Assembly: GCA_963730445.1 (NCBI GenBank)
Contig: CAVSRX010000006.1
Coordinates: forward strand, 26,082 to 90,081
Direction of reading: 5' to 3'
Length of the DNA: 64,000 nt
From: Vicinamibacterales bacterium
Lineage (GTDB): Bacteria > Acidobacteriota > Vicinamibacteria > Vicinamibacterales > JAMQPK01
Below, piece after piece: positions 1 through 64,000 of this stretch. The notes below the pieces were generated by a model. The model did not search any database. It worked only from the letters and a program-made list of their open reading frames with translations, and was not told where the DNA came from. Both the position numbers and the translations under genes were made by a program. Numbering within the stretch: position 1 is the stretch's first letter; every line of letters begins with the position of its first letter.

Positions 1-360
1 TACGAGTAGACCGCCACCTTGAACGCCTTGTTCGAGTCTTGCGTTGCACCGAATGTCGGAGCCAGGGCGTTGATGATGAACGCGAGGATGAACACGCCGA
101 CGATCGCGAAGCAGAAGGCAAAGACGGCGCCGACGAGGCCGGTCATGATCGGGTACGCGATAGGTGCCGAGGAATGGCAGAGTCGTACCGACCAGGGAGC
201 CTCCGATGAAGCCGGCGATGGCTCCGATGGCGGCCAGCGGGATCACATAGCTGGTGACGACCGTTCCCGTCGGCGTGGGTTCCGCCTCGATTGCGGGCCA
301 TTCCGTAGCGGGCGTCAGCAGGATGTTCTTTACCCGTGATGTAATGTCCACGCGGTCCAC
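1..360 (-). CDS. Yip1 family membrane protein, N-terminal part (gene runs off the left edge); one apparent frameshift near 150
   Basis: Own minus-strand translation from GTG at 360: VDRVDITSRVKNILLTPATEWPAIEAEPT...SYVIPLAAIGAIAGFIGGSLVGTTLPFLGTYRVP. It continues one frame over as IMTGLVGAVFAFCFAIVGVFILAFIINALAPTFGATQDSNKAFKVAVYS. This is a typical Yip1/DUF1282 layout. It is not in the ORF track because it is split and edge-truncated. Confidence 0.6.
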   Translation of the reverse strand, partial: MDRVDITSRVKNILLTPATEWPAIEAEPTPTGTVVTSYVIPLAAIGAIAGFIGGSLVGTTLPFLGTYRVPDHDRPRRRRLCLLLRDRRRVHPRVHHQRPGSDIRCNARLEQGVQGGGLLV

Positions 361-992
361 CTTTCATCTGAGTTGCCTGGCTGTTGCGGGGGATGGGTGT
401 TTATACCGGCATCGCGCGGTTGCCGCAACAGGGAAGTTCGCCGGACCGCGTAGAAGGAGTTTCTGCGGCTGCGTGGGACCACGAACAGTGCAAACGATGC
501 GTCTGTCGAATTGGAGCGATGGAGTCATGTTGAGTGAGCACAGAGGGCTTCACGATTCTGTGTGAAGCCTGCCACAGTGATGTGGTGGACGTGATGAAAC
601 CTGAGCGAACACTTTCACCTCACACCCTCCTTCTCCTGACCCAATTGCGCGAATGGGTCCAAGGCTTCCACCTGGTGTAGTAACCGCTCGCGAGGACAAC
701 AATCCAGACTATGGTGGTCTTTTATTCGAGGTGCGGCCCGCCCGCCCGAATACGCTGAATATCACAGTGGGTGTCGGTGTGTCAGAAGAGGTCGACGTCT
801 TTTAGGGCAAAGAGTTCGTTGGGAGAATTGGAAGGCGTTGCCAGGAGAAGTCATTCGCTGTGTGAGGCGATCAAACAGGGCAGGCGGTCGAAGAAACGTG
901 GAAACTGGGATGGTTTGTACTTGAGCGGCGTTGCACGATTCGACTTCCTGCTGGGCCGGTGGTGACGGATCCTCTCCGATTCCGGCGTGGGT

Positions 993-1010
993 AAAACGGT
1001 GGGCGCACCG
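993..1010 (-). terminator. weak intrinsic-terminator-like hairpin downstream of the TIGR03435 gene
   Basis: The minus strand reads CGGTG-CGCC-CACCG followed by TTTTAC, about 37 nt after the TAG stop at 1047-1049. The stem is only 5 bp with four U. Confidence 0.3.
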
Positions 1011-1046
1011 ATCAGTCAGGGCCTATGCGCCATGGGTGAATTGATG

Positions 1047-1865
1047 CTAGTTCTCGGTCGGCCGTTCGATGTGATCGATGACCACGACGTCGAGTGGGCC
1101 GCGCGCAGGTTCGAGTTTCAATCCGAGCTGTTCCTGCAGCGCCGTGAAGATTGACACGCCATCGTTGCCGCCCATGAACTCCAGCGTGAACGCGTAATAG
1201 CCGGTCAGCCCCGTCTTGTCGAAAATAGGCCGGCCGGCATAACTGGAAATCGAATCGGCAAGACCCTGCATGCTGCGGCCTCCAGACATGAGAGACAGCG
1301 TCGTGCTGCCGCCGCTCAGCCGGTAGCCGCATGTGGGCGCATCCTTCACGTCTGGCTTTGCCGTGCCGGTGGATGGAACCGGCCTCTTGTATGTCGCGCA
1401 GTCGATCTCGATGTGACGCAGTTGAGGCCCGAGACGGCCGTCTCCGCGAGCGACGACGAGGTTATAAATCGGCCGCTCTTGCGTTTCGTAATGCGCGGCG
1501 AGTTTGAAGCGATCGGCGAGCAATGCGCGAAGCATCAGACGTTCCTGCTCAACCGTCGGCACGAACGTGGCCCGGGCGTCGACGTCGAACCGGTCGGATA
1601 CCGCCCACGCAGGTGCGCCGACCACCTCGTCAGCCTTCGTCGGGTAGGCCTGGCGTATCAGGAAGCCCGCGGTCAGGTTGATCATGAACCACCCGCCGCC
1701 CGGGTGCCGCCCCCACCGGTTACTACTCTCACTGCTTTTGTTCGGCTTGACCGACACCACGTCGAACGTGGGATTCACAACGTCGGCGGGCTTTGATTGC
1801 GCGCCAAGCATCGGGGCATTCAGAACTCCGGTTGCCAGGAGCGCTGCTGTCACTCTCATGCTCAT
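1047..1865 (-). CDS. TIGR03435 family (acidobacterial soil-associated) secreted protein
   Basis: ORF 1047..2075(-) trimmed to ATG 1865, where MSMRVTAALLATGVLNAPMLGAQS looks like a signal peptide. FDVVSVKPNK, FLIRQAYP, DRFDVDA, LLADRFKLAAHYETQERPIYNLVVARGDGRLGPQL and FDKTGLTGYYAFTLEF fit the TIGR03435 family. Confidence 0.85.
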   Translation of the reverse strand: MSMRVTAALLATGVLNAPMLGAQSKPADVVNPTFDVVSVKPNKSSESSNRWGRHPGGGWFMINLTAGFLIRQAYPTKADEVVGAPAWAVSDRFDVDARATFVPTVEQERLMLRALLADRFKLAAHYETQERPIYNLVVARGDGRLGPQLRHIEIDCATYKRPVPSTGTAKPDVKDAPTCGYRLSGGSTTLSLMSGGRSMQGLADSISSYAGRPIFDKTGLTGYYAFTLEFMGGNDGVSIFTALQEQLGLKLEPARGPLDVVVIDHIERPTEN

Positions 1866-1904
1866 GTGATCCTCGTGCCTGATGATACGATCCGCTCCTG
1901 ACAC

Positions 1905-2354
1905 ATGCTGAAGAAAATCGCCATCATCGTCTTGGGGGGGTTCCTGGCCCTTGTAGGCACTGGCGTCGCGATGTATTTCGTCAACGCCGCGCCTGTCGCG
2001 CCGGCAATCTCGTCGGCTGAGGCCTCGGATCCAGGCAGGCCGTTCGTCGTGAAGCTGCATTCTCAATGGTGCCACCTTTGCCTGATCACTACGCAGGCGT
2101 GGTCACAAATCGAGAAGGAGTATTCGGGCCGCGTCAATTTCCTGGTCCTCGATTTCACCGACGACCAGACGACGGACGCCAGCAAGGCAGCGGCCGAGCG
2201 CGTCGGATTGGGACGCGTCTTCGAAGAATCGGGATCGACCGGCGTCGTGCTGGTCGTGGACGGCCGCACGAAGGAGGTGACGGCGTCGATCGCCGGCAGC
2301 CGCAATGTTGCCGAGTATCGCGCGGCCATAGACAACGCGCTCAAAGCGCAGTGA
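1905..2354 (+). CDS. membrane-anchored thioredoxin-like protein
   Basis: ORF 1905..2354. N-terminal TM helix (IAIIVLGGFLALVGTGVAMYF) followed by a thioredoxin-fold region with a CxxC motif (HSQWCHLC). Confidence 0.7.
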   Translation: MLKKIAIIVLGGFLALVGTGVAMYFVNAAPVAPAISSAEASDPGRPFVVKLHSQWCHLCLITTQAWSQIEKEYSGRVNFLVLDFTDDQTTDASKAAAERVGLGRVFEESGSTGVVLVVDGRTKEVTASIAGSRNVAEYRAAIDNALKAQ

Positions 2355-2366
2355 TACGATGACCGC

Positions 2367-3374
2367 GTGACAGCATTCGAGCTCCATCCTGAAGACGGCT
2401 TCGACTCCCTGAAACTGGTAGAACGCCCGCGACCTGGTATGGCCCCAGGCGATGTGCGCGTCCGCGTGCGCGCCGTATCTCTGAACTATCGCGACCTGAT
2501 GGTTGCGCGCGGATCGAAGAAGCGAGCGAAGCGAATCGTTCCAGCCTCCGACGGCGCCGGCGAGGTCGTCGAGATTGGCAGCGACGTGAAGCGGCTCGCG
2601 ATGGGCGATCGCGTCGCAGCGGCGTTTTTTCCAACCTGGCTCGACGGTGCGTTCGCCGAAGAACACCATGCCAACGCTCTCGGCGGATCGCTCGACGGGA
2701 TGCTGGCGGAAGAGGTGGTGCTTCCCGAGCGGGCGTGGGTGAAGATTCCGGCGCGCTACTCGTTCGAACAGGCCTCGACGCTGCCGTGCGCGGGCGTTAC
2801 CGCGTGGCACGCGCTGTTCGAAGCCGCCACGTTGAGGCCGGGGGAGACGGTGCTCGTCCAGGGAGGAGGCGGCGTGTCGACGTTCGCGCTCCAGCTTGCG
2901 CGATACGCAGGTGCCGCGGTCATCGCCACATCGAGCTCGCCGGAAAAGCGGGCGCGCCTTGCGCAAATGGGCGCGACCTCGACGATCGACTACACCACGG
3001 ACGCGAAATGGGGCGACACGGCGCGCGTCGCCGCCGGCAACGGCGGCGTCGATCTCGTCGTCGAAGTGGGCGGAGCAGGCACTTTCGATCAGAGCATCGC
3101 GTCGCTGCGCTACGGCGGCGGGATGAGCCTGTTGGGGATCCTGGCAGGCACGCAGGGGCCCATAAACACCTACGCCATTTTTCACAAAAACATCCGCATC
3201 CGCGGCGTGTATGTCGGGTCGGTCGCGATGTTCGAGCGGCTGGTGCGCGTCCTTGAACAGTCGAGCGTCGATCCGGTCATCGATCGTGTCTTTTCATTCG
3301 AAGAAACGCGGGCCGCCTACGAGCACCTGGCGAGCGGCGCCCATTTCGGCAAAGTCGTCATTCGCCTCCCTTGA
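2367..3374 (+). CDS. MDR-superfamily NAD(P)-dependent oxidoreductase (alcohol dehydrogenase / quinone oxidoreductase-like)
   Basis: GTG start at 2367, 335 aa. Contains VRVRAVSLNYRDL, SDGAGEVVEIGSDV and the Rossmann motif GETVLVQGGGGVSTFALQLA. C-terminus GAHFGKVVIRL. Confidence 0.85.
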   Translation: MTAFELHPEDGFDSLKLVERPRPGMAPGDVRVRVRAVSLNYRDLMVARGSKKRAKRIVPASDGAGEVVEIGSDVKRLAMGDRVAAAFFPTWLDGAFAEEHHANALGGSLDGMLAEEVVLPERAWVKIPARYSFEQASTLPCAGVTAWHALFEAATLRPGETVLVQGGGGVSTFALQLARYAGAAVIATSSSPEKRARLAQMGATSTIDYTTDAKWGDTARVAAGNGGVDLVVEVGGAGTFDQSIASLRYGGGMSLLGILAGTQGPINTYAIFHKNIRIRGVYVGSVAMFERLVRVLEQSSVDPVIDRVFSFEETRAAYEHLASGAHFGKVVIRLP

Positions 3375-3425
3375 CGCGCCCTGCCGGGGGTATAGTTGTC
3401 CCATCTCTTGAAAGGAGCCGCCGCT

Positions 3426-4529
3426 ATGAAGTTGTTTGCCTTCAAACCTGTCCTTGTGTTGGCCCTCGTTGTCCTCGCGTCGTTGGCACCCTCGTCGGCC
3501 GTGCAGATCACGCGCACGGGTGAAGGCCCGACGTTCAGCTCGATCGGCCCGCTCGCGTTCGGTCCCGACGGCACGCTGTTCGCGGCCGACAACCAGGGCG
3601 CGGCGATCTTCGCGCTCGACCTCGGCGCGCAGGCCAACGGCGGCGCGGCCGGCGCAAAGGGGCTGGACGCGATCGATGAGAAGCTCGCGGCGCTGCTCGG
3701 CACCGGCGCGCGCGAAGTCGCCATCACCGATCTCGCCGTGCATCCGCGCACGCGCAATGCCTACGTGTCGGTGATGCGCGGCCAGGGCGCGGGCGCCGCG
3801 CCGGCGCTGTTCCGCATCGACGGCGCGGGCGCGATCGCCAACGTGCCGCTGCAGTCGCTGAAGTTCCAGAGGGTCGAGATTCCGAACGCGCCCGCCGCGA
3901 ACCCGACGGCGCGCAGAATCCGCGAACGCAGGTCATCACCGACATGGCGTTCGCGGACGGCCGCCTGTGGGTCGCCGGCCTCTCGAACGAGGAGTTCGCG
4001 TCGAAGCTCCGCGCGATCCCGTATCCGTTCGCCACCGTCGATCCGCGGCATGAGCGTCGAGATTTACCACGGCAACCACAAGGCGGTCGAGACGCGGTCG
4101 CCCGTCAACGCGTTCGTGCCCTACACGCTCAACAACCAGCAGCACCTGATCGCCGGCTACACCTGCACGCCGCTCGTGAAGTTCCCGATCGCCGATCTGA
4201 AGCCGGGCGAGAAAGTGCGCGGCACCACGATCGCCGAGTTCGGCGCGGGCAACCGGGTGCTCGACATGATCGTGTACCGCAAGGGCGGCCAGGAGTTCCT
4301 GCTGACGACGAACAACAGCCGCGGCGTGATGAAGATTCCGACCAACACCTTCGCCGCGGCCGCGCCGATTACGACGCCGGTCGAGACCGAGACGGGCGGC
4401 GTGCCGTTCGAGAAGGTCACGAGCATGACGGGCATCGAGCAGCTCGACAAGCTCGACGACAACAACTCGATCGTCGTCGCGCGCACGGCTGCCGGCGGCA
4501 TCAACCTGCAGGTCGTCGCCCTTCCGTAA
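3426..4529 (+). CDS. secreted hypothetical protein (beta-propeller-like) with a compensating frameshift pair
   Basis: ORF 3396..4529, likely start MKLFAFKPVLVLALVVLASLA (signal peptide) at 3426. Between about 3905 and 4045 the conserved-looking text sits in another frame (..QVITDMAFADGRLWVAGLSNEEFASKLRAIPYPFATVD, frame of ORF 3944). It then returns to frame (SVEIYHGNHKAVETRSPVNAFVPY). Family not recognised. Confidence 0.5.
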   Translation: MKLFAFKPVLVLALVVLASLAPSSAVQITRTGEGPTFSSIGPLAFGPDGTLFAADNQGAAIFALDLGAQANGGAAGAKGLDAIDEKLAALLGTGAREVAITDLAVHPRTRNAYVSVMRGQGAGAAPALFRIDGAGAIANVPLQSLKFQRVEIPNAPAANPTARRIRERRSSPTWRSRTAACGSPASRTRSSRRSSARSRIRSPPSIRGMSVEIYHGNHKAVETRSPVNAFVPYTLNNQQHLIAGYTCTPLVKFPIADLKPGEKVRGTTIAEFGAGNRVLDMIVYRKGGQEFLLTTNNSRGVMKIPTNTFAAAAPITTPVETETGGVPFEKVTSMTGIEQLDKLDDNNSIVVARTAAGGINLQVVALP

Positions 4530-5697
4530 TGCCCGTTCGGCTGCTGCGTGCCGCGGCGGTGACGGCCCGCTTGTCATCGCCACGGCATGCGGCCGCTCCG
4601 GCAATTCCGTTTCCACACCCGCAATCGGTTCTCGGCAATCAGAACGGCGGCCCGCGTACGTCGAGGTGACGGGGTTTTCGAACGCGCACCTGCGCGCCGA
4701 CGATGCCGCAGCATTCACCGCCGAACAATGGTCGCGGCTGTTTCGCGTGGCCGTCAGCGATACGGCACCGGGCATGCTGGGCACGTACTGCGTCACCGAC
4801 AGCGCGCTGCGGTTCACACCGCTGTTTCCCCTCGATCCCGGCCGTCCGTACATCGTCCGATTCGATCCGTCGCATCTGCCGGGAGCGAGCGCCGGCGCTG
4901 CGCCTCCGATCGTCGCCACCGTCACGGAGCCGGCGACGCACGCCTGCCTTCAACCACGGTCGCGCGCGTCTATCCGACGGGTGACGCCGTGCCGGAAAAC
5001 CTGCTGCGGATGTACATCGAGTTCTCGGGACCGATGGGACGGCCAAGCGGCATCCCGCACATGAAGCTGCTCGGCCCGGACGGCCGGGAGATCCAGGGCG
5101 CGTTCCTGCCGCTCGACTACGAGTTCTGGGACCGGGCACATACGCGGTTCACGGCGTTCTTCGATCCAGGCCGCGTGAAGTCAGGCATTCTGCCGAACCA
5201 GCAGATGGGACGCGCGCTCGACGCGGGCCGGACGGTGACGTTGGTCATCAGCCCCGAGTGGCGCGACCAGCACGGGCTGCCGCTGAAGGAAGAGTTCCGC
5301 CGGGTGTTCGGTCGCGCCGCCCGTGCAGAAGCCGCTCGACCCGCGTGCTGGCGCATCCAGCCGCCGGCTGCGGGCAGTCGCAACGCGCTCGTCGTGACCT
5401 TCCCGAAAGCCGCTCGACCATGGTCTGTTGATGCGCGCGCTCGGCGTGACGCGCGACGCCGTCGCAATCGCCGGCGACGTGACCGTCGAAGATGCGGAAA
5501 CACGGTGGCCGTTCATGCCGCGCGAACCGTGGCGGGCAGGCCAGCACGATCTGCTGGCGCTCGACATCCTCGAGGACGTCGCGGGCAATCAGATCGGCCA
5601 GGCGTTCGAGGTCGACAATTTCGACACCGTTGACAAGAGCCCCAATCCGCAGCGCATCACGGTTCCGTTTACGGTGCGTGCGGCCGCGACGAATTAG
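4529..5697 (+). pseudogene. conserved hypothetical secreted protein, at least 5 frame switches
   Basis: Coding text is spread over three frames. 4529: MPVRLLRAAAVTA. 4666: VTGFSNAHLRADDAAAFTAEQWSRLFRVAV..RPYIVRFDPSHLPG. About 4950: LPSTTVARVYPTGDAVPENLLRMYIEFSGPMGRPSG..DYEFWDRAHTRFTAFFDPGRVKSGILPNQQMGRAL. 5428..5697: MRALGVTRDAVAIAGDVTVED. Switches are near 4665, 4940, 5310, 5345 and 5405. Confidence 0.4.
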
Positions 5698-5708
5698 CAA
5701 GGGCATCC

Positions 5709-6547
5709 ATGATGCATCGCACTCTGCGATTACTGGGCACGGTTCTTTCGTTATTTCTGATCGCATCGTCCGGCTGGCAGCCCGCGCGAGCCCAGACGCA
5801 GCCCGCCGCGCAGACGCCCGAGGTGCAGATCTACGAGAAGTTCAGGGCATGGGCCACCAAACAGCCGCCGGCGCAGGGAGTCAATATCCTCGATCAGTAC
5901 CGGAAGGTGCTTGCAGGCGAAGGGTTGAGTGCTGCCGAGATCGAGCGTCAGGTCCGGGTCATCACCGAGCAGGGGGATCGGCTCGAAGTCGAGCGATGGA
6001 ATCGTATCCTCACGGCGCCGAAGCCTGCGTTCAACACCAAGCCGAACGCGTTCCTCGTCGAGACGACGAAAGGCATCGCGCCGGGCAAGGCGCTTGACGT
6101 CGGAATGGGTCAAGGACGCAACACCCTGTACTGGCCCAGCAGGGATGGGCCGTCACCGGATTTGATCCGGCGGAAAAAGCTGTCGCTGCTGCGCAAGACC
6201 AGGCAAAGCAACTTGGCGTAAAGATGACGACCCTGGTCGTCGGCGATGAGCAGTTTGACTTCGGCAACGAGCAGTGGGATCTCATCGTTCTGAGCTATGT
6301 AAGCCTGCGCCATCTCGTCCCACGCATCGTCGATGCGCTCAAGCCGGGAGGTTTGGTCGTGGTGGAAGGCTTTCATCGTGACGCAACCAAGAACGCTTCG
6401 ATTGGCGGTGGTGTCGTCTTCGATACGAACGAGCTGCTGACACTTTTCGAGCGTCTGCGCGTTGTGCGTTACGAGGACACCGCCGGCACCGGCGATTTCG
6501 GCTTGCAGGCGACCCGCCTCGTGCGGTTGGCGGCACAGAAGCCGTGA
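5709..6547 (+). CDS. class I SAM-dependent methyltransferase with N-terminal signal/extra domain; one frameshift near 6131
   Basis: ORFs 5709..6221 and 6224..6547. ALDVGMGQGRNTLY continues in the next frame as (L)AQQGWAVTGFDPAEKAVAAAQDQAKQLGVKMTTLVVGDEQFDFGNEQWDLIVLSYV..LKPGGLVVVEGF. One base appears to be missing after TAC at 6129-6131. Confidence 0.7.
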
Positions 6548-7887
6548 GAGCTGCGAATCAGCCTGTGACGAGCGATCTTCGCAGGGTCATCGGCTTCTGG
6601 AGCGGAACAGCGCTCATCGTCGGCATCACGATCGGCAGCGGCATCTTCCGGACGCCGCCGACGATTGCGGGCCTCGTGCCGAGCCCGCTCGTCATCATGG
6701 CGCTGTGGGTGGCCTTCGGCCTCATCAGCATCTGCGGCGCCCTCACCGTTGCCGAGCTCAGCTCGATGCTGCCGCGCACCGGCGGGGTGTACGTCTTTCT
6801 GCGCGAGGCGTGGGGCGATGCCGCGGCCTTCGTGTTCGGCTGGATTTATGTGCTCGTCACGACACCGGCGACCGTGGCTGCGCTGGCCACCGTGTTCGCG
6901 GAATTCCTGCTCAACCTGCTTCGCGTGCCCACGGACGTATTTACAGTGCAGGCGATCGGCATCGCCGCTATCGTCACGCTCACCTTCGCCAACGTGCTCG
7001 GCGCTCGCGTTGGCGCGGCGGTGAGTGGGGCGACCACCATCGTCAAAGTCGCGGCATTAGCCGCGATTATTTTCGGAGTGTTCCTGTTGGGGCAGGGCAG
7101 CGCGGCGAATCTGGTAGAGGGCGGACCGGTGAGAGCGGGCGGACTCGCGCGCGCCGTGGCGTCGGTCATCTTCACCTACGACGGCTGGATTGCGGTCAGC
7201 ATGATTGCCGGCGAGGTCATCGCGCCAGAGCGCGTGATGAAGCGCATCATCATCGCCGGCATGCTGACGATCGTGATCCTCTATGTCGGGGCCAATCTCG
7301 CCTACTTGTACATGATGCCGATCGGCATCCTGTCGCAGCAGAAAGAAGCCGTCGCGCGGACGGTGATGGAGTCGATCGCCGGCCAGGCCGGCGGCACCGC
7401 GATCATCCTGGCGGTGATCGTGAGCGTGTTCGGCGCGCTCAACGGCAACTGCCTCGCCAGGCCGCGCGTCGCCTTTGCGATGGCGCGCGACGGCCTCACG
7501 TTCTCGTTTCTCGGGAACGTGCACCCACGCTTTGCCACGCCATGGGTGGCCATGCTCATACAAAGCGCCGCCGCAATCGGTATGGTGCTCGTGCTGCGAG
7601 AATATGACACGCTCATCACCTACTTCGTCGTCGTCGAGTGGGCCGCGCTCATCTTCGCTGTCGGGGCGGTGTTCGTGCTGCGGAGGAAGATGCCCGATGC
7701 GCCACGTCCGTTTCGCACGCCCGGATATCCATTGGTGCCGATCTTCTTCCTGCTGGGGACGGTGATCGGCCTGACGGCAATCGTGTGGGGCGAAATCGAG
7801 GCGGGCAATTATTCACCGATCTACGGATTGTGCATTGCGGCGGCAGGCTTTCCTGTCCATCATGTGTGGAAGCGGGTGACTTCATGA
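6544..7887 (+). CDS. APC family amino acid permease
   Basis: Intact 447-aa ORF whose GTG start overlaps the previous stop (GTGA). GFWSGTALIVGITIGSGIFRTPPTIAG, about 12 TM segments, SVFGALNGNCLARPRV. Confidence 0.9.
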   Translation: MRAANQPVTSDLRRVIGFWSGTALIVGITIGSGIFRTPPTIAGLVPSPLVIMALWVAFGLISICGALTVAELSSMLPRTGGVYVFLREAWGDAAAFVFGWIYVLVTTPATVAALATVFAEFLLNLLRVPTDVFTVQAIGIAAIVTLTFANVLGARVGAAVSGATTIVKVAALAAIIFGVFLLGQGSAANLVEGGPVRAGGLARAVASVIFTYDGWIAVSMIAGEVIAPERVMKRIIIAGMLTIVILYVGANLAYLYMMPIGILSQQKEAVARTVMESIAGQAGGTAIILAVIVSVFGALNGNCLARPRVAFAMARDGLTFSFLGNVHPRFATPWVAMLIQSAAAIGMVLVLREYDTLITYFVVVEWAALIFAVGAVFVLRRKMPDAPRPFRTPGYPLVPIFFLLGTVIGLTAIVWGEIEAGNYSPIYGLCIAAAGFPVHHVWKRVTS

Positions 7888-8298
7888 AACTCGATATCTA
7901 CCTGAATTACCGCGGAAACTGCGAGCAGGCCTTCCGCTTCTATGAGCAACACCTTGGCGGTACGATCACCGAGGTGGCCCGACATGCGGAACAGCCCAAT
8001 CCCAACGTGCCGGCCGACTGGAAACAGAAGGTCCTTCACGCCCGCATCGAGATCGGCACGACTGTGCTGATGGGAGCGGACATTCCGCAGAGCGAGCCGA
8101 TGCGGAAGCGCATACCTTACGCTCACCCTGGATAGTGAGGCGGATGCGGAGCGGGTGTATGCCCTGCTCACGGACGGCGGGGAAATCTTCATGAAGATGG
8201 CGCAGACGCCGTTCGCCAATCGCTTCGCCATGTGTCGCGACAAGTTCGGGACATCGTGGATGCTTCTGCATCAGCCCGAATCAGAACAACGCGCGTAG
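7884..8298 (+). CDS. VOC family protein (PhnB-like); one frameshift near 8105
   Basis: ATG 7884 overlaps the permease stop (ATGA). MKLDIYLNYRGNCEQAFRFYEQHLGG..VLHARIEIGTTVLMGADIP continues one frame over as ..LTLDSEADAERVYALLTDGGEIFMKMAQTPFANRFAMCRDKFGTSWMLLHQPE, with stop TAG at 8296-8298. Paralog of 32561..32974. Confidence 0.7.
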
Positions 8299-8330
8299 GC
8301 GTGATCATGAAACCTGCTTGAGGATTACCG

Positions 8331-9071
8331 ATGAAACCATTTCTGCTTTTCATAGCCGCCCTCGCGATGCAAGCGCCGCCAACGCCCCCGGCGCCGATGC
8401 CCGAGCCGAAGTCGACGAGCGTCCCGCGAATCGACGCGCAGGTGAACGTCGACGGCGTGCTGGATGAACAAGCGTGGCAGAAAGCGGCGCGCGTGACGCC
8501 GTTCGTCCACCACGACACGATGAAGCCGGCTCGCGCCGGAACCGAGGTGCGCATCTGGTACGACGCGACGGCGTTGTATCTGGGTTGGATGTGCGAGGAC
8601 GTGGACATTCAGGCGACCTTTACCCAGCGAGACAGCAGGTTCTGGGAGGAGGAGGTCGCCGAGTTCTTCGTCACTCCCACCACGCTCGATCGCTACTTCG
8701 AGCTGCAATGGAATCCACTGGGCGGCACCTTCGACGCCATCATCACGAACGAGCTCGGCCCGGATGGCCGTTCGAAGCAGTTCAAAGGCGACTGGTCTTA
8801 CACTGCGCCAACGATGACGTTCGCCGTCAAGGTAGACGGCACGGTGCAGAACTCGAACGATCGCGATCGGCGCTGGACGGTCGAGGCACGCATCCCCTTC
8901 GCCGATCTGAAAGTCGCCACACCAAAACCCGGCGAGGTGTGGCGGGGCAACTTCTATCGCTTCAATCGCGACCAAGGTCAGGAGCCGGAGCTGCTCAGCT
9001 GGTCGCCGACGATCTTCCCGGGGTTCCATCAGCCCACACGGTTTGGGTATCTGCGGTTCTCCGGCAACTGA
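8331..9071 (+). CDS. carbohydrate-binding family 9 (CBM9/DOMON-like) secreted protein
   Basis: 246-aa ORF with a signal peptide. IDAQVNVDGVLDEQAW..VRIWYDATALYLGWMCEDVDI..FWEEEVAEFFV..YFELQWNPLG..WRGNFYRFNR fits the CBM9-like family. Confidence 0.7.
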   Translation: MKPFLLFIAALAMQAPPTPPAPMPEPKSTSVPRIDAQVNVDGVLDEQAWQKAARVTPFVHHDTMKPARAGTEVRIWYDATALYLGWMCEDVDIQATFTQRDSRFWEEEVAEFFVTPTTLDRYFELQWNPLGGTFDAIITNELGPDGRSKQFKGDWSYTAPTMTFAVKVDGTVQNSNDRDRRWTVEARIPFADLKVATPKPGEVWRGNFYRFNRDQGQEPELLSWSPTIFPGFHQPTRFGYLRFSGN

Positions 9072-9113
9072 CATTTGCCAGGTCGCGACGCTGAGCCGCA
9101 GAGGCGCGGAGAA

Positions 9114-9590
9114 ATGGCCGAACCGACGATCATTCGAGAGCAGGTGCTCGCACTGGTGGCACAACGCGGCGTCGCGTTGGCGCCGACGTGCCGGATTTCT
9201 GCGTTCGGGGACTCCTCTTTTATGGCAGCGAAGCTTGGGCGGCTCGTCGCGGCTGGGAAGAAGACGGCGACAAGTTCATTGCTGTGGGATTGGGAGGCGG
9301 ATGGCGAACCAATACCTGCTGCCGGAGAGGCAGAAATCCTGGTGGAATGGAGCGGCATCCCGTACGCGGTGATTCTCACCACAGACGTGAGGATTGTTCC
9401 GTTTCACGCCGTTCCGGAAGATTTCGCCTCGGCCGAGGGAGAAGGTGATGGCTCTTTGGAATGGTGGCGCACCACTCATTGGGAATTTTTTGGCAAGGTG
9501 TGCGCCAGAATTGAACGCACGGCCACGAGCGAAATGCCCGTGGTATGTCAGCGATTCACGATGGTTCATGATCTTCGTGAATGTCACCTG
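9114..9590 (+). CDS. ASCH domain protein (3' end uncertain)
   Basis: Within ORF 9075..9920 from MAEPTIIRE. FGDSSFMAAKLGRLVAAGKKTATSSLLWDWE..ILVEWSGIPYAVILTTDVRIVPFHAVPEDFASAEGEGDGSLEWWRTTHWEFF. ASCH-like text ends around ..VVCQRFTMVH. The ORF has no stop before 9920 but its tail overlaps the DinB gene, so a lost or shifted stop near 9570-9591 is likely. Confidence 0.6.
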
Positions 9591-10102
9591 AGGCGTGGCT
9601 GCGCGGGCCGGTCGAGGGAGTGCCCGATGTTCTGCAACCCATCGCGCATGCGTTGTTGCAGGCCAGGGAAGAAGCCAGAGGTCTGTTGCAGAATTTCCCG
9701 GCGGAGCTGCTCTGGCATTGCCCGGACGGACTCGCCTCTGTCGGCTTTCACCTTCAGCATATCGCCGGCGTCATCGACCGGCTGTTCACATACGCGCGCG
9801 GCGAAGCCCTGTCGCCGGAGCAGCAGAACATACTCGCCGTCGAGGGACGCGAACCGGCCACGGGCGGCAACGCCGATGATCTTCTCGCCGAAATCGACGC
9901 GCAGGTGGATCGCGCGTTGAATCATCTGCGTGCGATGAATACACACACATTGACCGACGCTCGCGTCGTGGGACGCAAGCAGCTTCCATCGACAGTGATG
10001 GGGCTGCTCTTTCATGCCGCCGAGCACGCCCAGCGGCATGTGGGACAGTTGCTGGTTACGGCGCGTTGGCTGCAGGGCGGATTCTCAAACAAGGAGACAT
10101 GA
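9581..10102 (+). CDS. DinB family protein
   Basis: 173-aa ORF. LASVGFHLQHIAGVIDRL and LLFHAAEHAQRHVGQL are typical DinB helix-bundle His motifs. Confidence 0.85.
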   Translation: MSPEAWLRGPVEGVPDVLQPIAHALLQAREEARGLLQNFPAELLWHCPDGLASVGFHLQHIAGVIDRLFTYARGEALSPEQQNILAVEGREPATGGNADDLLAEIDAQVDRALNHLRAMNTHTLTDARVVGRKQLPSTVMGLLFHAAEHAQRHVGQLLVTARWLQGGFSNKET

Positions 10103-10368
10103 TGGGACGCTACTGGGAGGCACTGAAAGCTGGCGTGAGAGCCTTCAACGAAGGCCCGGACCCGAGCGAGTATGCGATTGCAGGGAAGCCGGTCCGGTGT
10201 CCGCACTGTGGAGAGAGGAAGTTCGCAACGAGCCGCGCACTCCTCAACACCCGTGGTCGCACGGCGTTCGGCGTGGACTGGGCCGATCCCTCAGCCACCA
10301 TCCTCATCTGCGCCGAATGCGGCCGAATCGAATGGTATGCGACCGAGCCTGAGGCGCCCAATAGCTAG
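10099..10368 (+). CDS. small zinc-ribbon protein
   Basis: AAGGAG at 10091-10096 precedes ATG 10099/10102. MMGRYWEALKAG..VRCPHCGERKF..LICAECGRIEWY has two CxxC pairs. Confidence 0.55.
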   Translation: MMGRYWEALKAGVRAFNEGPDPSEYAIAGKPVRCPHCGERKFATSRALLNTRGRTAFGVDWADPSATILICAECGRIEWYATEPEAPNS

Positions 10369-12005
10369 GCGTCCTCGAGCACCATCAGGCTGCCCTTTTC
10401 CGCAATCATGTAGGCGGGCGCGTTCGTGTTGCCCGACGTGATCCGCGGCATGATCGATGCGTCGATCACTCTCAAGGATGCGACACCACGAACGCGCAGG
10501 CGGTCGTCGACCACCGCCATCTCGTCGTGTCCCATCCTGCACGTGCCAACCGGGTGAAAAATCGTCGTGCCTAGTTCGCCTGCCGCTCTCGTCAGTTCCT
10601 CGTCTGTGTGTGCGGCCGCGCCGGGCCGGAACTCTTCCGGCTCGAATCGCGCAAGCGCCTTCGCCGCCATGATGCGCCGCGTATAGCGCATGGCGTTGAC
10701 AGCGATGCGCCGATCCTCGGGCTCGCTCAGATAGTTGAGCTTGATCTCCGGATAGGTGGCGGGGTCGGGCGATGCGATGCGAACCCATCCGCGCGACAAG
10801 GGCCGCAGATTGCACACGCTCGGCGTGATCGCGGGAAACGTGTGGAGCGGGTCGCCGAACTTGTCGAGCGAGAGCGGCTGCACGTGCCATTCGATGTTCG
10901 CGGTCGGCTGGCTCGGGTCGCTTCTGCCGAACGCACCGAGCTGAGAGGGCGGCATCGTGAGCGGCCCGGTCTTGAACAGCGCGTACTCCAGCGCCATCGC
11001 CGCTTTTCCGATCAGACTGTTTGCGCGCTCGTTCAACGTCGAGGTGTTCTTCACCTTGTACTGCATGCGAATCTGAAGATGATCGTGCAGGTTCGCGCCG
11101 ACGCCGGCGAGATCGTGGACGGGCGTGATGCCCCGCGCCGCAACGAGCGCGGCCGGGCCCACGCCCGAAAGCTGCAGTAGCTGGGGCGATCCGATGCTGC
11201 CGGCCGCCAGAATGGTTTCCGCGTCTGCCTGCGCGAAGCACTGGCCGTCGCGCGCGTGAGCGAACTCGATGCCCTCGGCACGCAGGACGCCCTTCCGGCT
11301 GCCCATGCGGATACGCTCGACCAGCGCGTGCGTGATGACCGTGAGATTCGGGCGCGACAGCGCGGGCCTGAGAAACGCTTTCGTCGCATGCCAGCGCACA
11401 CCGCGCTTCTGGTTCATCTGGAAGAACGCGCTGCCGAAATTGTCGCCGCGATTGAACTCCCGGATTTTCGGAATGCCGCATTCCTCGGCGGCGTCGCGCC
11501 AGGCCTCTAAGATCTCCCAGCGTAGACGAGAGTCTTCGACGCGCAGCTCGCCGCCCGCACCGTGCATGTCGTCGGCGCCGTGCTGATAGTCCTCGACCTT
11601 CTTGAACAGCGGCAGCACGTCATCCCACGACCATCCCGCGTTGCCGAGCGAGGCCCAGTAGTCGTAGTCCTCTTTCTGGCCGCGCATGTAGATCATCGCG
11701 TTGATCGTGGAGCACCCGCCGAGCACCCGGCCGCGCGCGTAGTGGATCGATCGGCCCGCCAGGTGCTCGTCGGGCTGGGTCTTGTAGCACCAGTCGGTGC
11801 GTGGATTGGCGATCGTGTAGAGATAGCCGACGGGGATGTCGATCCAGAACCAGTCGTCCTGTCCTCCGGCCTCGACGAGCAGCACCCGCGTGGCAGGATT
11901 GGCCGACAGCCGGTTCGCCAGAACGCACCCGGCGCTGCCGGCGCCGACGATGACGTAGTCCCACACTCCGATGGTTCGCCTCGACACGGGCGTATTATGA
12001 ATCAT
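10365..12005 (-). CDS. GMC family oxidoreductase (choline dehydrogenase-like)
   Basis: Intact 546-aa ORF. WDYVIVGAGSAGCVLANRLSANPATRVLLVEAGG, GRVLGGCSTINAMIYMRG, ..TTIFHPVGTCRMG..LRVIDASIMPRITSGNTNAP. Confidence 0.92.
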   Translation of the reverse strand: MIHNTPVSRRTIGVWDYVIVGAGSAGCVLANRLSANPATRVLLVEAGGQDDWFWIDIPVGYLYTIANPRTDWCYKTQPDEHLAGRSIHYARGRVLGGCSTINAMIYMRGQKEDYDYWASLGNAGWSWDDVLPLFKKVEDYQHGADDMHGAGGELRVEDSRLRWEILEAWRDAAEECGIPKIREFNRGDNFGSAFFQMNQKRGVRWHATKAFLRPALSRPNLTVITHALVERIRMGSRKGVLRAEGIEFAHARDGQCFAQADAETILAAGSIGSPQLLQLSGVGPAALVAARGITPVHDLAGVGANLHDHLQIRMQYKVKNTSTLNERANSLIGKAAMALEYALFKTGPLTMPPSQLGAFGRSDPSQPTANIEWHVQPLSLDKFGDPLHTFPAITPSVCNLRPLSRGWVRIASPDPATYPEIKLNYLSEPEDRRIAVNAMRYTRRIMAAKALARFEPEEFRPGAAAHTDEELTRAAGELGTTIFHPVGTCRMGHDEMAVVDDRLRVRGVASLRVIDASIMPRITSGNTNAPAYMIAEKGSLMVLEDA

Positions 12006-12388
12006 GATGTCGCATAAGCCCGACGGCTACACTACTGTCTCTCCCTACCTGATTGTTGATGGCGCGAGCCGCACGATCGAGTTTCTTCGACACGTCTTTG
12101 GAGCCGCTGGAGCTTCGACGGTTTCCCGATCCGGCGGGGAAGGTCATGCACGCGGAGGTTCGCATCGATGACACGGTCGTGATGCTCGGGGATGGCGCCG
12201 ACGGGTGGCCGCCGGTCCCGTCTCATGTTCATGTGTACGTCCCCGACGTCGACGCGACATACAAGCGCGCGCTCGAAGCGGGGGCAACATCAGTGCAAGC
12301 GCCGGTCAAAAAACAGGATGCCGACAAACGCGGAGGTGTGAAGGACGCAGGCGGCACGACGTGGTGGATCGCGACGAAGGTGGACTAG
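12004..12388 (+). CDS. VOC family protein; one frameshift near 12100
   Basis: Own translation from ATG 12004: MMSHKPDGYTTVSPYLIVDGASRTIEFLRHVFGA. It joins ORF 12053..12388 one frame over (ELRRFPDPAGKVMHAEVRIDDTVVMLGDG..VYVPDVDATYKRALEAGA..GGVKDAGGTTWWIA). Confidence 0.65.
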
Positions 12389-12400
12389 CGACGGCGTGAG

Positions 12401-12844
12401 ATGTTCAAAGTCCTTCAGATCGATCACGTTGAGCTCTTCGTGCCCGACAGGTACGAGGCGGCGCGCTGGTATGAACGCGTGCTGGGATTACGGATCGTGC
12501 CCGAGTGCGAGGTGTGGGCGGCCGGGGGCGGGCCGCTGATGATCTCGAGCGATGAGGGCAGCACGAAGCTCGCCCTGTTTGAAGGGACGCCCGACGCCAG
12601 CACGCAGGCGGCGGCGTTTCGACGCGTCGCGTTCCGCGTGACGGCTGACGGCTTTGCGGAATTTCTGCGGCTCCTGCCCGAGCTTACGTTGCTCGATTCA
12701 CGGAACCGCCCGGTCGTGAGAGACTCGGTCGTCGACCACCAGCAGGCGTACTCGATCTATTTCAACGATCCATGGACGCATCAACTCGAAGTGACGACCT
12801 ACGAGTACGACGCCGTGTCCGCGCGGCTGCGAGCCTGGAAATAA
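12401..12844 (+). CDS. VOC family protein (glyoxalase/extradiol dioxygenase fold)
   Basis: 147-aa ORF. IDHVELFVPDRYEAARWYERVLGL..VAFRV..YFNDPWTHQLEV. Confidence 0.8.
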   Translation: MFKVLQIDHVELFVPDRYEAARWYERVLGLRIVPECEVWAAGGGPLMISSDEGSTKLALFEGTPDASTQAAAFRRVAFRVTADGFAEFLRLLPELTLLDSRNRPVVRDSVVDHQQAYSIYFNDPWTHQLEVTTYEYDAVSARLRAWK

Positions 12845-12856
12845 GCCGTCCGGCTT

Positions 12857-13078
12857 TCAACGCTTCTTGCCGCCTTTCCGCATCGGCTGATGATTTTCGG
12901 GACGGCCGTAACCGCCGCCACCCGGCTTTTCGCCACCGTGGTGAACCGCGTTCACGGTCGCCCACGCGCGCCGTTCGGCCTCGTCTTCGGATACGCCGCT
13001 TTTCTTGTATCCCTCTTCGATGTGTTCTGCCTGACGCTTCTGCTTCTCGGTGTATTTATCCTTGTCGCCTCTTGGCAT
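12857..13078 (-). CDS. small conserved basic protein (family often annotated 'plasmid stabilization protein')
   Basis: C-terminal 73 aa of ORF 12857..13612(-), starting at ATG 13078 with GGGAGG 7 nt upstream. MPRGDKDKYTEKQKRQAEHIEEGYKKSGVSEDEAERRAWATVNAVHHGGEKPGGGG. A GGCATATGCC palindrome lies at 13108-13117 in its upstream region. Confidence 0.7.
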   Translation of the reverse strand: MPRGDKDKYTEKQKRQAEHIEEGYKKSGVSEDEAERRAWATVNAVHHGGEKPGGGGYGRPENHQPMRKGGKKR

Positions 13079-13139
13079 GTTTGAGCCTCCCGAGTAAAAA
13101 GACGCAAGGCATATGCCCGCGGAGCAAGAAAAATAACGT

Positions 13140-13545
13140 TCAGGTGCTATACAACGTGACGAGCAGGCGACGACGAACGACAGCGCCATCAGCATGATGA
13201 GCGAGGGCGCATTCCTCGCTATCGCGTGATCGAACACCGGCGCATAGAGTTCGCGCGTTGTCTGCATCGACTCCAACCGATGCGATATCAATACTTGTGC
13301 GAACCCACTCCATGGTTGAGAGTGCAGGTGTGAGTCGAGTGGTGTCGTGAAGACCGTTCCGCCCGTCAGGGCTTCTGTCGCGAAAAACAGCGCGTTGGCA
13401 ATCAGGAACAAGGGAATCGGTCCGACGTACGGCTTCCGTTGTCCCTGCAGGTACACCACCGTCAGAAAGCCTGGCCGGCACACCAGATGCCGAAAGCTTC
13501 GAATGAGGCGGCCGTCGATGCTGGTGAACGCCGCATGGTGAAAGG
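13140..13545 (-). pseudogene. DUF3667-like membrane protein remnant (no N-terminal zinc ribbon, truncated C-terminus)
   Basis: Upstream part of ORF 12857..13612(-). HHAAFTSIDGRLIRSFRHLVCRPGFLTVVYLQGQRKPYVGPIPLFLIANALFFA resembles the DUF3667 core. The frame simply reads through AT-richer promoter-like DNA into the next gene. Confidence 0.4.
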
Positions 13546-13553
13546 AATATGAT

Positions 13554-14035
13554 TTGGCCGAGCCTATGCGATCTCCTCGAGGCTTCGCCGCGTCTGTCGT
13601 GTTCCTGCTCATGCTGCCTGTGGCATTCGTCTATCTCGCTGTTGTCGGTGCCGGAATCGACATCGCGATGCATGCAGCGCTCGCGCTTGGCTCGGCTCTC
13701 ATGGCATTTGCTGTTGTCGATTTCAAAACCGCGAGGTGGATCGCCTGGATTGGGGCCGCGTCAACTGGTGTGCTGGCTGCCATTTTCGCCCTCCAGGGCG
13801 TGAGCGACGTGGTACAGACCGCACCGTGCTGCTCGTCGACAGCCATGGCAAGACGAGAGTGCTTGGAATTATTGTGATGGCGATAGCCGTGTGCGTGGAG
13901 GCCTATGCGAACGGCCTCTCGTTTTTTGGCACGTCATTGAACGCGGAGGCGCCCGCGCTGAAGGTGCTTGTGCTGTTGCCGTTTGCATGGCTCCTTCTTG
14001 AAAGCAGGAAAACATCCGGTCTGGCAAGGGCATGA
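13554..14035 (+). CDS. hypothetical membrane protein; one frameshift near 13820
   Basis: ORF 13554..13877 (VVFLLMLPVAFVYLAVVGAGIDIAMHAALALGSALMAFAVV..) continues in the frame of ORF 13736..14035 (..RVLGIIVMAIAVCVEAYANGLSFFG..LKVLVLLPFAWLLLESRK). Confidence 0.4.
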
Positions 14036-14057
14036 ATCAGATGAAGGGAGCGTTGTG

Positions 14058-14963
14058 ATGAAGGCTGAGCATGTTTTCACGTTTTTGCTGTTCGCACTCG
14101 CCTGCGCCGCGCTGCCTGCGTTCGCGCAGGCGCCCTCTTTGCCGCAGCCCGACAGCGTGTTCCTCGAAGAGCTCACATGGATGGAGGTGCGCGACGCGAT
14201 TGCCGGCGGCAAAACCACGATCATCATTCCCACGGGCGGCACCGAGCAGAACGGTCCGCACCTCGTGCTCGGGAAACACAATTTTCTGGTCAAGTACAAA
14301 GCCGGCGAAATCGCGGCGCGCCTCGGGAACGCGCTCGTCGCGCCGGTCGTCGCATACGTGCCCGAAGGAGACGTCAATCCGCCAACCGGCCACATGCGCT
14401 ACGCCGGCACCATCACGACACCGCAGGACGTGTTCGTCAAAGTGCTCGAATATGCGGCGCGCAGCTTCAAGCAGCACGGGTTCCTCGACGTCGTCCTCAT
14501 CGGCGACAGCGGCGGCAACCAGGAAGGGCAGCGCCTCGTCGCGGAGGCGCTGAACAAGGAATGGGCGCCGACGCCTGCGCGCGTGCATCACATCACGGCG
14601 TATTACCCGGGACGCGGCGACGACTGGGTCGTCAGCCAGGGCGTGAGTGCGGAAGACGTCGGCTCGCACGCCGGCACGCACGATACGTCGAGCCTGATGT
14701 ACATCAACCCATCGATGCTGCGGTTCGACAAGTTAGTCGTCGGAAAGTCGGGCGACGGCCAGGGGCACACCGGCAACCCTGCGAAAGCGACGGCGCTCTT
14801 CGGCAGGCGTATTCTCGAGATGCAGATCGAGGACGCGACGGCGCAGATTCGAGAGCTGAGAAAAACTACTCGACGCCGAAGTGCCCCCGAAATAAGACCG
14901 TCAGTGCTACGATTATCGCCTTCATGTTTCGACAGGCGGATGCCGTTTGCGCGGTGTTTCTAG
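14058..14963 (+). CDS. creatininase family amidohydrolase, exported
   Basis: ATG 14058 after GAAGGGAG. Signal peptide MKAEHVFTFLLFALACAALPAFAQA. IIIPTGGTEQNGPHLVLGKHN, VLIGDSGGNQ, GSHAGTHDTSSLMY. The 3' end is uncertain because it overlaps the next gene by 40 nt. Confidence 0.85.
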   Translation: MKAEHVFTFLLFALACAALPAFAQAPSLPQPDSVFLEELTWMEVRDAIAGGKTTIIIPTGGTEQNGPHLVLGKHNFLVKYKAGEIAARLGNALVAPVVAYVPEGDVNPPTGHMRYAGTITTPQDVFVKVLEYAARSFKQHGFLDVVLIGDSGGNQEGQRLVAEALNKEWAPTPARVHHITAYYPGRGDDWVVSQGVSAEDVGSHAGTHDTSSLMYINPSMLRFDKLVVGKSGDGQGHTGNPAKATALFGRRILEMQIEDATAQIRELRKTTRRRSAPEIRPSVLRLSPSCFDRRMPFARCF

Positions 14964-15901
14964 GGGTCGCATGTGTCGTGGTGACTGCCGCCTCCGGCTG
15001 CGCGCGAAACCCGCGCGCCGCCGTGGCTCCGGCCTCGCCGGCCGCTTCTGCGCCTGCGCACTTCGTCGCGTCCGAGGTGATTGCCGAGGTCAAGGACTTC
15101 GCGGTCGAGCTCGGCGGACATGCGACAGAGAACTTCCTGCAGCTATCGGATAACCACACCTCAGACAACCGCTGTTACTTCACCGGCAAGCTGCAGCTGC
15201 CCGAGTTTTACAGCGCGCTCCACATGGTTCGAGAAGACGGAGAGCGTTGCGCCGCGCGCAGCAGCGAGCACGACGTGTTTTTCTATCCGGTGCAGGCGGT
15301 CGCCAGCGGCGAAGAGACGATCACGGTCTCGCTCGCCGAGGCGCCGACCGAGCGCCTGCTCGTCGTCGTGCCGCACGAAGATTTTCACAATCAGCGCGAA
15401 GCGCGGAAGGCGCCGACGGAAGTCGCCGAGGCGGCCGCGACGCTGGTGGGATTTCTGACGGCCAGCGAGTTTGCGAAGGATCGATTCGGCCCTGAATCGA
15501 CCACGGCGCGCATGCTGGCGCGAGACGCCGATCTGTTCCTGCGGAAGTCGTTCATCGTCAATCAGTATTACGAGAAGGTGCACGGGCTGTACCGCAATCT
15601 CGAGTCTGGCGCCCTGACGCCTGCGCAGACGCTCGAGCGGAAGGCCGAGTTGTTTGCCGAGCTGCAGCGGTCGTGCGCGCAAATCGCGCCGGACCCGGTC
15701 TCGTTCAACAAGTGTCCCAGCGTGTTGAACAACGCCGGCCTCTCGTTCGATCGCACCTATACGCGCCACTACCCGATGCTTCACGATCTCTACACGCTGC
15801 TCGGCCACGACACGTCGATGCTGGTGTCCACGCTGAAGCGCCTGATGGCGAACTGGCCCAGCTCTGCCGCGAACGCGTCCGATCTCATCAACGCGCATTA
15901 G
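14924..15901 (+). CDS. putative aminopeptidase-like lipoprotein (DUF2265-like)
   Basis: Within ORF 14177..15901 from ATG 14924. Lipobox MFRQADAVCAVFLGVACVVVTAASGC. HEDFHNQ metallopeptidase-like motif. Family assignment is tentative. Confidence 0.55.
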   Translation: MFRQADAVCAVFLGVACVVVTAASGCARNPRAAVAPASPAASAPAHFVASEVIAEVKDFAVELGGHATENFLQLSDNHTSDNRCYFTGKLQLPEFYSALHMVREDGERCAARSSEHDVFFYPVQAVASGEETITVSLAEAPTERLLVVVPHEDFHNQREARKAPTEVAEAAATLVGFLTASEFAKDRFGPESTTARMLARDADLFLRKSFIVNQYYEKVHGLYRNLESGALTPAQTLERKAELFAELQRSCAQIAPDPVSFNKCPSVLNNAGLSFDRTYTRHYPMLHDLYTLLGHDTSMLVSTLKRLMANWPSSAANASDLINAH

Positions 15902-15935
15902 GCATGCACGCCGCGCCGATGGGAGACTGGCGCAG

Positions 15936-17948
15936 ATGACTGACCCACGGGCCGTGCTGATCGTCGTCATGCTGCTGCTCCTGCCCTTCGGCCTGTACCA
16001 CAGGATCAAATCGCAGTCGACAGGGGAGAGTCTCGATCGCCGGCAGGAGGGGCGCTTCATCCTGGCGACGCTGCGCCCTCTGGGCCTGGTGTTCTGGCTC
16101 AGCGTGTGGGCCTGGATGATCAACCCGGCGTGGATGGCCTGGTCTTCGGTGCCGCTTCCGAACTGGTCGCGGTGGATTGGCGTCGGTCTTCTCCTGACCG
16201 GCGCTGCGCTGATCGTGTGGACCTTCCGATCTCTCGGGTCGAACCTGACGGATACCGTCGTCACTCGGAAGAAACATACGCTGGTGGTGCACGGCCCCTA
16301 TCGGTGGATTCGGCATCCGTTGTATTCCGCTGCGGGGCTGGTGATTCCCGCGGTGTCGCTCATTGCGGCGAACTGGTTCTTCTTCGCGCTCGGCATCACG
16401 CTGCTCTGCATACTGATCGTGAGAACGCGCACGGAAGAAGCGAACCTGGTGGCGCGGTTTGGCGACAGTTATCAAAAGTACATGGACCGAACCGGACGCT
16501 TCGTGCCCAGGATTCTTATCTTTCTGGTTTGTGCAGCGGCCCTCGCCTCGGTTGGCCCCATGGCGCACGCACAGCGGGCCGACGCTGTGCCAGTATTCGA
16601 AGTCGACGCGGCGTGGCCGAAGCCGCTTCCGAATAACTGGGCGGTCGGACCAGTCAGCGGCATTGCGGCCGACGCACGCGATCACATCTGGATCATTCAC
16701 CGTGTCGAAGGCGTGAAAGAGGCGGGCCGTGTGCCGGCGCCGCCGGTCATCGAGTTCGACCCGGCAGGCAACGTCGTTCAGACCTGGGGCGGACCGGGGC
16801 CCGGCTACGACTGGCCGCAGCAAGTGCATGGCATCACGGTCGACGATGCGAATGGGCGTGTGTGGATTACCGGGAACGGCGAAAAGGACACGCACATCCT
16901 GGCGTTTACGCGGGCAGGGAAGTTTCTGCGGCAGATCGGCCGCGCGGGCATGAGCGCCGGCAGCAACAACACGGCCAACGTTGCGCGGGCAACGCAGGTG
17001 CGCGTCGACGTGCGCGCCAAGGAAATCTTCGTGTCCGACGGCGAGCAGAACCAGAACCATCGAGTGATCGTCTTCGACTCGGAAACCGGCGCGTACAAGC
17101 GGCACTGGGGCGCCTTCGGCGAAAAGCCTGATGATGCCGCCATCGGCACCGATTCCGCACACATGCAGTTCGGCAACGCCGTGCACTGCGTCCACATCGA
17201 TCGCGACGATCGCGTGTACGTCTGCGACCGCAGCCACAGCCGTATACAGATCTTTCGCAAAGACGGTACGTATGAGGACAGTATTCTTGTACCGCGCGTG
17301 CCTGGAGGTGTCGGCACGGTGTACGACCTTGGTTTCTCCCCAGACCAGAAATTCGTCTATGTCGCCGACGGCGCGAATCAGAGAGTGTGGATTCTCCGCC
17401 GCGACGAGATGCGTGTCGTCGACTGGTTTGGCGAACGCGGTACCGGCGCAGGGCAGTTCGCCACCTCCCTCCACGATCTCGCAGTCGACTCGAAAGGCAA
17501 CATCTACACGGGCGAGGCTGCGGCTGCCGGCCGCGTGCAGAAATTTGCGCGGCGCGTCGTTCCGGCTGCGGTGTCCGTGCAGACATTGAGCGCGGGCGCC
17601 CGAGATGCCATCACCGATCTGGTTCTGAACGGTGGTCACGACCACATCAATCCGGCGACGTATCCGGCAGCCTTGAGGACGGAGATCAGGCAGTATCTCA
17701 ACCGATCAAAATCCTACCGATCGACCCGCAGGTTACCGAAAGACGCCGACGGCGTTGCTGAGATGGGCCACAGTCGTAACCTCAATCAGGAGCGCCGCCT
17801 TGCCGCGAGCACCGCCGACCCGCGCGCGGCCCGTGTTGCCGTGGCATATGTCGATGCACTTCAGCCGTGCTACGAATGGGAAGGGATGCCGCGATTGTCC
17901 CGAAGAAGAAGCGATCTTCGCCGACAGTTACCAGCTGGAGCATCCTGA
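15936..17948 (+). CDS. single ORF joining an ICMT-family methyltransferase (to about 16502) and an NHL-repeat beta-propeller protein (from GTG 16503), plus a tail of unclear origin
   Basis: N-terminal part: HGPYRWIRHPLYSAAG..RTRTEEANLVARFGDSYQKYMDRTGRFVPR, a complete ICMT-like end. It is directly followed in frame by a new signal peptide (V/M)PRILIFLVCAAALASVGPMAHAQ. NHL/PAL-like repeats follow (GIAADARDHIWIIHR, GITVDDANGRVWITG, VHIDRDDRVYVCDR, LAVDSKGNIYTGE). The text after about 17560 is unrecognised. Confidence 0.7.
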   Translation: MTDPRAVLIVVMLLLLPFGLYHRIKSQSTGESLDRRQEGRFILATLRPLGLVFWLSVWAWMINPAWMAWSSVPLPNWSRWIGVGLLLTGAALIVWTFRSLGSNLTDTVVTRKKHTLVVHGPYRWIRHPLYSAAGLVIPAVSLIAANWFFFALGITLLCILIVRTRTEEANLVARFGDSYQKYMDRTGRFVPRILIFLVCAAALASVGPMAHAQRADAVPVFEVDAAWPKPLPNNWAVGPVSGIAADARDHIWIIHRVEGVKEAGRVPAPPVIEFDPAGNVVQTWGGPGPGYDWPQQVHGITVDDANGRVWITGNGEKDTHILAFTRAGKFLRQIGRAGMSAGSNNTANVARATQVRVDVRAKEIFVSDGEQNQNHRVIVFDSETGAYKRHWGAFGEKPDDAAIGTDSAHMQFGNAVHCVHIDRDDRVYVCDRSHSRIQIFRKDGTYEDSILVPRVPGGVGTVYDLGFSPDQKFVYVADGANQRVWILRRDEMRVVDWFGERGTGAGQFATSLHDLAVDSKGNIYTGEAAAAGRVQKFARRVVPAAVSVQTLSAGARDAITDLVLNGGHDHINPATYPAALRTEIRQYLNRSKSYRSTRRLPKDADGVAEMGHSRNLNQERRLAASTADPRAARVAVAYVDALQPCYEWEGMPRLSRRRSDLRRQLPAGAS

Positions 17949-18153
17949 CGGACCATTCCGCGAAGTCCTGCCGCTGTTTGCAGCGCACCTGTGGTTGTGC
18001 ACGGCGGAATTTTCCAGGCCAGATTCCGATCGGGCTGCTCGTGCGCGGAAGGGATACGAGAGCGATATTGCGATTGCCACGAAATCGTCGTCGCTGCTGA
18101 TCCGCACCGCGGCCGAAGGGCTGAAAGCACGGGGCCGCTGCTCTTCGTTCTGA
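17755..18153 (+). CDS. hypothetical protein fragment, probably the continuation of the 15936..17948 tail after a frameshift near 17885
   Basis: ..ALQPCYEWEGMP (frame of 15936) continues plausibly as DCPEEEAIFADSYQLEHPDGPFREVLPLFAAHLWLCTAEF (frame of ORF 17755..18153). No family recognised. Confidence 0.3.
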   Translation: MLRWATVVTSIRSAALPRAPPTRARPVLPWHMSMHFSRATNGKGCRDCPEEEAIFADSYQLEHPDGPFREVLPLFAAHLWLCTAEFSRPDSDRAARARKGYESDIAIATKSSSLLIRTAAEGLKARGRCSSF

Positions 18154-18170
18154 CGATGCTCGTAAAACGA

Positions 18171-18197
18171 CGGTGGATGCGACATCCGCATCCACCG
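18171..18197. terminator. 11-bp perfect hairpin between convergent genes (no U-tract)
   Basis: CGGTGGATGCG-ACATC-CGCATCCACCG at 18171..18197, between the + strand ORF ending at 18153 and the - strand gene ending at 18215. Confidence 0.35.
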
Positions 18198-18214
18198 CCA
18201 CATCGCCTCTACTG

Positions 18215-18721
18215 TTACTGTCCGAGAACTCCGAGGATCTGATTCAGCAGCTTCGCCAGTCCGCCCGGATTGTCGAGCAGGCCGGCCACTGCGCAGAGTA
18301 GATTCCCCAGCAGATTTCCCGCGCCTGCCTGCGCTGTGATATCGAGCACGATTCGACTCAGGTCGACCTGCAACCCGAGCAGGTCGAGCGACAGCGGCCC
18401 GAGATCGAGGTGCAGAATCTCACACGTCGTGTTGCCGATGACGACCGGCAACGCGACAGTTCTGAGAATTGACCCGACCACGCCCGCCGCATTGGTGACG
18501 ACGCCACTGAGCGTCCCTAATGCGACGACCTGTCCGTCACGAACGGCAAACGACGTGAGCGTGAACGCGCCGGAAAACGCGCCGCCGGGCGCCGTCCCCG
18601 TGACGGGAATCGACAGCTGTGGAGTCGCCTGGCCCTGTGCCTGTGCCGCCGCCGGGATGAGCAGTGCCAACGCTACAACTGCCGCCGCCGCCGCCGATTT
18701 AGTACGCCGTAGTAATTTCAT
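18215..18721 (-). CDS. secreted hypothetical protein with Leu/Gly-rich C-terminal repeats
   Basis: 168-aa ORF with signal peptide MKLLRRTKSAAAAAVVALALLIPAAAQAQ. LHLDLGPLSLDLLGLQVDLSRIVLDITAQAGAGNLLGNLLCAVAGLL. A recurring hypothetical family, function unknown. Confidence 0.65.
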   Translation of the reverse strand: MKLLRRTKSAAAAAVVALALLIPAAAQAQGQATPQLSIPVTGTAPGGAFSGAFTLTSFAVRDGQVVALGTLSGVVTNAAGVVGSILRTVALPVVIGNTTCEILHLDLGPLSLDLLGLQVDLSRIVLDITAQAGAGNLLGNLLCAVAGLLDNPGGLAKLLNQILGVLGQ

Positions 18722-18885
18722 CCTTCTTTCCTCCCTGATAGCACGCGGAATGCGTCATGACTAATAAATATCCAATCGACATGCCAAGAATGCGTGCACG
18801 TGCAACCATGCGGTCGTCCCTTGTTCCGGGGGAGAACGCTGTTGCTCTTCTGATCGCCGAGCCGTTCATGTAATCTCTGCAGCTT

Positions 18886-20862
18886 ATGAAGCGAGTGTCT
18901 CTGCCGCTCGTCGCGTTCCTCGTGTGGACAACGCCTCTCTTGCACGGTCAGACAGGTGCGACCAACGGCGAGTGGCGCACGTACGGCGGCGATCTGGCGA
19001 GCACGCGATATGCGCCGCTCGATCAGATCAACGCGGGAAATTTCGGCAAGCTGCAGGTCGCCTGGCGATTCAAGACCGACGTCTTCGGCATCCGGCCCGA
19101 TTTCAATCTCCAGACGACCCCTCTGATGATCGACGGCGTGCTGTACGCCACCGTCGGTGCGAGGCGCGACGCCGTCGCGATCGATGCGGCGACAGGCGAG
19201 CTGCTGTGGATGTACCGCATCGACGAAGGCAAGCGCGCCGCTGCGGCGCCCCGCCTGCTGTCGGGGCGCGGCGTCGCGTACTGGACAGACGGACGCGGCG
19301 ACGAGCGCATCTTCATGGTGACGCTGGGCTATCAGCTCGTTGCGCTCGATGCGAAGAACGGCGATTCCGATCCGCACGTTCGGTCAGAACGGGATTCTCG
19401 ATCTGAAGCAGAACAACGATCAGGTGCTCGATCCGATTACCGGCGAAATCGGCTTGAACACGGGACCGATCGTGGCCAAGGACGTGGTCATCGTGGGAGC
19501 GGCGCATCGCGCCGGCGGCGCGCCGCGAAGCAAGACGAACGCGAAAGGGTACATCCGCGGCTTCGACGTCAAGACCGGAAAGCGCCTGTGGATCTTTCAC
19601 ACCATTCCGACGCCGGGAGAGTTCGGCAACGAGACCTGGGAGAACGACTCCTGGTCGTACTCGGGCAACGCCGGTATGTGGGGGCCGTTTTCCGTGGATG
19701 AAGAGCTCGGACATGGTCTATCTGCCGTCGAGCTGTCGACGGGCGACTATTACGGCGGCCACCGTCCCGGCGACAATCTCTTCACCGAGTCGCTCGTCGC
19801 CGTCGATCTGCAGACCGGGAAGCGCAAGTGGCACTTCCAGCTCGTCCATCACGGCATCTGGGATTACGACATTCCGTGCGCGCCCATCCTGGCCGACATC
19901 ACCGTCGACGGCAAGCGCATCAAGGCAGTCGCGCTGCCGAGCAAGCAAGGATTTCTGTATGTCTTCGATCGGCAGACAGGGCAACCCGTGTGGCCGATCG
20001 TCGAACGGCCCGTCGAGAAAGGCACCGTGCCCGGCGAATGGTATTCGCCGACGCAGCCGTTTCCGACCAAGCCGCCACCGTTCGAGCTGCAGGGCATTCA
20101 GGAAAAAGATCTGATCGACTTCACGCCCGAGATTCTTGCCGAGGCGAAGAAGGTGGCATCGACACATCAAGCTCGGTCCGCTGTTCACCCCGCCTATCGT
20201 GCGTGGCGACGGCGGCAAGATCGGGACGGCGTACATCGCCAACGGCGCCAACTGGCCGGGCGGTTCCTACGATCCGGAAACCGGAATCCTGTACGTGTTT
20301 TCCAACTCACTCACCCGCCTGCTCGTCCTCGCAAACGATCCGAAGCGATCGGACATGGATTACATCAACACCGGCGGGGGCGGAGACACCGGCGGTGGCG
20401 GCGGTTTTCCTGGATGCATTTGATGCCGTGCGCCATCACGGTGCAGGGACTGCCGTTCGTGAAACCGCCATGGGGGCGCATCACGGCCATCGATCTCAAC
20501 AAGGGAGAAATGGTCTGGCAGATCGCGCACGGCGAAACACTCGATGCCGTGACGAATCACCCGATGTTGAAAGGCGTCACGATTCCGCGCACGGGCCGCA
20601 TCGGCCCCATCGGGACGTTGACGACCAAGACGCTGGTCATCTCGGGGGAACGGGGCTTCACGACGCCGCCGTCGGGCAGCGGTTCGCGAAGCTGTACGCG
20701 TACGACAAGGCCACCGGCAAGGAAGTGGCGCACGTCGTCATGCCGGCGCCGCAGACCGGCAACCCGATGACCTACATGCTGAACGGCAAGCAGTATCTCG
20801 TGCTGGCGATCAGCGGGCCCGACTTTCCTGCGGAGCTCATCGCGTACACGGTCGCACCGTGA
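18886..20862 (+). pseudogene. PQQ-dependent dehydrogenase (glucose/quinate/shikimate type), at least 6 frame switches
   Basis: Signal peptide, then GEWRTYGGDLASTRYAPLDQI..TPLMIDGVLYA (frame of 18886). ..GYIRGFDVKTGKRLW..NLFTESLVAVDLQTGKRKWHFQLVHHGIWDYD (frame of 19340). IKLGPLFTPPIV..WPGGSYDPETGILYV (20136). GRITAIDLNKGEMVWQ (19340). KLYAYDKATGKEV..LVLAISG (19828). A compensating indel pair only about 17 nt apart flanks MVYLP at about 19712-19730. Confidence 0.8.
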
Positions 20863-20874
20863 GAGAGCTGTTGA

Positions 20875-21314
20875 TCACTCCTCGGCCAATTGCTCTGCCA
20901 TCATCGCGGTGTGCACGGCGGCCCCTTGCAGCATGGGCACGGCGATGGCGGTAATCGCGCGCCGCCAGTCGGCCTCGAGCGTGTCGTTCCATGCGGATGA
21001 TGAGAGGCGGATCGCGCGGATCAATGCCTCGCGCACGGTCACGTAATCTTCGGGCTTGGCGCCCCACCCCACATGCTGAGCGCCGAGATCGCGCAGCGGC
21101 TGTTCGAGCGTCCGCATTTCTTCCAGATTCTTAATCACCAGCGCGAGCGCGGCCTCGAAGTGTCCCTGCAGCGAAGTGAGTCGGTGGGAAAAAGCGTGCG
21201 CAGCTGAGGGGCCGCGGCGAACAGTTCCGTGTAGAAACGCGCCGCGAGCGCGCGAGGCTCCGCTGAAATTCCTGAAAAGCTGGTTCTGATGCGCGCGATC
21301 GCTTCGGGTGTCAT
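20875..21314 (-). CDS. single-domain globin; one frameshift near 21180
   Basis: Own translation from ATG 21314: MTPEAIARIRTSFSGISAEPRALAARFYTELFAAAPQLRTLFPTD. It joins ORF 20875..21345(-) text ..TSLQGHFEAALALVIKNLEEMRTLEQPLRDLGAQHVGWGAKPEDYVTVREALIRAI. Confidence 0.65.
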
Positions 21315-21331
21315 AATGACGCCGCTTTCGC

Positions 21332-21905
21332 ATGACGGCCCCCACCGATTCGGATGGAACGCGAGGAACGGCCGGCGAGCTGCTCCCGGAAGTGTATGAC
21401 GAACTGAGGAAGCTCGCGAAGGCCCGCCTCGCGCGCGAGCGCCAGCCGCATCAGACGCTGCAGCCGACGGCGCTCGTGCATGAAGCCTATCTCCGCGTCT
21501 CCGGCGACCGGCCGGCCCAGCAGTGGGATCGGCGCGGGCATTTTTTCGCGGCGGCTGCGCTGGCGATGCGGCGCATTCTCGTGGAGCGCGCCCGCCACTA
21601 TCAGCGGATCAAGCATGGCGCGGGCGGCGAACACGTCGAGCTCGACGAGGCCCTGTTGTCGTGCCGACCCTGCCTTGGACGACCTTGTCGCCGTGGACGA
21701 GGCACTGACGCAGCTCGAAACGATCGATCCCCGGAAAGCGAAAATTGTGACGCTGCGATATTTCGCCGGTCTCAGCGTTGAAGAAACCGCGAAGGCGCTC
21801 GACCTGTCTCCCGCCACGATCAAGAACGAATGGGCGTTCGCCCGTGCGTGGCTGTACCGGCAGCTCGGTCCGCCAGGCGCGCCACCTGTGGATGGCCAGG
21901 CGTGA
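21332..21905 (+). CDS. ECF sigma factor, TIGR02999 (kinase-associated) type; one frameshift near 21660
   Basis: ELLPEVYDELRKLAKARLARERQPHQTLQPTALVHEAYLRV..WDRRGHFFAAAALAMRRILVERAR (ORF 21332). Then ADPALDDLVAVDEALTQLETIDPRKAKIVTLRYFAGLSVEETAKALDLSPATIKNEWAFARAWL (ORF 21480..21905). Confidence 0.8.
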
Positions 21906-23189
21906 GACAGCGGGCGGCCAGCCGCGCCGAGGAAATATTTCTGGCGCTCGCCGATCTCGACAGCGCCGGCCGCGAAGCGGCCGTGCGCGAACGCTGCGGC
22001 GAAGACGCGCGGCTGCGCGCCGAAGTCGAAGCGCTCCTTCAGGCGCTGCACGCGCCTGAAGACGGGTTTCTGGACCCCACGACCATCCCGACGCTCGACA
22101 TGAACGCCGTCGACGGTCCGCTGCAGCCGGGCACGCCGCTCGGTCAGTTCCTCGTGCTGCATGCGATCGGCTCCGGCGGCATGGGCGTCGTCTACGCGGC
22201 ACAGCAGGATCGGCCACGACGCACCGTCGCGATCAAGGTGCTGCGTCGCGGATTCCGTCATCCGGAGATCGTCAAACGGTTCGAGCGCGAGGCCGAGGTG
22301 CTCGGCCGGCTGCAGCATCAGGGCATCGCTCAGGTGTTTGCGTTTCATCCGGTGACCGGCAGGCGCCGGCGCATCTCGTGATGGAGCTGATTGCCGGCCC
22401 GCCGATCACGGAATACGCTCAGGCTCGCGGCTCCAGTGTCGCCGATCGCGTCGAGCTGATGGCGAAAGTCTGCGAGGCGATGCACCACGCGCACGAGCGC
22501 GGAGTCGTGCATCGCGATCTGAAGCCGGCGAACGTGCTGGTGGGCGAAGACGGCTGGCCGAAGATTCTCGATTTCGGCATCGCGCGCGCCACCGGTCTCG
22601 ACGTGCAATCTGGCGTGCACACATCGCACGGACAGATCATCGGCACGCTCGCGTTCATGAGCCCCGAGCAGTTGCGCGGCGCCGTGGCCGACGTCGATCG
22701 GCGCAGCGACGTGTATGCGATGGGCGTGCTGCTGTTCCGCCTCATCGCCGGCCGCATGCCGTTCGACATCGCCGGCTTGCCTCTGGTGGCGGCGGTGCAG
22801 CGCATTCTTCAGAGCGAGACGCCGCGTCTCGGCACCGATGCGGCCTTCGTGCACGAATCGCTCGAGCAGATTGCCGCCCGCGCGATGGCGCGCGAGCGGG
22901 ACGCACGATACGAGTCTGCCGAGGACATGCGGAGCGACCTTCGAGCGTTTCTCGAAGGCCGCCGCACGAGCGCTGCCGACGTCGTGTCGACGAGAGCGTC
23001 GACGAGCGCCTGCTCGCCATCGGCCTCGCGAGCGGCACCATCAGCGTCATCGACGCGCGCACCGGCAAGACGCTCGTGACATTCGAGCGCGGCTCCGGTC
23101 CCGTCAGCACGCTTCGTTTCCGGGACGATGGCGCGGCTTGCCGTCGAGTGGAGCGACGGCCGGTCGGACAGCTGCGGCTGCCAATGTAG
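21902..23189 (+). pseudogene. Ser/Thr protein kinase with a residual WD40 blade; frameshifted and internally truncated
   Basis: GTG 21902 overlaps the sigma stop (GTGA). AEEIFLALADLD..RLRAEVEALL, GSGGMGVVYAA..VAIKVL (ORF 21830). After a switch near 22345: HRDLKPANVLV..KILDFGIA..GTLAFMSPEQ (ORF 22378). After about 22975 a third frame reads DERLLAIGLASGTISVIDARTGKTLVTFERGSGPVSTLRFRDDGA (one WD40-like blade) and stops at 23187-23189. The usual TM/linker and the remaining blades are absent. Confidence 0.75.
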
Positions 23190-23192
23190 AAA

Positions 23193-23622
23193 TCAGGCTC
23201 CGACCAGCGATTCCTTCGCCGCGTTCTTCATCGTGCCGGCGAGCAGATCCGTACACGCGACCCACGCGTCCTTCACTTCTGGCGTGAAGCGTCTGGCCGA
23301 GCCCCTTTTCGAGCGTCCACAGCAGCGCCGCGCCAACCGTGTCGTAATGCGCGTCCGGCGACGCCGTACCCGGCATGACGCCGTCCGAGATCCTCGACGA
23401 CCGGCACGAGCTGCTCGAGACGGTCGAGACCTTTCACGGCCGCCGTGAGCATCTGCATCAGCTTCCGGCGTTGCTCGGCCATGTCGCCCTTGAACATCCG
23501 CTCGAGGGAGGGATCCAGCTCGAACAGCCGCCGGTAGAACAGCGCCGCGGCATCATCGGCAATCGGGGCGACCAGCGGCAAAGCTTTGCTGCACAAGGAC
23601 TTTCTGCTTTGTCGGTCAACAT
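23193..23622 (-). pseudogene. second single-domain globin, at least 3 frame switches
   Basis: AAGGAG then ATG 23622 (MLTDK..). ORF 23273..23596(-): KALPLVAPIADDAAALFYRRLFELDPSLERMFKGDMAEQRRKLMQMLTAAVKGLDRLEQLVPVVEDLGRRHAGYGV. ORF 23104..23376(-): PDAHYDTVGAALLWTLEKGLG. Own translation of the end: FTPEVKDAWVACTDLLAGTMKNAAKESLVGA, with stop at 23193-23195. Confidence 0.6.
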
Positions 23623-23700
23623 CGGTTGATCTCCTTTGACAACCAATGCGACGTTTTGGGGAAGAAGGGCTAATGCGCTACCTTTTCAGCACAAAGAGGC

Positions 23701-24367
23701 ATGATCAAGGCCGTCATATTCGATCTCTACGAGACCCTCGTCACGCAGTCGGGACAGACGTTCCGCGCGCCGGCGCGCTGGGCGAATCGCTCGGACTCGA
23801 TGCGACCGCCTATCGGCGCGAATGGAAGCAGCTGCGGCCGCTGGTCCTGCGCGGCCAACTGACGTTTCAACAAGCGCTAATCGAGGTTGGCAGACGGTTG
23901 GGTGTGACGATCCCGGATGAACGCGTGCAGCACGCGCGTGACGCGCGCATACGCGCAAATACAGCCGTGTTTCAAAAGGTCGATCCCGAAATCGTCGCGC
24001 TTGACGCGCGACCTCCATGCCCGCGGCGTACGTCTGGCGACGATCAGCAACTGCATGGCTGAAGATGTCGTCGCATGGCCGGGCGTCTGCGCTTGCGCCG
24101 CAGTTCGGGTACGCGGCGTTTTCATTCGCGGTCGGGTGCGTGAAGCCCGATCCTCAGATCTATCTCACGACGATCGAACAGCTGGGCGTGAACCCGGCAG
24201 AGACGTTGTACATCGGCGACGGCGGCGATGACGAGCTGGCGGGCGCCGAACGCGCCGGATTGCGCGCGGCACAGGCAGGCTGGTTCGTCCAGCGCGAGGC
24301 GTCGGCCGGGATTCCATTTCTGGCCAGTCCGCAGGATGTCATGAACACTGTGATCGAGTCTCACGTG
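23701..24367 (+). pseudogene. HAD family hydrolase, about 3 frame switches, no stop before the next gene
   Basis: Own translation from ATG 23701: MIKAVIFDLYETLVTQS (DxD-type motif I). Then ORF 23646 frame (..LGLDATAYRREWKQLRPLVLRGQLTFQQALIEVGRRLG..). ORF 23917 frame (RDLHARGVRLATISNCMAEDVVAWPG). ORF 24017 frame (FGYAAFSFAVGCVKPDPQIYLTTIEQLGVNPAETLYIGDGGDDELAGAERAGL). Confidence 0.6.
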
Positions 24368-25442
24368 ATGATGGGCACGACGCGCACTCACGATTCGCTG
24401 CGGCGGGTTCTGGGCACAGCGTTGCCGATTATTCAAGCGCCGATGGCGGGCGCGCAGGCAGGCGCGCTTGCCGTGGCTGTCTCGAATGTGGGCGGCCTCG
24501 GATCGTTGCCATGCGCGCTCCTCGGTGTCGACGCGATGCGCGCCGAGCTGACGGCGCTGGCATCGGGCACGGCAGCGCCATTCAATGTCAATTTCTTCTG
24601 TCATAAGGCGCCACGGGCCGACGGCGAGCGCGACGCGCGCTGGCGAGCGGTGCTCGCTCCGTACTACAAGGAGCTCGGCATCGAGCCGGACACGACTCCG
24701 GCTGCCGGTGCCCGCATAGCCTTCAGCCCGGACGCCGCCGACGTGCTTGAAGAGTTCAAACCGCGGGTTGTGAGCTTTCATTTCGGCCTCCCGTCTGCCG
24801 AGCTGCTGGCTCGAGTCAAGAGCTGGGGCGCGAAGGTGCTCTCGTCAGCGACGACCATGGATGAAGCGTTGTGGCTCGAAGCGCACGGCGCAGATGCGAT
24901 CGTCGCGCAGGGTGTGGAAGCCGGTGGCCATCGCGGCATGTTCTTGTCGGAGGATGTGAGCACACAGGTCGGCACGTTCGCACTGCTGCCTCAGATCGTT
25001 CGCGCTGTCGGCGTGCCCGTCGTAGCGGCGGGCGGAATCGCCGACGCCCGCGGCGTTTCGGCGGCTCTTGCGCTCGGCGCGGCCGGAGTAGCAGGTCGGC
25101 ACCGCCTATCTGCTCTGTCCGGAAGCGACGACGAGCCCCCTTCACCGAGCGGCGCTCAAGAGCGAGTCTGCCCGTCACACAGCGCTCACGAACGTCTTCA
25201 CCGGTCGGCCCGCGCGCAGCATTGTGAATCGCATCATGCGCGAGCTTGGTCCGATGAGCCCGGTCGCGCCCGAGTTTCCATTGGCCGCCTTCGCCATCGG
25301 CCCGTTGCGCGCGAAAGCGGAAGCACAGGCCAGCACCGATTTCTCCCCGATGTGGTCGGGGCAGAACGCGAGTGGCTGCAGGGAAGTGCCGGCCGCCGAA
25401 CTGACGCAGCAGCTGGCCGAGGGGCTGACGAGCGCGACATGA
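24368..25442 (+). CDS. nitronate monooxygenase (NMO / 2-nitropropane dioxygenase family); one frameshift near 25092
   Basis: MMGTTRTHDSLRRVLGTALPIIQAPMAG..AIVAQGVEAGGHRG..VPVVAAGGIADARG (ORF 24017 frame). Own translation one frame over: QVGTAYLLCPEATTSPLHRAALKSESARHTALTNVFTGRPARSIVNRIMRELGP, ending with ORF 25224..25442. Confidence 0.8.
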
Positions 25443-25819
25443 TCTTTGCAAAACGCGTCTTCCTCACCGCCGCCATCTACGGCTTCATCGTATTGGTGCC
25501 GCAATATTTTCTCGAGGCGAAGACCGGCCGAGACTTCCCGCCGGCGATCACGCATCCCGAGGACCACTACGGCTTCATCGGTGTCGCCGTCGCGTGGCAG
25601 ATGGTGTTTCTCATGATCTCGCGCGATCCGATTCGGTATCGTCCGATCATGCTCGCGGCGATCGTCGAAAAGGCGAGCTTCGGGCTGCCGGCGATTGCGC
25701 TGTATCTCGGCGGCCGGCTCAGCGCCCAAATGCTCGGCGCGGGCATTCTCGATCTGATCCTCGGAGTCCTCTTCATCCTGGCGTATGCTCGAACAGCGCC
25801 AATTATTCAAAGACCTTGA
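25439..25819 (+). CDS. hypothetical membrane protein
   Basis: ATG 25439 overlaps the NMO stop (ATGA). MIFAKRVFLTAAIYGFIVLVPQYF..GFIGVAVAWQMVFLMISRDP..LDLILGVLFILAYA has about 4 TM segments. Confidence 0.6.
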   Translation: MIFAKRVFLTAAIYGFIVLVPQYFLEAKTGRDFPPAITHPEDHYGFIGVAVAWQMVFLMISRDPIRYRPIMLAAIVEKASFGLPAIALYLGGRLSAQMLGAGILDLILGVLFILAYARTAPIIQRP

Positions 25820-25820
25820 A

Positions 25821-25884
25821 ACCACGAAGGCGCGACGAGCACGAAGACGTGCAGTCGACGTAGATCGTCGCGTCTTCGTGTTCG
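25821..25884 (+). repeat. CACGAAG-word hairpin with GTAGATCG apex
   Basis: Directly after the TGA stop: ACCACGAAGG CGCGACGA GCACGAAGACG (8-nt words). CACGAAGACG (25840-25849) pairs perfectly with CGTCTTCGTG (25871-25880). Inner stem CGACG/CGTCG with loop TAGAT. Confidence 0.75.
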
Positions 25885-25893
25885 CATTCAATC

Positions 25894-26301
25894 ATGTATA
25901 AAGGTCGACGCGTGTTTCGCAACGGGCCCGGAGTGGTCATGCTCTTTGTTGGCCTCACGGGCCTGTTTGCCGCAGGAGCGTTCGTCACCTACAGACAGAA
26001 CGGCTGGACCTGGGTGTCGATGGGGCTTACAGGTGCGACCGTGATCCTCGGGCTGGGCAGCATCCTCGAAAGCCTGGTGCTGCGCATCGAGCTGACGGAG
26101 GATGCGCTCATCGCAACGGATTTGACAGGGCGCAAACGGTACGAGATCGCAGCGATCGACAGAATCGAGGAAGCCAAAGGATGTCCGCCCGCGCTCCTGC
26201 TCAAGGACGGCAGCTGGGCGAAGCTGCCGTCGGTCGGCGACAACGTGGGCAACTCGGTCCGCTCGTGGCTCAAGCACTCGCAGTCAAGGCACCAGACATG
26301 A
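25894..26301 (+). CDS. hypothetical membrane protein with bacterial PH-like domain
   Basis: 135-aa ORF. Two TM segments (VVMLFVGLTGLFAAGAFV, VSMGLTGATVILGLGSILESLVL), then RIELTEDALIATDLTGRKRYEIAAIDRIEE. Confidence 0.5.
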   Translation: MYKGRRVFRNGPGVVMLFVGLTGLFAAGAFVTYRQNGWTWVSMGLTGATVILGLGSILESLVLRIELTEDALIATDLTGRKRYEIAAIDRIEEAKGCPPALLLKDGSWAKLPSVGDNVGNSVRSWLKHSQSRHQT

Positions 26302-26393
26302 ACGACGTAGGGCTCGCCATCGCCGCTGATGCGAAGACGCACGCCGAGTTGCTGGGTCTTGTGCGCAAGCACTTCGATTAAGCTTCGCGTACC

Positions 26394-27185
26394 GTGCTGT
26401 CTCATCGGCTCGCGACGTCGGCAGAACTGCCCGAGCTCAAAGCGCTGATGGACGCGTCCATACGAGCGCTCGTCGGCGCGTATCTCGACCCGGCGCGCGT
26501 CGAAGCCTCATTCGATTTCATGGGGCTCGATACGCAGCTCATCGAAGACGGCACCTATTTCGTCGTCGAGTGCGAGAATCGCCTCGCAGGCTGTGGCGGC
26601 TGGGGCCGTCGCGCGACGCTGTTTGGTGGTGACCACACACGAGGGCGCGATGCGCGTCTCCTCGATCCCGCGACGGAGCCCGCTCGCGTGCGCGCGATGT
26701 ACACCCACCCCGATTTCGTGAGGCGCGGAGTCGGCCGGCTTGTGCTGTCATTGTGCGAGGCCGCGGCCGCGCGGGAAGGATTTCGATCGCTCGAACTGGT
26801 CGCGACCGTCGCGGGCGAGCCGCTGTATCTTGCCTGCGGGTTTACGATCATCGAGCGGATCGACCTGCCGACGACGAAGGGCTTGACGGTTCCAGGCGCC
26901 CGTATGTCAAAGCGAATCGAGGTCCCTATGCAGGATGACATTTGCGTGTTCAGGGCGAGCGGCGAAATGCAGGCGCAGCAAATCCAGGGGTTTCTGGCCG
27001 GCTCCGGCATCGCCAGCGAGTTGAGAGGGGAATCGCTGCGGAAGACGCACGGGCTCACCATTGACGGACTCGGGATGGTGGAGGTCGTCGTCTCCAGCGC
27101 CGACGAAGAACAGGCGCGCGCGCTGCTGGCCTCGGCCGAGAACGGAGCGTTTCGCCTCGACGAAGATGCGCCGGTGCAGGAATGA
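26394..27185 (+). CDS. GNAT family N-acetyltransferase fused in frame to a DUF2007 (putative signal-transducing) domain
   Basis: GTG start. GNAT core ..YFVVECENRLAGCGGWG..MYTHPDFVRRGVGRLVLSLCEAAAAREGFRSLELVAT. Then from MQDDICVFRASGEMQAQQIQGFLAGSGIASEL..GMVEVVVSSADEEQARALL (DUF2007-like). There is no stop between the two parts. Confidence 0.7.
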   Translation: MLSHRLATSAELPELKALMDASIRALVGAYLDPARVEASFDFMGLDTQLIEDGTYFVVECENRLAGCGGWGRRATLFGGDHTRGRDARLLDPATEPARVRAMYTHPDFVRRGVGRLVLSLCEAAAAREGFRSLELVATVAGEPLYLACGFTIIERIDLPTTKGLTVPGARMSKRIEVPMQDDICVFRASGEMQAQQIQGFLAGSGIASELRGESLRKTHGLTIDGLGMVEVVVSSADEEQARALLASAENGAFRLDEDAPVQE

Positions 27186-28582
27186 GTGCGAGACGCACGG
27201 CACTGATCGTTCTCGTCGCTGCCGGCCTCATCAGCGACACCGCCGTCGACAGCCGGCAGCAGAAACCATCGCGCCCCAACATCCTCCTGATTCAGGCCGA
27301 CGATCTCGGGTACGGCGATCTCAGCGCCTACGGGCAGGCGCGCTTTTCCACACCGTCGCTCGATCGCCTCGCACGCGGAGGCATGAGGTTTACGGAGTAC
27401 TACTCGGGCAGCACGGTGTGCGCACCGTCACGCACGACGCTGATGACCGGGATGCACACCGGCCACGCCTGGATCCGCGGAAACGGCGACATTCCGCTGC
27501 GGCCCGAAGATGTCACCATCGCCGAGATGCTGCGCGACGTGGGGTACCGCACCGCCGTGATCGGCAAATGGGGGCTCGGGTCTCCGGGCTCGACCGGCAT
27601 GCCCGATCGACAGGGATTCGACCACGCCTTCGGCTTCCTCGATCATCGGCATGCGCATCGCCAGTACACCGATCATCTATGGCGCAACGGCGAGCGGGCC
27701 GCGACCGACCTCGAGCGCGATTACGTCAACGACCTGTTCACCAGAGAGACCACAGAGTTCATCGAACGCAGCGACACGCGTCCGTTCTTCGTCTACTTGA
27801 ACTACACGGTGCCGCACGCCGAGATGCGCGCGCCTGAAGATTCGATGGCCGCCCATCGCGGCCACTTTCCCGAGAAACCGTTCGAGAACCAGAAAGCCGA
27901 CGCGCGGCCAACCGGTGCCAGCCCCGAGCTTCCGACACTCGGGTACCGGTCGCAGCCCACGCCGCATGCGGCCTTCGCGGCGATGATTACGCGCATGGAC
28001 CGCGACATCGGTACGCTGGCCGATCTCCTGCGTGCGCGCGGCATCGAGCGCAACACCCTGATCATGTTCGTCAGTGACAACGGCCCGCATCAGGAAGGGG
28101 GCGGCGATCCGGTGTTCTTCAAGAGCTCGGGGCCGCTGCGCGGCATCAAGCGCGATCTGTACGAAGGCGGCATCCGCGTGCCGATGATCGCGAGCTGGCC
28201 CGGCACCATTCCGGCCGGCCGTGTCAGCAACCACCCGTGGGCGCACTGGGATATGCTGCCGACCATCGGCGACATCGCCACAGCGAAGGCGCCTGCAGGC
28301 ATCGACGGCCTCTCGATGGCGCGCGCGCTTCGCGGCCAATCGCAGCGGCCGCACGATTTCCTGTATTGGGAATTCCATGAGCGCGGCTTTCAGCAGGCCG
28401 TGCGCATGGGAACGTGGAAAGCCGTTCGCCTGAAAAAAGATGCGCCGCTCGAGCTCTACAATCTCGCGGCCGATCCCGGCGAGCAGCGCGATGTGGCCGC
28501 CGGCAATCCGAAGATCGTGGCGCGCATCGAGGAATATCTGAAGACCGCGAGAACCGAATCGGAACGCTGGCCCGTAAAGTAA
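27182..28582 (+). CDS. arylsulfatase (formylglycine-dependent sulfatase family), exported
   Basis: Intact 466 aa. ATG overlaps the previous stop (ATGA). PNILLIQADDLGYGDLSAYG, STVCAPSRTTLMTGMHTGH (C-x-P-x-R), FVSDNGPH, GIKRDLYEGGIRVP. Confidence 0.9.
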   Translation: MSARRTALIVLVAAGLISDTAVDSRQQKPSRPNILLIQADDLGYGDLSAYGQARFSTPSLDRLARGGMRFTEYYSGSTVCAPSRTTLMTGMHTGHAWIRGNGDIPLRPEDVTIAEMLRDVGYRTAVIGKWGLGSPGSTGMPDRQGFDHAFGFLDHRHAHRQYTDHLWRNGERAATDLERDYVNDLFTRETTEFIERSDTRPFFVYLNYTVPHAEMRAPEDSMAAHRGHFPEKPFENQKADARPTGASPELPTLGYRSQPTPHAAFAAMITRMDRDIGTLADLLRARGIERNTLIMFVSDNGPHQEGGGDPVFFKSSGPLRGIKRDLYEGGIRVPMIASWPGTIPAGRVSNHPWAHWDMLPTIGDIATAKAPAGIDGLSMARALRGQSQRPHDFLYWEFHERGFQQAVRMGTWKAVRLKKDAPLELYNLAADPGEQRDVAAGNPKIVARIEEYLKTARTESERWPVK

Positions 28583-28586
28583 AACC

Positions 28587-29806
28587 ATGAATAGACGATC
28601 GCTGCTCACGATTGGCGCGAAGGCGGCTGCAGGCGTGGTGTTGTGTCCGCGCCTTCTCGATGCCGCTCCCAAATTGCGCGTCACCACGCTCGAGCTGTTG
28701 CCGATGCGCGCGACCGCTCGCACGGTGTGGCTGTTCGTTCGTCTCGGCACCGACGCCGGGCTGACAGGACTCGGCGAAGCGTCCGACGCGTTCGGGTTCG
28801 CCAACACGAGCCAGAAAAATGCGATGCAGATGGAGTCGGAGCTGCGCACGTTCTTCAAGCTCGCCGAAGGAAAGTCGCCGCTCGAGATCGCGCGCATACC
28901 GGCGAGAGGGAGAGCGGCTCGCGACCGGTCGAGGCTTGATTCCCGCGACGGCCTACAGCGCGATTGAGCAGGCGTTGTGGGATCTCGCTGGAAAAGCGCT
29001 CGATGTGCCGACCTACAGCCTGTTCGGCGGGAAGCGCGAGAGATACGCTGCCCGTGTACGCCAACGTGAATCGCGCGACGAACCCTCGCACGCCCGCAGG
29101 TTTCGCGGCCACTGCGCGCGCGGCGGTGAAAGAGGGATTCCGCGCGGTGAAGGCGGCGCCGTGGGACGGATTCCCTCCGCTCAGTTCGACGCCGGCCGTC
29201 ATTGACGCCGCAGCCGAGAACGGCATCGCGTGCGTCGCAGCGATGCGCGACGCCATCGGGCCCGACATCGAGCTGATGGTCGACTGCCACAGTTTTTTCG
29301 ACGTGCCGCTTGCCGAGCGCGTCGCGCGCAGGCTCGAGCCGCAGAAGCTTGCGTGGTACGAAGAGCCGGTGGCACCCGAGCGCACGGAAGAGACGCTCGA
29401 GATTCGCAAGCGCATTCAGCAGCCGATGGCGGGTGGAGAAATTCTGTTCGGCATCGCAGGTTTCGCGCCGCTGTGCCGCACGCGTGCGGTGCACGTGATT
29501 ATGCCCGACGTCAAACACTGCGGCGGCCTGCTCGAGCTCACTCGGATTGCGGCAATGGCCGAAGCGGACGGCGTGGAAGTGGCGCCGCACAATCCGAGCG
29601 GCCCCGTCTCTACCGCCGCGAGCGTCCAGGTGTGCGCGGTGTTGAAGAACTTCCGGCTCCTCGAGCTCCAGTGGGGCGAGGTCGACTGGCGACACGAAGT
29701 TCTGCAGCCGCACGAGCTGTTCGTGAAGGGCACCATCGCCGTGCCCGATCGCCCTGGCTTCGGCATCGAGCTGAACGATCGGGTCGTCAAGGCTCACCCG
29801 GTATAG
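28587..29806 (+). CDS. enolase-superfamily enzyme (mandelate racemase/muconate lactonizing family) with Tat-like signal; two frameshifts (about 28895, 29035)
   Basis: [19 protein letters not shown] (RR motif) ..[19 protein letters not shown] (ORF 28587). [32 protein letters not shown] (ORF 28819 frame). [51 protein letters not shown] (ORF 28964..29806). Confidence 0.8.
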
Positions 29807-29828
29807 GACCATCAAAAGGAGATCGCGT

Positions 29829-30447
29829 ATGCGCATCGCATTGGGTTTCGCGGCGGCCGCGTGCGTCACAACCGTGCTGTTGGCGCAGGGAAGAGTGAAT
29901 CCTACCGACCCGCAGCCGACCTGCAACATGTGCCCGGGAACCTACATCCCGCTGTCCGAGCTCGGCGCCTACACGAAGAAAGCGATGGCGGAGAAACTGA
30001 CCGACCAGCAGATGAGAGATATCGACATCGGCAAAGGCCATGTCGGCATCGCGATGGTGTATCGCCCACGTCTGGACAAGCCGTTGCCGAATTCGGTGGC
30101 GGAACACGATCTCGTCAGCGAGGTCTATCACATCATTTCAGGATCGGCCACGCTCGTCCTCGGCCCAGACATCGTCAACCGGCAGCGCCGCCCGGCGACA
30201 CTTCGCACCGTCGTCGAGTTCAACGGCCCGGGACACTGCCGGATCGGAGATTCGGAACGGAGTGGCGCACGAGATCAAGGCGGGCGACGTCGTCGTGATT
30301 CCAGCCGGCACCGGCCACTGGTTTACGAAGATCGACGATCACATCAACTACCTGATGGTCCGCATCGACCCCGACGAAGTGACGCCGCTCAAGAGCGAAG
30401 CGCAGTCGAGGGAATACCTGAGCAAGCCGGCGACGTGGGACAAGTAA
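29829..30447 (+). CDS. exported cupin domain protein; one frameshift near 30235
   Basis: Signal peptide MRIALGFAAAACVTTVLLAQG ..AEHDLVSEVYHIISGSATLVLG (ORF 29829 frame). Then GVAHEIKAGDVVVIPAGTGHWFTKIDDHINYLMVRIDP (ORF 30040..30447). Confidence 0.6.
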
Positions 30448-31730
30448 TCACACTCCGGCGTGAGCTCGGGAAGTGGGATCTCACCGCCATCGGCATCAAC
30501 CAGACGATCGGCAGCGCCATCTTCATCCTGCCGTCCCAGGTGGCCGCGCAAATCGGCACCTGGAGCCCGTTCGCATTTGTAGCCATCGGGCTCGCGTCGC
30601 TGCTCGTCGCGCTCTGCTTCGCCGAAGTAGGCAGCCGGTTCGAAAGGACCGGCGGACCGTATCTTTACACCCGCGCGGCCTTCGGGCGATTCGTCGGATT
30701 CGAGGTCGGGTGGATGCAGTGGGTGACGCGCGTGACCAGCCAGGCCGGCGTCGCGAATGGCATCGTGCTCGCCCTGGGTTTCTACTGGCCGGCCTTCACG
30801 GCGGGCGCTGTCCGTGCGACCACACTTGCGGCCATCACGCTCGCCATGGGATGGATCAACCTGCGCGGCATCCGCCTCAGTGCATTTGCGATCGACTTCT
30901 TCACGATTGCCAAACTGCTGCCGCTCGCGCTCTTCATCCTCGTCGGGCTCTGGTTCGTCGACGCCAGCCGCCTCTCGCCGTCGGGCGCGGTCTCGATGAC
31001 GCAGATCTCGACGGCGGCGCTCCTGTTGATTTTCGCGTTCGGCGGTTACGACGTCATCGGCGTACCGGCAGGTGAATCCGCGGATCCGCGCAAGCACCTG
31101 CCATTCGCGTTCGTCGCGACGATTCTCACCGTGACGGCCGTCATGACGATGGCCGACATCGTGGCGCTCGGCACGCTGCCGAATCTGGTGTCGTCGAGGA
31201 CACCGCTGGCCGATGCGTCGATGCTCTTCGTCGGCGCCGCCGGGGCGCTGATCATCAGCGCGGGATCGGTCGCGTCGATGACGGGCAACAACCTCGGCGG
31301 CACGCTGACCGGTTCGCGCATGCTCTTTGCACTCGCCGAGAACGGCGCGCTGCCGCAGTTCTTTGCGAAGATTCACCCGCGCTATCGCACGCCGTCGAAT
31401 GCCGTGATCTTCACGACCCTTGTGGCGCTGGTCCTTGCATTGTCGGGATCGTTCGTCATACTGGCGGTGGCCAGCGCGGTCGCGCGGCTTATCACTTATA
31501 CGGGCGCCTGCGCGGCGACGCTGCGGCTGCGCCATCCGCGTTTTCACGGCAGCGTCAATCCGGCCACATTTGTCATCCCGCTGGGTCCCGTGGTGCCGCT
31601 GCTGGCTATTGTCGTGTCGCTGCTAATTCTCGCCGGCGCCACGCGCGCACAGTTGCTCGGCGGCGCAGCCGGCCTTGCCGCAGGCGCGGTGCTGTTCGTG
31701 ATGAATGACAGATTTCGAGGTCCTGTATGA
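30435..31730 (+). CDS. APC family amino acid permease (second copy)
   Basis: GTG 30435 in the frame of ORF 29829..31730. (M)GQVITLRRELGKWDLTAIGINQTIGSAIFILPSQVA..CFAEVGSRFERTGGPYLY..FAFGGYD. About 12 TM segments. Confidence 0.85.
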   Translation: MGQVITLRRELGKWDLTAIGINQTIGSAIFILPSQVAAQIGTWSPFAFVAIGLASLLVALCFAEVGSRFERTGGPYLYTRAAFGRFVGFEVGWMQWVTRVTSQAGVANGIVLALGFYWPAFTAGAVRATTLAAITLAMGWINLRGIRLSAFAIDFFTIAKLLPLALFILVGLWFVDASRLSPSGAVSMTQISTAALLLIFAFGGYDVIGVPAGESADPRKHLPFAFVATILTVTAVMTMADIVALGTLPNLVSSRTPLADASMLFVGAAGALIISAGSVASMTGNNLGGTLTGSRMLFALAENGALPQFFAKIHPRYRTPSNAVIFTTLVALVLALSGSFVILAVASAVARLITYTGACAATLRLRHPRFHGSVNPATFVIPLGPVVPLLAIVVSLLILAGATRAQLLGGAAGLAAGAVLFVMNDRFRGPV

Positions 31731-31905
31731 TAAGATCCTCGCTCTATGACGCTGCGTAACATTCGCACGACGGCGAGTCTCCCTCCTTTCGGCCGCTAGC
31801 TTCGCTGGCTCCGAACGGGCCAGACTCTCACCAACAATCCACTTTCGTTTTCAGCGATAGCCAGGCGTTCGCGCGTGTACGCACGCGCGTGCGCAGGAGA
31901 AGATC

Positions 31906-32505
31906 ATGTCGACCATCGTCGTCGTAAAAAAGAATGGGCTTGCCGTCATCGCGGCGGACACGCTCACCTCATACGGGAGCCGCAGATTGTCGGTCGACAA
32001 TAATGCGAAGCCGGAAAAAATTATCCCTATACGGGATTCCTTTATCGGTGTGACCGGGAGCTCAGCCCACGTGTTAGTGCTCGAGCACTTGTTTGGCTCA
32101 CTCGAACAGGCACCGCAACTGTCGTCTCGGCAGGAGATCTTCGACTTGTTCCGGGGCGCGCATCCACGCCTGAAGCAGGATTACTTTCTCAATCCGAGAG
32201 AGGATGAACGTGCTCCGTACGAGTCGAACCAGATGGATTTGCTCATCGCGAATCGTCACGGGATCTTCGGGTGCTATTCATTGAGAGAGGTCTTTGAATA
32301 CGACCGGTTCTGGGCGACCGGCTCGGGGAGTGACTATGCGCTCGGCGCCATGCACGCGGTTTACGATCGCGACATGGATGCTCCGGAGATTGCCCAGACT
32401 GGCGTACGCGCCGCCATAGATTTCGACGAGGCATCCGGCGCGCCTATGATGCTGTATGCGGTGCCGCTTGCGGCCATCGAGCCAAGGGAGGTAGCGGTGA
32501 TTTGA
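31906..32505 (+). CDS. putative proteasome/HslV-like Ntn-hydrolase family protein
   Basis: 199-aa ORF after AGGAGA. MSTIVVVKKNGLAVIAADTLTSYG.. resembles the Thr-nucleophile N-terminus of HslV-type proteins, and ..FWATGSGSDYALGAM follows. Assignment is tentative. Confidence 0.5.
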   Translation: MSTIVVVKKNGLAVIAADTLTSYGSRRLSVDNNAKPEKIIPIRDSFIGVTGSSAHVLVLEHLFGSLEQAPQLSSRQEIFDLFRGAHPRLKQDYFLNPREDERAPYESNQMDLLIANRHGIFGCYSLREVFEYDRFWATGSGSDYALGAMHAVYDRDMDAPEIAQTGVRAAIDFDEASGAPMMLYAVPLAAIEPREVAVI

Positions 32506-32560
32506 GGATGGTGCGTCGAGACACGGGCGTGCCATCATCACACGAGCTCTTCTGGAGGAC

Positions 32561-32974
32561 GTGCCCATCATGCAGATCGCTCCGTACCTGAGCTTCAAGG
32601 GAGAGTGCGAGGAAGCGTTCAAGTTCTATGAGCGGTGTCTCGGCGGCCGGCTCGGAGCGATCTTCCGATACGCCGGGTCACCGATGGCGGATCAAGCTCC
32701 GGCCGGCTGGCAGGACAAGGTGATGCACGGCAGTGTGACGGTTGACGAGCTCGTGTTGATGGGTGCCGACATAGCGCCAGAGAGCTATGAGGCTCCCAAG
32801 GGCTTCACGCTTTCGATTCAAATCAAAGGCGTGGCTGACGCCGAGCGTATCTTCCGCGAACTGGCCAACGGCGGCAGGGTTGTCCTGGCGCTCGAGAAAA
32901 CGTTCTGGGCCGCGCGTTTTGGCATGCTCGTCGATCGCTTCGGCATCCCATGGCAGATCAACTGCGAGGAATGA
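32561..32974 (+). CDS. VOC family protein (PhnB-like)
   Basis: MQIAPYLSFKGECEEAFKFYERCLGG..VMHGSVTVDELVLMGADIAP..FWAARFGMLVDRFGIPWQINCE. Paralog of 7884..8298. Confidence 0.8.
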   Translation: MPIMQIAPYLSFKGECEEAFKFYERCLGGRLGAIFRYAGSPMADQAPAGWQDKVMHGSVTVDELVLMGADIAPESYEAPKGFTLSIQIKGVADAERIFRELANGGRVVLALEKTFWAARFGMLVDRFGIPWQINCEE

Positions 32975-33068
32975 AGCGAGCAAGACTTCCCTTTGCCTTC
33001 TGCGTATTTGCGGTGAGGCATGGAAGACTGTATTCGTCCCAAGGTAACATCCTGGGGAATCAACCGAT

Positions 33069-34821
33069 ATGAACCTGACCCATCGCCGCCTCATCACCTT
33101 GTTTGTTGCGATTCTGTGCGCCACGTCGTGCGCGTCATCCACGCCGCCGCCGCCACCCGCGAGCGTGCCATCCAGTAGCGCGGCGTTCGACGAGGTCTCG
33201 CGTGCCTTTCTCGAAGATGTCTATCAACGGCAACCGACATGGGCCACCTATCTCGGCATCCATAAGTACAACGATCGGCTCGACGATTACTCTCGCAAGG
33301 CCGTCGACGACGCCGTCGCGTCGGCGAAGCAGTTTCGCGGGCGTGTGGCCGCCATCGATGCGGCGTCGCTGCCGCTCGAGAAGCAGCTCGATCGCGAGCA
33401 GCTGCTGCGCGCGATCGACGCGCGGCTGTTGTCGCTCGAAGTCGTGCGGCCGTGGGCCGTCGATCCCGACTCCTACAGCAGCGGCCTCACGCGCACGGCC
33501 TACATCATGATCAAGCGCAATTTTGCGCCGCCCGACGATCGCCTGCGGCAGCTGATCGCGCGTGAGAAGGCGATGCCAGCGGCGCTTGCGCACGCGCGGA
33601 CGAATCTGCAGAACCCGCCGAAGATTTACACCGAGATCGCCATCGAGCAGATGGATGGCAACCGCGGGTTCTTCGAGACGGCCGTGGCCGCGGCGTTTCC
33701 AACCGTCACGGATAAAGCGCTGCTGGCAGAATTCAAGCAGGCGAATGACGCTGTCATCGCGGCGATGGTCGACTACAAGAAGTGGCTCCAGGACGATCTG
33801 CTGAAGCGCTCCAATGGAAACTTCGCCATCGGTGAGGAGACATACCGTAAGAAGCTCGCCGCCGACGAGATGATCGAGCTGCCGCTCGACGAGCTGCTTC
33901 AGATCGCCGAGCGCGATTTGCGGAAGAACCAGGCGGCGTTCACTGAAGCCGCGCGCGCCATCGATCCGAAGCGATCGGCGTTCCGCTGTGCTCAAGACGC
34001 TCGAAGCCGATCACCCTCCAGCGGAAAAACTGTTGTCGACGACGCAGGCCGAGCTGGATGCGCTGGGCCGCTTCATGACCGAGAAGCGTATCGTCACGAT
34101 TCCGAAGGCCGCGCCGGCGCGAGTGGAGGAGACGCCGCCGTTCCTGCGCGCCACGACCTCGGCATCGATGGATATTCCGGGGCCGTTCGAGACGGTGGCG
34201 ACCGAGGCGTACTACAACATGACGCTGCCCGATCCGAAGTTGTCGGCGGCGGAAAAGAACGAATTCATGACGCAGTGGTACTACCCGGCGATTTCGAATG
34301 TCTCGGTGCACGAAGTCTGGCCCGGACACTATCTGCAGTTTCTCTACGCGCGCAACTTTCCCTCTGATATTCGCAAAGTGCTCGGCGCCGCCACCAACAG
34401 CGAAGGATGGGCGCACTACTGCGAGCAGATGGTCATCGACGAGGGGTTTCACGCTGACGATCCGCGTTATCGCCTGGCCCAGGTTCAGGACGCGCTGCTC
34501 CGCGATGTGCGGTTCATCGTGGGCATCCGCCTGCACACCAGGGGCATGACCGTCGCGGAGGCGGAAGAGTTCTTCGTGAAGGAGGGCTACCAGTCGCGGC
34601 CCGTCGCGCGATCGGAGAGCAAGCGCGGCACATCGGACGCGACCTACGGTTACTACACCATGGGCAAGCTGATGATCCTGAAGCTCCGGGAGGATTACCG
34701 GGCGAAAATGGGCGCCCAGTTCTCGCTGCAGGATTTCCACGACGCATTCATCAAATTGGGGCCGCTGCCGCTGCCCCTCGTGCGCAAGGCGATGCTCGGC
34801 GAAAGCGGCGGACTGTTCTAG
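33069..34821 (+). CDS. DUF885 family lipoprotein/metallopeptidase-like protein; one frameshift near 33975
   Basis: ORF 33069 (lipobox LCATSCAS; ..YLGIHKYNDRLDDYS..) joins ORF 33988..34821 (..SVHEVWPGHYLQFLY..EGWAHYCEQM..YYTMGKLMILKLRE). Confidence 0.8.
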
Positions 34822-34862
34822 GTACTCCTGGCTTTTGGCTGTCCCTGCCACAGACTTTACTA

Positions 34863-35171
34863 TCTCGACACAGAGGCACGGAGGCACAGAGTTCGAAATC
34901 CGACACACGCCGAGTGGCCTTGTGCCCTGTGCGCCAGGGAACTCCGTGGCGCGCGTTGACGTGGCGCCGTAGGCGCCACCGGACAAAACACAAGGCACAA
35001 ACACAAGACCGTAGATCGAGTCGGTCTTGATGTTTGTACCTTGTGCTTTGTCCGACGATGGCCGCGCAGCGGCCATCGTGTCAACGCGTCGCCCGTGTCT
35101 CCGTGTTGAGGACAGCAAAGATCAACTGTCTCTTTGCTTTCCTCTGCGCCTCTGCGTCTCTGTGTCGAGAC
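34863..35171. repeat. gene-free nested imperfect palindrome of about 310 bp between convergent genes
   Basis: Outer arms 34863-34891 and 35141-35170 are reverse complements apart from 4 transitions. Central 31/32-nt arms are 34981-35011 and 35022-35053 with loop TAGATCGAGT. Side hairpins lie at 34961-34979 (8 bp) and 35055-35079 (11 bp perfect). See findings. Confidence 0.85.
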
Positions 35172-35225
35172 AGCGAGTGTCTGGTGCAGACGCGTTCAGA
35201 AATCTCCAATAATTCTCCTGCTCTT

Positions 35226-35993
35226 CTAGCGCGCTGACGTGTCAGCGCAGATGGCCGGCAGCACGTCGCCGATCCGCTGCTGAATCACCGCATCGGCCAT
35301 CGCGTCGAATTGCGTCGGCTCGGCATTAACGATCACGACGCGGGCGCCTGCCGCTTTTGCGCGCGGAACGGCGCCTGCCACCGGATACACCTGCAACGTG
35401 CTGCCGATGGCGAGCAATACGTCGGCTTCACCGGCCGCCTGCATCGCCCGATCGATCACCTCGGGCACGAGCGCCTGGCCGAACGAGATCGTGGCGCTCT
35501 TGAGTATCCCGTTGCAGTCCCTGCACGGCGGATCTTCTTCGCCGGCGCGCACGCGATCCAGCACCACCGGCATCGGCCCGCGGCTGCCGCAGCTCATGCA
35601 CACGTATTCGTGCACGGTGCCATGCACCTCGATGACCTTGTCTGGCGAGTTCCCAGCCTTCTGGTGCAGGCCGTCGATGTTCTGCGTGATCAGCGCGTGC
35701 AGCCGTCCGGCGCGCTCGAGATCGACCAGCGCGCGATGGCCGGCATTCGGTTGAGCGTGCCAGGCGGGATGATCCAGACGCTGCTGCCACGCCAGCTTGC
35801 GCACGTCTGGATCTGACATGTAGTAGTGGATGTTCGAGAGCTTCTCGGCCTTCGGATTTTTCGTCCAGATTCCCTGCGGACCGCGGAAATCTGGAACGCC
35901 GGATTCGGTCGAGATGCCTGCGCCGGTAAGCACGACGATGCGCCGTGATGCAGATACCCAGCGGCGTACCTGATCAATGTCATCCGTCATCAC
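35226..35993 (-). CDS. cobB: Sir2 family NAD-dependent protein deacylase
   Basis: Intact 255 aa. IVVLTGAGISTESGVPDFRGPQGIW, ITQNIDGLH, Zn ribbon CMSCG..CRDCNG, GSTLQVYP. Confidence 0.9.
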   Translation of the reverse strand: MMTDDIDQVRRWVSASRRIVVLTGAGISTESGVPDFRGPQGIWTKNPKAEKLSNIHYYMSDPDVRKLAWQQRLDHPAWHAQPNAGHRALVDLERAGRLHALITQNIDGLHQKAGNSPDKVIEVHGTVHEYVCMSCGSRGPMPVVLDRVRAGEEDPPCRDCNGILKSATISFGQALVPEVIDRAMQAAGEADVLLAIGSTLQVYPVAGAVPRAKAAGARVVIVNAEPTQFDAMADAVIQQRIGDVLPAICADTSAR

Positions 35994-36011
35994 GCCAGTC
36001 TATGACGAATA

Positions 36012-36046
36012 CTTAGCTTGTAGCTGGTGGCCTGTAACTTGTAGCC
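36012..36046 (+). repeat. left inverted-repeat arm (GTAGCYN heptamer words) of the cupin cassette
   Basis: CTTAGCTTGTAGCTGGTGGCCTGTAACTTGTAGCC. TAG/TAA at 36014, 36021, 36035 and 36042 (7-nt period). The reverse complement of 36737-36770 matches about 29 of 34 positions. Confidence 0.8.
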
Positions 36047-36053
36047 TTCGAGC

Positions 36054-36443
36054 ATGGAGAAAGTGAATCTCGCTCAGAAGCTGTCACAGATCGGAGAGTA
36101 CTGGCGACCCAAGGTCGTCGGCGAGCTCAACGGCCAGGAGGTGAAGCTCGTCAAATTCAAGGGCGAGTTCGTGTGGCATCATCACGAGCACGAGGACGAG
36201 CTCTTTCTCGTCGTGCGCGGCACGTTCCGTGTCGAGTTTCGCGACCGCGTCGTCACGCTCGCAGAAGGTGAATTCGTCATCGTCCCTCGGGGCGTCGAGC
36301 ACCGAACGGCTGCGGATGCTGAAGTCCACGTGCTGATCTTCGAGCCTGCGGCAACGCGGAACACCGGGAACATCGAGCATGAGACATTGACCGCGCCGAA
36401 TAGGTGGCGATCATTTGTAACAGTTTCATCCGGGAGGTTGTGA
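36054..36443 (+). CDS. cupin domain protein
   Basis: 129-aa ORF. YWRPKVVGELNGQEVKLVKFKGEFVWHHHEHEDELFLVVRGTFRVEF..EGEFVIVPRGVEHRT. Confidence 0.8.
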   Translation: MEKVNLAQKLSQIGEYWRPKVVGELNGQEVKLVKFKGEFVWHHHEHEDELFLVVRGTFRVEFRDRVVTLAEGEFVIVPRGVEHRTAADAEVHVLIFEPAATRNTGNIEHETLTAPNRWRSFVTVSSGRL

Positions 36444-36515
36444 TGTCTCTCGAAACGGACACCACGTTACAGAAGTCCCTCGAATTCCATTGACAGTATT
36501 CGCAAGCGCATTTAC

Positions 36516-36734
36516 ATGTCGGGCTGGATTGTTGTCGCGGTCACCATCGGGATGTACGCGCGCTTCGCATACCTTCAGCGGACTACGGACGACTTCGAGC
36601 GGCTGCTCAGCGCAGCGGTCTCCGCGTTGAGCTTCCTGATTGTGTGGGCCGCATTCGCAGTTATCATGTGCGTCATGCGGATGACCAAGCGAATTATGCG
36701 CGCGATTGAATTGTCGTCTCGCGCGCCGAGCTAG
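36516..36734 (+). CDS. small hypothetical membrane protein (2 TM)
   Basis: 72-aa ORF. GWIVVAVTIGMYARFAYL and LSFLIVWAAFAVIMCVM. G+C is lower than in the neighbours. No homolog recognised. Confidence 0.4.
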   Translation: MSGWIVVAVTIGMYARFAYLQRTTDDFERLLSAAVSALSFLIVWAAFAVIMCVMRMTKRIMRAIELSSRAPS

Positions 36735-36736
36735 CT

Positions 36737-36772
36737 GGCTACGAGCTACAGGCTACCAGCTACGAGCTACTA
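36737..36772 (-). repeat. right inverted-repeat arm of the cupin cassette
   Basis: GGCTACGAGCTACAGGCTACCAGCTACGAGCTAC. CTA at 36739, 36746, 36753, 36760 and 36767, which gives TAG on the minus strand at a 7-nt period. Confidence 0.8.
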
Positions 36773-36779
36773 TTGCCCT

Positions 36780-37319
36780 GTGGCCCTTACCGCAACGCTC
36801 TACAACTTCGACACCGAGCTCGCCGACATCGATCGCGGCGTGTACCAGACGCTCGCATTGCGGCTCGCCCGCCACCCATCGGAAACATCAGAATTCATGC
36901 TGACACGATTGCTCGCGTACTGCCTCGAGTACACCGAAGGCATCGAGTTCACCGATGGCGTCTCAGCCGGAGACGATCCGGCCGTATTGGTCCGCGACAT
37001 GACAGGCCGTATTACGGCGTGGATCGAAGTGGGAATGCCTGATGCCGCGCGACTTCATCGCGGCAGCAAGCTGGCGGGACGTGCGGCTGTGTACACGCAT
37101 CGCAACATCGCCAAGGTGCTGGAGGGCTTGAACGGCAAGCAGGTGCAGCGCGCGGCGGAGATTCCGGTCTACGAGTTCGGCGCCGGGTTCGTGGACGCCG
37201 TCGCGGCAGTGCTGCAGCGGCGCGAGAAAATCTCCGTGTCGATCACCGAGCGCCAACTGTATCTGGATGTCAGCGGGCAGACATTCAGCACGACGGTCGT
37301 GGAGCACAGATTTCGATAG
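36780..37319 (+). CDS. YaeQ family protein
   Basis: GTG start, 179 aa. ATLYNFDTELADIDRGVYQTLALRLARHPSETSEFMLTRLLAYCLEY..AWIEVG.PDA.RLH fits YaeQ. Confidence 0.85.
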   Translation: MALTATLYNFDTELADIDRGVYQTLALRLARHPSETSEFMLTRLLAYCLEYTEGIEFTDGVSAGDDPAVLVRDMTGRITAWIEVGMPDAARLHRGSKLAGRAAVYTHRNIAKVLEGLNGKQVQRAAEIPVYEFGAGFVDAVAAVLQRREKISVSITERQLYLDVSGQTFSTTVVEHRFR

Positions 37320-37365
37320 CGTCTCCGCAACATCAGTGTGCTATTGATAGGGTGAGCGCATTCGC

Positions 37366-37518
37366 ATGATTCGCAAGCTGGCGTCCGGCAAGTACCGCCT
37401 TTACTCCCGCAAGAAACATCCCCGCACGGGCAAGCGCCGCAATCTCGGCACCTTCAGCACTCGCGCTGCGGCGGAACGTCACGAGCGCGCCGTCCAGTTC
37501 TTCAAGCGCGGCGGTTAA
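37366..37518 (+). CDS. small conserved basic protein (50 aa)
   Basis: Own translation: MIRKLASGKYRLYSRKKHPRTGKRRNLGTFSTRAAAERHERAVQFFKRGG, stop TAA at 37516-37518. It is below the ORF-track length cut-off. It resembles a recurrent small protein family. Confidence 0.55.
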   Translation: MIRKLASGKYRLYSRKKHPRTGKRRNLGTFSTRAAAERHERAVQFFKRGG

Positions 37519-37552
37519 GACAATCATTTGACGTTGAAAGACGGAGGCACGC

Positions 37553-37951
37553 ATGAAAATGAACTCGGTTGTGCATTTCGAAATCTACGCGACAGACGCG
37601 AAGAAGCTCGCCAAGTTTTACTCCAGCCTGTTCGACTGGTCGATCGAGCCAACGCCGGGGATGGATTATCACTATGTCAAGACCACAGAGACGGACGCCA
37701 AGGGAATGCCGACCCAGCCGGGCGGCATCAATGGCGGACTCGTCGTGCGCCCGGCCGGATATGAAGATAAGGGGTGGATCAATTACGTCAACGTCGACTC
37801 GCTCGACCCGGCCGTCAAACGCGCGCAGGATCTCGGCGCGAAAGTGATGAAGCCGCGAGCGCCAGTGCCGGGCATGGGCTGGTTCGCGATGCTGGTCGAC
37901 CCTCAGGGAAACACCTTCGCCATGTGGGAGCGCGATCCAGACGCCAAGTAG
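37553..37951 (+). CDS. VOC family protein
   Basis: 132 aa. VVHFEIYATDAKKLAKFYSSLFDW..GWINYVNVDSLDPAVKRAQDLGAKV..GMGWFAMLVDPQGNTFAMWE. Confidence 0.8.
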   Translation: MKMNSVVHFEIYATDAKKLAKFYSSLFDWSIEPTPGMDYHYVKTTETDAKGMPTQPGGINGGLVVRPAGYEDKGWINYVNVDSLDPAVKRAQDLGAKVMKPRAPVPGMGWFAMLVDPQGNTFAMWERDPDAK

Positions 37952-37996
37952 GTGGTATGCACCGGCCGTGATATACCAACCGGGCAGGAGGTCTCG

Positions 37997-38563
37997 ATGG
38001 TGTCGCTCACGTCGCTGCTTATCCCCATAGTGGTCTCGGCGGTCGTCATCTTCTTTGCCAGCTTCCTCATTCATATGGTGCTGGGCTATCACAAAGGGGA
38101 TGTGCGCAAGATGCCCGACGCGCAGGAGGATGACATCCTCGCGGCTGTCCGGAAGCTCAACCTCGCCCCCGGTGAGTATGGCGTGCCGCATCCAGGATCG
38201 CCCGAGCACATGAAGGATCCCGCGTTCGTGGCGAAGATGGCAAAGGGCCCGCTGCTGCTCATGAACGTCGCGCCTGGCGCCGCGATGAACATGGGGAAGC
38301 CACTCGCGATGTGGTTCGTCTACACGCTCGTCGTCAGCTTCTTTGCGGCCTACATCACCAGCCGCGCCGTCGCGCCCGGCACCTCGTATCTGTCGGTGTT
38401 TCGATTCATCGGCACGACCGCCTTCATGGCATACGCGCTGGGTCAGATTCCCGAATCGATTTGGTACCGGCGCAATTGGACGAGAACGTTCGTCTCGATC
38501 TTCGACAGCCTGATCTACGCGTTGCTGACGGCAGGAGTGTTCGGATGGCTGTGGCCGGCCTAA
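37997..38563 (+). CDS. hypothetical membrane protein
   Basis: ORF 37952..38563 trimmed to MVSLTSLLIPIVVSAVVIFFASFLIHMVL. About 4 TM segments. No family name recalled. Confidence 0.55.
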   Translation: MVSLTSLLIPIVVSAVVIFFASFLIHMVLGYHKGDVRKMPDAQEDDILAAVRKLNLAPGEYGVPHPGSPEHMKDPAFVAKMAKGPLLLMNVAPGAAMNMGKPLAMWFVYTLVVSFFAAYITSRAVAPGTSYLSVFRFIGTTAFMAYALGQIPESIWYRRNWTRTFVSIFDSLIYALLTAGVFGWLWPA

Positions 38564-38581
38564 GAGAAGGGTGGTTGTAGC

Positions 38582-39268
38582 ATGTCGCTGGCGGTTGAAA
38601 GCCGGCGGCTCGGCGACGTCATCCTCATTTCCTGCACTGGGCGCATTGTCGAAGGCGACGAGTCCGCGGCGCTGCGCGAGCTCGTGGAAAGCGCACTTCC
38701 GCACGATCCGTACTTCGTGTTCGATCTCTCCGCGGTCGACTCGATCGATAGTGGCGGCCTTGGTCTGCTCGTCCGGCTGCTCAGCCGGGCCCAGAGCGCC
38801 GGCGGCGATCTGAAATTGTGCGCCCTGCCCCCGAGGGTGAGCGAAATTCTGCGCATCACCAGGCTGCAGACGATATTCGATACGCATCCGTCGCCCGAGG
38901 ATGCCGTCGCAGCGTTCTATCGCGGTGTGAGCACGGCGACACATGCGGATCGGCTGAAGACCGACATACTGTGCGTAGCGTCGTCGCGCGACGTCATCGC
39001 CTACGTGCGCGAGGTGCTGGGTCAGGCGGGGCATGGCGTGATGACCTCTGACAACCTGCCGGACGCGGTGATGCTCCTGAGGGCGACGCGGCCGAAGCTC
39101 ATCGTCATCGGCGCCGACCTTCGAGCCGCGCAGAACACCCCGGCCGCCGACGTGTTCAACGGCATCGCCAAGGGGTATTCTGTCATCGAGCTGCCGCTCG
39201 ATTTTTCTCATCGCGACGCAGGCGAGGCGGCTCGCCTGCTCGTCGAGCAGGTGCGCAGCGCGTTGTAA
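38582..39268 (+). CDS. STAS domain (anti-sigma-factor antagonist-like) fused to a receiver-like domain
   Basis: VILISCTGRIVEGDESAALRELV..FVFDLSAVDSIDSGGLGLLVRLL..LKLCALPPRVSEILRITRL (STAS). Then DILCVASSRDVIAYVREVLGQAGHGVMTSDNLPDAVMLLRATRPKLIVIGADL (CheY-like fold). Confidence 0.7.
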   Translation: MSLAVESRRLGDVILISCTGRIVEGDESAALRELVESALPHDPYFVFDLSAVDSIDSGGLGLLVRLLSRAQSAGGDLKLCALPPRVSEILRITRLQTIFDTHPSPEDAVAAFYRGVSTATHADRLKTDILCVASSRDVIAYVREVLGQAGHGVMTSDNLPDAVMLLRATRPKLIVIGADLRAAQNTPAADVFNGIAKGYSVIELPLDFSHRDAGEAARLLVEQVRSAL

Positions 39269-39295
39269 TCCACACAATCCCCGGAGGATCAAGGC

Positions 39296-39901
39296 ATGCG
39301 AGCACTAATGGTCGGAGTCGTTGTCGGTGCGGCGCTGTTGTGCGATCCGTCTGTCACCCGTGCGCACTTCAAACTGCTCGAGCCCGCATCGTGGCTGGTC
39401 TCGAACGATCGCGGCGATCCGCAGAAGGCCGCGCCGTGCGGTGGTGACGCGAAAGACAAAGGCACCCCAAGCAACATTGTGGGTAAAGCGGTGGGCGGCC
39501 AGAAGCTGCATATCCGTGTGCTCGAGACCATTTACCATCCCGGCCACTATCGCGTCGCGCTTGCCGTGAACTCGCGCGACGAGCTGCCGCCCGATCCGGT
39601 CACCACGACGAGACAAACCGAGAAAGGTCCTCGCTCGGTGTGGGCGGTCGTGCAGAGTCCGCCGCAGAAGCCTGTCCTGGCCGACGGCCTCTTCCCGCAC
39701 TACACGCGTCCGGCGCAGCCGCAGACCTACGAAGCCGATATCGAGCTGCCGAACATCAACTGCGCGAAGTGCACGCTGCAGATTGTTCAGTGGATGGCCG
39801 AGCACGGATTGAACGTTCCCGGCGAATACACGTATCACCATTGCGCCGATCTTCAGATCACAGCCGACCCGGCCAAGCCGATCGATACAGGATGGAAGTG
39901 A
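39296..39901 (+). CDS. exported LPMO-like protein (His-1 after predicted signal cleavage)
   Basis: Signal peptide ..DPSVTRA then HFKLLEPASW, so a mature N-terminal His as in a copper histidine brace. ..HPGHYRVALA..CAKCTLQIVQWM..YHHCADL. Resembles the SCE4755-type polysaccharide-monooxygenase-like family, assigned from memory. Confidence 0.55.
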   Translation: MRALMVGVVVGAALLCDPSVTRAHFKLLEPASWLVSNDRGDPQKAAPCGGDAKDKGTPSNIVGKAVGGQKLHIRVLETIYHPGHYRVALAVNSRDELPPDPVTTTRQTEKGPRSVWAVVQSPPQKPVLADGLFPHYTRPAQPQTYEADIELPNINCAKCTLQIVQWMAEHGLNVPGEYTYHHCADLQITADPAKPIDTGWK

Positions 39902-39903
39902 AG

Positions 39904-40434
39904 ATGCGTACGATCAGTGTGTTCGTCGCGGGAATCGTTATCGGCGTTGCGATCGAGTCCGGGCTGGCCCAGCAGGCCCGGGGTCCCCAACGCGGCAGCC
40001 GCGTTGGGGTGGCCTGGAGTATCGTTGGGCTCAATCACGTCGCGGTCAGCGTTTCCGACTACAAAGGCGCCATCGATTTTTATGGCAGGAAGATGGGATT
40101 TCGCGAGGCGTTTTCGTTTCGCGAGGCAGACGGCTCGCCGTATCTCACGTACTTTCAAGTCAACCGCAACACGTTCGTCGAGGTGATGCAGGCGACGCCG
40201 GCGCGCCCGGCTGGATGTCCGCATTTCGGCCTGGAAGTCGAGCATCTCGATTCCGCCATCGAACAGTTGAAGCAGCGCGGTGTCGAGGTGCGAGCGCCTT
40301 CACTGAGCCCGCGCACGGGCACACGAATCGCGCTCGCGACCGCGCCGGGCGGCGTGAACATCGAGCTGCTCGAGTTCGGCCCCGCGTCACTCCACAGGAA
40401 AGTGATCGAGTCCTGGAAAGTAAGTGGAAAGTGA
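39904..40434 (+). CDS. VOC family protein with N-terminal signal/anchor
   Basis: ATG 39904. LNHVAVSVSDYKGAIDFYGRKMGF..CPHFGLEVEHLDSAIEQLKQRGVEV..GGVNIELLEF. Confidence 0.75.
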   Translation: MRTISVFVAGIVIGVAIESGLAQQARGPQRGSRVGVAWSIVGLNHVAVSVSDYKGAIDFYGRKMGFREAFSFREADGSPYLTYFQVNRNTFVEVMQATPARPAGCPHFGLEVEHLDSAIEQLKQRGVEVRAPSLSPRTGTRIALATAPGGVNIELLEFGPASLHRKVIESWKVSGK

Positions 40435-42581
40435 AAAGTAAAACGCTGGCCATCTGCGCGGTATCGCTGCTTGTGCTGGTTCGTGCGCATGCGCAGGCTC
40501 CGCAGTCGACCTTCCAGGCCGAAGTCAACCTCATCGAGGTCGACACCATCGTCACCGACGACCAGGGACATACGGTCGTCGGACTGACAGCCGACGACTT
40601 CGAGCTGTTCGACAACGGGGATCCGCAGAAGATCGTCGCCTTGTCGTTCGTCGACCTGGCGCTCGCGATACCGACCGAATTCCCCGGCGTCGAGAGGCCG
40701 GTTGAGCGGGACGTGCGCTCGAATCGCGAGCCGGTGAGCGGGCGGATGTACGTCATCGTGCTCGACGACATGAACATCGACGCGCTGCGCTCGTCTGTCG
40801 TGCGCCAACACGCGCGCGAGTTCGTCGAGTCGTACTTCGGCGCGGGCGACATCGCCGCTGTGACCTACACCAGCGGCCGCGTCGACGCATCGCAGGACTT
40901 CACCTCCGATCCGCAGTTGCTGCTCGCCTCGATCGACAAGTTCATGGGGCGCGGCGCCCGATCGGCCGCCATGGAATCGCTTGCCAAGTACTACGAAGAT
41001 CGGTTGACGCTCGAGCTTGACGCTCCGCCTGGTACAAAGCCCGAGAACATCCCGCAGATGGCGGCCGACATGCAGGACAGCCGGATGCGGACGCTGGGCC
41101 AGAGCGCAAAGCCGACGGTCGACATCACCGATTTCGATCGGGCGCAGCGCGTGGTCACCGTCTTCGATTCGGTGCGCACGCTGGCGGATGCTCTTGCGCC
41201 GGTTCGTGGCCGTCGCAAGGCGGTCGTCATGTTCAGCGAAGGATTCAACTACCAGATGACCGAACCCTTCGGTATGCGCAGCGTCTCCGATGTCATCCGC
41301 GCGACACAGGACACGCTCAGCGCTGCTGCTCGCGCCAACGTCAATTTCTATACGATCGATCCGCGCGCCCTCGTGGGCGCCGGCACCGACTTCATGCAGA
41401 TGACGGGGCCCGGCATGCCCACCGGCGGCACGCAGACTGCGATCGCCGACGAGCTGCAAAGAACGCGGGACAGCTTGCGTGTGCTGGCCGAGGAAACAGG
41501 CGGTTTCGCCACGATCGATGCGAATTCGCTCTCGTCCGCCTTCGATCGCATCGTCGACAGCAACAGCCGCTACTACATCCTCGGCTACACGCCGCCCGAC
41601 GATGCGCAGAACGGGCGGTTTCACAAGATCGACGTGCGCGTGAAGCGGCCCGGGTTGAAGGTGATCGCGCGTCGCGGATATGCGACGCCGCGCGCGCAGA
41701 CCCTGGAAGATCGCAAGAGAGATGAAGCGCGCCGCCGCGCACGGGAAGCGCGACGGCCGGACGGCGATACGACATCGACCGAGCTTCGCGGCGTCCTCGA
41801 AAGCGCGCTGCAGCAGCGAGGGGTGAGCGTGTCCGTGCAGGCCGCGCCCTTCAGGAATCGGGACAACGAAGCGTCGGTGGCGCTGGCGATCGAGGTCGAC
41901 GGCGCGCGGCTGCCGCTGTCGCCGCCCGGCACGCTGGAAGTGTCGTTCTACAGCGTGAACGACCAGGGCAGAGCGGGCGCTGGAGTGCGGAAAGAGATCA
42001 ATCTGGCGCTGAAGCCCGACACCGTCGCCCGCGTGAAATCGCACGGCATCCGGCTGAACCCGCGGATGGCGCTCGCGCCCGGGCGCTACCAGCTGCGCTT
42101 CGGCGCGCGCGAGTCGTCTGGCGGACAGAATGGTTCAGTGTTCTACGACTTGATCGTGCCCGACTTCCGCAAAGAAGACCTGGCTATGAGCGGGTTGCTG
42201 CTGACGTCGGTCGCGGCGCAGCAGACGCCGACGGCCGATCCCGATCCGCTCACCGCGAAGCAGCTGCCGGGCGCTGTGACGAGCCGGCGTGATTTTCCCG
42301 TCGGAGATACGCTGGCGGTATACGCCGAGGTGTACGACAACAACCCATCACGGCAGCCGAGGCAAATCGACGTGGCCGTGCGCCTGATTTCGGCGACGGG
42401 CAGCGACGTGTTCACGGCGGCCGATTCGATGTCGACCACTGCGCCGGCGCCGTCGAATATTTTCGCGCAGTTCAAGCTGGAAGATCTCGAGCCCGGCACG
42501 TACCTTTTGCGCGTCGAAGCCAAAGCCAGCGGAAGCGCGGCGCCGATCGGCCGCGAGACGCTGATTCATGTGACGCGATAA
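40431..42581 (+). CDS. VWA domain protein, acidobacterial TIGR03436 type
   Basis: GTG 40431 overlaps the VOC stop (GTGA). (M)KSKTLAICAVSLLVLVRAHAQA, FQAEVNLIEVDTIVTDDQGHTVVGLTADDFELFDNGDPQKI, YVIVLDDMN, ..VNFYTIDPRAL, RYYILGYTPPD..FHKIDVRVKRPGLKV. Confidence 0.85.
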   Translation: MKSKTLAICAVSLLVLVRAHAQAPQSTFQAEVNLIEVDTIVTDDQGHTVVGLTADDFELFDNGDPQKIVALSFVDLALAIPTEFPGVERPVERDVRSNREPVSGRMYVIVLDDMNIDALRSSVVRQHAREFVESYFGAGDIAAVTYTSGRVDASQDFTSDPQLLLASIDKFMGRGARSAAMESLAKYYEDRLTLELDAPPGTKPENIPQMAADMQDSRMRTLGQSAKPTVDITDFDRAQRVVTVFDSVRTLADALAPVRGRRKAVVMFSEGFNYQMTEPFGMRSVSDVIRATQDTLSAAARANVNFYTIDPRALVGAGTDFMQMTGPGMPTGGTQTAIADELQRTRDSLRVLAEETGGFATIDANSLSSAFDRIVDSNSRYYILGYTPPDDAQNGRFHKIDVRVKRPGLKVIARRGYATPRAQTLEDRKRDEARRRAREARRPDGDTTSTELRGVLESALQQRGVSVSVQAAPFRNRDNEASVALAIEVDGARLPLSPPGTLEVSFYSVNDQGRAGAGVRKEINLALKPDTVARVKSHGIRLNPRMALAPGRYQLRFGARESSGGQNGSVFYDLIVPDFRKEDLAMSGLLLTSVAAQQTPTADPDPLTAKQLPGAVTSRRDFPVGDTLAVYAEVYDNNPSRQPRQIDVAVRLISATGSDVFTAADSMSTTAPAPSNIFAQFKLEDLEPGTYLLRVEAKASGSAAPIGRETLIHVTR

Positions 42582-42595
42582 GCCAGCCAAGACGA

Positions 42596-43473
42596 ATGCC
42601 CATGCGATTCATCGCGGATCGCGCGTTCGACCGTCGTGCTTCTCTGCGCGCACGTTCCGCGCGCAGCAGGCATTTACTGTCGAGCAGTTGCTCGATCGCG
42701 CATCCGCATACGTCGAGGATCTTGTCGCGAAGTTTTCACGCGTGGTCGCCGAGGAGCAGTACGCCCAGGAATACCTCATATCCGGCCAACCTGAAGGCAG
42801 CCGTGGCTCCTTTATCGGGGCCCCGAAGGTTGTCGAGCGCCGGGCCCTCAAGTCTGATCTGCTTCTCGTGAAACCCGCCGGGCTCGACCAGTGGTTCATC
42901 TTCCGCGACGTCTTCGAGGTCGATGCGCGGCCTGTTCGCGATCGCGAGAACAGGCTCGCGAAGCTCTTTCTCGAATCGCGGGACACCGTCACCGCCATCG
43001 AACGTGCGTATGAAATTGCGAAAGCAAGCGCGGACTTCAATATCCGGCAGATGGGCACGGTCGACAATCCCATGCTTGCGCTCGGATTCCTGCAGCGCGT
43101 CTATCGCCCGCGCTTCCGGTTCACGCTGCGCGGACGGGACGCCGCAGTTGGGCCGGACGTGTGGATTGTCGAGTATCGCGAAACGGCCCGGCCCACGTTG
43201 ATGAGAAGCAATGACAACAAGGACATCATTGCGAATGGGAAGTATTGGGTCGATTCCCGCACCGGGCGGATTTTCAGAACAGAAGTCGTGTTCAACGCGA
43301 TTGGAACCGAATCAACCGTCACGACGTCATTCGAAACTGACGAGCGGCTCGAGACGTCGGTCCCAACTGAGATGCGGTTCAAGCGCGGCGGCACGAAAAA
43401 CGAAGTGCGCGGCGTGGCCACTTACGGCCGCTTCCGCCAGTTCGAGGTCGGCACGGAAGAGTCCCTTAAATAA
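42596..43473 (+). CDS. hypothetical exported protein; N-terminus disturbed by frame switches (about 42620-42670)
   Basis: ORF 42688..43473 is well formed (..FIFRDVFEVDARPVRDRENRLAKLF..WIVEYRETARPTLM..YWVDSRTGRIFRTEVVF..). A signal-peptide-like text (MRFIAIARSTVVLLCAHV.RAQQ) can only be assembled from three frames upstream. Confidence 0.5.
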
Positions 43474-43715
43474 TGGCTCGCGGATGGGAAAGCAAGTCGG
43501 TCGAGGATCAAATCGCGGCGTCAGAAGACCGCAAGGCGACGGTAACGACACGCGCGCGCACGGCTGACGACATCGAGCGCGAGACACGCAGGCAGGGCTT
43601 GCTGCTGTCGCGAAGCAAGATCGTGAGAGACATCGAGAACGCGCGCGACGATCGCCACCGCACCGCATTGCGACAGGCGCTCGACTACATCGACGCGCAG
43701 ATACACGCGCTGTGA
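43473..43715 (+). CDS. small hypothetical protein (80 aa)
   Basis: ATG overlaps the previous TAA (TAATG). [35 protein letters not shown]. Charged and helical. Confidence 0.5.
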   Translation: MARGWESKSVEDQIAASEDRKATVTTRARTADDIERETRRQGLLLSRSKIVRDIENARDDRHRTALRQALDYIDAQIHAL

Positions 43716-44569
43716 AAAGGTATCTCCTCTCGCTGCCAGAGCGGCTCGTGCGCTCGACCCTGGGGCTCGGCGCGGGTGCGGCGCGCGAAGTTGGCGAGGT
43801 CGTACTGCCCGATGCTGTGCGCGGCAGCCAGCTCTACAGGAACCTCGTCGACACGACGCTGCGCTTCGTCATCGAGCAGGTTGGCGGCGTCGAGGGCGTG
43901 TACGAGAAGCCGGATGAACTGCAGGAGAATTTCCTCGCACGGCGGACTGCCGGCAATGCCGTCGAGATTCTCGGCATCGTCGCATTTCGCGCATCGCCCG
44001 TGTGGGTCCTGGCGGCGCTCGCCGATGTGTGCGGCGCCGGCCGGCAGCTGATTCCCGAGATCGCCGATGCACTGAAGGAGCAAGGACTACTCGACAAAGA
44101 CGCACAGGTCACCAGCGTCGATCAAATGCTGAATGGTCTCGAACGGACATCGTCGCGTCTCGCCTCTACGATCAACACGCCTCCGCTCGACATCGCGGGT
44201 CTTCGGAGCGAGTGGGAGGCGATACGCACCGAGGCGCGAACGATTCAGCCCGGAGCGTTTCCGACGCGAGAAACGGTCGGAGAGATGTGGGGGCAGTTGA
44301 AGGCGGAGTCGGCGCGGCAGGAGCGATCGGTGTTCGCAACCTCGTCAGCGATCGCCGTATCTGCCGTGCGTGCCGGTGTCGTGCGAAGCGGTGGGATGGT
44401 CGGCGGCGCGGTGCTCGACCACTACAGCCGGACCCTCGCCGAAATGCGGCAGACCGGCTACGCGACGTTTGCCGCAAGACAGTTTCGCCCGTATGTTCGG
44501 GCTGCGATCGATCAGTTCTCTCCGAAGCGGCGCACGCTCACCGAGCGCCTGCTCGAGAAATTTCGATGA
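43712..44569 (+). CDS. conserved hypothetical protein
   Basis: GTG overlaps the previous stop (GTGA). 285 aa. No family recognised. Confidence 0.55.
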
Positions 44570-45324
44570 TGGATATTCGAGCGCACAATCGCATCGCCTG
44601 GGACACGCTGGCCGACCGCGGCGATCAATGGACGGTACCGGTGTCGCCGCAGAAGATCGAAGAGGCGAGACAGGGGCGCTGGACGATCGTCCTCACGCCG
44701 ATCAAGCCGGTGCCGCGTGAGTGGCTCGACATCGCAGGACGACATGTGTTGTGCTTGGCGTCGGGCGGCGGACAGCAGGCGCCCATCCTCGCGGCGGCGG
44801 GCGCGACTGTCACGGTTCTCGATAACTCGCCGAAGCAGTTGGAGAGCGATGCGCGCATGGCCGAGCGGCATGGCCTGGCCATTTCGACGGTGTTGGGCGA
44901 CATGGCAAATCTGCACATGTTCGCGGACGACTCCTTCGATCTCATCGTGCACCCGGTTTCCAATTGCTTTGTGCCCGACGTGCGCCCGGTCTGGAGGGAA
45001 GCGTTTCGCGTGCTGCGGCGCGGAGGCTGTCTGCTCGCCGGCTTTGCCAATCCCGCCATGTATATTTTCGATCTGGATCTCGTCGATCGCACGGGACGCC
45101 TCGAGGTGACACATTCATTGCCGTATGCGGACAGCTCTCGCAAGGCGGATGAGCCGCTGGAATTCGGCCACACGTTGGAAGATCAGATCGGTGGTCAGAT
45201 TGCCGCCGGGTTTTCCATTACAGGTCTGTACGAGGATGTTTGGGGCCCAGGCGACAGCCATCCTCTGAACAAGCACATGCCCACGTTCATTGCGACGCGC
45301 GCGTTGAAATCGAACCTGCCATGA
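44566..45324 (+). CDS. class I SAM-dependent methyltransferase
   Basis: ATGA overlap. [66 protein letters not shown]. Confidence 0.85.
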
Positions 45325-45896
45325 CAGCCACCATGGCCTTTGTATTTGCCAGCGGGTTGTCGGCAGTATTCGGGCTTGTGTATCTTCCCGTGCTCATGCG
45401 GCAGCCCAAGGCGTTCGTCTCGCCCTATCCAAAAGCTGATGTGCGGAAGCGGGCGGCGGCAGCGATTGCGGATGGCATGTTGCTGCTGACCTGCGCCGTT
45501 CTCGCCGGAACACAGCAGTCGATACTCTTCGCTGCGATCGGCGCGGTGTATCTGTTGCTGCGCGACGCGCTCTTCATTCCGGGCCAGAGCGTCGGCAAGT
45601 TCCTGTTCGGGCTGCGCGTGATCAGCCTCGGGCACGGCCGCCCCTGCAGCCGCCTGCAGTCGGCCCAGCGAAATTTCATCCTCGTCGTGCCAGGATTGAA
45701 CGCCGTGGCGACCGTTCTCGAAGCGGTCGCCGTCACGCGCGATCCGCAGGGGCAGCGGTTGGGCGACATGCTTGCGAACACACAGGTCATCGAAGGATTC
45801 GGCGCCAGAGAGTTCGCGACGTCGCTTCAGCGCGCGTTGCTCGACAGCGTCGAGATCGAACAGTCGCGCAGAAAGCGGCCGGTGGAGGTCAAGTGA
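45321..45896 (+). CDS. RDD family membrane protein
   Basis: ATGA overlap. ..[36 protein letters not shown]. Confidence 0.7.
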
Positions 45897-46357
45897 TGAA
45901 GCTGCCGTTCCTTCTGACGATGATCGCTGGCGTGGCGGCGCTGTCCGCTGCGCAGGGTGTTCCGCCGCCCGATCTTGTGGCGATGGCGGCAAAGGCGCGC
46001 GTGGACGGCCAGCTCGCCAGCTGGTGTCGAGGCCAATTTCGAGCCGGCCGCCGCAATGCGTACGCGGCCGCCGTCACGTCTGCAGCCGGGGGCGGACGTT
46101 ATCTTGTGCTCGACGGCGATGCGGCTGTCGTGGAACTCGCCCCTTTCAAGGGCACTCCCGAAGTGCAGTGCCACACGCCGGCCGAGGCGCGCAAGATCGA
46201 CGTGGCGATTCGCGAGTCGGAGGCGATTAGCGGCCGGATCGCTCCCGCATTCGCGACCACGGTCGTATGCGCGTTCGTCGAAGATCACAATGCCGTGTGC
46301 TGGCAGTATTCGCCAAAGACGCGCACGTTCGTCGAGGTCGGAGGGTGGCAGACATGA
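45893..46357 (+). CDS. secreted hypothetical protein
   Basis: GTGATG overlap. Signal peptide [22 protein letters not shown]. Four Cys. No family recognised. Confidence 0.5.
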   Translation: MMKLPFLLTMIAGVAALSAAQGVPPPDLVAMAAKARVDGQLASWCRGQFRAGRRNAYAAAVTSAAGGGRYLVLDGDAAVVELAPFKGTPEVQCHTPAEARKIDVAIRESEAISGRIAPAFATTVVCAFVEDHNAVCWQYSPKTRTFVEVGGWQT

Positions 46358-47398
46358 GCATGAAAACACGACAATCGTTCCTGTGTCTTTGCCTCGCACT
46401 TTCTCCCGCCGTGATTGCCGGGCAGACAGTGCAGCCGGAAATGACTGAGTTCATTTTCGAGTCCGCCCCGTTCGCCAGCGCGCACGCGTCCACGATCGTC
46501 GAGACGCGCGAGGGGCTGGCGGCGGCCTGGTTTGGCGGCACGCGCGAAGGCGCGAGCGACGTGGGCATCTGGTTGTCGCGCCGCGTCGCGGGAAAGTGGA
46601 CCGCTCCCGTCGAAGTCGCGACGGGCGTGAATGATTGACGCGCGGTTCCCGACGTGGAATCCGGTTCTGTTCGAGCTGCGAAAAGGAGAGCTGGCGCTCT
46701 TTTATAAAGTCGGCCCTAATCCTCGCGAATGGTGGGGCATGGTGCGTACGTCGGAAGACGAGGGTCGAACGTGGAGCGGTCTGCGACAGCTGCCCGAGGG
46801 AATCCTCGGCCCGATCAAGAACAAGCCCGTGCGACTTGCGGACGGAACCATCATCGCGCCGAGCAGCACGGAAACTCCGCAGACGCCGAGCACGTGGCGC
46901 ATCCACTTCGAGCGCTCACGTGACAACGGCAAGACATGGAGCGTGTCGCGTCCGCCGGCCAGCGCCGGCGCCGCTCCCATTGATGCCATTCAGCCGAGCA
47001 TCCTCATGCACAGCGGCGGCCGCTTGCAGGCGATCGGCCGCACGCGCTCGGGCCGCGTGTTCGAGACCTGGTCTGCCGATGGCGGGCAAACGTGGACGCC
47101 GGTGACGCTCACGGAGCTGCCCAACCCGAGCGCCGGCACCGATGCCGTCACGTTGAGGGACGGCCGGCACCTTCTTGTTTACAATCACACGCCAAAGGGG
47201 CGCACGCCTCTGAACGTCGCGCTCACGCGCGACGGAAAGACGTGGGAAACCGTGCACGTGCTCGAAAGCGAGCCCGGAGAATATTCCTATCCGGCGATTA
47301 TTCAAACCGCCGATGGTCTCGTGCACATCACGTACACATGGAAGCGCCAGCGCATCAAGCACGTCGTCATCGATCCGGCGAAGCTGAAGAATCGGTAG
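46354..47398 (+). CDS. BNR/Asp-box sialidase-like glycoside hydrolase; one frameshift near 46630
   Basis: ATGA overlap. MSMKTRQSFLCLCLALSPAVIAGQ..ASAHASTIVETREGLAAAWFGG (ORF 46267 frame) joins ORF 46631..47398 (SEDEGRTWS, SRDNGKTWS, SADGGQTWT, TRDGKTWE Asp-boxes). Confidence 0.75.
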
Positions 47399-47418
47399 TG
47401 TCCGGCTTCAGCCGGACC
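47396..47418 (+). promoter_or_regulatory. conserved small hairpin motif, copy 1 (TAGT, 7-bp stem, TTCA, stem, C)
   Basis: TAGT GTCCGGC TTCA GCCGGAC C. The TAG is the sialidase stop. The hairpin ends 21 nt before ATG 47439, with GAGGAG in between. Confidence 0.6.
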
Positions 47419-47438
47419 GCGAAGTCGAGGAGTGCAAC

Positions 47439-47666
47439 ATGGAGCAGGTGAAGCGTCTTCAGGTATACGAAACTCCCGATGTGACCGTGACGTTCGATCC
47501 GAACCTGTGCCAGCACACCGGCATTTGTCTTCGGGGGCTTCCGAACGTGTTCGACATTCGTCACAAGCGCTGGGTGCGCCCCGAGCTTGCAAGCGCCGAT
47601 GAAGTGATCGCACAAGTCGGCCGCTGCCCGTCCGGTGCACTGCAGATTCGGAGGTCCGATGACTAA
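47439..47666 (+). CDS. divergent 4Fe-4S mono-cluster (DUF1271-like) protein
   Basis: 75 aa. VTVTFDPNLCQHTGICLRGLPNVFD..RWVRPE..VIAQVGRCPSGAL. Confidence 0.7.
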   Translation: MEQVKRLQVYETPDVTVTFDPNLCQHTGICLRGLPNVFDIRHKRWVRPELASADEVIAQVGRCPSGALQIRRSDD

Positions 47667-48681
47667 GAGCGTTCTTGCCGTCGCATTGGTCGCACTCTTC
47701 GGCGCGGATCAGGGAGTCGCGTCCGCACAGTCGAAGCCGATCGTGGCGGAGACCTACTACAACACGTTCTCGCGCGCGCATGCCCCGCTTGCGCGCATCC
47801 GTCCGGGCCAGACCGTGGTGACAAAGACGATTGATGCGAGCGGCCTCGACGACACCGGCACCGTTCGTGGAGTACGGCCGAACCCGCTGACGGGGCCGTT
47901 CTATGTCGAAGGCGCCGAGCCGGGCGACGCGCTCGTCGTGCGTTTTACGCGCGTCCGCATGAACCGCAACTGGGGATGGAGCTGGTACCGCCTCGGGTTG
48001 TACTCGATCACACCAGAATCGATCGAAGGGATTTATCCCAACCGCTACAAGCCGGGCGAAATCATCAAAGACCGCGAGAACGTCGTGCCGTGGGATCTCG
48101 ACCTGACGCGCCAGACCGTGCGGCTCAGAGAACCCTCGAGCGCCGTTCACAGGTTGGAATTTCCCGCGAAGCCCATGCTCGGATGCGTCGGCGTCGCACC
48201 CGCCGGCGACTTCGCGCCGACGTCGAGCCCGTCAGGGTCGTACGGCGGCAATCTCGACTACAACGAGATCGGCGAAGGTTCGACCGTCATCCTCCCGGTC
48301 TATCATCCGGGCGCGCTGCTGTTCATCGGTGACGGCCACGCGCTGCAGGGCGACGGCGAGCCGACCGGAACCGGCGTCGAAACGTCGATGGCCGTCGAGT
48401 TCATTGTCGAGCTGCGCAAGAAAACGGCACTCTCGGGACCGCGTGTCGAAACCAGCGAGCACATCATCAGCGTGGGAAGCCAACCCGAGTTCGCCAGCTC
48501 GACGAATCGCGGACTGCAGATGGCCACAAGCGACATGGTGAACTGGCTGACGTCGGAGTACAAGATGGAGCCGTGGGCCGCCCATCTTCTCATCGGCTAT
48601 CAAGGGCGCTACGACATCGTCACCGTGGCGGGATCGGTGGCGTTGAGAATTCCAAAAAAACAGCTGCCGCCACAACGTTGA
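47659..48681 (+). CDS. acetamidase/formamidase family protein, exported
   Basis: ORF 47635..48681 trimmed to MTKSVLAVALVALFG. GPFYVEGAEPGDALVV, GGNLDYNEIGEGSTVILPVYHPGALLFIGDGHALQGDGE. Confidence 0.85.
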   Translation: MTKSVLAVALVALFGADQGVASAQSKPIVAETYYNTFSRAHAPLARIRPGQTVVTKTIDASGLDDTGTVRGVRPNPLTGPFYVEGAEPGDALVVRFTRVRMNRNWGWSWYRLGLYSITPESIEGIYPNRYKPGEIIKDRENVVPWDLDLTRQTVRLREPSSAVHRLEFPAKPMLGCVGVAPAGDFAPTSSPSGSYGGNLDYNEIGEGSTVILPVYHPGALLFIGDGHALQGDGEPTGTGVETSMAVEFIVELRKKTALSGPRVETSEHIISVGSQPEFASSTNRGLQMATSDMVNWLTSEYKMEPWAAHLLIGYQGRYDIVTVAGSVALRIPKKQLPPQR

Positions 48682-48724
48682 TACCTAGAGATCTATAGAT
48701 CTTAGATCTATAGATCTTTAGGTA
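48682..48724. repeat. AT-rich 43-nt near-perfect palindrome built from TAGATCT words
   Basis: TACCTAGAGATCTATAGATCTTAGATCTATAGATCTTTAGGTA. Only one non-central mismatch pair (G:T). Four AGATCT. 13 of 43 bases are G/C. TAG at 48686, 48696, 48703, 48711 and 48719 covers all frames. Confidence 0.85.
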
Positions 48725-48741
48725 CAGTTTGAGAGGTTTTC

Positions 48742-49125
48742 ATGGAACAACAACCGACGTGCGGCCAAGGGCTCGCCCACAACGCCGCGCTTCCTGCAAA
48801 ACTGGCAGAGGTCTTTGCCGCCGTCGCCGAGGTTCTCGAGACCCATTTGACCGCGCTCGATCCGAAAGACAAGGGCTCGCGGCCCGAGTTCGATGCGTAC
48901 GTCGCGCTTGCGACGGCGCATCGCGAGCTCGAATCGCGCGTGCGCGCGCTTGCAATGCAGATGGAGAGCTATCGAGACTTGCCGATGGCCAAACACGATA
49001 TGTCTGTCATGACATCGGCGAAGGCCACCGAGGCGTTCGAGCAGCTCGTCGCTCAAAAGGAAGCGCTCGCCGCATTGTTACGGGAGTGGGTCGACGAGCA
49101 CCGCGCCATGTTGAAGGCACGCTGA
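48742..49125 (+). CDS. hypothetical protein
   Basis: 127-aa helical ORF (..LAEVFAAVAEVLETHLTALDP..). No family recognised. It is flanked by the two hairpin elements. Confidence 0.5.
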   Translation: MEQQPTCGQGLAHNAALPAKLAEVFAAVAEVLETHLTALDPKDKGSRPEFDAYVALATAHRELESRVRALAMQMESYRDLPMAKHDMSVMTSAKATEAFEQLVAQKEALAALLREWVDEHRAMLKAR

Positions 49126-49130
49126 AAGAT

Positions 49131-49215
49131 GGGTTCCAGGTTCCAGGTTCAGGTTGCGTCCAGGTTCCGGTTCCGGGTTCTGGTTCCGCGTCCAGAACCT
49201 GGAACTCGGAACCTG
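49131..49215 (+). repeat. GGTTCCR-word array ending in a 22-23 bp hairpin
   Basis: GGGTTCCAGGTTCCAGGTTCAGGTTGCGTC, then CAGGTTCCGGTTCCGGGTTCTGG (49161-49183), loop TTCCGCGT, then CCAGAACCTGGAACTCGGAACCTG (49192-49215). One bulge and one mismatch. Confidence 0.8.
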
Positions 49216-49236
49216 TCCCGTTGTAATTTAGAAAGT

Positions 49237-49503
49237 ATGTGCAGGAACATCAAGACACTGGCCAATTTCGAGCCGCCCGCAACGGGAGATGAGATCCGCG
49301 CGTCGGCCCTTCAGTTCGTGCGCAAGCTCAGCGGGATGAACAAGCCGTCGCGCGCCAATGAAGCCGCGTTCAATCGCGCCGTCGAGGAAGTGACCGACGC
49401 CGCGCAGCGGCTCATTGCCTCGATCGCGACGAGCGCGCCGCCGCGCAATCGTGAAGAGGAAGCGCGAAAAGCGCAGGAGCGTGCCCGCGAGCGATTTGCC
49501 TGA
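49237..49503 (+). CDS. DUF2277 domain protein
   Basis: MCRNIKTLANFEPPATGDEIRASALQFVRKLSG.. is the characteristic DUF2277 N-terminus. Confidence 0.8.
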   Translation: MCRNIKTLANFEPPATGDEIRASALQFVRKLSGMNKPSRANEAAFNRAVEEVTDAAQRLIASIATSAPPRNREEEARKAQERARERFA

Positions 49504-49504
49504 C

Positions 49505-50542
49505 GTGCCCGCGAACGCCGAGCTCGACGCGATCGCGCAGCGCTTCACGCGGTTTGCGGACGAAGCGCGGACGTATGCGGGGCCGTTGTACGAAGAACTG
49601 TCGTTGCAGATCGCCGCAGATGAAGATCTGCTTGCCGTCGCGCGCCACGTCCGCCGCCCGCCGATCCCGAACGTGTTTTTCGCCGCCGTGCATTTCCTGC
49701 TCGCCGAAAAGCCGGAGCACGGCCTGTCGATGTTTTACGGCAGTGTGTGTGACGACCCACGGCCTGCATCGGACGCCGGTCCTGCGTTTCGCGATTTCGT
49801 GCTCTCCAACACAGATTCGCTGATTCCGCTGCTCGAGACGCGCATCACGCAGACCAACGAGGTGGGCCGCTGCTCGTATCTGCTGCCGGCCTTTGTCGTC
49901 GCGCATCAGTCGGCGGGCGGCCGGCCGCTCGCGTTAATCGACGTCGGATGCAGCGCCGGGTTGCACTTGCACTGGGATCGCTACCACTACGATTACGGCG
50001 TCGCGCAGGTGGGCGACCCGCGCTCCGCCGTGTCCATCAGGTGCGAGCTGCGCGGTCCCTTGCGGCCGCCGCTGCCGGCGACATTTCCAGAGTGCCGCTT
50101 CAGGCTCGGCATCGATCTCAATCCGGTGGACGTGCGCAATCCCACCGAACGGCGCTGGTTCGAAGCGCTTATATGGCCCGACCACCCAGCGCGCCGCCGG
50201 CTCGCAGCCGCGGCGATCGAGGAGCTGCTGCGCGACCCACCCGCGCTCGTCAAAGGCGATGCGGTGGACGTGCTTGGTGAACAGCTGGAACGTGTTCCAC
50301 CAGATACGTCTCTTGTGGTGTACAACAGCGCCGCACTCTGTCAGGGCGGGGAGGTCGACCAGCAGGCGATTGCGCAGGTGCTCACCACGTTCTCGTCGCG
50401 CCGGCCGCTCCACTGGCTGCACTGCGAAAGCCTGGAGATGCTGCTTCGCGCGATCGACGGTGGCATCGTGGAAACAAAGTTAGCCAACATAGACGGGCAC
50501 GGCCGCTGGCTGGAGTGGCTCGCCGGAGAGGAGCGTGTGTGA
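49505..50542 (+). CDS. DUF2332 family protein
   Basis: GTG 49505 in ORF 49415..50542. ..FTRFADEARTYAGPLYEELSLQIAADEDLLAV..LIDVGCSAGLHLHWDRY.. Confidence 0.75.
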   Translation: MPANAELDAIAQRFTRFADEARTYAGPLYEELSLQIAADEDLLAVARHVRRPPIPNVFFAAVHFLLAEKPEHGLSMFYGSVCDDPRPASDAGPAFRDFVLSNTDSLIPLLETRITQTNEVGRCSYLLPAFVVAHQSAGGRPLALIDVGCSAGLHLHWDRYHYDYGVAQVGDPRSAVSIRCELRGPLRPPLPATFPECRFRLGIDLNPVDVRNPTERRWFEALIWPDHPARRRLAAAAIEELLRDPPALVKGDAVDVLGEQLERVPPDTSLVVYNSAALCQGGEVDQQAIAQVLTTFSSRRPLHWLHCESLEMLLRAIDGGIVETKLANIDGHGRWLEWLAGEERV

Positions 50543-51068
50543 CGAAGGAACGGTCATGGCATGTCGTTCGCGCGACGGTCGGTTCGCATTCTGGTTTGGC
50601 GTGGCGGCTCATCGGCGTTCGGCGCGATCTTCAGTGCGGTGCAGGTCGGGATACGGTTCAGGAGCAGCAATACGGGCGCGAAGGGCAGACTCGATCGATG
50701 GCGTCGTGGTGAGCAAGGACCATCAGGCGCGCCACGCGCGGCGGGTCGAGCGGCACGGCACCGAGTACACGGTCGCGTATCGCTTCACGGTCGGCGGACA
50801 GACCTACAACGGCGAAGACGTCGGTCTCGTCGAGGAGTGGGAACAGTTGCGCGAGCTGGAGCCGGTGCCGATTCAATACGTCGCAGTCGAATCCGCGCGA
50901 GAGAACCGGATCGCCGGCCGCACGACAGGCGCTCGATGTGGTCGTGTGCTATCAGTATCGGATGGCGTACGGGGCCGTACGGCGCTCACGGAGGGAAGTG
51001 TCCATGGTGAAATCGATCGGTTCTGCAAAGACGAAAGCGCGTATCTGGACACACGGCACTGCCAGTGA
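50535..51068 (+). pseudogene. DUF3592-like membrane protein, several frame switches
   Basis: Core IDGVVVSKD..YTVAYRFTVGGQTYNGED..PVPIQYV..ENRI (ORF 50535 frame). The N-terminal TM text FGAIFSAVQVGIRF lies in the ORF 50561 frame. The C-terminus is unclear. Confidence 0.35.
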
Positions 51069-51133
51069 GAGCCACTGTCGGCCGAGTCGACGGAATACGA
51101 ACGTCAAATCGACAGAGCCCCGGATCTGAGCGT

Positions 51134-52082
51134 GTGGTTGTCCTGATTACCGGGGCTGCCGGCAATCTCGGCAGCCTGCTCTCGCGCCATCTGCTGACGA
51201 GCGGGCACGAGCTTCGGCTGATGTATCACCGCACACCGCTCGCCGCCGATGTCGTCGCGGCGCCGAATGTACGTGCCGTCAAAGCCGATCTCGCCGATCC
51301 TTCCACATTGCCGGCCGTCGTCGACGGCGCCGACGTCATCGTGCATTTCGCGGGGCGGCTGTTTGCTCCGCGGCCGGAGAGATTTCTGCACGAGACCAAC
51401 ACGCGATGGTTTTCGAATCTCGTGACAGCAGCGATCGATGCCAGAGTGAACCGGATTATCCTCACGTCGTTCCCTCACGTGGAAGGACCGACGTCTGTGG
51501 AGCAGCCGGCGACAGGCCGTCTCGATCGCACAGCCCATCTCGGCTCATGCCGCAACGCGACTCGAGGAAGAGCGTCTGTTGTTCGAGCGCACGAAGAACA
51601 CATCAACGATACCCGTGGTGCTTCGGCTGGGCGCCGTGTACGGGCGCGGCATCCTGATGGTCGAGGCGGCTCGATGGCTCGCGAAGCGGCGCCTCCTCTG
51701 TGTCTGGCGGGAGCCGACGCTCTTTCATCTGCTCTCCACGGCGGACTTTCTGCGGGCGACCGAAGCGGCCATCTTCAAATCAGGCGTGCACGGCATTTAT
51801 CACATCGGCGACGAGCAGCCGGTGACCGCACAGGAATTTCTGGACGCCGCGTGCCGGGTCTGGGGTTATCCCGCACCACGCCGGTTGCCGTTCTGGATGA
51901 TCTACGCGGCGGCATGCGTCTGCGAAGGCGTTGCTCTGGTGGCGCGCACGCCATCGCCGCTTACGCGAGACTTCGTGCGGCTCGGACGCGTGCCGCATTG
52001 GGGTGACACGCGCCGCGCGCGCGAAGAGCTGATTCCAGAGCTGATGTATCCGACGCTCGAATCCGGACTCTCGACGCTTTGA
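51134..52082 (+). CDS. NAD-dependent epimerase/dehydratase (SDR) family protein; one frameshift near 51540
   Basis: GTG 51134: VVLITGAAGNLGSLLSRHLL..VIVHFAG (ORF 51065 frame) joins ORF 51579..52082 (..VVLRLGAVYGRG..GIYHIGDEQPVT..). Confidence 0.75.
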
Positions 52083-52102
52083 CATAAGATAGCCGGCGCG
52101 TC

Positions 52103-52467
52103 GTGGCCAGCAGGCAATCGTTCCGCGCGCGAATGAAGATTCGCGACGGCAATCCCTACGTCGACATCAGCACATCTCGTGCACGAGCCTTGAAGCCGGG
52201 CTGGCGCCGGCCGCTGCCCGTGCTTGTCAGGGTGAACGGACAACCGGCTTCGACGCCATGGCGCATCAACCTGATGCCGACCGGCACCGGCGCCTTCTAT
52301 CTGTACAAGCGGCGAAAGCATGGGACGCGCTCATCCCGAGCCGCAAGAAGGAAATTCTTCGCTACTTCTCGTGGCTCAAGTCGCCGGCGGCACGCGATCG
52401 CAATGTTGCGCGCGCGATACACGTGTTGTCGGGCAAAGGGGGCCGGTTTATGGCCCGATCGTGGTGA
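52103..52467 (+). CDS. DUF1905 / YdeI-OmpD-associated family protein; one frameshift near 52305
   Basis: FRARMKIRDGNPYVDI..PVLVRVNGQPASTPWRINLMPTGTGAFYLY (ORF 52103). Then AAKAWDALIPSRKKEILRYFSWLKSPAARDRNVARAIHVLSG (ORF 52258..52467). Confidence 0.6.
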
Positions 52468-52476
52468 GGAGTCTAG

Positions 52477-52962
52477 ATGGATACCAGAGTTGCGCCGCTC
52501 GCCGACATTCTTCGCCTTAATACGGTGCTCTTCCGCAACTGCCTCGATGGTCTCAGCGACGAGCAGGCGGCGATGCGGCCAACGGGCGCCACCAACAACG
52601 CCGCGTTCGTGGCTGCGCATCTGACGAACTCGCGCTTCTATCTGCTGAAGGTGCTGGGTGTTGCGGACGAGGATCCGCTCGCACCGTATCTGGACGGGCA
52701 GAAGAGCCTCGACGAGATCGAGCGGCTTCCTCCGCTCAGCGAGATTCAAACCGCCTGGTCGAAAGCCGCACATCTGTTACGCGATCGTCTCGCGGCGCTC
52801 ACGCCGGCCGATTTGGATGGGCCTTCGGCTACTCGTTTTCCGCTGTCCAACGGAACGCTGCTGGCGACGCTGACATTCCTCGTGCAGCACGACAGCTACC
52901 ACGTTGGTCAGCTGTCCTTGCTGCGAAAGTACTGCGGTCTGCCGGCCATGCGTTTTCAGTAG
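52477..52962 (+). CDS. DinB family protein
   Basis: 161 aa. ..NNAAFVAAHLTNSRFYL..LTFLVQHDSYHVGQLSLL. Confidence 0.8.
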   Translation: MDTRVAPLADILRLNTVLFRNCLDGLSDEQAAMRPTGATNNAAFVAAHLTNSRFYLLKVLGVADEDPLAPYLDGQKSLDEIERLPPLSEIQTAWSKAAHLLRDRLAALTPADLDGPSATRFPLSNGTLLATLTFLVQHDSYHVGQLSLLRKYCGLPAMRFQ

Positions 52963-53018
52963 CGCTTGGATTCCCGGCGCTCCCCGCGCTAGACTTCGCG
53001 CCACTCACAGGAGGCCGA

Positions 53019-53951
53019 ATGAAAGTACCGCGTACAGGTCTGGTCGCTGCGGGCTGCGTGCTTGCCGGCGTTCTCATGGCAATGCCGCAAGGCGTGCAAG
53101 GGCAGGCAGGCGGCCATGGCCAGGCCGGTCCCGGTCACGGCCCGAACGGCGCGCCGGGAAAAGCCACGGCGACGCCCGTCGATCCGGGACGGCCGTGGGG
53201 TTGGGCCGTTCGCGCCTTCATGGACGATCCGAAGCAGCCGCTCTACAACACGACGAAGCAGAAGATGCTCGAGGGCAAGCAGGTCTTCAGCCAGACCATC
53301 ACGTCGTTCGACGTCAAGGCGTACTGCGACGGCGCGGCGAAGTTCGACTTCTCCCGCTTTGAAATGCAGCATTCGACGCTGCGCTTCGACGAGATCGAGA
53401 AAATGATCGCGGCGTGCCCGCGCGCGGCCGCCACGCCGATCATTCGCATTCCGGACGCAACCGAAACGCAGGTGCAGCGCGCAGCTGACGTGGGCGCCCT
53501 CGGCATCATCGTGCCGACCGTCGACGATGCCATCGAGTCGCGATCGGTGGCGATGTTCGCGCGCTTTCCGCCGATTGGGCGCCGCAGCACGGGCGGCGGC
53601 CAGGCGGGCAGCATCTGGAGTCCGGTGATCACGAAGCCGAACACCTTCCGCTCGACGATCAACGACAACATGCTCGTCATCGTCATGATCGAGACGCAGG
53701 AGGCCGTGAAGAACGCGCTCGAGATTGCTTCGCAGCCGGGCGTCGACGTCGTGATTATCGGCAACGCCGACTTCGAGTCGTTCTCGGGCTTCCCTCCGAC
53801 CAGTGCCGGCTATCTCGACCTGCAGACGCGCGTTCGCAATGCCACGTATCTCGCGGGAAAGTTCTGGGGCAACGCGAACCCCGGCTTCTCGCGAAACAAT
53901 CCGCTCGCGGCAGAATCGCGCTTCCACCTCGGCGTTCCACCGGCGAAATGA
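53019..53951 (+). CDS. HpcH/HpaI aldolase/citrate-lyase family protein with N-terminal signal peptide and Gly/Pro-rich linker
   Basis: MKVPRTGLVAAGCVLAGVLMAMPQGVQGQAGGHGQAGPGHGPNGAPG.. Then FDFSRFEMQHS, IIRIPDATETQVQRAADVGALGIIVPTVDD, VIVMIETQEAVKNALEIAS.PGVDVVIIGNADF. Confidence 0.8.
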   Translation: MKVPRTGLVAAGCVLAGVLMAMPQGVQGQAGGHGQAGPGHGPNGAPGKATATPVDPGRPWGWAVRAFMDDPKQPLYNTTKQKMLEGKQVFSQTITSFDVKAYCDGAAKFDFSRFEMQHSTLRFDEIEKMIAACPRAAATPIIRIPDATETQVQRAADVGALGIIVPTVDDAIESRSVAMFARFPPIGRRSTGGGQAGSIWSPVITKPNTFRSTINDNMLVIVMIETQEAVKNALEIASQPGVDVVIIGNADFESFSGFPPTSAGYLDLQTRVRNATYLAGKFWGNANPGFSRNNPLAAESRFHLGVPPAK

Positions 53952-53952
53952 C

Positions 53953-54476
<524 letters not shown>

Positions 54477-54486
54477 TGGAGGCGTC

Positions 54487-54895
54487 ATGCTGAGAGCGAA
54501 GACTCGCATCGGCGGTCGTCGTGGTGGCGATGGTGTGGATTGGATCGGCGGTTGTGGCGCAGACGCCGGGTACCGCCGGCGCTCTCGTGCTGAACCCGAT
54601 CGCGGCAACCTCGGGCACCGGCGTGAGCAATGCGCAGCTCATCAACCGCGACGAGATTCGCGTGCTGCGCGTCGACGTGGTGCCGGGCGGCGTGCGCAAC
54701 ATTCACTCGCACGACGACATGCAGTATCACCTCTTCATACCGACGGCGGCCGGCATGCAGTTCGAGAGCGCGTCGGAGAAGCCGGCACAGATGGCGGCGT
54801 GGCAGGCGCAATTCGTCAAGGGCGGCACCCAGCACGGCTTCAAGAACACGGGCTCGTCCACCGTGACGATCGTGGAAATTTTCGTCAAGAAGTAA
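54487..54895 (+). CDS. exported cupin domain protein (start region frameshifted, or GTG 54521 start)
   Basis: ORF 54521..54895: RVLRVDVVPGGVRNIHSHDDMQYHLFIP..FVKGGTQHGFKNTGSSTVTIVEIF. ATG 54487 (MLRAKTRI) lies one frame off the hydrophobic AVVVVAMVWIGSAVVAQ segment. Confidence 0.7.
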
Positions 54896-55130
54896 CCACG
54901 AAGACACGAAGGCACGAAGAGCGCGAAGACACGATGAAATGCCGCGTCACGCGTTCTTCGCGGCTTAATCGCGGCTTCGATTGCGCCGGCTGCAAAGCAA
55001 GCCGCCGCCGTGAGAACAACGGCAAAACATGAATGGCTGGAGCGAAACCAATTCATGTTCTTGCCGTTGTTCTCACGGCGGCGCCGACGGCGCGCAATCG
55101 AAGCGTAGCCTTCGAGCCTTCGTGTTCGTA
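54896..55130. repeat. gene-free nested palindrome with CACGAAGR-word arms
   Basis: Word array CACGAAGA CACGAAGG CACGAAGA GCGCGAAGA CACGA (54898-54934). Partner CCTTCGAGCCTTCGTGTTCG (55109-55128). Perfect 13-bp pair GCTTCGATTGCGC (54975-54987) with GCGCAATCGAAGC (55091-55103). Central 31/32-nt arms 55004-55034 and 55051-55082, one bulge, 16-nt loop. Confidence 0.85.
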
Positions 55131-55146
55131 TTTTTGTGATCGGGAA

Positions 55147-55176
55147 CTCTGCGTCTCTGCGCCTCTGCGTCGAGAC
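55147..55176 (-). repeat. CTCTGCGY-word unit, dispersed copy of the 35142-35171 arm
   Basis: CTCTGCGT CTCTGCGC CTCTGCGT CGAGAC matches CTCTGCGC CTCTGCGT CTCTGTGT CGAGAC at 35142-35171 at 27 of 30 positions. Both lie just 3' of a minus-strand gene. Confidence 0.8.
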
Positions 55177-55185
55177 GGGCAAAAG

Positions 55186-55815
55186 CTATGGTTTGGGAAT
55201 TCTCAGCGTCGCGCTGATCATCGCGCTGCCGCTCACGCCGTAGACGAGGGCCATCGGGTGGAGCAGCGCGGGGCCGATCTGGTAGGCGCCGAACCACAGG
55301 CGATCGTCGATGCGCCCTAGATATGACGCGACGCCGAGCAGCAGGACGATGACGATGCTCGTCGGTATCGGCGTGCCCTCGAAATATTTCACCTTGCCGG
55401 TCTCACTGTCGGAGAGCGCGGCGGCCGTCACGTTGAAGCGGGCGAGACGGCTGACGCCGCAGATGACGAAGTAGGTGAGGATGAGCATGTCCCATCCTCC
55501 CCGCATGCCGAGCGTGAAGCCGAGCACGGCCGGCGCGACGCCGAACGAGATGACGTCGGCCAGCGAGTCGAGATCGGCGCCGAGCACCGACTGCCGCCGG
55601 CGGTTCAGCCGCGCCACATAGCCGTCCAGCACGTCGCACACGAGCGCGAGCGGCAGCAGCAGGAAAGCCGTCCACAGGAACCGCCGGTTGTCCGCGGCGA
55701 TGTAGTCGAGGCACAGGAAGATGGCGATCGTGCCGCACGCCGCGTTGCCGATCGTCAAGGCGTCGGCGGGCGTGTAGGACCGCAGCATCGACATGTGGCG
55801 GCGCTGTGTGTTCAT
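55186..55815 (-). CDS. pssA: CDP-diacylglycerol--serine O-phosphatidyltransferase (CDP-alcohol phosphatidyltransferase family)
   Basis: ORF 55186..56010(-) trimmed to MNTQRRHMSMLRS (ATG 55815; alternative ATG 55794). DVLDGYVARLNRRRQSVLGADLDSLAD matches the D-G-x2-A-R..G-x3-D-x3-D motif. Confidence 0.85.
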   Translation of the reverse strand: MNTQRRHMSMLRSYTPADALTIGNAACGTIAIFLCLDYIAADNRRFLWTAFLLLPLALVCDVLDGYVARLNRRRQSVLGADLDSLADVISFGVAPAVLGFTLGMRGGWDMLILTYFVICGVSRLARFNVTAAALSDSETGKVKYFEGTPIPTSIVIVLLLGVASYLGRIDDRLWFGAYQIGPALLHPMALVYGVSGSAMISATLRIPKP

Positions 55816-55837
55816 AGTGTCCGCCTTTAGGCGGACC
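55815..55837 (+). promoter_or_regulatory. conserved small hairpin motif, copy 2
   Basis: TAGT GTCCGCC TTTA GGCGGAC C. Ends 22 nt before ATG 55859. Relative to copy 1 the stem differs by compensatory changes (GGC/GCC versus GCC/GGC). Confidence 0.6.
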
Positions 55838-55858
55838 CTGTTAGAGTATCTCCAATCG

Positions 55859-56280
55859 ATGAGCCGTCGCGAGCAGGCTGGAGTCATCCCCTTCCGTCGA
55901 AAGAAAGATGGCATCCAGGTCTGCCTGATTCGCAACAAGGGCCGCAAGAAGTGGAAAATTCCGAAAGGGTTTGTCGATCCTGGTGAGACGGTCGAGCAGG
56001 CGGCGCTCAAGGAAGCCTGGGAAGAGGCCGGACTGACGGGGCGCCTGGTCGGCGAGCGCGATCGGATCCTACGACTACGACAAGTGGGGATTCGATTTCA
56101 GAGTGTCTGTCTATCTTGATGGAAGTGACCGATCAGGAAGATGAGTGGGAGGAATCACGATTTCGTGAGCGCCGCTGGTCGCCGGTCGGCGAGGCGTTCG
56201 ACATGCTGAGAAAGCATCCGATCCGGCCGTTGCTCGAGGCAGCGGCGACCAAGCTCGAGAGGAGAAAGAAGCCGCGATGA
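55859..56280 (+). CDS. NUDIX hydrolase; two frameshifts (about 56055, 56115)
   Basis: MSRREQAGVIPFRRKKDGIQVCLIRNKGRKKWKIPKGFVDPGETVEQAALKEAWEEAGL (Nudix box). Own translation of the other frames: IGSYDYDKWGFDFRVSVYL, then MEVTDQEDEWEESRFRERRWSPVGEAFDMLRKHPIRPLLEAA, stop at 56278-56280. Confidence 0.7.
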
Positions 56281-56733
56281 AGATGTTCCTGGTGGTGCTG
56301 ATGATGGCGTTGCTGCCTGCTGTCGCCGGCGCACAAACGAAGCCGCCGGCCGACAACAAGGCGATTGCGCGGCGATACTTCGACGAGATCCTCAACAAGG
56401 GCAGCGCGGCCGCGACTCGACTCGATCATTGCGGCCGACGTGGTGTTTCGCAATCCGCCGGCCGTCGTCAAGGGCATCGCAGAGTTTCGGAAGCTCATTG
56501 CGTCGCTGCGCGGCGCGTTTCCCGATCTCCATTTCACGCTCGAAGACGAGCTCGCCGAAGGCAACAAGGTTGCGACCCGCTGGGTGATGCGCGGCACGCA
56601 GGGCGCCCGCAAGGTGGACGTCAGCGGCATGGACATCTTTCTGATCGAGAACGGGAAAATCAGGGAGATCTGGGTGAACATGGATTCGCTGGCGCAAGCG
56701 CAGCAGATGGGCGCTGTGCCCGCGCAGATGATG
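56277..56733 (+). CDS. SnoaL-like ester cyclase, exported; one frameshift near 56410, 3' end uncertain
   Basis: MKMFLVVLMMALLPAVAGAQ..NKAIARRYFDEILNKG (ORF 56277). Then LDSIIAADVVFRNPP..GIAEFRKLIASLRGAFPDLHFTLEDELAEGNKVATRWVMRGT..IENGKIREIWVNMD (ORF 56365). No stop before the next gene's signal peptide. Confidence 0.7.
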
Positions 56734-58128
56734 ATGAAGACGGCTTCCGCGCTCTCGGCGTGTGCTGTCGTCCTCGTCTTCGTGCGGCAGCCATGCGGGC
56801 GCGCAGCCAGCGCCCTCTGCCGATCGCGCGCTCGCGCGCGAGATTCTCGAAGAGCTCGTTGAGATTCAAACCACAGAGGAACAGGGCACGGCGCGCGCGG
56901 CCGCAGGCGATGGCCGCACGGCTGATTGCCGCCGGGTTTCCAAAAGACGACGTGCACGTCATCGGCCACGATGCGCGAACGCAGAATCTGGTTGCGCGCT
57001 TTCGGGGACCGAACCCCGGCGCGCGCGGCGTACTGCTGATGGCGCACATCGACGTCGTGCCCGCGCGGCGCGAAGACTGGTCGGTCGATCCGTGGACCTT
57101 TCTGGAGCGCGACGGTTGGTTTTACGGTCGAGGTTCGACCGACAACAAAGCCGGCGCGGCGATGCTCGTCGCCAACTTCATCACGTTGAAGCGCGCGGGA
57201 TGGAAGCCGGCCCGCGATCTCGTCATCGTGCTGACCGGAGACGAAGAAACGGCGCAGAAGAGCATTCAGTGGCTGCTTGCCGAACGGCGCGCGCTGGTCG
57301 ATGCCGAGATCGCTTTCAACACCGATGGCGGCGGCGTAAAGCTGAGGGATGGCCGTCCGGCTGTCTTCGAAATGCAGGCGAGCGAAAAAATCTACGCGGA
57401 CTATCAGCTCGAAGTGACCGACGTGGGCGGCCACAGTTCGCTCGTGCGGCCCGATAATCCGATTTACACGCTGGCCGCGGCGCTCACGCGCATCGGCGAA
57501 CATCAGTTTCCGCTGCATGTGAACGAGGTGACGCGGATGTTTCTCGAGCGGGCGGCCGCGACGGAGAGCGGACAGACCGCGATCGACATGCGCGCCGTCG
57601 CCGCCGTGAAGCCCGACCTGGCCGCCGCCGCGCGGCTGTCGCGCACGCCGTTCTACAACGCGCAGATTCGCACGACGTGCGTGGCCACAAAAGTCGAGGC
57701 AGGGCCACGCGAACAACGCGCTGCCGCAGATGGCGCGCGCGGTGGTGAACTGCCGGATTCTCCCCGGACTGCCTGGCGCAGACGTCGAGGCTGTCGTCCG
57801 CCGCCTCGCCGGCGAGAAGGTGAAGGTGACGGTGCTCGAGCCGCCGATCGCCAGCCCACCGTCGACGCTCACGCCGGCGCTGTTGTCGCGCCTCGAACCG
57901 CTCATCGCAAAACACTGGCCGAATATTCCCGTGATTCCTTTGATGCAGGCGGGCGCGACCGATGGGATGTACACGAGGAACGCCGGGATTCCCACCTACG
58001 GCGTCTCCGGGATTGATGAGAATCCGGAGGATGTGCGCGCGCACGGAAAGGACGAGCGGGTCGGCGTCGAGTCGTTTTACAGGGCCACGCAGTTCTGGCT
58101 CGAGCTCATGAGGGAATTTGGACAATGA
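56734..58128 (+). pseudogene. M20 family metallopeptidase, 3 frame switches (about 56790, 56895, 57710)
   Basis: MKTASALSACAVVLVFV. REILEELVEIQTTEEQGT (ORF 56762 frame). LLMAHIDVVPA..FYGRGSTDNKAG..VIVLTGDEE..EVTDVGGHSS (ORF 56277 frame). ARAVVNCRILPG..AGATDGMY..DERVGVESF (ORF 57730..58128). Confidence 0.8.
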
Positions 58129-58934
58129 CTAAATCCATCGTACTCATCGCGCTGATGCTCACCGCCACCGTATCGGGCCAGCAGAAGCCGGCGCCAATCG
58201 GCTACGACGACACGCCCATGCAGCCCAACGGGAAGTGGCGCGTGCACCAAACCGCGCGCCCGTACCCGGCCGTCATCACGCCGCCACCGGCCGGCGGTCC
58301 TGTCGCGCCTCCATCCGACGCCATCGTGCTGCTCGGTGCGGCCGACGATCTCAGCGCGTGGCAGATGGACGATGGATCGGCAGCCACATGGGCGATGAAG
58401 GGCGGCGTGCTGCACACAGGCAAGGGGATGCTGCGCACCAAATACCAGTTCACCGATGTGCAGCTGCATGTCGAGTTCGCGACGCCGTCCGAGGTGAAAG
58501 GCGACAGCCAGGGACGCGGCAACAGCGGCGTGTTCCTGCTCGGCCACTTCGAGATCCAGGTGCTCGACAGCTATCGCAACATCACGTATGCCGATGGCCA
58601 GGCCGCGTCGATGTACGGGCAGTATCCGCCGCTCGTGAACGTGGCGCGCGCGCCGGGAGAGTGGCAAGCCTACGACATCATCTTCAGAGCGCCGCGTTTC
58701 GCCGGCGACGGACAACTCGCGAAGCCTGCCCTCGTCACCGTGCTGCACAATGGCGTCGTCGTGCACCACGCCACGCCGTTCTGGGGCCCGACGCGCCATC
58801 GCAGCGTCCTGCCCTACACACCGGCCATGGCGAGGGGACCGCTCGCCCTGCAGGACCACGGAAACCCCGTCCGCTATCGCAATATCTGGATTCGCGCGCT
58901 GAGGGATTACGACACCGGGGGTGACGGGTGGTAG
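58125..58934 (+). CDS. DUF1080 (3-keto-disaccharide hydrolase) family protein, exported
   Basis: Intact 269 aa. GNSGVFLLGHFEIQVLDSY, PGEWQAYDIIFRAPRF, VLHNGVVV, GPLALQDHGNPVRYRNIWIR. Confidence 0.85.
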   Translation: MTKSIVLIALMLTATVSGQQKPAPIGYDDTPMQPNGKWRVHQTARPYPAVITPPPAGGPVAPPSDAIVLLGAADDLSAWQMDDGSAATWAMKGGVLHTGKGMLRTKYQFTDVQLHVEFATPSEVKGDSQGRGNSGVFLLGHFEIQVLDSYRNITYADGQAASMYGQYPPLVNVARAPGEWQAYDIIFRAPRFAGDGQLAKPALVTVLHNGVVVHHATPFWGPTRHRSVLPYTPAMARGPLALQDHGNPVRYRNIWIRALRDYDTGGDGW

Positions 58935-59017
58935 CTACTAGCTGGTAGCTGGTAGCTTGTAGCCGGTAGCCTGTAGCACGTGGCTGTAGCTCGAAGCTGA
59001 TAGCTTGTAGTTAGTAG
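58931..59017 (+). repeat. GTAGCTN heptamer array (about 13 units), left inverted-repeat arm of the four-helix-bundle cassette
   Basis: GTAGCTA CTAGCTG GTAGCTG GTAGCTT GTAGCCG GTAGCCT GTAGCAC GTGGCT GTAGCTC GAAGCT GATAGCTT GTAGTTA GTAGCGG. TAG at 58932, 58939, 58946, 58953, 58960, 58967 and 58974. Spans the whole gap between two convergent stops. Confidence 0.9.
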
Positions 59018-59385
59018 CGGCCCTCCGGGCGCATGGATGCGATCAGGCCGTTCAACATCTTGCCCACTTCTTCGACGATTTCTTGAATCCGATCGTAGTC
59101 ATGCGTGGCGAGAAACCCCACACGCTTTGCGATTTCTAGCTGAACTTCGACCTCGGCCTGAGACCCGAGCGCGATGTCGAGGTGATTCAAGAATACTGTC
59201 TGACGCTTGCGGCGTTTTCCCTCACCGATGTTTGAAGGAATTGAAACGCTTGCCCGACGGATCTGAGACGTGAGGCCAAATTGCTCGGAGCGCGGGAATG
59301 ATTTGGTGACGCTGTAAATTTCCTCAACGAGCGTCATCGATCGCTGCCACACCGTCAGATTGCGAAACGATTCATGGTTAGTCAT
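59011..59385 (-). CDS. four-helix-bundle protein (TIGR02436 / 23S rRNA intervening-sequence protein / Avd-like family)
   Basis: ORF 59011..59490(-) trimmed to ATG 59385. MTNHESFRNLTVWQRSMTLVEEIYSVTKSFPRSEQFGLTSQIRRASVSIPSNIGEGKRRKRQTVFLNHLDIALGSQAEVEVQLEIAKRVGFL.. Confidence 0.85.
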   Translation of the reverse strand: MTNHESFRNLTVWQRSMTLVEEIYSVTKSFPRSEQFGLTSQIRRASVSIPSNIGEGKRRKRQTVFLNHLDIALGSQAEVEVQLEIAKRVGFLATHDYDRIQEIVEEVGKMLNGLIASMRPEGRY

Positions 59386-59494
59386 GCTGCGACAGGCTGC
59401 AAGGTGCGTGCTGCGCAGAATTGCGGGAAATCGCGAGATTTCATGTAGACGTTGCAATTTCTGCGATCCGCAGGATCGCAATTTCTGCAACGCC

Positions 59495-59565
59495 CGGCTA
59501 CCGGCTACCGGCTTATGGGCTACCAGCCACAGGCTACAAGCTACCGGCTACCAGCTACCAGCTAG
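59495..59565 (-). repeat. right inverted-repeat arm (reverse-complement GTAGCYN heptamers, about 10 units)
   Basis: CGGCTAC CGGCTAC CGGCTTATG GGCTAC CAGCCAC AGGCTAC AAGCTAC CGGCTAC CAGCTAC CAGCTAG. CTA at 59498, 59505, 59520, 59534, 59541, 59548, 59555 and 59562. Confidence 0.9.
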
Positions 59566-59596
59566 ACGTGTAAAGTACCGCCCCGGAGGACAGCTC

Positions 59597-60394
59597 ATGA
59601 GATCGTTATTGATTGCCACTGCGCTCCTCATTGCGCAGCCTGCGTTCGCGCAGCTTGCGCCGCACAACGAAGCGGGCGTTACCTTCGGACATGTGCATCT
59701 GAGCGTAGCCGACCCGAAGGTGCATCATCAGATGTGGGTGGAGCAGTTCGGCGGTGTGGTAGCCACCAAGGGCACCTTCACCATCGTGAAGCTGCCCAAC
59801 ATGATGATCGCCTTTCGCGGCACGAAGCCGACGGGCGGCACCGAGACGACGGCGCTGAACCACTTCGGGCTGAAGGTGCCGAGCATGGCCAACGCCATCG
59901 CAAAGTGGAAAGCCGCGGGCTACGAAGTACAGCGCGAGTTCAAGGGCAGCGAGGGATTTCCGAACGCGTTCCTGATCGGTCCCGACGGCCTGCGCTTCGA
60001 GCTCCAGGAAGACACCACGTTGAAGGCGCCGGCCGTCGCGTATCACCTGCACTTCCAGGTGCCCGAGCCGGCGAAGCTTCGCGATTGGTACGTGGACACC
60101 TACGGGCTGAAGGCCGGCAAGCAGGGCAACTTCGAAGTGGCCGAGGCGCCGGGCATGCGGTTGCTGTTCGCGCCCTCGAAGGAAGCGCCCACGATGGGCA
60201 CGCGCGGCACGACGGTCGATCACATCGGCTTCGAGATTCGCAATCTCGCCGAGTTCCTGAAGAAGCTCGAGGCGAAAGGCATCAAGCTGGAGACCGCGTA
60301 TCGCGAGATTCCGGCGATCGGCCTCAACATCTCGTATCTCTACGATCCGTTGAACGTGTATATCGAGATGACGGAAGGGTATACGGGGTACTGA
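59597..60394 (+). CDS. two-domain VOC family protein, exported
   Basis: GGAGGA then ATG 59597. MRSLLIATALLIAQPAFAQ. FGHVHLSVADPKVHHQMW..NHFGLKVPS and ..YHLHFQVPEP..VDHIGFEIRNLAEFLKKLEAKG. Confidence 0.8.
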   Translation: MRSLLIATALLIAQPAFAQLAPHNEAGVTFGHVHLSVADPKVHHQMWVEQFGGVVATKGTFTIVKLPNMMIAFRGTKPTGGTETTALNHFGLKVPSMANAIAKWKAAGYEVQREFKGSEGFPNAFLIGPDGLRFELQEDTTLKAPAVAYHLHFQVPEPAKLRDWYVDTYGLKAGKQGNFEVAEAPGMRLLFAPSKEAPTMGTRGTTVDHIGFEIRNLAEFLKKLEAKGIKLETAYREIPAIGLNISYLYDPLNVYIEMTEGYTGY

Positions 60395-60450
60395 GTCGAA
60401 GAGTCGAAGAGTCGGAGAGAGTCGAAGAGTCGGGGAGTCGAAGAGTCGGG
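60393..60450 (+). repeat. tandem octamer array GAGTCGRR x7
   Basis: GAGTCGAA GAGTCGAA GAGTCGGA GAGAGTCGAA GAGTCGGG GAGTCGAA GAGTCGGGG. Starts inside the TGA stop (60392-60394) of the VOC gene. Confidence 0.85.
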
Positions 60451-60483
60451 GCGATGGCGGTGAGCTGTCGCCCCGTTTTGTTT

Positions 60484-61122
60484 ATGGGTGGATTGATCGA
60501 TCTTCGGACATGGAAGCGGCGCGACCACTATTTGTGGTTCCGCAACTACGCGCAGCCGTTCTTCAGCGTGACGGTTGACGTCGATGTGACCCCCGTGTGG
60601 AACAAATGCCGCAAGCCGGGGGCGCCGTCCTTCTTTCTGTCGTCTGTGTTTCCGATGTTGAAAGCCGCGAACGATGTCGAGGCGTTCCGCCTGCGCCTTC
60701 GCCCGCGTGGCGTGTGGCGCCACGATCGTGTGGCCGTCGGTCCAACCATCATGCGGCCGGATGACACATTCGGCTTCGTGCGCCTTGAGCCGGCGGCGAG
60801 CTTCGAGGAATTTTCCGCGCATAGTCGAGCGGCGATCGCGCGTGCCGCGGAGCGGAAAGCACTGGCGCCGTCTAAAAAGATCACCGACGACATCATCTTC
60901 CAGTCGGTGCTGCCGTGGCTGCGCTTCACGTCGTTCACGAACGCCTTGCCGGGTAAGGGCGACTCGATTCCACGCGTGGTGTTCGGCCAGTGCGCGCGCC
61001 AGGGCTCGCGGATGACCATGCCGGTGGCCGTCGAGGTGCACCATGCGCTCGTCGACGGTCTCGACGTGGCGCGATTCTTCGAGCGCTTCGGCGAGTACAT
61101 TCATAGTAGTGCTGACCTTTAG
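60484..61122 (+). CDS. CatA-like (chloramphenicol-type) O-acetyltransferase family protein
   Basis: In the frame of ORF 59734..61122. MGGLIDLRTWKRRDHYLWFRNYAQPFFSVTVDVDVT..FQSVLPWLRFTSFTN..MPVAVEVHHALVDGLDVARFF. An alternative ATG lies at 60454. Confidence 0.75.
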   Translation: MGGLIDLRTWKRRDHYLWFRNYAQPFFSVTVDVDVTPVWNKCRKPGAPSFFLSSVFPMLKAANDVEAFRLRLRPRGVWRHDRVAVGPTIMRPDDTFGFVRLEPAASFEEFSAHSRAAIARAAERKALAPSKKITDDIIFQSVLPWLRFTSFTNALPGKGDSIPRVVFGQCARQGSRMTMPVAVEVHHALVDGLDVARFFERFGEYIHSSADL

Positions 61123-61129
61123 GTCAGCC
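61107..61129 (+). promoter_or_regulatory. conserved small hairpin motif, copy 3
   Basis: TAGT GCTGACC TTTA GGTCAGC C. The stop TAG of the acetyltransferase (61120-61122) spans the loop-stem junction. Ends 23 nt before ATG 61152, with GGAGG in between. A further GGTCAGCC repeat follows at 61131-61138. Confidence 0.6.
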
Positions 61130-61151
61130 AGGTCAGCCTGGAGGCACACAT

Positions 61152-62209
61152 ATGAAGCGCGCATCGCTCGTGCTCGTCGCTGCGGTCTTGTGTGCCGCGT
61201 TTCCTGCCGCGCAATCGAAGACGCTCGACATCTACGTCCTCGACGTCGAAGGTGGAAACGCGACGCTGTTCGTGACGCCGTCTCGCGAATCGGTGCTGAT
61301 CGACACCGGCAACGGCGGGCCTGCGGCTGTGCGCGACGCCGATCGCATCATGGCCGCCGTCAAGGACGCAGGGCTCGCGCAGATTGATGCGCTCGTGACG
61401 TCGCACTGGCACGGCGATCACATGGGCGCGATGGCCGAGCTGGCGAGCCGTATCCCGATTCGCCACTACCTCGATCACGGCGGCAACGTGCAGCCGGCAG
61501 CCGCGATCGACGCGTTTCTGAAGGACACCTATCCCGGGCTGTTCGCGAAATCGAAGCACACGGTCGTGAAAGCAGGTGAGACGGCTGCCGCTGAAGGGTG
61601 TCGAGTGGCGTTTCGTCACGTCGGCCCGCGAGAGCATCAGGAATCCGCTGCCCGGTGCGGGCCGCCCGAATCCGCACTGCGCGGGATTCAAGCCGCACGA
61701 CGGTGAATCCGGTGTCGGGCCAGCCGGTCGGCAACACCGAAGACGAGCACTCAGTCGGCTCGCACGTGACCTTCGGCAAATTCCGCGCGCTGTATCTCGC
61801 CGATTTTCCGTGGAACAAAGAGTTCGAGCTGATGTGCCCCACCAATCGTCTGGGGACGGTCGAGTTTCTCCTGGTGTCGCGCCACGGCCAGCACAGCTCG
61901 AATTCCGAAGCACTGGTGCACGCGTTGCGGCCGCGCGTGGCGGTCATCAACAACGGCATCCGCAAGGGCGGACAGCCCGAGACGATGCGGGTGCTGTATT
62001 CGAGTCCGGGGTTGGAAGATATCTGGCAGGGTCACGTCGCGCAGCTGAGCGGGCCGGAGCATGCCATCCCCGGAATTTTCGTCAGCAATATCGTCGACGA
62101 TCCGCAGCACAGCCCGGCGTATTGGATTAAGGTGTCGGCGCAGTCGGACGGTTCGTTTACGGTGACGAACAGCCGCAACGGGTTCAGCAAGACTTACTCC
62201 CCGCCCTGA
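61152..62209 (+). CDS. MBL-fold metallo-hydrolase (ComEC-type beta-lactamase domain), exported; two frameshifts (about 61575, 61700)
   Basis: LDIYVLDVEGGNATLFVTP..VLIDTGNGG..DALVTSHWHGDHMGAM (ORF 61152). RLPLKGVEWRFVTSA (ORF 61576 frame). GSHVTFGKFRALYLADF..EFLLVSRHGQHSSNS..VAVINNG (ORF 61598..62209). Confidence 0.7.
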
Positions 62210-62231
62210 GCGAGCGGAGCGAGTCGAAGGG

Positions 62232-62637
62232 TTACGCCGCTTCCGCGGTGAGGATTTTCTCGAGGCGCTGCACGACCTCGCGGTAGCCGAAGCGCTTGTA
62301 CAGAAGGTGAGCGCCGTGGCGCTGGATGATCTCGTCTTCCGTCGCGTCGACCTCGGTCACGCCCGTCAGCACGACCACCGGCACGTCGTCGTAGCGCGCC
62401 TCGAGCCGCATCTGTTCGAGCACTTCCAGTCCCGATCGTTCCTCCGCCAGCCGCAGGTCGAGAATGACGGCATCGATGTTCGCCGACCTCAAACGCAACA
62501 GAGCAGTCTCAGGATCGCTCGCGTGCAGCACGTCGCAGCCTGCGCGCGCGAAAAACTGTTCGAGAATGCACCGTGTCGTCAGCGCGTCCTCGACGACGAG
62601 GACTGTGCGCCGGGGACTGGGCTTGAGGATCAGTCAT
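62232..62637 (-). CDS. single-domain response regulator (CheY-like); one frameshift near 62605
   Basis: Own translation from ATG 62637: MTDPQAQSPA. One frame over: TVLVVEDALTTRCILEQFFARAGCDV, joining ORF 62232..62531(-) LHASDPETALLRLRSANIDAVILDLRLAEERSGLEVLEQMR..VPVVVLTG. Confidence 0.7.
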
Positions 62638-62793
62638 GCCAGTCACCGGGGCAACATCGATACCACAATAAACCGTCGATTAAGCCCTTTGTTCATGGCA
62701 CTTTCTGGGTTGCACAGTCCTGCACGGGGCACAGCGTGTGCCGTGCTGGAACAAGAAGTTGCACCGTTGTAAGCGGTACTCTACCGTTAGAGG

Positions 62794-64000
62794 ATGAAAA
62801 AACTCGCTGCTGCCGCGCTTCTGGTGACCGCGGCGGCTGCTCGCTGCCGCCTTCGCGCAAGGCGCAGCAGGAAACAACCCCCATTTTCCGGGCCGGAACG
62901 ACGCTGGTGGAGTTCTCGATTGTCGCGACCGACGAGCGGGGGCAGCCGGTCACCGATCTCAAGCAGAACGAAATCGCCATCGTGCAGAACGGCAAGCCGC
63001 AGCCGGTCGCGTTCTTCCGATTCGAGGGCTCGGCGTTCGCGCCGGATGCCGCCGAGCCGGTGCGCGAGTCGATCGCGCCAGGCATCTTCACCAACCGCGT
63101 CGAGTACTCGCCCGGGCCGGCGCGCAACGTGACGGCCATCGTCATCGACACCCTCAACACGCTGCCCGAAGATCAGGTGGCGGTGAAGGCGCAGGTGATG
63201 CAGTACCTCCGCGCGCTCGCGCCCAACACGCGCGTGGCGGTGTACATGCTCGGAGCGAACCTGCGCATCCTCCACGACTTCACCGACGATCTCGACGCGC
63301 TGCGCGCGCGGCTCGCGAAGCACAACATCGAGTTCAACGTTCAGGCGATCTCGGCCGACGAGCTGAACCGCCGGCAGCTGCAGGAGGCCGAGCATTTCAA
63401 TGACGCGGTCGACCAGTACGCCGAGGACGGCGCTGATGAAGACGCGAGAGTTCGAGGCCGAGCGCCAGGCAGAGCTCAACAAAGTGCGCGGCCACATCGC
63501 CAGGGCTGAAGAATATTTTCAGGAACAGCTGCACATGCGCCGCATGAACCAGACGGTTGCGTCGCTCGAGGCGCTGGGCAATCACCTGTCAGGCATTCCC
63601 GGGCGGAAGAACATGGTCTGGATTAGCGGCGGCATCGCGGTGCTGACGCAGGGCGCGCAGGATCGCTGGGTCAACACCTACGCGACGCAGGTGCGCGGGC
63701 TGGCGCAACGTCTGGCGACGCAGGGCATCACGGTGTATCCGGTGCAGGCCACTGGGCTCGCAGGTCGGCATTCTCGGAACGAATACGACGGCGCAAGGCT
63801 CGAGCAAGGGGCAGGAGGAGAAGATGCAGCTGCGCCCCATGACGAGAGAGAACGATCTGCGCATCTGGGGCACGATGGATATGCTGGCCGATATCACCGG
63901 CGGCCGCGCCTTCCGGAACACGAACGAGCTGACGGCCGGCGTGCGCGCGGCAGCCACCGACATGCGCGGCTCGTACTCGGTCGGCTTCTACGTTCCTGAA
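62794..64000 (+). pseudogene. second TIGR03436-type VWA domain protein, at least 3 frame switches, runs off the right edge
   Basis: MKKLAAAALLVTAAAA (ORF 62794). IFRAGTTLVEFSIVATDERGQPVTDLKQNEIAIVQNGKPQPVAFFRFEG..VTAIVIDTLN (ORF 62307 frame). ..GRKNMVWISGG..GITVYPVQA (ORF 63400). Own translation of the last frame: ..WGTMDMLADITGGRAFRNTNELTAGVRAAATDMRGSYSVGFYVPE. Confidence 0.7.

Follow-up and report, generated by a model that had tools for sequence, protein, structure and literature searches.

Neisseria Correia elements and enterobacterial ERIC belong to those bacterial MITEs which are co-transcribed and form long hairpins. Integron attC sites are single imperfect palindromes that stand at the 3' end of a cassette and are arrayed beside intI. 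REPs are palindromes of 20-40 nt that are tagged GTAG or CGTC (PMC3733652). Tandem words also occur between genes, as in the intergenic heptamer arrays known as STRR in cyanobacteria and the TAACTGA arrays of Beggiatoaceae and Bacteroidetes, whose function is not known (PMC4679880). The intervening sequence (IVS) in the 23S rRNA of Coxiella burnetii is 428 nt long and has a 28-bp terminal stem that is cut by RNase III; it carries a small ORF of the IVP family, and its mobility is suspected (PMC4990558).

The locus described here lies between convergent DUF885 and sir2 genes in a 64,000-nt stretch of DNA from a Vicinamibacterales bacterium (the whole of which is referred to as the window). A nested palindrome of ~310 bp at this site forms the body of a larger, gene-free insert of 402 nt. 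Probably, this insert is a copy, without an ORF, of a modular family of palindromic elements in Vicinamibacterales-type Acidobacteria, a family that is apparently undescribed so far. Vicinamibacterales rank among the most abundant bacteria of soils and, to our knowledge, their non-coding DNA is essentially uncharted. The repeat family that the element defines is widespread and structurally constrained, and has turned overlapping stop codons into 400-bp spacers. The element also links GxxExxY, a very large protein family, to a defined structure of DNA or RNA.

Structure and folding of the palindrome

The palindrome is bounded by the stop of DUF885 at 34821 and by the SIR2 gene at 35226-35993 on the minus strand, and both agree with the initial annotation of this DNA. 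The arms, closing stem, central hairpin and side hairpins which that annotation described were all recovered where it had placed them. The outer arms (34860-34891 and 35142-35173) are 32 nt long, 84% complementary and built of tandem 8-nt words, with CACAGAGG repeated 2.9 times and CCTCTGCG 2.8 times. They are separated by five transitions over the 32 nt, not by the four first reported; on the plus strand, three of these are of A.C type and two of G.T type. Within the arms, the closing stem pairs at 9/9 positions (34952-34960 with 35080-35088). It encloses a left side hairpin of 8 perfect bp (34961-34979), a central hairpin that is 92% paired (34980-35003 with 35031-35054) and extends to 35011 and 35022, and a right side hairpin of 11 perfect bp (35055-35079). 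An additional hairpin that the initial annotation lacked is 93% paired (35108-35121 with 35131-35144).

Minimum-free-energy folding gave -188.8 kcal/mol for the plus strand (z -12.8) and -206.8 kcal/mol for the minus strand (z -15.8), and none of 100 shuffles was as stable on either strand. The earlier remark that this is more structure than a terminator needs is supported. The ORFs called in the element are Arg/Cys-rich. A Pfam scan of the ORFs overlapping the element returned zero matches.

The entire insert (34822-35223) can be divided into modules, all of which are read here on the plus strand. The left flank module (34822-34862) begins with ~16 nt that are unique and include CTCCTGG, followed by GCTGTCCC...CTTTACTA, which is similar to the left flank of locus L145; BLAST coverage of the element by other loci begins at ~34845. 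The left outer arm consists of TCTCGAC and then purine-type 8-nt words (CACAGAGG CACGGAGG CACAGAG), and leads into a variable left module (34892-34949) with 82% identity to L165. Next comes a four-way-junction core (34950-35090), formed by the stem P1 (34951-34960 with 35080-35089) and hairpins A (34961-34979), B (34980-35054) and C (35055-35079). Beyond the core, the inner, family-canonical right arm CCGTGTCTCCGTGTTGAGG (35092-35110) pairs with 34877-34887, and an extra hairpin GAGGACAGCAAAGA...TCTTTGCTTTCCTC (35108-35144) follows; the same module stands after the inner arm of L165, which is 91% identical to window 35085-35131. The outer right arm (35141-35173) is made of pyrimidine-type words (CCTCTGCG CCTCTGCG TCTCTGTG) and then TCGAGAC. 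The window copy has, as a result, two right arms, the canonical inner one and a second, better-matching outer one. A right flank module CAGCGAGTGTCTGGTGCAGACGCGTTCAG (35171-35199) is common to L092, L100, L103 and L149 at 83-89% identity, and the insert closes with a unique tail of CTCC-type words, AAATCTCCAATAATTCTCCTGCTC (35200-35223), that has zero coverage by other loci. The outer arms are subterminal, set back by 38 nt and 50 nt from the ends of the insert. At each end, the outermost 16-24 nt had no match elsewhere, and the two extreme ends were not found to be inverted repeats of each other.

Insertion at the DUF885/sir2 junction

As judged from alignment with a close relative, the window copy is an insertion-type polymorphism at the overlapping DUF885/sir2 stops. 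Metagenomic relative L081 encodes a Sir2 product 95% identical to that of the window, and its DNA is ~94% identical. Window 33108-34821 aligns with L081 1353-3065 and window 35224-36422 with L081 160-1358, so that the two segments overlap by 6 nt in L081 and are separated by 402 extra nt in the window. The L081 junction reads ...GGATTGTTCTAGCGCGCTG... and that of the window ...TTCTAG[402 nt]TTCTAGCGCGCTG.... In L081 (GGATTGTTCTAGCGCGCTGACG), DUF885 stops at TAG, which overlaps the CTA that ends sir2 on the opposite strand; in the window, GGACTGTTCTAG is followed by the 402 nt and then by TTCTAGCGCGCTGACG. TTCTAG thus flanks the insert on both sides, at 34816-34821, where it holds the DUF885 stop TAG (34819-34821), and at 35224-35229, where it holds the sir2 stop (CTA at 35226-35228 on the plus strand). 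L081 has a single TTCTAG and no insert, that is, an empty site opposite a target-site-type duplication. Because the hexamer is duplicated, DUF885 and sir2 both retain a stop codon. A filled ancestor would require two independent TTCTAG hexamers exactly at both stops, so insertion with duplication is the parsimonious reading. The initial annotation had named a MITE-like element among its options and had proposed this junction for comparison; the empty site and the 6-bp direct repeat that bounds the insert favour that option.

Convergent genes whose stops overlap at CTAG are a normal, compact arrangement in the source genome, with another at 10365-10368. None of the relatives L082, L083, L086 and L087 offered an outgroup with the same gene adjacency, and the polarity of insertion versus deletion is not fixed by them. 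L082 and L083 have an unrelated 421-aa gene at the DUF885/sir2 junction, and L086 and L087 are rearranged. The idea that the insert is a decayed remnant of this 421-aa gene was rejected, as the two have zero sequence similarity. In GTDB species representatives, the best Sir2 match reached 76% identity, and those loci showed neither synteny nor the element. An exact-protein look-up of the window's Sir2 gave no match. A large protein collection contained many Sir2 homologues at 81-95% identity, one of them named Vicinamibacterales, and pssA gave the same picture; on this basis the window is assigned to an acidobacterium of Vicinamibacterales type.

The 3' end of the GMC-oxidoreductase gene was also considered as a comparison site. 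There, L087 has a truncated copy, L086 a different array and the window overlapping stops; no boundaries could be defined because the neighbouring genes differ. Such elements break assemblies and over-extend gene calls, as seen in the 590-aa GMC oxidoreductase call in L087 and in the Arg/Cys-rich ORFs at the palindrome.

A test for direct repeats in the flanks across the family had 4 usable loci only, and a 6-nt shared word occurred in 58% of mismatched controls. A clean target-site-type duplication was seen in this copy only, which counts against the reading favoured here. No source copy of at least 94% identity was seen within the 64-kb window.

A second copy beside pssA

The right arm had been reported to recur at 55147-55176. 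That part of the claim stands in so far as the site belongs to the same word family, (YCTCTGYG)3 followed by TCGAGAC, but it is no near-exact repeat, as no match with 3 or fewer mismatches exists. The arm there is part of a complete second element on the minus strand (54897-55176), with its core at 54971-55107, hairpin B at 55003-55083 and the arm at 55146-55176. This second copy lies between a 133-aa gene and pssA, which are convergent, and a (CACGAAGR)n array adjoins the TAA stop at 54893-54895. It is also found in L132, with 97.7% identity.

The length of the pssA junction varies among relatives, from 8 nt in L190 through 40 nt in L189 and ~97 nt in L179 to 290 nt in the window and L132. 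For instance, the L190 junction reads TAG GGCCCGGG CTA, that of L189 has solely four CACGAAGN words after the stop, and that of L179 is a core-less variant. No duplication is evident at this site. Since the junction states vary without a duplication, the elements appear to be gained, lost and remodelled module by module. In the sequences compared, the intermediate states (the solo word array and the core-less variant) have the look of build-up or decay in steps, not of cut-and-paste. Mosaic elements such as BIMEs are a better match for such module-wise remodelling than simple cut-and-paste is.

A modular element family

Three YCTCYGYG words and TCGAGA make up the arm motif (degenerate pattern CTCYGYGYCTCYGYGYCTCYGYGTCGAGA), which was found in 101 metagenome contigs, all of soil type. 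A strict regular expression for partner arms gave no match, and partner arms were then sought by blastn-short. Many of the 101 arm-bearing contigs hold simple hairpins with loops of 18-60 nt, and a second class has ~190-200 nt between the arms. Window 34850-35199 is 67-77% identical to L145, L091, L111, L170, L118, L166, L142 and others. L165 has the left module and the inner-arm/hairpin module without the core.

Family units are 190-400 nt long and share a common plan. They open with a short TTTGCTR-like lead, TCTCGAC with purine-type words, and a variable module. The core follows, with P1 (...GTCGAC), hairpin A (GCGCC-NNN-GGCGC), hairpin B, hairpin C (GGCCGC-NNN-GCGGCC) and the 3' side of P1; hairpin B spans 25-33 bp and has a conserved apical ACAAGA / TCTTGT. 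The units end with the right arm CCGTGYCTCCGTGTTGAGR and often with a (TCTTCGTG)n array that adjoins the stop codon of the next gene. The outer inverted arms end in TCTCGAC / GTCGAGA. In L142 and L117, hairpins A and C are exchanged relative to the arms.

A covariance model of the core, R1, comprises 141 positions and 49 pairs, and matches a core in ~30 of the 101 arm-bearing loci. In the window, it detected two cores, at 34950-35090 on the plus strand (117 bits, E 1.6e-26) and at 54971-55107 on the minus strand (84 bits, 83.9 before rounding), and an exhaustive unfiltered search of the window found no third copy. One truncated core copy was found in relative L087. As a measure of specificity, 80 unrelated Sir2 loci (L001-L080), which formed part of the 0.89 Mb searched, gave only two marginal matches, with E ~3e-3. 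A palindrome without other copies, which the initial annotation had envisaged, is contradicted by ~100 arm-bearing loci, ~30 of them with the core, and by the two copies in the window itself.

Covariation and the strand question

The pairing of the core is compensated across copies. RNAalifold predicted 52 pairs on 12 copies, with compensatory double changes in 29 of the 52, and an independent MAFFT alignment of 28 copies showed double changes in 31/40 pairs. The named core structure has 92.2% of cells paired, as against 72.9% in column shuffles and 37-47% with partners slid, and a covariation score of 0.546 versus 0.184. Shuffles reached the observed values in 0/500 cases on any of five measures. 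As the covariation lies beyond every control, the four-way junction is a selected structure, and the lack of compensatory changes that the initial annotation had allowed for is not what these alignments contain.

Which strand carries this structure is a separate question. Cores hold 0-4 G.U pairs of ~50, and the model-sense strand gives the more stable RNA in 16/28 copies (Wilcoxon p = 0.21). The minus strand was considered as the functional RNA, given its more stable fold and the fact that 5/7 arm mismatches are G.U on that strand; this was rejected, as 16/28 copies favour the sense strand. With p = 0.21, the minus-strand advantage of the window copy is not a family property. The core is variably oriented with respect to its flanking genes, and copies also lie between tandem genes in either orientation, a comparison that is crude and noisy in high-GC DNA and is to be read qualitatively only. 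No promoter-like site was found in the element. A scan for canonical terminators gave 2 weak sites against 0.7 expected, neither of them at the arms. Rfam 15 gave 0 matches in the window at gathering score, and its relaxed mode only sub-threshold matches to generic miRNA-hairpin models and RsmY.

The structured-RNA option of the initial annotation finds no specific backing in these results: the pairing itself is conserved, without strand bias, consistent orientation, a promoter or an Rfam family. Scarce G.U pairs, the lack of strand bias, variable orientation, the swap of hairpins A and C, and the absence of a promoter, terminator or Rfam match are the signature of a palindrome under the need to fold on either strand, not of a one-strand non-coding RNA. 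Near-perfect Watson-Crick pairing, equal on both strands, suggests a fold that is read as hairpin or cruciform DNA or as double-stranded RNA.

Relatives that carry an ORF

In some members of the family, the arms enclose a gene. For example, the word arms of L113 and L167 enclose a ~130-aa protein that matches TIGR04256 (GxxExxY) at ~1e-40, and its close homologues P0241 and P0271 are in Pfam PF13366, of the PD-(D/E)XK superfamily. L192-L195 were picked solely by homology to the GxxExxY protein. The order in L113, L192, L194 and L195 is arm, GxxExxY ORF, core, arm; L193 is laid out alike, but its core is degraded and escapes R1, and L167 has arm, GxxExxY, arm. The core begins within a few bases of the GxxExxY stop and scores 71-103 bits in L192, L194 and L195. 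Relatives with the same arms thus carry a GxxExxY ORF together with the same core, so the best reading of the window copy, on this comparison, is that of a derivative without the ORF, similar to a MITE or an IVS.

L113 and L192-L195 have common flanking genes, which makes them orthologues of one old insertion. Across these five loci the GxxExxY ORF is intact, with 79-100% amino-acid identity. In the orthologous cores (L113, L192, L194 and L195), 22/26 unpaired columns vary, as do 13/57 pairs, 4-5 of which are compensated on both sides. Few pairs vary and some of these are compensated, so pairing is maintained in situ as well as at propagation. Some GxxExxY genes share large contigs (283,667 and 207,203 nt) with Sir2 orthologues of the window.

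An AlphaFold model of the GxxExxY protein reached a pLDDT of 93.8. Foldseek searches with this model returned generic PD-(D/E)XK folds only (Cas4 SSO0001 and lambda exonuclease), with a TM of ~0.55 and E ~4e-3; one paper labels a cas4 gene GxxExxY, which agrees with the Cas4-like fold match. Otherwise the literature contains next to nothing on this protein family. A role as a Holliday-junction resolvase for the four-way core was considered and found to be unsupported, as there is no solved relative by sequence and Foldseek returned no resolvase. No recognised transposase was seen in association with the element family. The GxxExxY protein, by its modelled fold a predicted nuclease, is the leading candidate for an enzyme that acts on the family.

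Neighbouring cassettes

Two further cassettes in the window have inverted arms made of tandem words. The cupin cassette (36004-36776, cupin gene at 36054-36443) has heptamer arms and is missing as a block from L086. The cassette at 58931-59565 encloses a four-helix-bundle / 23S-rRNA-IVP gene (PF05635 at 3.8e-38, TIGR02436 at 9.3e-37) between heptamer arms of 46 nt. These cassettes and the palindrome element have a common design of inverted tandem-word arms and of presence or absence between relatives. Both cassettes use 7-nt words (GCTACNR) and have no sequence in common with the palindrome element, so the link is one of kind, not homology. The earlier suggestion that the palindrome is an empty version of the cassettes at 36012-36772 and 58931-59565 survives in part: in other contigs the same word arms do enclose a GxxExxY ORF plus core, but these two cassettes are unrelated to it in sequence.

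Possible mobility and alternative explanations

The element may spread, or be gained and lost, as selfish DNA, in the manner of a MITE or of a 23S-rRNA IVS outside rRNA. Its fold might be read as hairpin or cruciform DNA by the machinery that mobilises or maintains it, or as double-stranded RNA in the transcripts of both convergent genes. Once inserted, it would give both genes a very stable 3'-terminal stem, which would block 3' exonucleases and offer a putative RNase III site.

A host cis-acting RNA, serving both convergent genes as a shared bidirectional transcription barrier, a 3'-UTR stabiliser or an RNase III stem, with its fold under selection and mobility incidental or absent, is a credible explanation to which we nevertheless give less than even weight. 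The element sits between two 3' ends, both of its strands fold extremely stably, and word arrays adjoin stop codons (stop followed by (A)CCACGAAG) at window 54893 and in L189, L145, L111, L131, L172 and L159. Pairing that is conserved in place among orthologues fits a host-beneficial RNA equally well, and folding in transcripts from both directions would also account for the absent strand bias. However, U-tract terminators are not beyond chance, a four-way junction with nested arms far exceeds such a role, and close relatives do with overlapping stops (L081) or 8-nt spacers (L190). Tandem genes, too, have copies between them, in either orientation, and the same arms enclose an ORF of selfish type. 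An independent small-RNA gene, acting in trans or sequestering proteins, appears very improbable, even though the four-way junction is conserved with strong covariation and the purine-type words, judged by their GGAG-like motifs, could bind proteins: no promoter-like site was found, no Rfam family matched even at the relaxed threshold apart from generic hairpin models, strand bias is absent and G.U pairs almost so, orientation relative to neighbouring genes is inconsistent, and a 94%-identical relative lacks the element.

Readings in which the palindrome is either moved by other means or is not real were also weighed. It is improbable that the element is a REP/BIME- or TIR-type repeat moved by a tyrosine transposase (RAYT or TIRYT) of IS200/IS605-like type. 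In favour of this, the palindromes are extragenic and modular and cluster with other repeats, their subterminal hairpins without terminal inverted repeats recall IS200/IS605 ends, and the genes of a distinct TIRYT group in Acidobacteria have long inverted repeats on their flanks (PMC3733652). Yet the GTAG or CGTC head is absent, the units are ~10 times the length of a REP, a 6-bp duplication is not expected of Y1 transposases, and the ORF found between the arms is GxxExxY, with no Y1 transposase seen. An assembly artefact such as a palindromic chimera, which the initial annotation had kept in mind, is scarcely conceivable. The insertion at the exact DUF885/sir2 site is seen in this window only. 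Its structure, however, is not symmetric and does not mirror the flanking DNA: hairpin A is unlike hairpin C, the left modules are unrelated to the right ones, and a second right arm is present. The second copy is also reproduced in L132. This asymmetry, together with an architecture that recurs in ~30 independent assemblies, means that the finding is not an artefact.

A broader proposal goes beyond the ORF-less derivative favoured here. Word-armed elements may be a distinct class of mobile cassette in Acidobacteria, and perhaps beyond them, with inverted arrays of tandem 7-8-nt words, whose cargo is nothing, a four-way-junction core, GxxExxY, a four-helix-bundle (IVP) protein or an ordinary gene such as cupin; the GxxExxY nuclease would move or maintain them by acting on their folded arms or junction, and 23S-rRNA IVSs would be the same elements in rRNA. 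We regard this as unlikely at present and offer it as speculation. If true, it would provide a function for TIGR04256 and TIGR02436, both very large orphan families, and would account for intergenic tandem-word arrays.

Comparison with known systems

Similarities to several described systems are evident. Like Correia elements and ERIC, the element is small, non-coding and intergenic with inverted repeats, it is present or absent between close relatives with a short direct duplication, and it has an ORF-bearing relative with the same ends. It is as short as a MITE (402 nt, <~600 bp), and an empty site and a duplication were found. The terminal inverted repeats that MITEs have at their very ends were not; those of the element are subterminal. 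Its internal structure covaries, a feature not known from typical MITEs, and its composition is mosaic and variable even at one orthologous site. The partner ORF is also no recognised transposase: the ORF-bearing form encodes GxxExxY / PF13366, with two copies of the element in the 64 kb of the window and ~100 arm-bearing metagenome loci.

REP/BIME systems with their RAYT or TIRYT enzymes likewise comprise extragenic palindromes in mosaics near stop codons, and REPs are thought to be mobilised as folded single strands (PMC3733652). The arms of the element, however, start with TCTCGAC and are built of word repeats. As they bear no GTAG/CGTC tag and the element is ~10x longer, it is not a REP, and none of the loci examined had a Y1 transposase between the arms. 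Heptamer arrays share with it tandem 7-8-nt words that are intergenic only, with several word types adjacent, and are missing from the same site in close relatives (PMC4679880). The arrays of the element differ in forming inverted pairs, that is, stems that enclose ORFs or a core, and both the phylum and the words are different. In contrast to integron cassettes, it has inverted arms at both ends, and the cassettes are scattered, not arrayed; no integrase was found among the window genes scanned against Pfam.

By analogy, the closest documented counterpart of the family is the 23S rRNA intervening sequence. Both are a few hundred nt long, and the outer stem of the element (32 nt, 84% complementary) is comparable with the ~28 bp of the IVS. 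In both, the cargo is nothing or a small orphan ORF, distribution is sporadic and mobility is suspected and unproven. The IVS-type ORF family (PF05635 / TIGR02436) is present in the window's own 58931-59565 cassette. The two differ in location, as the IVS lies in helix 9, 25 or 45 of 23S rRNA and the element between DUF885 and sir2, with no rRNA match in the window. They also differ in build, since the element has arms of tandem 8-nt words, a four-way-junction core and relatives with a GxxExxY ORF instead of a four-helix-bundle protein. The element family offers a tractable non-rRNA model for a decades-old question, the nature and movement of 23S-rRNA intervening sequences.

Insertions at the sir2/DUF885 junction and at a similar site

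The junction between sir2 and DUF885, where the palindromic element lies in the window, is a hotspot for different insertions. In two other metagenome contigs, L082 (1187-2452) and L083 (1786-3051), it holds a gene of 421 aa with no match in Pfam or NCBIfam; the Sir2 proteins encoded there share 91% identity with that of the window. DUF885 itself (33069-34821) is present as two overlapping ORFs, with an intact counterpart in the close metagenomic relative L081. Compared with the L081 gene, it is split by an extra T, a 1-nt insertion at 33982, and is either a frameshifted pseudogene or the product of a sequencing error.

At 10365-10368 the stop codons of a minus-strand GMC oxidoreductase gene and a convergent 100-aa ORF overlap in CTAG, a compact junction of the kind that the studied element's empty site also shows. 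At the 3' end of the orthologous oxidoreductase gene, contig L087 carries a 5'-truncated copy of the word-armed family (elements with inverted arms of tandem 8-nt words), and L086 carries a different word array.

Gene cassettes bracketed by word arrays

Other genes in the window are also enclosed by short repeated words. The block at 36004-36776 contains a cupin gene (36054-36443), with inverted GCTACNR heptamer arrays on both sides. L086 lacks the entire block and has a YaeQ-sir2 spacing of 26 nt, and L081 lacks a 321-nt segment inside it (36423-36743), which includes a small membrane-like ORF (36516-36734).

The region at 58931-59565 is an IVS-like cassette, resembling 23S rRNA intervening sequences, outside rRNA. 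Its minus-strand gene (59011-59490) belongs to the four-helix-bundle/23S-rRNA-IVP family (PF05635, 3.8e-38) and lies between heptamer arrays of 46 nt in inverted orientation, with 85% complementarity to each other. A 127-aa ORF (48742-49125) is preceded by a self-complementary CTATAGAT array (48685-48721); downstream of its stop comes a (GGTTCCR)n array that has a short counterpart in inverted orientation (49132-49200). Together with both arrays, the ORF may form another word-bracketed unit.

Solitary word arrays and word composition

At 60385-60485, a (GAGTCGAA)n array begins at the upstream gene's stop codon; after it come a GC-rich hairpin and a T-run, which look like a canonical terminator. 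Five copies of GAAAGTA (54438-54475) directly precede a 133-aa gene's ribosome-binding site and start codon. A solo run of the purine-type words GTCGCGAC GCTGAGCC GCAGAGGC GCGGAGAA (9080-9112) fills the 40 nt that separate a stop codon from the ATG following it. Across the family, (CACGAAGR)n arrays always adjoin a stop codon, in the form stop + (A)CCACGAAG.

Family-wide, with examples at 34869-34891 and in contigs L165, L137 and L097, purine-type words contain GGAG or GGAGG, resembling a Shine-Dalgarno sequence; the CCTCC found throughout the family in pyrimidine-type words and neighbouring CTCCTRR arrays resembles an anti-Shine-Dalgarno sequence.

Follow-up and report, generated by a model that had tools for sequence, protein, structure and literature searches.

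Does a hairpin that recurs shortly upstream of start codons, with a stem that changes in sequence and remains paired, mark a regulatory RNA element or something else? The window analysed here, a stretch of 64,000 nt from an uncultured Vicinamibacterales bacterium (Acidobacteriota), contains three such hairpins (TAGTGTCCGGCTTCAGCCGGACC at 47396-47418, TAGTGTCCGCCTTTAGGCGGACC at 55815-55837 and TAGTGCTGACCTTTAGGTCAGCC at 61107-61129, all on the forward strand), for which a sequence-only reading had proposed a small cis-acting RNA element that marks cistron boundaries and keeps a constant spacing to the start codon. The coordinates and the perfect complementarity of all three stems are exactly as claimed there, and the hairpin pattern gives three matches in the window where 0.05 would be expected from shuffled sequences. 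The three hairpins are, however, very probably ordinary members of a family of repetitive extragenic palindromes (REPs) with ~200 copies in this genome, mobile DNA spread by REP-associated tyrosine transposases (RAYTs). The features concerned are collected in Table 1.

Table 1. REP copies, flanking genes and RAYT loci (window positions, except for the RAYT loci, which are given by contig of this genome, G000)
Feature	Position	Strand	Remarks
REP copy 1	47395..47418	+	GTAG-T-GTCCGGC-TTCA-GCCGGAC-C
REP copy 2	55814..55837	+	ATAG-T-GTCCGCC-TTTA-GGCGGAC-C; head with one mismatch to GTAG
REP copy 3	61106..61129	+	GTAG-T-GCTGACC-TTTA-GGTCAGC-C
Tandem duplicate of copy 3 3' arm	61130..61138	+	AGGTCAGCC, repeated from 61121-61129
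BNR repeat-like domain gene, upstream of copy 1	46631..47398	+	Pfam PF13088, 262.8 bits
Small Fer4_19 (divergent 4Fe-4S) gene, downstream of copy 1	47439..47666	+	Pfam PF06902, 79.9 bits
CDP-alcohol phosphatidyltransferase gene	55186..55815	-	Pfam PF01066, 67.2 bits
NUDIX-domain gene, downstream of copy 2	55859..56119	+	Pfam PF00293, 56.6 bits
Chloramphenicol-acetyltransferase-like (CAT-like) gene	60454..61122	+	Pfam PF00302, 96.6 bits
Metallo-beta-lactamase-fold gene, downstream of copy 3	61152..61706	+	Pfam PF00753, 47.6 bits
RAYT locus	C14:139549-140034		NF047646, 108.8 bits
RAYT locus	C8:176727-177218	-	NF047646, 108.2 bits
RAYT locus	C2:534531-535022		NF047646, 98.4 bits

The three copies and their neighbours

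The conserved 5' flank had been read as TAGT, but the head is really one base longer: it is GTAG in copy 1 and copy 3, and ATAG in copy 2. All three copies are singletons rather than REP pairs. The ATG codons that follow them (47439, 55859 and 61152) are true starts, as had been supposed, since they belong to Pfam-supported genes and align with starts in relatives. The genes flanking the three copies have no functional relation to one another, which is a point against a dedicated RNA element.

At copy 1, the TAG at 47396-47398 is indeed the stop codon of the upstream BNR-domain gene. This gene ends AAC TGA in relatives and AAT CGG TAG here, so that the REP supplies the stop. The stop of the CAT-like gene (61120-61122) straddles the loop-stem junction of copy 3, also as first described, and the REP encodes the last codons of this gene (..SSADL*) as well. 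The 3' arm of copy 3 is followed by a tandem duplicate of itself (Table 1), and at the same junction in the related genome G033 a similar GGTCAGCC follows the REP present there.

Copy 2 lies between divergent genes, and T55815 belongs to the minus-strand start codon (CAT, 55813-55815) of the CDP-alcohol phosphatidyltransferase gene; read on the gene's own strand, this start codon is 3 nt past the hairpin, and it is kept in 11 of 12 aligned genomes. The GGAG-type ribosome-binding site said to separate each hairpin from its ATG is found after copy 1 (GAGGAG) and copy 3 (TGGAGG) but not after copy 2, where the sequence is CTGTTAGAGTATCTCCAATCG. Here the NUDIX gene is preceded by a TG-N-TAGAGT motif (55839-55847) that is kept in both filled and empty sites. 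A simple scan for sigma-70 promoters and terminators around copy 2 gave no match; from conservation we infer that the motif, with TACTCT on the other strand, may represent overlapping -10 boxes of near-leaderless divergent genes. Because copy 2 is not followed by a ribosome-binding site and stands upstream of this -10-like motif, it may lie outside the NUDIX mRNA.

A family of GTAG-headed hairpins

A REP-like element was among the candidates listed in the sequence-only reading, and this is the identity that the genome supports: a large GTAG-headed family accompanied by RAYTs. The unit is ~30 nt long: the GTAG head is followed by a single base that depends on the class and then by a 7-bp G...C stem, whose complementary arms enclose a TTYA loop; in the family logo the conserved unit runs from about -6 to +27 and the head is almost invariant. 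Among the 2462 perfect 7-4-7 hairpins of the 5.1-Mb genome, 189 carry GTAG at -5..-2, compared with 38 at most for any other 4-mer and 4-6 for control heads. A structure-blind anchor (GTAGNGN5CTTNAGN5C) gives 204 matches, against 4 for its reversed control, and these include 17 distinct stems. The inner stem is perfect in 180 of the 204, whereas re-dealing of the arms produces 23 on average and never more than 38. The compensatory changes noticed in the window are therefore upheld by a test that is not circular. Stem covariation reflects ~17 hairpin subfamilies tracking different RAYT lineages. Mismatch types give no hint of selection on one RNA strand, since among transition mismatches in the stems A:C (11) is as frequent as G:T (8).

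Of 202 non-overlapping copies catalogued, 139 are singletons. The 20 inverted pairs are all in the '-+' arrangement with GTAG inside (none is '+-'), with spacers of 2-84 nt, and there are 13 tandem pairs; the REPIN doublet is thus not the predominant form in this genome. Stems are perfect and free of internal bulges in 88% of copies, and conservation of the TTYA loop is strong. Full symmetry, with heads at both ends, is seen in one class, whose loop is TTAA.

GC-rich 7-bp hairpins, often just past stop codons, might also be taken for factor-independent terminators or attenuators. This reading deserves almost no credence: a T-run follows none of the three window copies and the family logo has no conserved T-tract, in agreement with the earlier judgement that these are not canonical intrinsic terminators; the terminator scan at copy 2 is without a match, and many copies occupy narrow gaps between co-directional genes, immediately 5' of a ribosome-binding site.

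RAYT transposases and their stem classes

Three PF01797 genes in the genome are RAYTs, all of them scoring above the 80-bit equivalog cut-off of NCBIfam NF047646 ('REP-associated tyrosine transposase'). Their best PDB match is 4ER8, the E. coli TnpAREP, with which the HUH and Tyr motifs align, and they match the IS200 profile weakly, at 28-31 bits, below its equivalog cut-off of 55 bits. Each of the three loci has the REPtron layout, in which inverted REPs of the matching stem class stand on either side of the RAYT gene. RAYT-A and RAYT-B, which are 83.5% identical, adjoin GTCCGSC stems, and RAYT-C, 56-60% identical to these two, adjoins GCTCAAC/GCTCGAC stems. A RAYT in another MAG, L065, adjoins GCCGACC/GCTGACC stems, the class of copy 3, and inverted GTAG-hairpin flanks are also present at 32 of 80 RAYT loci of other Acidobacteriota MAGs. 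In the assembled 87% of this genome, no RAYT was found for the GCAGGGC class, nor for the GCCGACC/GCTGACC/GCTGGCC classes, to which ~50 copies, copy 3 among them, belong.

By analogy with the E. coli and Pseudomonas systems, the REPs would be non-autonomous elements spread into intergenic DNA by the RAYTs. These HUH/Y1 enzymes, kin of the IS200/IS605 TnpA, would bind REP hairpins in single-stranded DNA and cut at or near GTAG, and the ancestor of each REP subfamily would be a palindromic master that varies in step with its RAYT lineage. Stems that vary and yet stay complementary fit an enzyme that recognises a hairpin. Any RNA-level effects, such as 3'-end protection or attenuation, would then probably be secondary, as they are for REPs elsewhere.

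Insertion polymorphism among relatives

Exact REP copies occur in 15 of 18 same-genus genomes, at 1-211 copies each; the 12 other families of the order that were searched have none. Copy 1 has no counterpart at the orthologous BNR/Fer4_19 junction in G033, G018 and G001, where the start of the Fer4_19 gene is kept, and is present in G002. TAG stop codons were considered as insertion targets for REPs, and copy 1 lends this no support, as the BNR-domain gene stops at TGA where the site is empty and the TAG arrived with the REP. The target of copy 2 is a divergent spacer of only 22-26 nt that is empty in eight related genomes; a REP of the GTCCGGC class lies a few bases away in G033 and G018, and a decayed REP is present in G001. 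Several of the empty copy 2 sites already carry caTAG. At the copy 3 junction, G002 and G001 have a REP of the same class, and the other relatives have REPs of other classes or none, their CAT-like genes ending differently; the start of the metallo-beta-lactamase-fold gene is kept. Since each of the three window copies is absent from the corresponding site in relatives, they are insertions and not conserved regulatory sites.

Empty sites in which genes and starts remain intact are hard to reconcile with an RNA element required there. Another reading is an architectural host site at the DNA level, kept independently of any transposase and bound by gyrase, by a nucleoid protein or by a regulator that recognises palindromes. 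The element is palindromic, dispersed and intergenic, has no strand bias with respect to genes or GC skew, and E. coli REP/BIME sequences bind gyrase and IHF (PMC3733652). Such a role as the primary explanation is nonetheless very improbable, given that the asymmetric GTAG head is almost invariant, that REPs of the matching class bracket each RAYT gene, and that congeners carry anything from 0 to 211 copies at insertion-polymorphic sites. Head, RAYT bracketing and copy variation are a better fit to mobile DNA, although the two readings are not mutually exclusive.

Placement relative to genes

Placement was scored with gene coordinates from our own crude gene caller. By these coordinates, 77% of REP bases fall in predicted non-coding sequence, in a genome that is 82% predicted coding. 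REPs are found in unidirectional (115), convergent (35) and divergent (16) gene contexts and are nearer to stops than to starts, and the TAG of the head serves as a stop codon in 13 cases. Relative to flanking genes their orientation is near random (61 '++', 54 '--'). The common strand of the three window copies, correctly noted at first, means little in so small a set and does not extend to the genome, where the GTCCGSC classes number 32 forward and 31 reverse. The spacing of 21-23 nt between hairpin and start does not hold as a rule either: across the family the values range over 7-31 nt and do not cluster at 21-23 nt. The similar short distances in the window result from insertion of each REP into a spacer that was itself very short, so that nothing but the ribosome-binding site (copies 1 and 3) or the conserved -10-like motif (copy 2) remains between REP and start.

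These results do not support a dedicated cis-RNA element, a processing, stability or protein-binding site selected ~20 nt upstream of starts, which had been the leading idea. The hairpin is predicted to fold in RNA in all three contexts, and it has been argued that many REPs are transcribed (PMC3733652). There is also a mild enrichment of sense copies, those with the hairpin body toward the start, close to starts: of 69 that precede a gene, 28 end within 30 nt of the start, compared with 21.1 expected from random placement in the spacer (p = 0.018), and these often lie directly upstream of an AGGAG-type site. Conversely, where the GTAG end points toward the start, copies are fewer than expected within 30 nt (7 against 17.6 expected; for singletons 7 against 13.5, p ~0.0006). 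Even so, an RNA element selected for this position is very improbable in view of the near-equal orientation, the 35 copies between convergent genes, the unpeaked spacing and the empty orthologous sites; neither the consistent orientation nor the orthologous conservation of a strand-specific cis-regulatory RNA was seen, and no Rfam family was detected in the whole window at the gathering threshold. The genome-wide search thus went against the earlier proposal in its many copies and near-random orientation, and with it in the excess of compensatory substitutions and in a placement that is non-random, being intergenic and stop-proximal.

The depletion of GTAG-facing copies near starts is a modest orientation effect that simple selfish spread does not account for. 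Part of it is due to the GTAG-inside dimers. Decayed inverted partners, found for just 7 of 127 singletons, explain little of the asymmetry, and an artefact of the gene caller was rejected as its source, as REPs in over-extended 5' ends are not preferentially antisense. That the REPs of this lineage are non-neutral toward translation starts is a rather unlikely suggestion. On one option, sense-oriented REPs could have been co-opted as intercistronic RNA elements; on another, the RAYT could insert with a polarity tied to gene-end features such as TAG-like targets, at which caTAG hints. REP orientation is not associated with local GC skew (odds ratio 0.89, p = 0.86), in a test of low power, given a weak skew (median 0.014) and an assembly in 21 contigs. 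The bias sometimes expected from lagging-strand transposition of single-stranded DNA is therefore unseen, in a genome of weak skew.

Comparison with known systems

With this family interpreted as mobile DNA, its closest counterparts are the GTAG REPs and REPINs of E. coli (REP/BIME with TnpAREP), Pseudomonas fluorescens and Stenotrophomonas, which likewise have a GC-rich palindrome of 20-40 nt with GTAG at one end, hundreds of intergenic copies, lineage-specific families of variable copy number, and RAYT genes with HUH and Tyr motifs and inverted REP flanks, several RAYT/REP pairs coexisting in a genome. The use of the head TAG as a stop codon, the unidirectional or convergent placement and the inverted dimers reported in a survey of GTAG REPs (PMC3733652) are all found here. 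What differs is the host, a member of the Vicinamibacterales; the sole Acidobacteria mentioned in that 2013 survey carried TIR-flanked transposases and not REPs (PMC3733652). The unit is also very short, with perfect unbulged stems and a conserved TTYA loop, it occurs mostly as singletons rather than as the doublets of REPINs, and its inverted dimers are all GTAG-inside, with the TTAA-loop class bearing heads at both ends.

The subterminal hairpins of IS200/IS605 elements (IS608, ISDra2) provide a second likely parallel, being single-stranded DNA hairpins handled by HUH/Y1 enzymes of the same superfamily. Unlike these, the hairpins described here are dispersed with no transposase gene between them, and no GC-skew strand bias was detected. 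The REP-stabilised malE-malF mRNA of E. coli is similar in having a stable hairpin between co-directional cistrons, as some copies do here, sometimes over the upstream stop. There, however, the RNA function is a by-product of one REP orientation at one locus, whereas here orientation is not gene-specific.

Significance

A false lead is removed by these results, in that a seemingly covarying RNA motif near start codons is a mobile DNA repeat. In its place stands a REP-RAYT system that is well defined, comprising three paralogous enzymes and the stem classes that match them, in soil Acidobacteriota of the order Vicinamibacterales; the literature searched yielded no prior description of it. For the annotation of MAGs, it matters that REPs supply stop codons, remodel C-termini, as in the CAT-like gene, and can mimic regulatory motifs or terminators. 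The co-existing pairs of RAYT and stem class also constitute a natural specificity panel for the way in which HUH transposases read hairpins.

The GTAG palindrome family

The three window hairpins belong to a GTAG-headed palindromic family of repetitive extragenic palindromes (REPs) that brackets REP-associated tyrosine transposase (RAYT) genes, pairs stem classes with particular RAYTs, is restricted by lineage and is polymorphic for insertion. The three 23-nt strings of the sequence-only reading lie exactly where it placed them, all on the + strand and each with a perfectly complementary stem, and their pattern (TAGT-N7-TTYA-N7-C) is found three times in the window compared with 0.05 expected from shuffles. 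The genome-wide descriptor search proposed by that reading, allowing at most one stem mismatch, gave 128 sites in the source assembly (5.10 Mb, 63.6% G+C, 21 contigs, 87% complete), nearly all of one family and almost always with G immediately 5' of TAGT. GTAG occupies positions -5 to -2 in 189 of the 2462 perfect 7-4-7 hairpins of the genome, every other 4-mer in at most 38, and control heads of equal composition precede 4-6; the dominant loops among these hairpins are TTCA and TTTA. In the information profile, conservation spans about -6 to +27, ..CG-GTAG-(T/G/C)-G-NNNNN-C-TT-Y-A-G-NNNNN-C-C, with none beyond these limits and no T tract.

Genome-wide there are 139 singletons and 13 tandem pairs, and inverted dimers always have GTAG inside (20 versus 0 for the other geometry). 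Twelve REPs of the GCGCAAC/GCTCAAC classes have a palindromic TTAA loop and a head at both ends (GTAGnG..TTAA..CnCTAC), so that they are fully symmetric and detected on both strands; examples lie on contigs C5, C9, C12 and C14.

A catalogue that requires complementarity is useless as a test of complementarity, and the anchor for this test was limited to invariant bases (GTAGNGN5CTTNAGN5C). It matches 204 times in the genome, versus 4 for the reversed pattern. Five perfect inner pairs are present in 180 of the 204, compared with a mean of 23 and a maximum of 38 when 3' arms were re-dealt among copies (2000 trials), so the compensatory stem change claimed from three copies holds at the level of the family. 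The perfect stems comprise 17 distinct sequences, with two to four Watson-Crick pair types at each inner position, but since copies within one subfamily are not independent events, the independent compensatory changes number at most about 16. The 33 non-Watson-Crick cells include eight G:T and 11 A:C (A:C being G:T on the opposite strand), and therefore give no sign that either RNA strand is favoured.

Coordinates of REPs, associated genes and neighbouring features
Feature	Location	Strand	Remark
Copy 1	window 47395-47418	+	
BNR-domain gene	window 46631-47398		ends at TAG of copy 1
Fer4_19 gene	window 47439 (ATG)		small; GAGGAG between REP and ATG
Copy 2	window 55814-55837	+	
Phosphatidyltransferase start codon	window 55815	-	CDP-alcohol type; includes first T of copy 2
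TG-N-TAGAGT(A) motif	window 55839-55847		
NUDIX ORF	window 55859-56119		86 aa
Copy 3	window 61106-61129	+	
CAT-like gene stop	window 61120-61122		last codons and stop within copy 3
Duplicated 3' arm	window 61121-61138		
MBL-fold gene	window 61152-62209		ORFs 61152-61706 and 61655-62209; TGGAGG between REP and ATG
RAYT	C14:139549-140034		
RAYT-B	C8:176727-177218	-	frame: L002 1090-1821
RAYT	C2:534531-535022		
Double-headed REP	C5:50686-50715		TTAA loop
Two possibly intragenic REPs	C1 near 222040-222105		844-aa ORF

RAYT genes and their stem classes

A PF01797 search of the source genome found three genes, which score 108.8, 108.2 and 98.4 bits against the NCBIfam equivalog NF047646 'REP-associated tyrosine transposase' (cut-off 80); with the IS200 profile they fall under the IS200 family cut-off. 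Among solved structures they match 4ER8 (E. coli TnpAREP) best, in an alignment that sets PDHLHLL against the HUH motif and KYIVANPV against the tyrosine motif. Inverted REPs bracket each gene, as on C14, where GTAGTGTCCGCC.. lies upstream and ..GCTGGACACTAC and ..GCCGGACACTAC lie downstream.

RAYT-A and RAYT-B are 83.5% identical and are surrounded by stems of the GTCCGSC type, to which copies 1 and 2 belong, while RAYT-C (56-60% identity to these two) is surrounded by GCTCAAC/GCTCGAC stems. No RAYT for the GCCGACC/GCTGACC/GCTGGCC classes, which include copy 3, is present in the 87%-complete assembly; the RAYT at L065, from another Vicinamibacterales MAG, is flanked by stems of exactly these classes. 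Among 80 RAYT loci taken from further Acidobacteriota MAGs, 32 have inverted GTAG-hairpin-TTYA flanks, with stems that vary by lineage. The RAYT-B frame reads through the two REPs downstream of it, so that the ORF is 243 aa long rather than about 161 aa, and the TAA stop of RAYT-A is the loop of its first downstream REP.

Empty and altered sites in relatives

Of 18 further genomes of the genus, 15 contain exact copies of the GTCCGSC classes (1-211 each, about as many forward as reverse); the 12 genomes sampled elsewhere in the order, from other families, contain none. At the three window loci the relatives are 75-86% identical, too distant for exact insertion targets to be read. At copy 1, three relatives (G033, G018 and G001) have an empty BNR-Fer4_19 junction, ..AAGAAC TGA GGnCAnn ATG.., with a stop-start gap of about 10 nt, and the filled site of the source genome reads ..AAGAAT CGG TAG TGTCCGGCTTCAGCCGGACC GCGAAGTC GAGGAGTGCAAC ATG. 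A fourth, G002, has a REP here with GTAGG and a TTTA loop.

Eight genomes have no REP at the copy 2 site, where their spacer measures 22-26 nt, caT-(A/G)n-CTG(T/C)TAGAGTA..-atg. In the source genome the REP directly follows caT; in G033 and G018 a REP of the GTCCGGC class lies seven bases beyond this point, and the REP in G001 is decayed. The other stem class and other insertion point suggest two independent insertions in this spacer; in-situ change would be the alternative.

The CAT-like/MBL spacer of copy 3 is highly variable, with the same REP class in G002 and G001 and, elsewhere, other classes in the other orientation (G033, G018 with a triple tandem array, G032), an extra gene of about 500 nt, or no REP. 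In relatives the CAT-like protein ends ..L(D/E)R(G/A), and in the source genome ..YIHSSADL, inside the REP. The G018 array (L037, contig C19) contains at least three identical GTCCGGC REPs in tandem, repeating every 28 nt, and a fourth with an altered head, so the family also makes head-to-tail arrays. The extra gene, which encodes a small membrane protein starting MLPTMTINYLAVL..., is present in several relatives (L030, L032, L035, L037-L039) and missing from the source genome and G002, G001, G006, G014 and G003 (compared with window 61100-61152); REPs thus mark a rearrangement-prone junction. In the window, copy 3 has its 3' arm twice in succession (AGGTCAGCC AGGTCAGCC), right before the ribosome-binding site, and a similar GGTCAGCC lies 3' of the REP at this junction in G033.

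Given these empty or differing orthologous sites, copies 1-3 are all insertions and not conserved regulatory sites. The 21-23 nt to the start codon is the remainder between insertion point and start, comprising the ribosome-binding site region at copies 1 and 3 and a conserved TG-N-TAGAGT motif at copy 2.

Position relative to genes

Gene surroundings of the three copies were taken from ORF lists and Pfam, and the flanking genes have functions unrelated to each other. The upstream stops placed by the sequence-only reading at the TAG of copy 1 and within copy 3 are indeed there, as are its GGAG-type sites at these two copies; the site it claimed for copy 2 is absent from the 21 nt before the NUDIX ATG. 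Copy 2 is also set apart by lying between divergent genes. The NUDIX ORF spans roughly half the length of the Pfam domain and the MBL-fold gene is seemingly split into two overlapping ORFs; both may reflect frameshifts or assembly errors.

Genome-wide positions rest on a simple self-trained, crude gene caller (4434 genes, 82% coding), which leaves 77% of REP bases outside predicted CDS. Orientation shows no preference relative to flanking genes (61 '++', 54 '--'), and convergent spacers hold 35 copies and divergent spacers 16, although the two are equally common in the genome. The upstream stop is the head TAG in 13 cases, a usage known for GTAG REPs (PMC3733652), and the loop TAA or TGA in seven antisense cases. 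About 15 copies lie deep within long, high-scoring predicted ORFs, including two in one 844-aa ORF; these copies may be genuinely intragenic or result from fused gene calls.

The fixed distance to the start claimed for the three copies does not extend to the family. Sense copies, whose hairpin body faces the downstream start codon, are spread over 1-31 nt and then up to kilobases, with no peak at 21-23 nt. REPs are nearer to stops than to starts: for unidirectional singletons the median distance to the stop is 28 nt (sense) or 5 nt (antisense, GTAG end facing the start), and to the start 41 or 55 nt. When each copy was placed at random within its own spacer, stop proximity was clearly enriched for singletons of both orientations and for antisense copies overall, but not for sense copies overall (33 observed, 27.7 expected, p = 0.07). 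Near starts, sense copies are slightly enriched (28 versus 21.1 expected, p = 0.018) and antisense copies within 30 nt clearly depleted (7 versus 17.6 expected). This asymmetry comes partly from the GTAG-inside dimers, since these always turn hairpin bodies outwards, but it remains in singletons (7 versus 13.5 expected, p = 0.0006; 20/47 versus 7/39, p = 0.02), where neither decayed inverted partners nor obvious gene-caller effects account for it.

Mechanism and possible consequences

The Vicinamibacterales family shows every sequence-level feature that defines GTAG REPs and REP-RAYT 'REPtrons'. Inverted doublets are not its main form, which sets it apart from REPINs. REPs in Acidobacteria are not reported in the literature searched, where the sole paper naming the phylum in this connection describes TIR-flanked transposases, from other classes of that phylum. 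By analogy with the systems of E. coli and Pseudomonas (PMC3733652), the RAYT would bind the REP when it forms a hairpin in single-stranded DNA, cut at GTAG and be responsible for REP spread; stems would stay complementary because hairpin recognition is selected for and copies descend from palindromic masters. The hairpins are predicted to fold in RNA, and many of them must lie in transcripts, so by-product effects are possible at mRNA 3' ends or at an adjoining ribosome-binding site.

At copy 2, the TG-N-TAGAGT(A) motif is kept in 12 of 12 aligned genomes (orthologous spacers L017-L027) within a divergent spacer of 22-26 nt. Its two strands read TAGAGT and TACTCT, and in empty sites 7 nt separate it from the minus-strand ATG, an arrangement that suggests overlapping -10 boxes of two near-leaderless divergent genes; a simple promoter scan around copy 2 found nothing. 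In the source genome, the REP separates the motif from the phosphatidyltransferase start, and TAGAGT lies between the REP and the NUDIX ATG. If these are overlapping -10 boxes, copy 2 would lie upstream of the NUDIX transcription start and would have been pushed between the phosphatidyltransferase -10 box and its start.

What the first reader, a model, noticed from the sequence alone, without database searches (positions are those of the whole stretch)
54896..55176. Second gene-free nested palindrome, sharing word families with loci 20 and 29 kb away
Seen: between the convergent cupin (stop 54895) and pssA (stop 55186) genes lies a word array, CACGAAGA-CACGAAGG-CACGAAGA-GCGCGAAGA-CACGA (54898-54934). 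Its inverted partner is CCTTCGAGCCTTCGTGTTCG (55109-55128). A local stem CGCGAAGA/TCTTCGCG lies at 54923-54961, and a perfect 13-bp pair joins 54975-54987 with 55091-55103. The central hairpin has 31/32-nt arms, GCCGCCGTGAGAACAACGGCAAAACATGAAT (55004-55034) and ATTCATGTTCTTGCCGTTGTTCTCACGGCGGC (55051-55082). A separate unit follows, CTCTGCGT-CTCTGCGC-CTCTGCGT-CGAGAC (55147-55176). It is 27/30 identical to 35142-35171 and, like that copy, lies just 3' of a minus-strand gene. The CACGAAG opening right after the stop matches 25821. Inference: at least three word families (GTAGC, CACGAAG, CTCTGCG/CACAGAG) are dispersed. Modular combination of arms at different loci suggests a family of composite elements rather than independent local slippage.
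Basis: partly seen in the sequence, partly recalled or inferred. Interest (0 to 1): 0.65.

Follow-up and report, generated by a model that had tools for sequence, protein, structure and literature searches.

The report
Gene-less hairpin with octamer-repeat arms
This is a 230-base non-coding hairpin between two converging genes of a soil acidobacterium; its arms are runs of an 8-letter word (CACGAAGN) that also build hairpins in about 14 bacterial phyla, where they often enclose a small nuclease-like gene, so it is most likely a gene-less relative of those little-studied cassettes.

Summary
Window 54897-55125 is a nested palindrome, with RNA fold z = -8.6 on the + strand and -11.5 on the - strand. 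A solitary repeat arm follows at 55147-55176. The genome is a Vicinamibacterales acidobacterium.

It gives 9 double-unit hits in the window against 0.17 expected.

The word is not private to this genome. CACGAAGN x3 occurs in more than 120 stretches from about 14 phyla, usually as 5'-CACGAAG...CTTCGTG-3' hairpins with a shared stem base (TTNAC / GTNAA). The same arms flank small genes: GxxExxY PD-(D/E)XK proteins (3 of 4 places not chosen for repeats, against 0 of 5526 background windows) and one 23S-rRNA-IVS four-helix-bundle gene.

About 40 orthologous loci were recovered; at the 32 where the spacer could be measured or partly read, it is 0-8 bp, a bare array, a hairpin of other words, or this element. 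Within the species the element is inherited vertically and drifts at about the flanking rate. Its interior has no second copy in 1.45 Mb. In relatives, interior palindromic blocks come and go.

Best reading: an ORF-less, IVS-like word-array palindrome that forms a long RNA duplex at both convergent 3' ends. RNase III processing or an insulator role is inferred, not shown. Whether it moves is open.

The parts
54521..54895 (+). Upstream convergent gene, a cupin-like protein (relatives are 133-134 aa, so the true start is probably about 10 codons further upstream). Its TAA stop (54893-54895) is part of the element's stem base TAAC.
   Evidence: ORF list. 289 homologues, named 'quercetin dioxygenase-like cupin' by JGI, in Vicinamibacterales MAGs.
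54897..54934 (.). 5' arm: an octamer array CACGAAGA CACGAAGG CACGAAGA (G)CGCGAAGA CACGA. It is preceded by the stem base T-A-A-C (54893-54896).
   Evidence: (D2, I2, I3). The terminus consensus TTNAC|CACGAAG comes from 74 hairpins in other phyla.
54915..54966 (.). Local side hairpin: CGAAGAGCGCG pairs with CGCGTTCTTCG around an internal loop.
   Evidence: I4; MFE structures.
54971..54986 (.). 5' half of the second nested stem. Its perfect 13-bp core (54974-54986) pairs with 55092-55104.
   Evidence: I6.
54987..55004 (.). Small side hairpin CGGCTGCAAAGCAAGCCG.
   Evidence: MFE structure; I8.
55003..55083 (.). Central hairpin with 23/23 + 9/9 bp arms, one bulged base and a 16-nt loop. No second copy in the held sequence. 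Strain L229 differs by only 1 substitution and 2 indels.
   Evidence: (I1, I15).
55092..55104 (.). 3' half of the 13-bp stem. It is preceded by a small hairpin GCCGACGGC (55083-55091).
   Evidence: I6.
55108..55129 (.). 3' arm (G)CCTTCGAG CCTTCGTG, followed by the stem-base variant TTCG. The end CTTCGTGTTCG[C/T]ATT is shared with 25874-25887, and the TTGAA/TTCAA variant occurs in other phyla.
   Evidence: One compensatory G-C to A-T change (54912/55109) in strain L229.
55130..55146 (.). Linker containing a T-run (TATTTTTG). Together with the small hairpin 55113-55128 it gives a weak terminator-like match on the + strand.
55147..55176 (.). Solitary 3' arm of the same word family (CTCTGCGT CTCTGCGC CTCTGCG = reverse complement of CGCAGAG) plus the stem base TCGAGAC. 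It has no 5' partner in this strain. It is homologous to the right arms of orthologous spacers, and 27/30 identical to the right arm of the 34860-35173 element.
   Evidence: (I9).
55186..55800 (-). Downstream convergent gene, a CDP-alcohol phosphatidyltransferase (pssA-like). Homologues are 200-209 aa, so the real start is near 55790, not 56010.
   Evidence: Pfam PF01066, E = 5.5e-18; gene calls in L002-L005.

Best explanation
The element is an ORF-less member of a widespread and, as far as I could find, undescribed class of extragenic 'word-array palindromes'.

**Arms.** The arms are inverted tandem arrays of the octamer CRCRRAG+N, here CACGAAGN and CGCAGAGN. The polarity is fixed: the purine-rich word is always on the 5' arm, whichever strand is read. 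The stem base is conserved (TNAC|CAC...GTG|GTNA or TCGA|CAC...GTG|TCGAG).

**Relation to gene cassettes.** In many phyla the same arms enclose a small gene: a GxxExxY PD-(D/E)XK protein or a four-helix-bundle '23S rRNA intervening-sequence' protein. The architecture is that of a 23S rRNA intervening sequence sitting outside rRNA. This copy has no gene.

**History at this locus.**
- The element sits directly after the stop codon of one of two convergent genes.
- It has been inherited vertically within its species.
- It is remodelled quickly at deeper divergence. Units are gained and lost by slippage. Interior palindromic blocks appear by local inverted duplication (template switching).

**Likely action (inferred).** Any transcript that runs out of either convergent gene folds into a branched hairpin, about 105 pairs in the predicted fold. 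That makes it a natural RNase III substrate, a barrier to 3' exonucleases and a transcript insulator, as for rRNA intervening sequences.

**Shown:** the structure, family membership of the arms, the gene association, the phylogenetic spread and the turnover at the orthologous site.
**Inferred:** RNA-level processing or insulation, and template-switch growth.
**Open:** how the arms spread.
For: **Structure.**

**One word family.** CRCRRAGNCRCRRAG gives 9 hits against 0.17 expected. Orthologous right arms interconvert among CTTCGCG, CTTTGCG, CTCCGTG, CTCTGTG and CTCTGCG, all followed by TCGAG.

**Spread across phyla.**
These include cultured isolates (Thiohalophilus, Streptomyces, Blastomonas, Thiomicrorhabdus).
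- 71 of 120 stretches carry both orientations of the word.
- Pairs no more than 250 nt apart are 65 in the 5'-CACGAAG..CTTCGTG-3' order against 12 in the reverse order.
- The terminus consensus is TTNAC|CACGAAG...CTTCGTG|GTNAA.
- Permuted-word controls in viral contigs give 9 and 8 stretches with no inverted pairs, against 32 stretches with 4 pairs for the real word.

**Gene association.**
- GxxExxY genes (TIGR04256, E = 3e-41) lie between the arms in L109, L116, L120 and L124; in L047 only the upstream array met the two-unit pattern.
- The same holds in 3 of 4 places chosen only for contig length (L214, L224, L225). Background is 0 of 5526 windows.
- One 23S_rRNA_IVP gene (L045) lies between CACGAAG arrays; the other six held IVP genes are flanked by inverted arrays of other words.

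**Precedent.** The Coxiella 23S IVS has tandem heptamers (GACAGAT, variable copy number) at its RNase III site, upstream of the S23p ORF, and is excised by RNase III (PMC4990558).

**Turnover at the orthologous spacer.**

**Interior blocks come and go.** L001 has about 125 nt more than L183 on the same backbone. The interior has no second copy in 1.45 Mb.

**Vertical inheritance.** Strains L175 and L229 carry the same element.
Against: - No GxxExxY gene, and no IVP gene with CACGAAG arms, was found in the window or in about 150 kb of related Vicinamibacterales sequence. A link to a gene-bearing copy in this genome is therefore unproven.
- Against strain L229 the element has diverged 7.6%, with about 6% in the flanks. 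9 stem substitutions break pairs, 5 keep them, and only 1 pair is compensated. Selection on the structure is at best weak.
- The free eighth bases of opposite arms are complementary in only 48% of cases against a 36% null.
- There are no target-site duplications and no recognisable transposase.
- The context bias toward 3' ends is weak: 15 convergent, 21 tandem, 7 divergent, from crude gene calls.
- Nothing here measures RNA, RNase III cleavage or termination.
Confidence: 0.6

Rival explanations
1. The element is an active non-autonomous mobile element, MITE- or REPIN-like. The whole element, or its arms, is moved in trans by a GxxExxY PD-(D/E)XK nuclease encoded elsewhere in the genome, in the way REPINs depend on RAYT transposases.
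For: - Inverted arms with fixed polarity and conserved termini across phyla.
- The same arms flank a nuclease-family gene whose D...E-x-K catalytic residues are intact.
- ORF-less copies outnumber gene-bearing ones by roughly 10 to 1 in the sample.
- Patchy presence and absence at the orthologous spacer.
- Dispersed copies with homologous interiors in one planctomycete MAG (L024 and L056).
- Zero substitutions in the 290-nt element between the window and L175, against 22 in 1017 nt of flanking coding sequence. This could reflect recent exchange.
Against: - No second copy of the interior.
- No target-site duplication.
- No GxxExxY gene in the sequence held for this lineage.
- Strain L229 shows ordinary vertical drift of the same element.
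- Elements in one genome usually share only their arms, not their interiors (L071/L072, L032/L069, L006/L068).
- No activity of GxxExxY proteins is known (no PDB or PADLOC match).
Confidence: 0.25
2. The element has a purely local origin. It would be a bidirectional terminator or 3'-end stabilising hairpin that grew in place by replication slippage and template-switch inverted duplication. On this reading the word resembles those at other loci and in other phyla by convergence, for example because purine-rich, Shine-Dalgarno-like words are favoured.
For: - It lies between convergent genes, starting at the stop codon.
- A hairpin followed by a T-run at 55113-55138.
- Hairpins built from quite different words occupy the same spacer in relatives: L005 GAWCAGAA, L178 AGTCGKC, L189 CTATAGAT.
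- The interior has no second copy in the held sequence.
- Copy number varies between orthologs.
- At 9097-9111 a two-unit array supplies the GGAG just upstream of an ATG.
Against: Convergence does not easily explain three things:
- an identical 23-nt string in more than 120 stretches from about 14 phyla, with a shared stem base and fixed polarity;
- the 3.5- to 4-fold excess over permuted words, together with the exclusive occurrence of inverted pairs;
- the specific flanking of GxxExxY genes.

In addition, the consensus flanks have TT upstream and AA downstream, the opposite of an intrinsic terminator.
Confidence: 0.2
3. The element encodes a specific structured RNA, such as a small RNA, a riboswitch-like element or an antisense regulator of the cupin or pssA gene.
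For: Strong predicted fold on both strands. The central hairpin is conserved in three strains.
Against: - No Rfam family reaches threshold. The only sub-threshold hits are generic microRNA-precursor hairpins.
- No promoter-like site.
- The spacer is absent or unrelated in most orthologous loci, although both genes are conserved.
- The fold is equally good on both strands, which is typical of DNA palindromes.
Confidence: 0.03

Closest known systems
23S rRNA intervening sequences (IVS) with or without an S23p / four-helix-bundle ORF (Salmonella, Leptospira, Coxiella)
   Same: A long stem made from inverted flanks encloses either nothing or a small ORF of the PF05635 family. In Coxiella the stem region carries tandem heptamers of variable copy number at the RNase III cleavage site (PMC4990558). 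Distribution is sporadic and horizontal transfer is suspected. In the window itself a PF05635 gene (59011-59385) lies between inverted heptamer arrays.
   Different: This element lies between protein-coding genes, not in an rRNA helix. No rRNA gene carried a CACGAAG array inside it. RNase III excision is untested here. The arms are octamers of a word that recurs across phyla, and they are more often associated with GxxExxY genes.
REP / BIME elements and REPINs with their RAYT transposases
   Same: Extragenic imperfect palindromes, often at 3' ends and between convergent genes. They form mosaic combinations of inverted units. A single-copy gene is flanked by the same repeats in inverted orientation. 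Non-autonomous copies are many. Known effects include mRNA stabilisation.
   Different: There is no GTAG head and no Y1 (IS200/IS605-type) transposase; the associated gene is a PD-(D/E)XK-fold protein or a four-helix bundle. The arms are tandem arrays of an octamer rather than a single 20-40 nt palindrome. The same word is shared across phyla, whereas REP sequences are species-specific.
STRR (short tandemly repeated repetitive) heptamers of heterocystous cyanobacteria
   Same: Tandem 7-nt words in intergenic DNA, several word families per genome, able to extend helices of structured RNAs such as RNase P RNA. Function is unknown. (Own knowledge: Mazel 1990, Vioque 1997. STRR is also mentioned in PMC2858038.)
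   Different: A different phylum, period (8 here) and words. The inverted pairing with fixed polarity and the enclosure of GxxExxY or IVP genes have not, to my knowledge, been described for STRR.
TAACTGA heptamer direct repeats of Beggiatoaceae, Cyanobacteria and Bacteroidetes (PMC4679880)
   Same: One specific short word in tandem arrays is shared by distant phyla, with no known transfer mechanism. The arrays are intergenic and often just upstream of start codons, like the GAAAGTA arrays in this window.
   Different: Those arrays are almost all direct repeats without an inverted partner (1 indirect repeat among 170 sets), and they are not reported to enclose genes.
MITEs (for example Correia / NEMIS, RUP, ERIC) and integron attC sites
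   Same: Terminal inverted repeats, hairpin-forming transcripts and presence/absence polymorphism. For attC, an imperfect palindrome with short conserved ends (RYYYAAC...GTTRRRY), loosely resembling TNAC...GTNA.
   Different: There is no target-site duplication and no parent insertion sequence. With attC the cassette gene lies beside the hairpin, not inside it; attC sites come in arrays next to an integrase and are 57-141 bp long without tandem words.

Membership tests
   54897-54934 against 55108-55124. Polarity in other phyla is 65:12.
   The left end is TAAC|CACGAAG. The right end is CTTCGTG|TTCG, the TTGAA/TTCAA variant seen in other phyla. The solitary arm ends in CTCTGCG|TCGAGAC.
   The interior is about 170 nt of nested palindromes with no ORF and no tblastn similarity. 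This copy is the ORF-less form, which is also the majority form elsewhere.
23S rRNA intervening sequence (IVS) | Inserted in a 23S rRNA helix (helix 9, 25 or 45) | tested here: not met
   The element lies between a cupin gene and a pssA-like gene. No rRNA was found in the window by Rfam.
23S rRNA intervening sequence (IVS) | Long stem formed by inverted flanks, optionally enclosing an S23p ORF | tested here: met
   The stem is met and the ORF is absent. An ORF-bearing example lies in the same window at 58929-59565.
23S rRNA intervening sequence (IVS) | Excised from the transcript by RNase III | not testable with these tools
   Needs RNA end mapping in wild type against an rnc mutant.
REP / BIME / REPIN | 20-40 nt imperfect palindrome with a conserved GTAG head | tested here: not met
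   The arms are tandem CACGAAGN units with no GTAG head. GTAGC words exist in the window, but as heptamer arrays at other loci.
REP / BIME / REPIN | Associated RAYT (Y1 transposase) gene flanked by the repeats | not tested
   The ORFs of the window were not scanned exhaustively for PF01797. The genes found between such arms elsewhere are PF13366 and PF05635.
REP / BIME / REPIN | Tens to hundreds of copies per genome | not testable with these tools
   Only 64 kb of this genome is available. It holds 4-5 CRCRRAG-array sites.
MITE | Terminal inverted repeats plus a direct target-site duplication | tested here: not met
   TIR-like arms are present, but the flanks (AAGTAAC ... TTCGTATT) contain no direct repeat.
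Integron attC site | RYYYAAC...GTTRRRY core sites, 57-141 bp, located beside (not around) cassette ORFs, in arrays near intI | tested here: inconclusive
   The termini only loosely resemble the core sites. The size (about 230 nt), the tandem words and genes lying inside the arms argue against. The attC covariance model was not available.
Intrinsic (Rho-independent) terminator | GC-rich hairpin followed directly by a U-tract | tested here: inconclusive
   A small hairpin plus T-run at 55113-55138 on the + strand. The family-wide flanks are TT upstream and AA downstream, not a U-tract.
Rfam RNA families | Score at or above a family's gathering threshold | tested here: not met
   No hit in the whole window. 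Only sub-threshold microRNA-precursor hairpin matches to the central hairpin.

The most novel reading that the evidence does not exclude
CRCRRAG-octamer-armed hairpins and the GxxExxY PD-(D/E)XK genes they enclose form a cross-phylum selfish system. The nuclease-fold protein recognises or cuts the word-array hairpin, as DNA cruciform or as RNA stem, and so propagates both gene-bearing cassettes and a much larger population of gene-less hairpins such as this one. The system would be a nuclease-based analogue of RAYT/REPIN and the extragenic counterpart of rRNA intervening sequences. It would tolerate insertion directly after stop codons and inside operons because RNase III excises it from transcripts.
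Probability: 0.3. Interest if true: 0.8.

Novelty: new variant of a known kind. Interest (0 to 1): 0.62.

Why it matters
Small extragenic palindromes (REP, BIME, MITEs, STRR, rRNA intervening sequences) are common but mostly unexplained. This window leads to three points:
1. One specific 8-nt word builds hairpins in about 14 phyla.
2. The same arms flank two very abundant families of small proteins with no known function, GxxExxY/PF13366 and 23S_rRNA_IVP/PF05635.
3. Gene-less copies are the majority.

If this holds up, it gives both protein families a genomic context (cassettes enclosed by a processing stem) and a testable substrate (the word-array hairpin). It would also connect rRNA intervening sequences to a much larger extragenic population. 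And it would explain why acidobacterial, planctomycete and verrucomicrobial intergenic regions are full of 7-8-nt tandem repeats.

For genome annotation, these arrays can be mistaken for CRISPR-like repeats or drawn into ORF calls. The L214 GxxExxY call starts inside the arm, and in L034 an array is read as the N-region of a signal peptide.

The element in this window is by itself an ordinary, apparently near-neutral member.

Tried and rejected
- **Bradyrhizobium-type repeat (first guess from GC content).** Rejected. Homologues of the flanking gene are all from Vicinamibacterales or soil metagenomes.
- **Rfam.** Nothing at gathering thresholds in the whole window. Sub-threshold hits are generic microRNA hairpins.
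- **Dispersed copies of the interior.** blastn of 54896-55186 against all 1.45 Mb held finds only the orthologous copy (L175) and matches to the arrays.
- **True rRNA IVS location.** Universal rRNA motifs found one rRNA operon among the loci (L110). The array there lies downstream of the operon, not inside 23S.
- **parS or DnaA-box resemblance of the termini (TTTCAC/GTGAAA).** Rejected, because the middle base of TTNAC is free (A 25, C 20, T 24, G 5).
- **Integron attC.** Considered because of TNAC/GTNA. Rejected on architecture, since the gene lies inside the hairpin. The attC model could not be run.
- **Strong purifying selection.** Zero substitutions against L175 suggested it. The third strain, L229, shows 7.6% divergence with mostly uncompensated stem changes. 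The L175 identity is better read as locally recent shared ancestry or recombination.
- **Homology of the central hairpins of the window and L001.** Marginal only (p about 0.04). No covariation claim is made.
- **Defence-system or structural annotation of GxxExxY.** No PADLOC hit and no PDB sequence hit.
- **Literature.** String searches for the arrays found nothing relevant. Family-name searches found only passing mentions.
- **Context of the hairpins relative to genes.** Only a weak excess of convergent over divergent, from crude ORF calls.
Full report
**1. The observation.**
- An octamer array lies at 54897-54934 (TRF period 8).
- Its inverted partner lies at 55108-55124 (15/17 complementary).
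- A local stem lies around 54915-54966.
- A perfect 13-bp pair joins 54974-54986 with 55092-55104.
- The central hairpin has 23/23 + 9/9 bp arms at 55003-55083.
- A separate CTCTGCGN x3 + CGAGAC unit lies at 55147-55176. It is 27/30 identical to 35142-35171, and no shuffle gave a match.

The whole region folds far better than dinucleotide shuffles: z = -8.6 on the + strand, -11.5 on the - strand, and -9.3 with DNA parameters. The 3' unit alone does not fold significantly (z = -0.8). Two independent metagenome assemblies carry the same element (L175, L229), so it is not an assembly artefact.

**2. Organism and setting.**
Homologues of the cupin-like protein come only from soil metagenomes and from MAGs named Vicinamibacterales (Acidobacteriota). 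The window is dense with 7-8-nt tandem arrays in intergenic DNA:
- GAAAGTA x5 upstream of the cupin gene;
- GAGTCGAA x7 after the glyoxalase-like gene;
- a GGTTCCA hairpin at 49132-49215;
- CTATAGAT at 48685;
- GTAGC heptamers as inverted arrays around 36054-36734;
- GTAGC heptamers around a 23S_rRNA_IVP / four-helix-bundle gene at 59011-59385.

A second large nested palindrome with CACAGAGG/CACGGAGG arms lies at 34860-35173 (z = -12.8). A small CACGAAG hairpin lies at 25820-25885, directly after a stop codon.

**3. One word family, not two.**
CACGAAG, CGCGAAG, CACGGAG, CACAGAG, CGCAGAG (the reverse complement of CTCTGCG) and CGCAAAG are single-step neighbours that fit CRCRRAG. Two tandem units of that consensus occur 9 times in the window against 0.17 expected, all at the sites above plus 9097.

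In orthologous spacers the arm next to pssA reads as follows:
- L191: CTTCGCGCCTTTGCG|TCGAGTCGGGCAAATG
- L183: ...GTCTCCGTG|TCGAGACAG
- window: CTCTGCG|TCGAGACGGGCAAAAG

So the window's 'separate unit' is an old right arm of the same family that has lost its left partner in this strain. In L001 it still pairs with CACGGAGACACGG.

**4. The word is shared across bacteria.**
By record title these come from about 14 phylum-level groups, including cultured isolates.
- 71 of 120 stretches also hold the inverted array.
- Among pairs no more than 250 nt apart, 65 read 5'-CACGAAG...CTTCGTG-3' and 12 read the reverse order. This polarity is the same on both strands.
- The stems continue outside the arrays with a shared base, TTNAC|CACGAAG...CTTCGTG|GTNAA. 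The window has TAAC on the left, using the cupin stop codon. On the right it has the TTCG variant.
- Nested combinations with other word arrays occur elsewhere too (L118, L119, L026, L007).
- In viral contigs the real word gave 32 stretches, 4 of them with inverted pairs. Two permuted words gave 9 and 8 stretches with no pairs. This is a modest but consistent excess.
- No paper in the library contains these strings.

**5. The arms enclose small genes.**
Arm-to-arm distances cluster at 8-250 nt and again at about 415-530 nt.
- GxxExxY genes, about 131-138 aa (TIGR04256, E = 3e-41; PF13366), fill the longer interiors in L109, L116, L120 and L124, and one adjoins the arrays in L047.
- In L045 it is a 23S_rRNA_IVP gene.
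- To remove selection bias I took GxxExxY homologues chosen only for contig length. In 3 of 4 distinct places a CRCRRAG array lies just upstream and the inverted array just downstream. The fourth place has the right arm only. Background is 0 of 5526 windows.
- One of these cassettes sits between the E1-beta and E2 genes of a 2-oxoacid dehydrogenase operon. In one contig an IVP gene sits one gene further upstream.
- All seven IVP genes held are flanked by inverted 7-8-nt word arrays: GGTAGCY, CACGAAGG or GGAGACA.
- The Coxiella 23S IVS, which carries an S23p ORF, has tandem heptamers of variable number at the RNase III cleavage site and is excised by RNase III (PMC4990558).

The architecture is therefore that of an intervening sequence outside rRNA, and the window's element is its ORF-less form. 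ORF-less forms outnumber gene-bearing ones by about ten to one in the sample.

**6. Evolution at this locus.**
Across the 32 orthologous loci where the cupin-pssA spacer could be read in whole or part, it takes these forms:
- 0-8 bp in eight loci;
- short and plain in about nine;
- a CACGAAG array directly after the stop codon, with no paired right arm: complete in L003 and L185, cut off by the contig end in L193;
- a minimal hairpin in L191 and L192;
- hairpins built from other words in L005, L178, L189, L204 and L176;
- the full element in the window, L175 and L229;
- a related but differently filled element in L001 and L183.

On a neighbour-joining tree, array-bearing and empty spacers are interspersed. 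This means repeated gain or loss.

L001 and L183 share both ends of the backbone, but L001 has about 125 nt of extra palindromic interior. In that interior, one new stem half is the inverted copy of sequence already present in L183. That is what template-switch inverted duplication would produce (inference).

Within the species:
- L175 differs from the window by 3 indels and no substitution in 290 nt, against 22 substitutions in 1017 nt of flanking coding sequence.
- L229 differs by 22 substitutions and 5 indels (7.6%), against about 6% in the flanks. It has one compensatory G-C to A-T change in the outer arm, and otherwise mostly uncompensated changes.

I read this as vertical inheritance with near-neutral drift. 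The L175 identity probably reflects locally recent shared ancestry or recombination. There is no strong evidence of selection on the structure.

**7. What it does.**
Nothing here measures function. The facts are:
- a long branched hairpin, about 105 pairs in the predicted fold of the 301-nt region;
- a position that starts at the stop codon of one convergent gene and ends 10-60 nt from the stop of the other;
- symmetry on both strands;
- a known precedent in which such stems are RNase III substrates.

From these I infer that read-through transcripts from either gene fold into an RNase III-cleavable, exonuclease-blocking stem that insulates the two transcription units. A weak terminator-like hairpin plus T-run exists on the + strand. 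The family-wide flanks do not look like terminators.

The purine-rich 5' arm resembles a string of weak Shine-Dalgarno motifs. In gene-bearing cassettes it lies directly upstream of the start codon. This would explain the fixed polarity and its inheritance by gene-less copies (inference).

**8. Comparison with known kinds, and novelty.**
The element works like REP/BIME elements, REPINs, MITEs and rRNA intervening sequences, but it fails the defining tests for each:
- no GTAG head and no RAYT gene;
- no target-site duplication;
- not located in rRNA;
- genes lie inside the arms rather than beside them, unlike attC.

Cyanobacterial STRR heptamers and the cross-phylum TAACTGA arrays (PMC4679880) are the nearest precedents for tandem short words shared across lineages. 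I found no description of inverted CRCRRAG octamer arms, nor of their association with GxxExxY and IVP genes.

I class it as a new variant of a known kind. The strong reading, a nuclease-driven mobile system, is possible but unproven.

**9. Caveats.**
- Only 64 kb of this genome is available.
- The genome scan was truncated, and its loci were selected by the pattern itself.
- Most sequences are MAG contigs.
- My gene calls outside the annotated loci are crude.
- The unbiased GxxExxY sample is small (four places) and drawn from relatives of one query.

Noticed in passing
window 58929-59565: A 23S_rRNA_IVP / four-helix-bundle gene (59011-59385, minus strand; PF05635 E = 2e-38, TIGR02436) lies between inverted arrays of GTAGC heptamers (58929-59018 and 59494-59565). 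This is an intervening-sequence-like cassette between two ordinary genes. The gene is present at the same place in L002, L003 and L004, but absent in L005, where the spacer is 90 bp.
   Followed up: partly
window 36014-36047 and 36727-36772: Inverted GTAGC-type heptamer arrays flank a two-ORF unit: 36054-36443, a cupin-like protein with a weak GMP_PMI C-terminal hit, and 36516-36734, with no family hit. The unit may be another cassette enclosed by word arrays.
   Followed up: partly
window 34860-35173: A second large nested palindrome lies between convergent DUF885 and Sir2 genes (RNA fold z = -12.8). Its outer arms are CACAGAGG/CACGGAGG with stem base TCTCGA|...|TCGAGA. Inside are three side-by-side hairpins, one of them built from CACAAGG/CACAAAC words. 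In L004 the Sir2 gene follows its neighbour after 17 bp, so the element is absent there.
   Followed up: partly
window 54438-54475; L001 1335-1365; L004 9910-9992; L005 9925-9994: GAAAGTA heptamer arrays sit directly upstream of the cupin start codon in all four lineages, with different copy numbers. The same word also lies upstream of other genes in L004 (196, 668, 3435). These are direct arrays without an inverted partner, resembling the TAACTGA 5'-UTR arrays of Beggiatoaceae.
   Followed up: no
window 60385-60454; L003 11520-11598; L005 14731-14752: GAGTCGAA/GAGTCGGG octamer arrays lie directly after the stop of the glyoxalase-like gene. The position is conserved across three lineages, with copy number from about 3 to about 10.
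   Followed up: no
window 49132-49215 and 48685-48721: A GGTTCCA heptamer hairpin (z = -6.95) and a self-complementary CTATAGAT array occupy two successive tandem-gene spacers. GGTTCCA/GGAACY arrays recur in L003 at 194-436. CTATAGAT fills the cupin-pssA spacer in L189.
   Followed up: no
window 9097-9111: A two-unit array, CGCAGAGGCGCGGAG, ends 3 nt before an ATG at 9115. The word itself supplies the GGAG Shine-Dalgarno motif of the next ORF.
   Followed up: no
L214-L223 (GxxExxY at 1201-1632); L219 1-204: A GxxExxY gene with CACAAAG/CTTTGTG arms sits between the E1-beta and E2 genes of a 2-oxoacid dehydrogenase operon, and was read on 20 contigs. In L219 a 23S_rRNA_IVP gene occupies the position upstream of the E1-beta gene. 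These small genes sit inside essential operons. The called GxxExxY ORF starts inside the 5' arm.
   Followed up: partly
L034, about 6385-6407 on the minus strand (Vicinamibacterales MAG): A CACGAAGN x3 array lies inside an apparent ORF start. It would encode the positively charged N-region of a signal peptide (MKQPRRHEGTKRRTLVLLAAAA...). Either the array has been co-opted into coding sequence or the ORF call is wrong.
   Followed up: no
window 54869-55188 against L175: A 320-nt tract with no substitution (3 small indels) coincides exactly with the element. The flanking coding sequence and other spacers differ by 2-5%. The third strain, L229, does not show this. A local recombination tract is the likeliest cause.
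   Followed up: yes
L194, L196, L197, L190 (cupin-pssA spacer): In four more distant lineages an extra gene of about 1 kb, resembling an NAD-dependent epimerase/dehydratase by eye, lies between the cupin and pssA genes. In L197 it is followed by a GATGGAC heptamer array. In L190 the gene looks truncated.
   Followed up: no
L024, L056, L074, L079, L108, L100: In some genomes whole hairpin units, or units of 27-155 nt that contain CACGAAG arrays, are themselves tandemly or dispersedly repeated with homologous interiors. Examples are two contigs of one Planctomycetota MAG and a Chloroflexota MAG. So in some lineages the family does behave as a multi-copy repeat with a conserved interior.
   Followed up: partly
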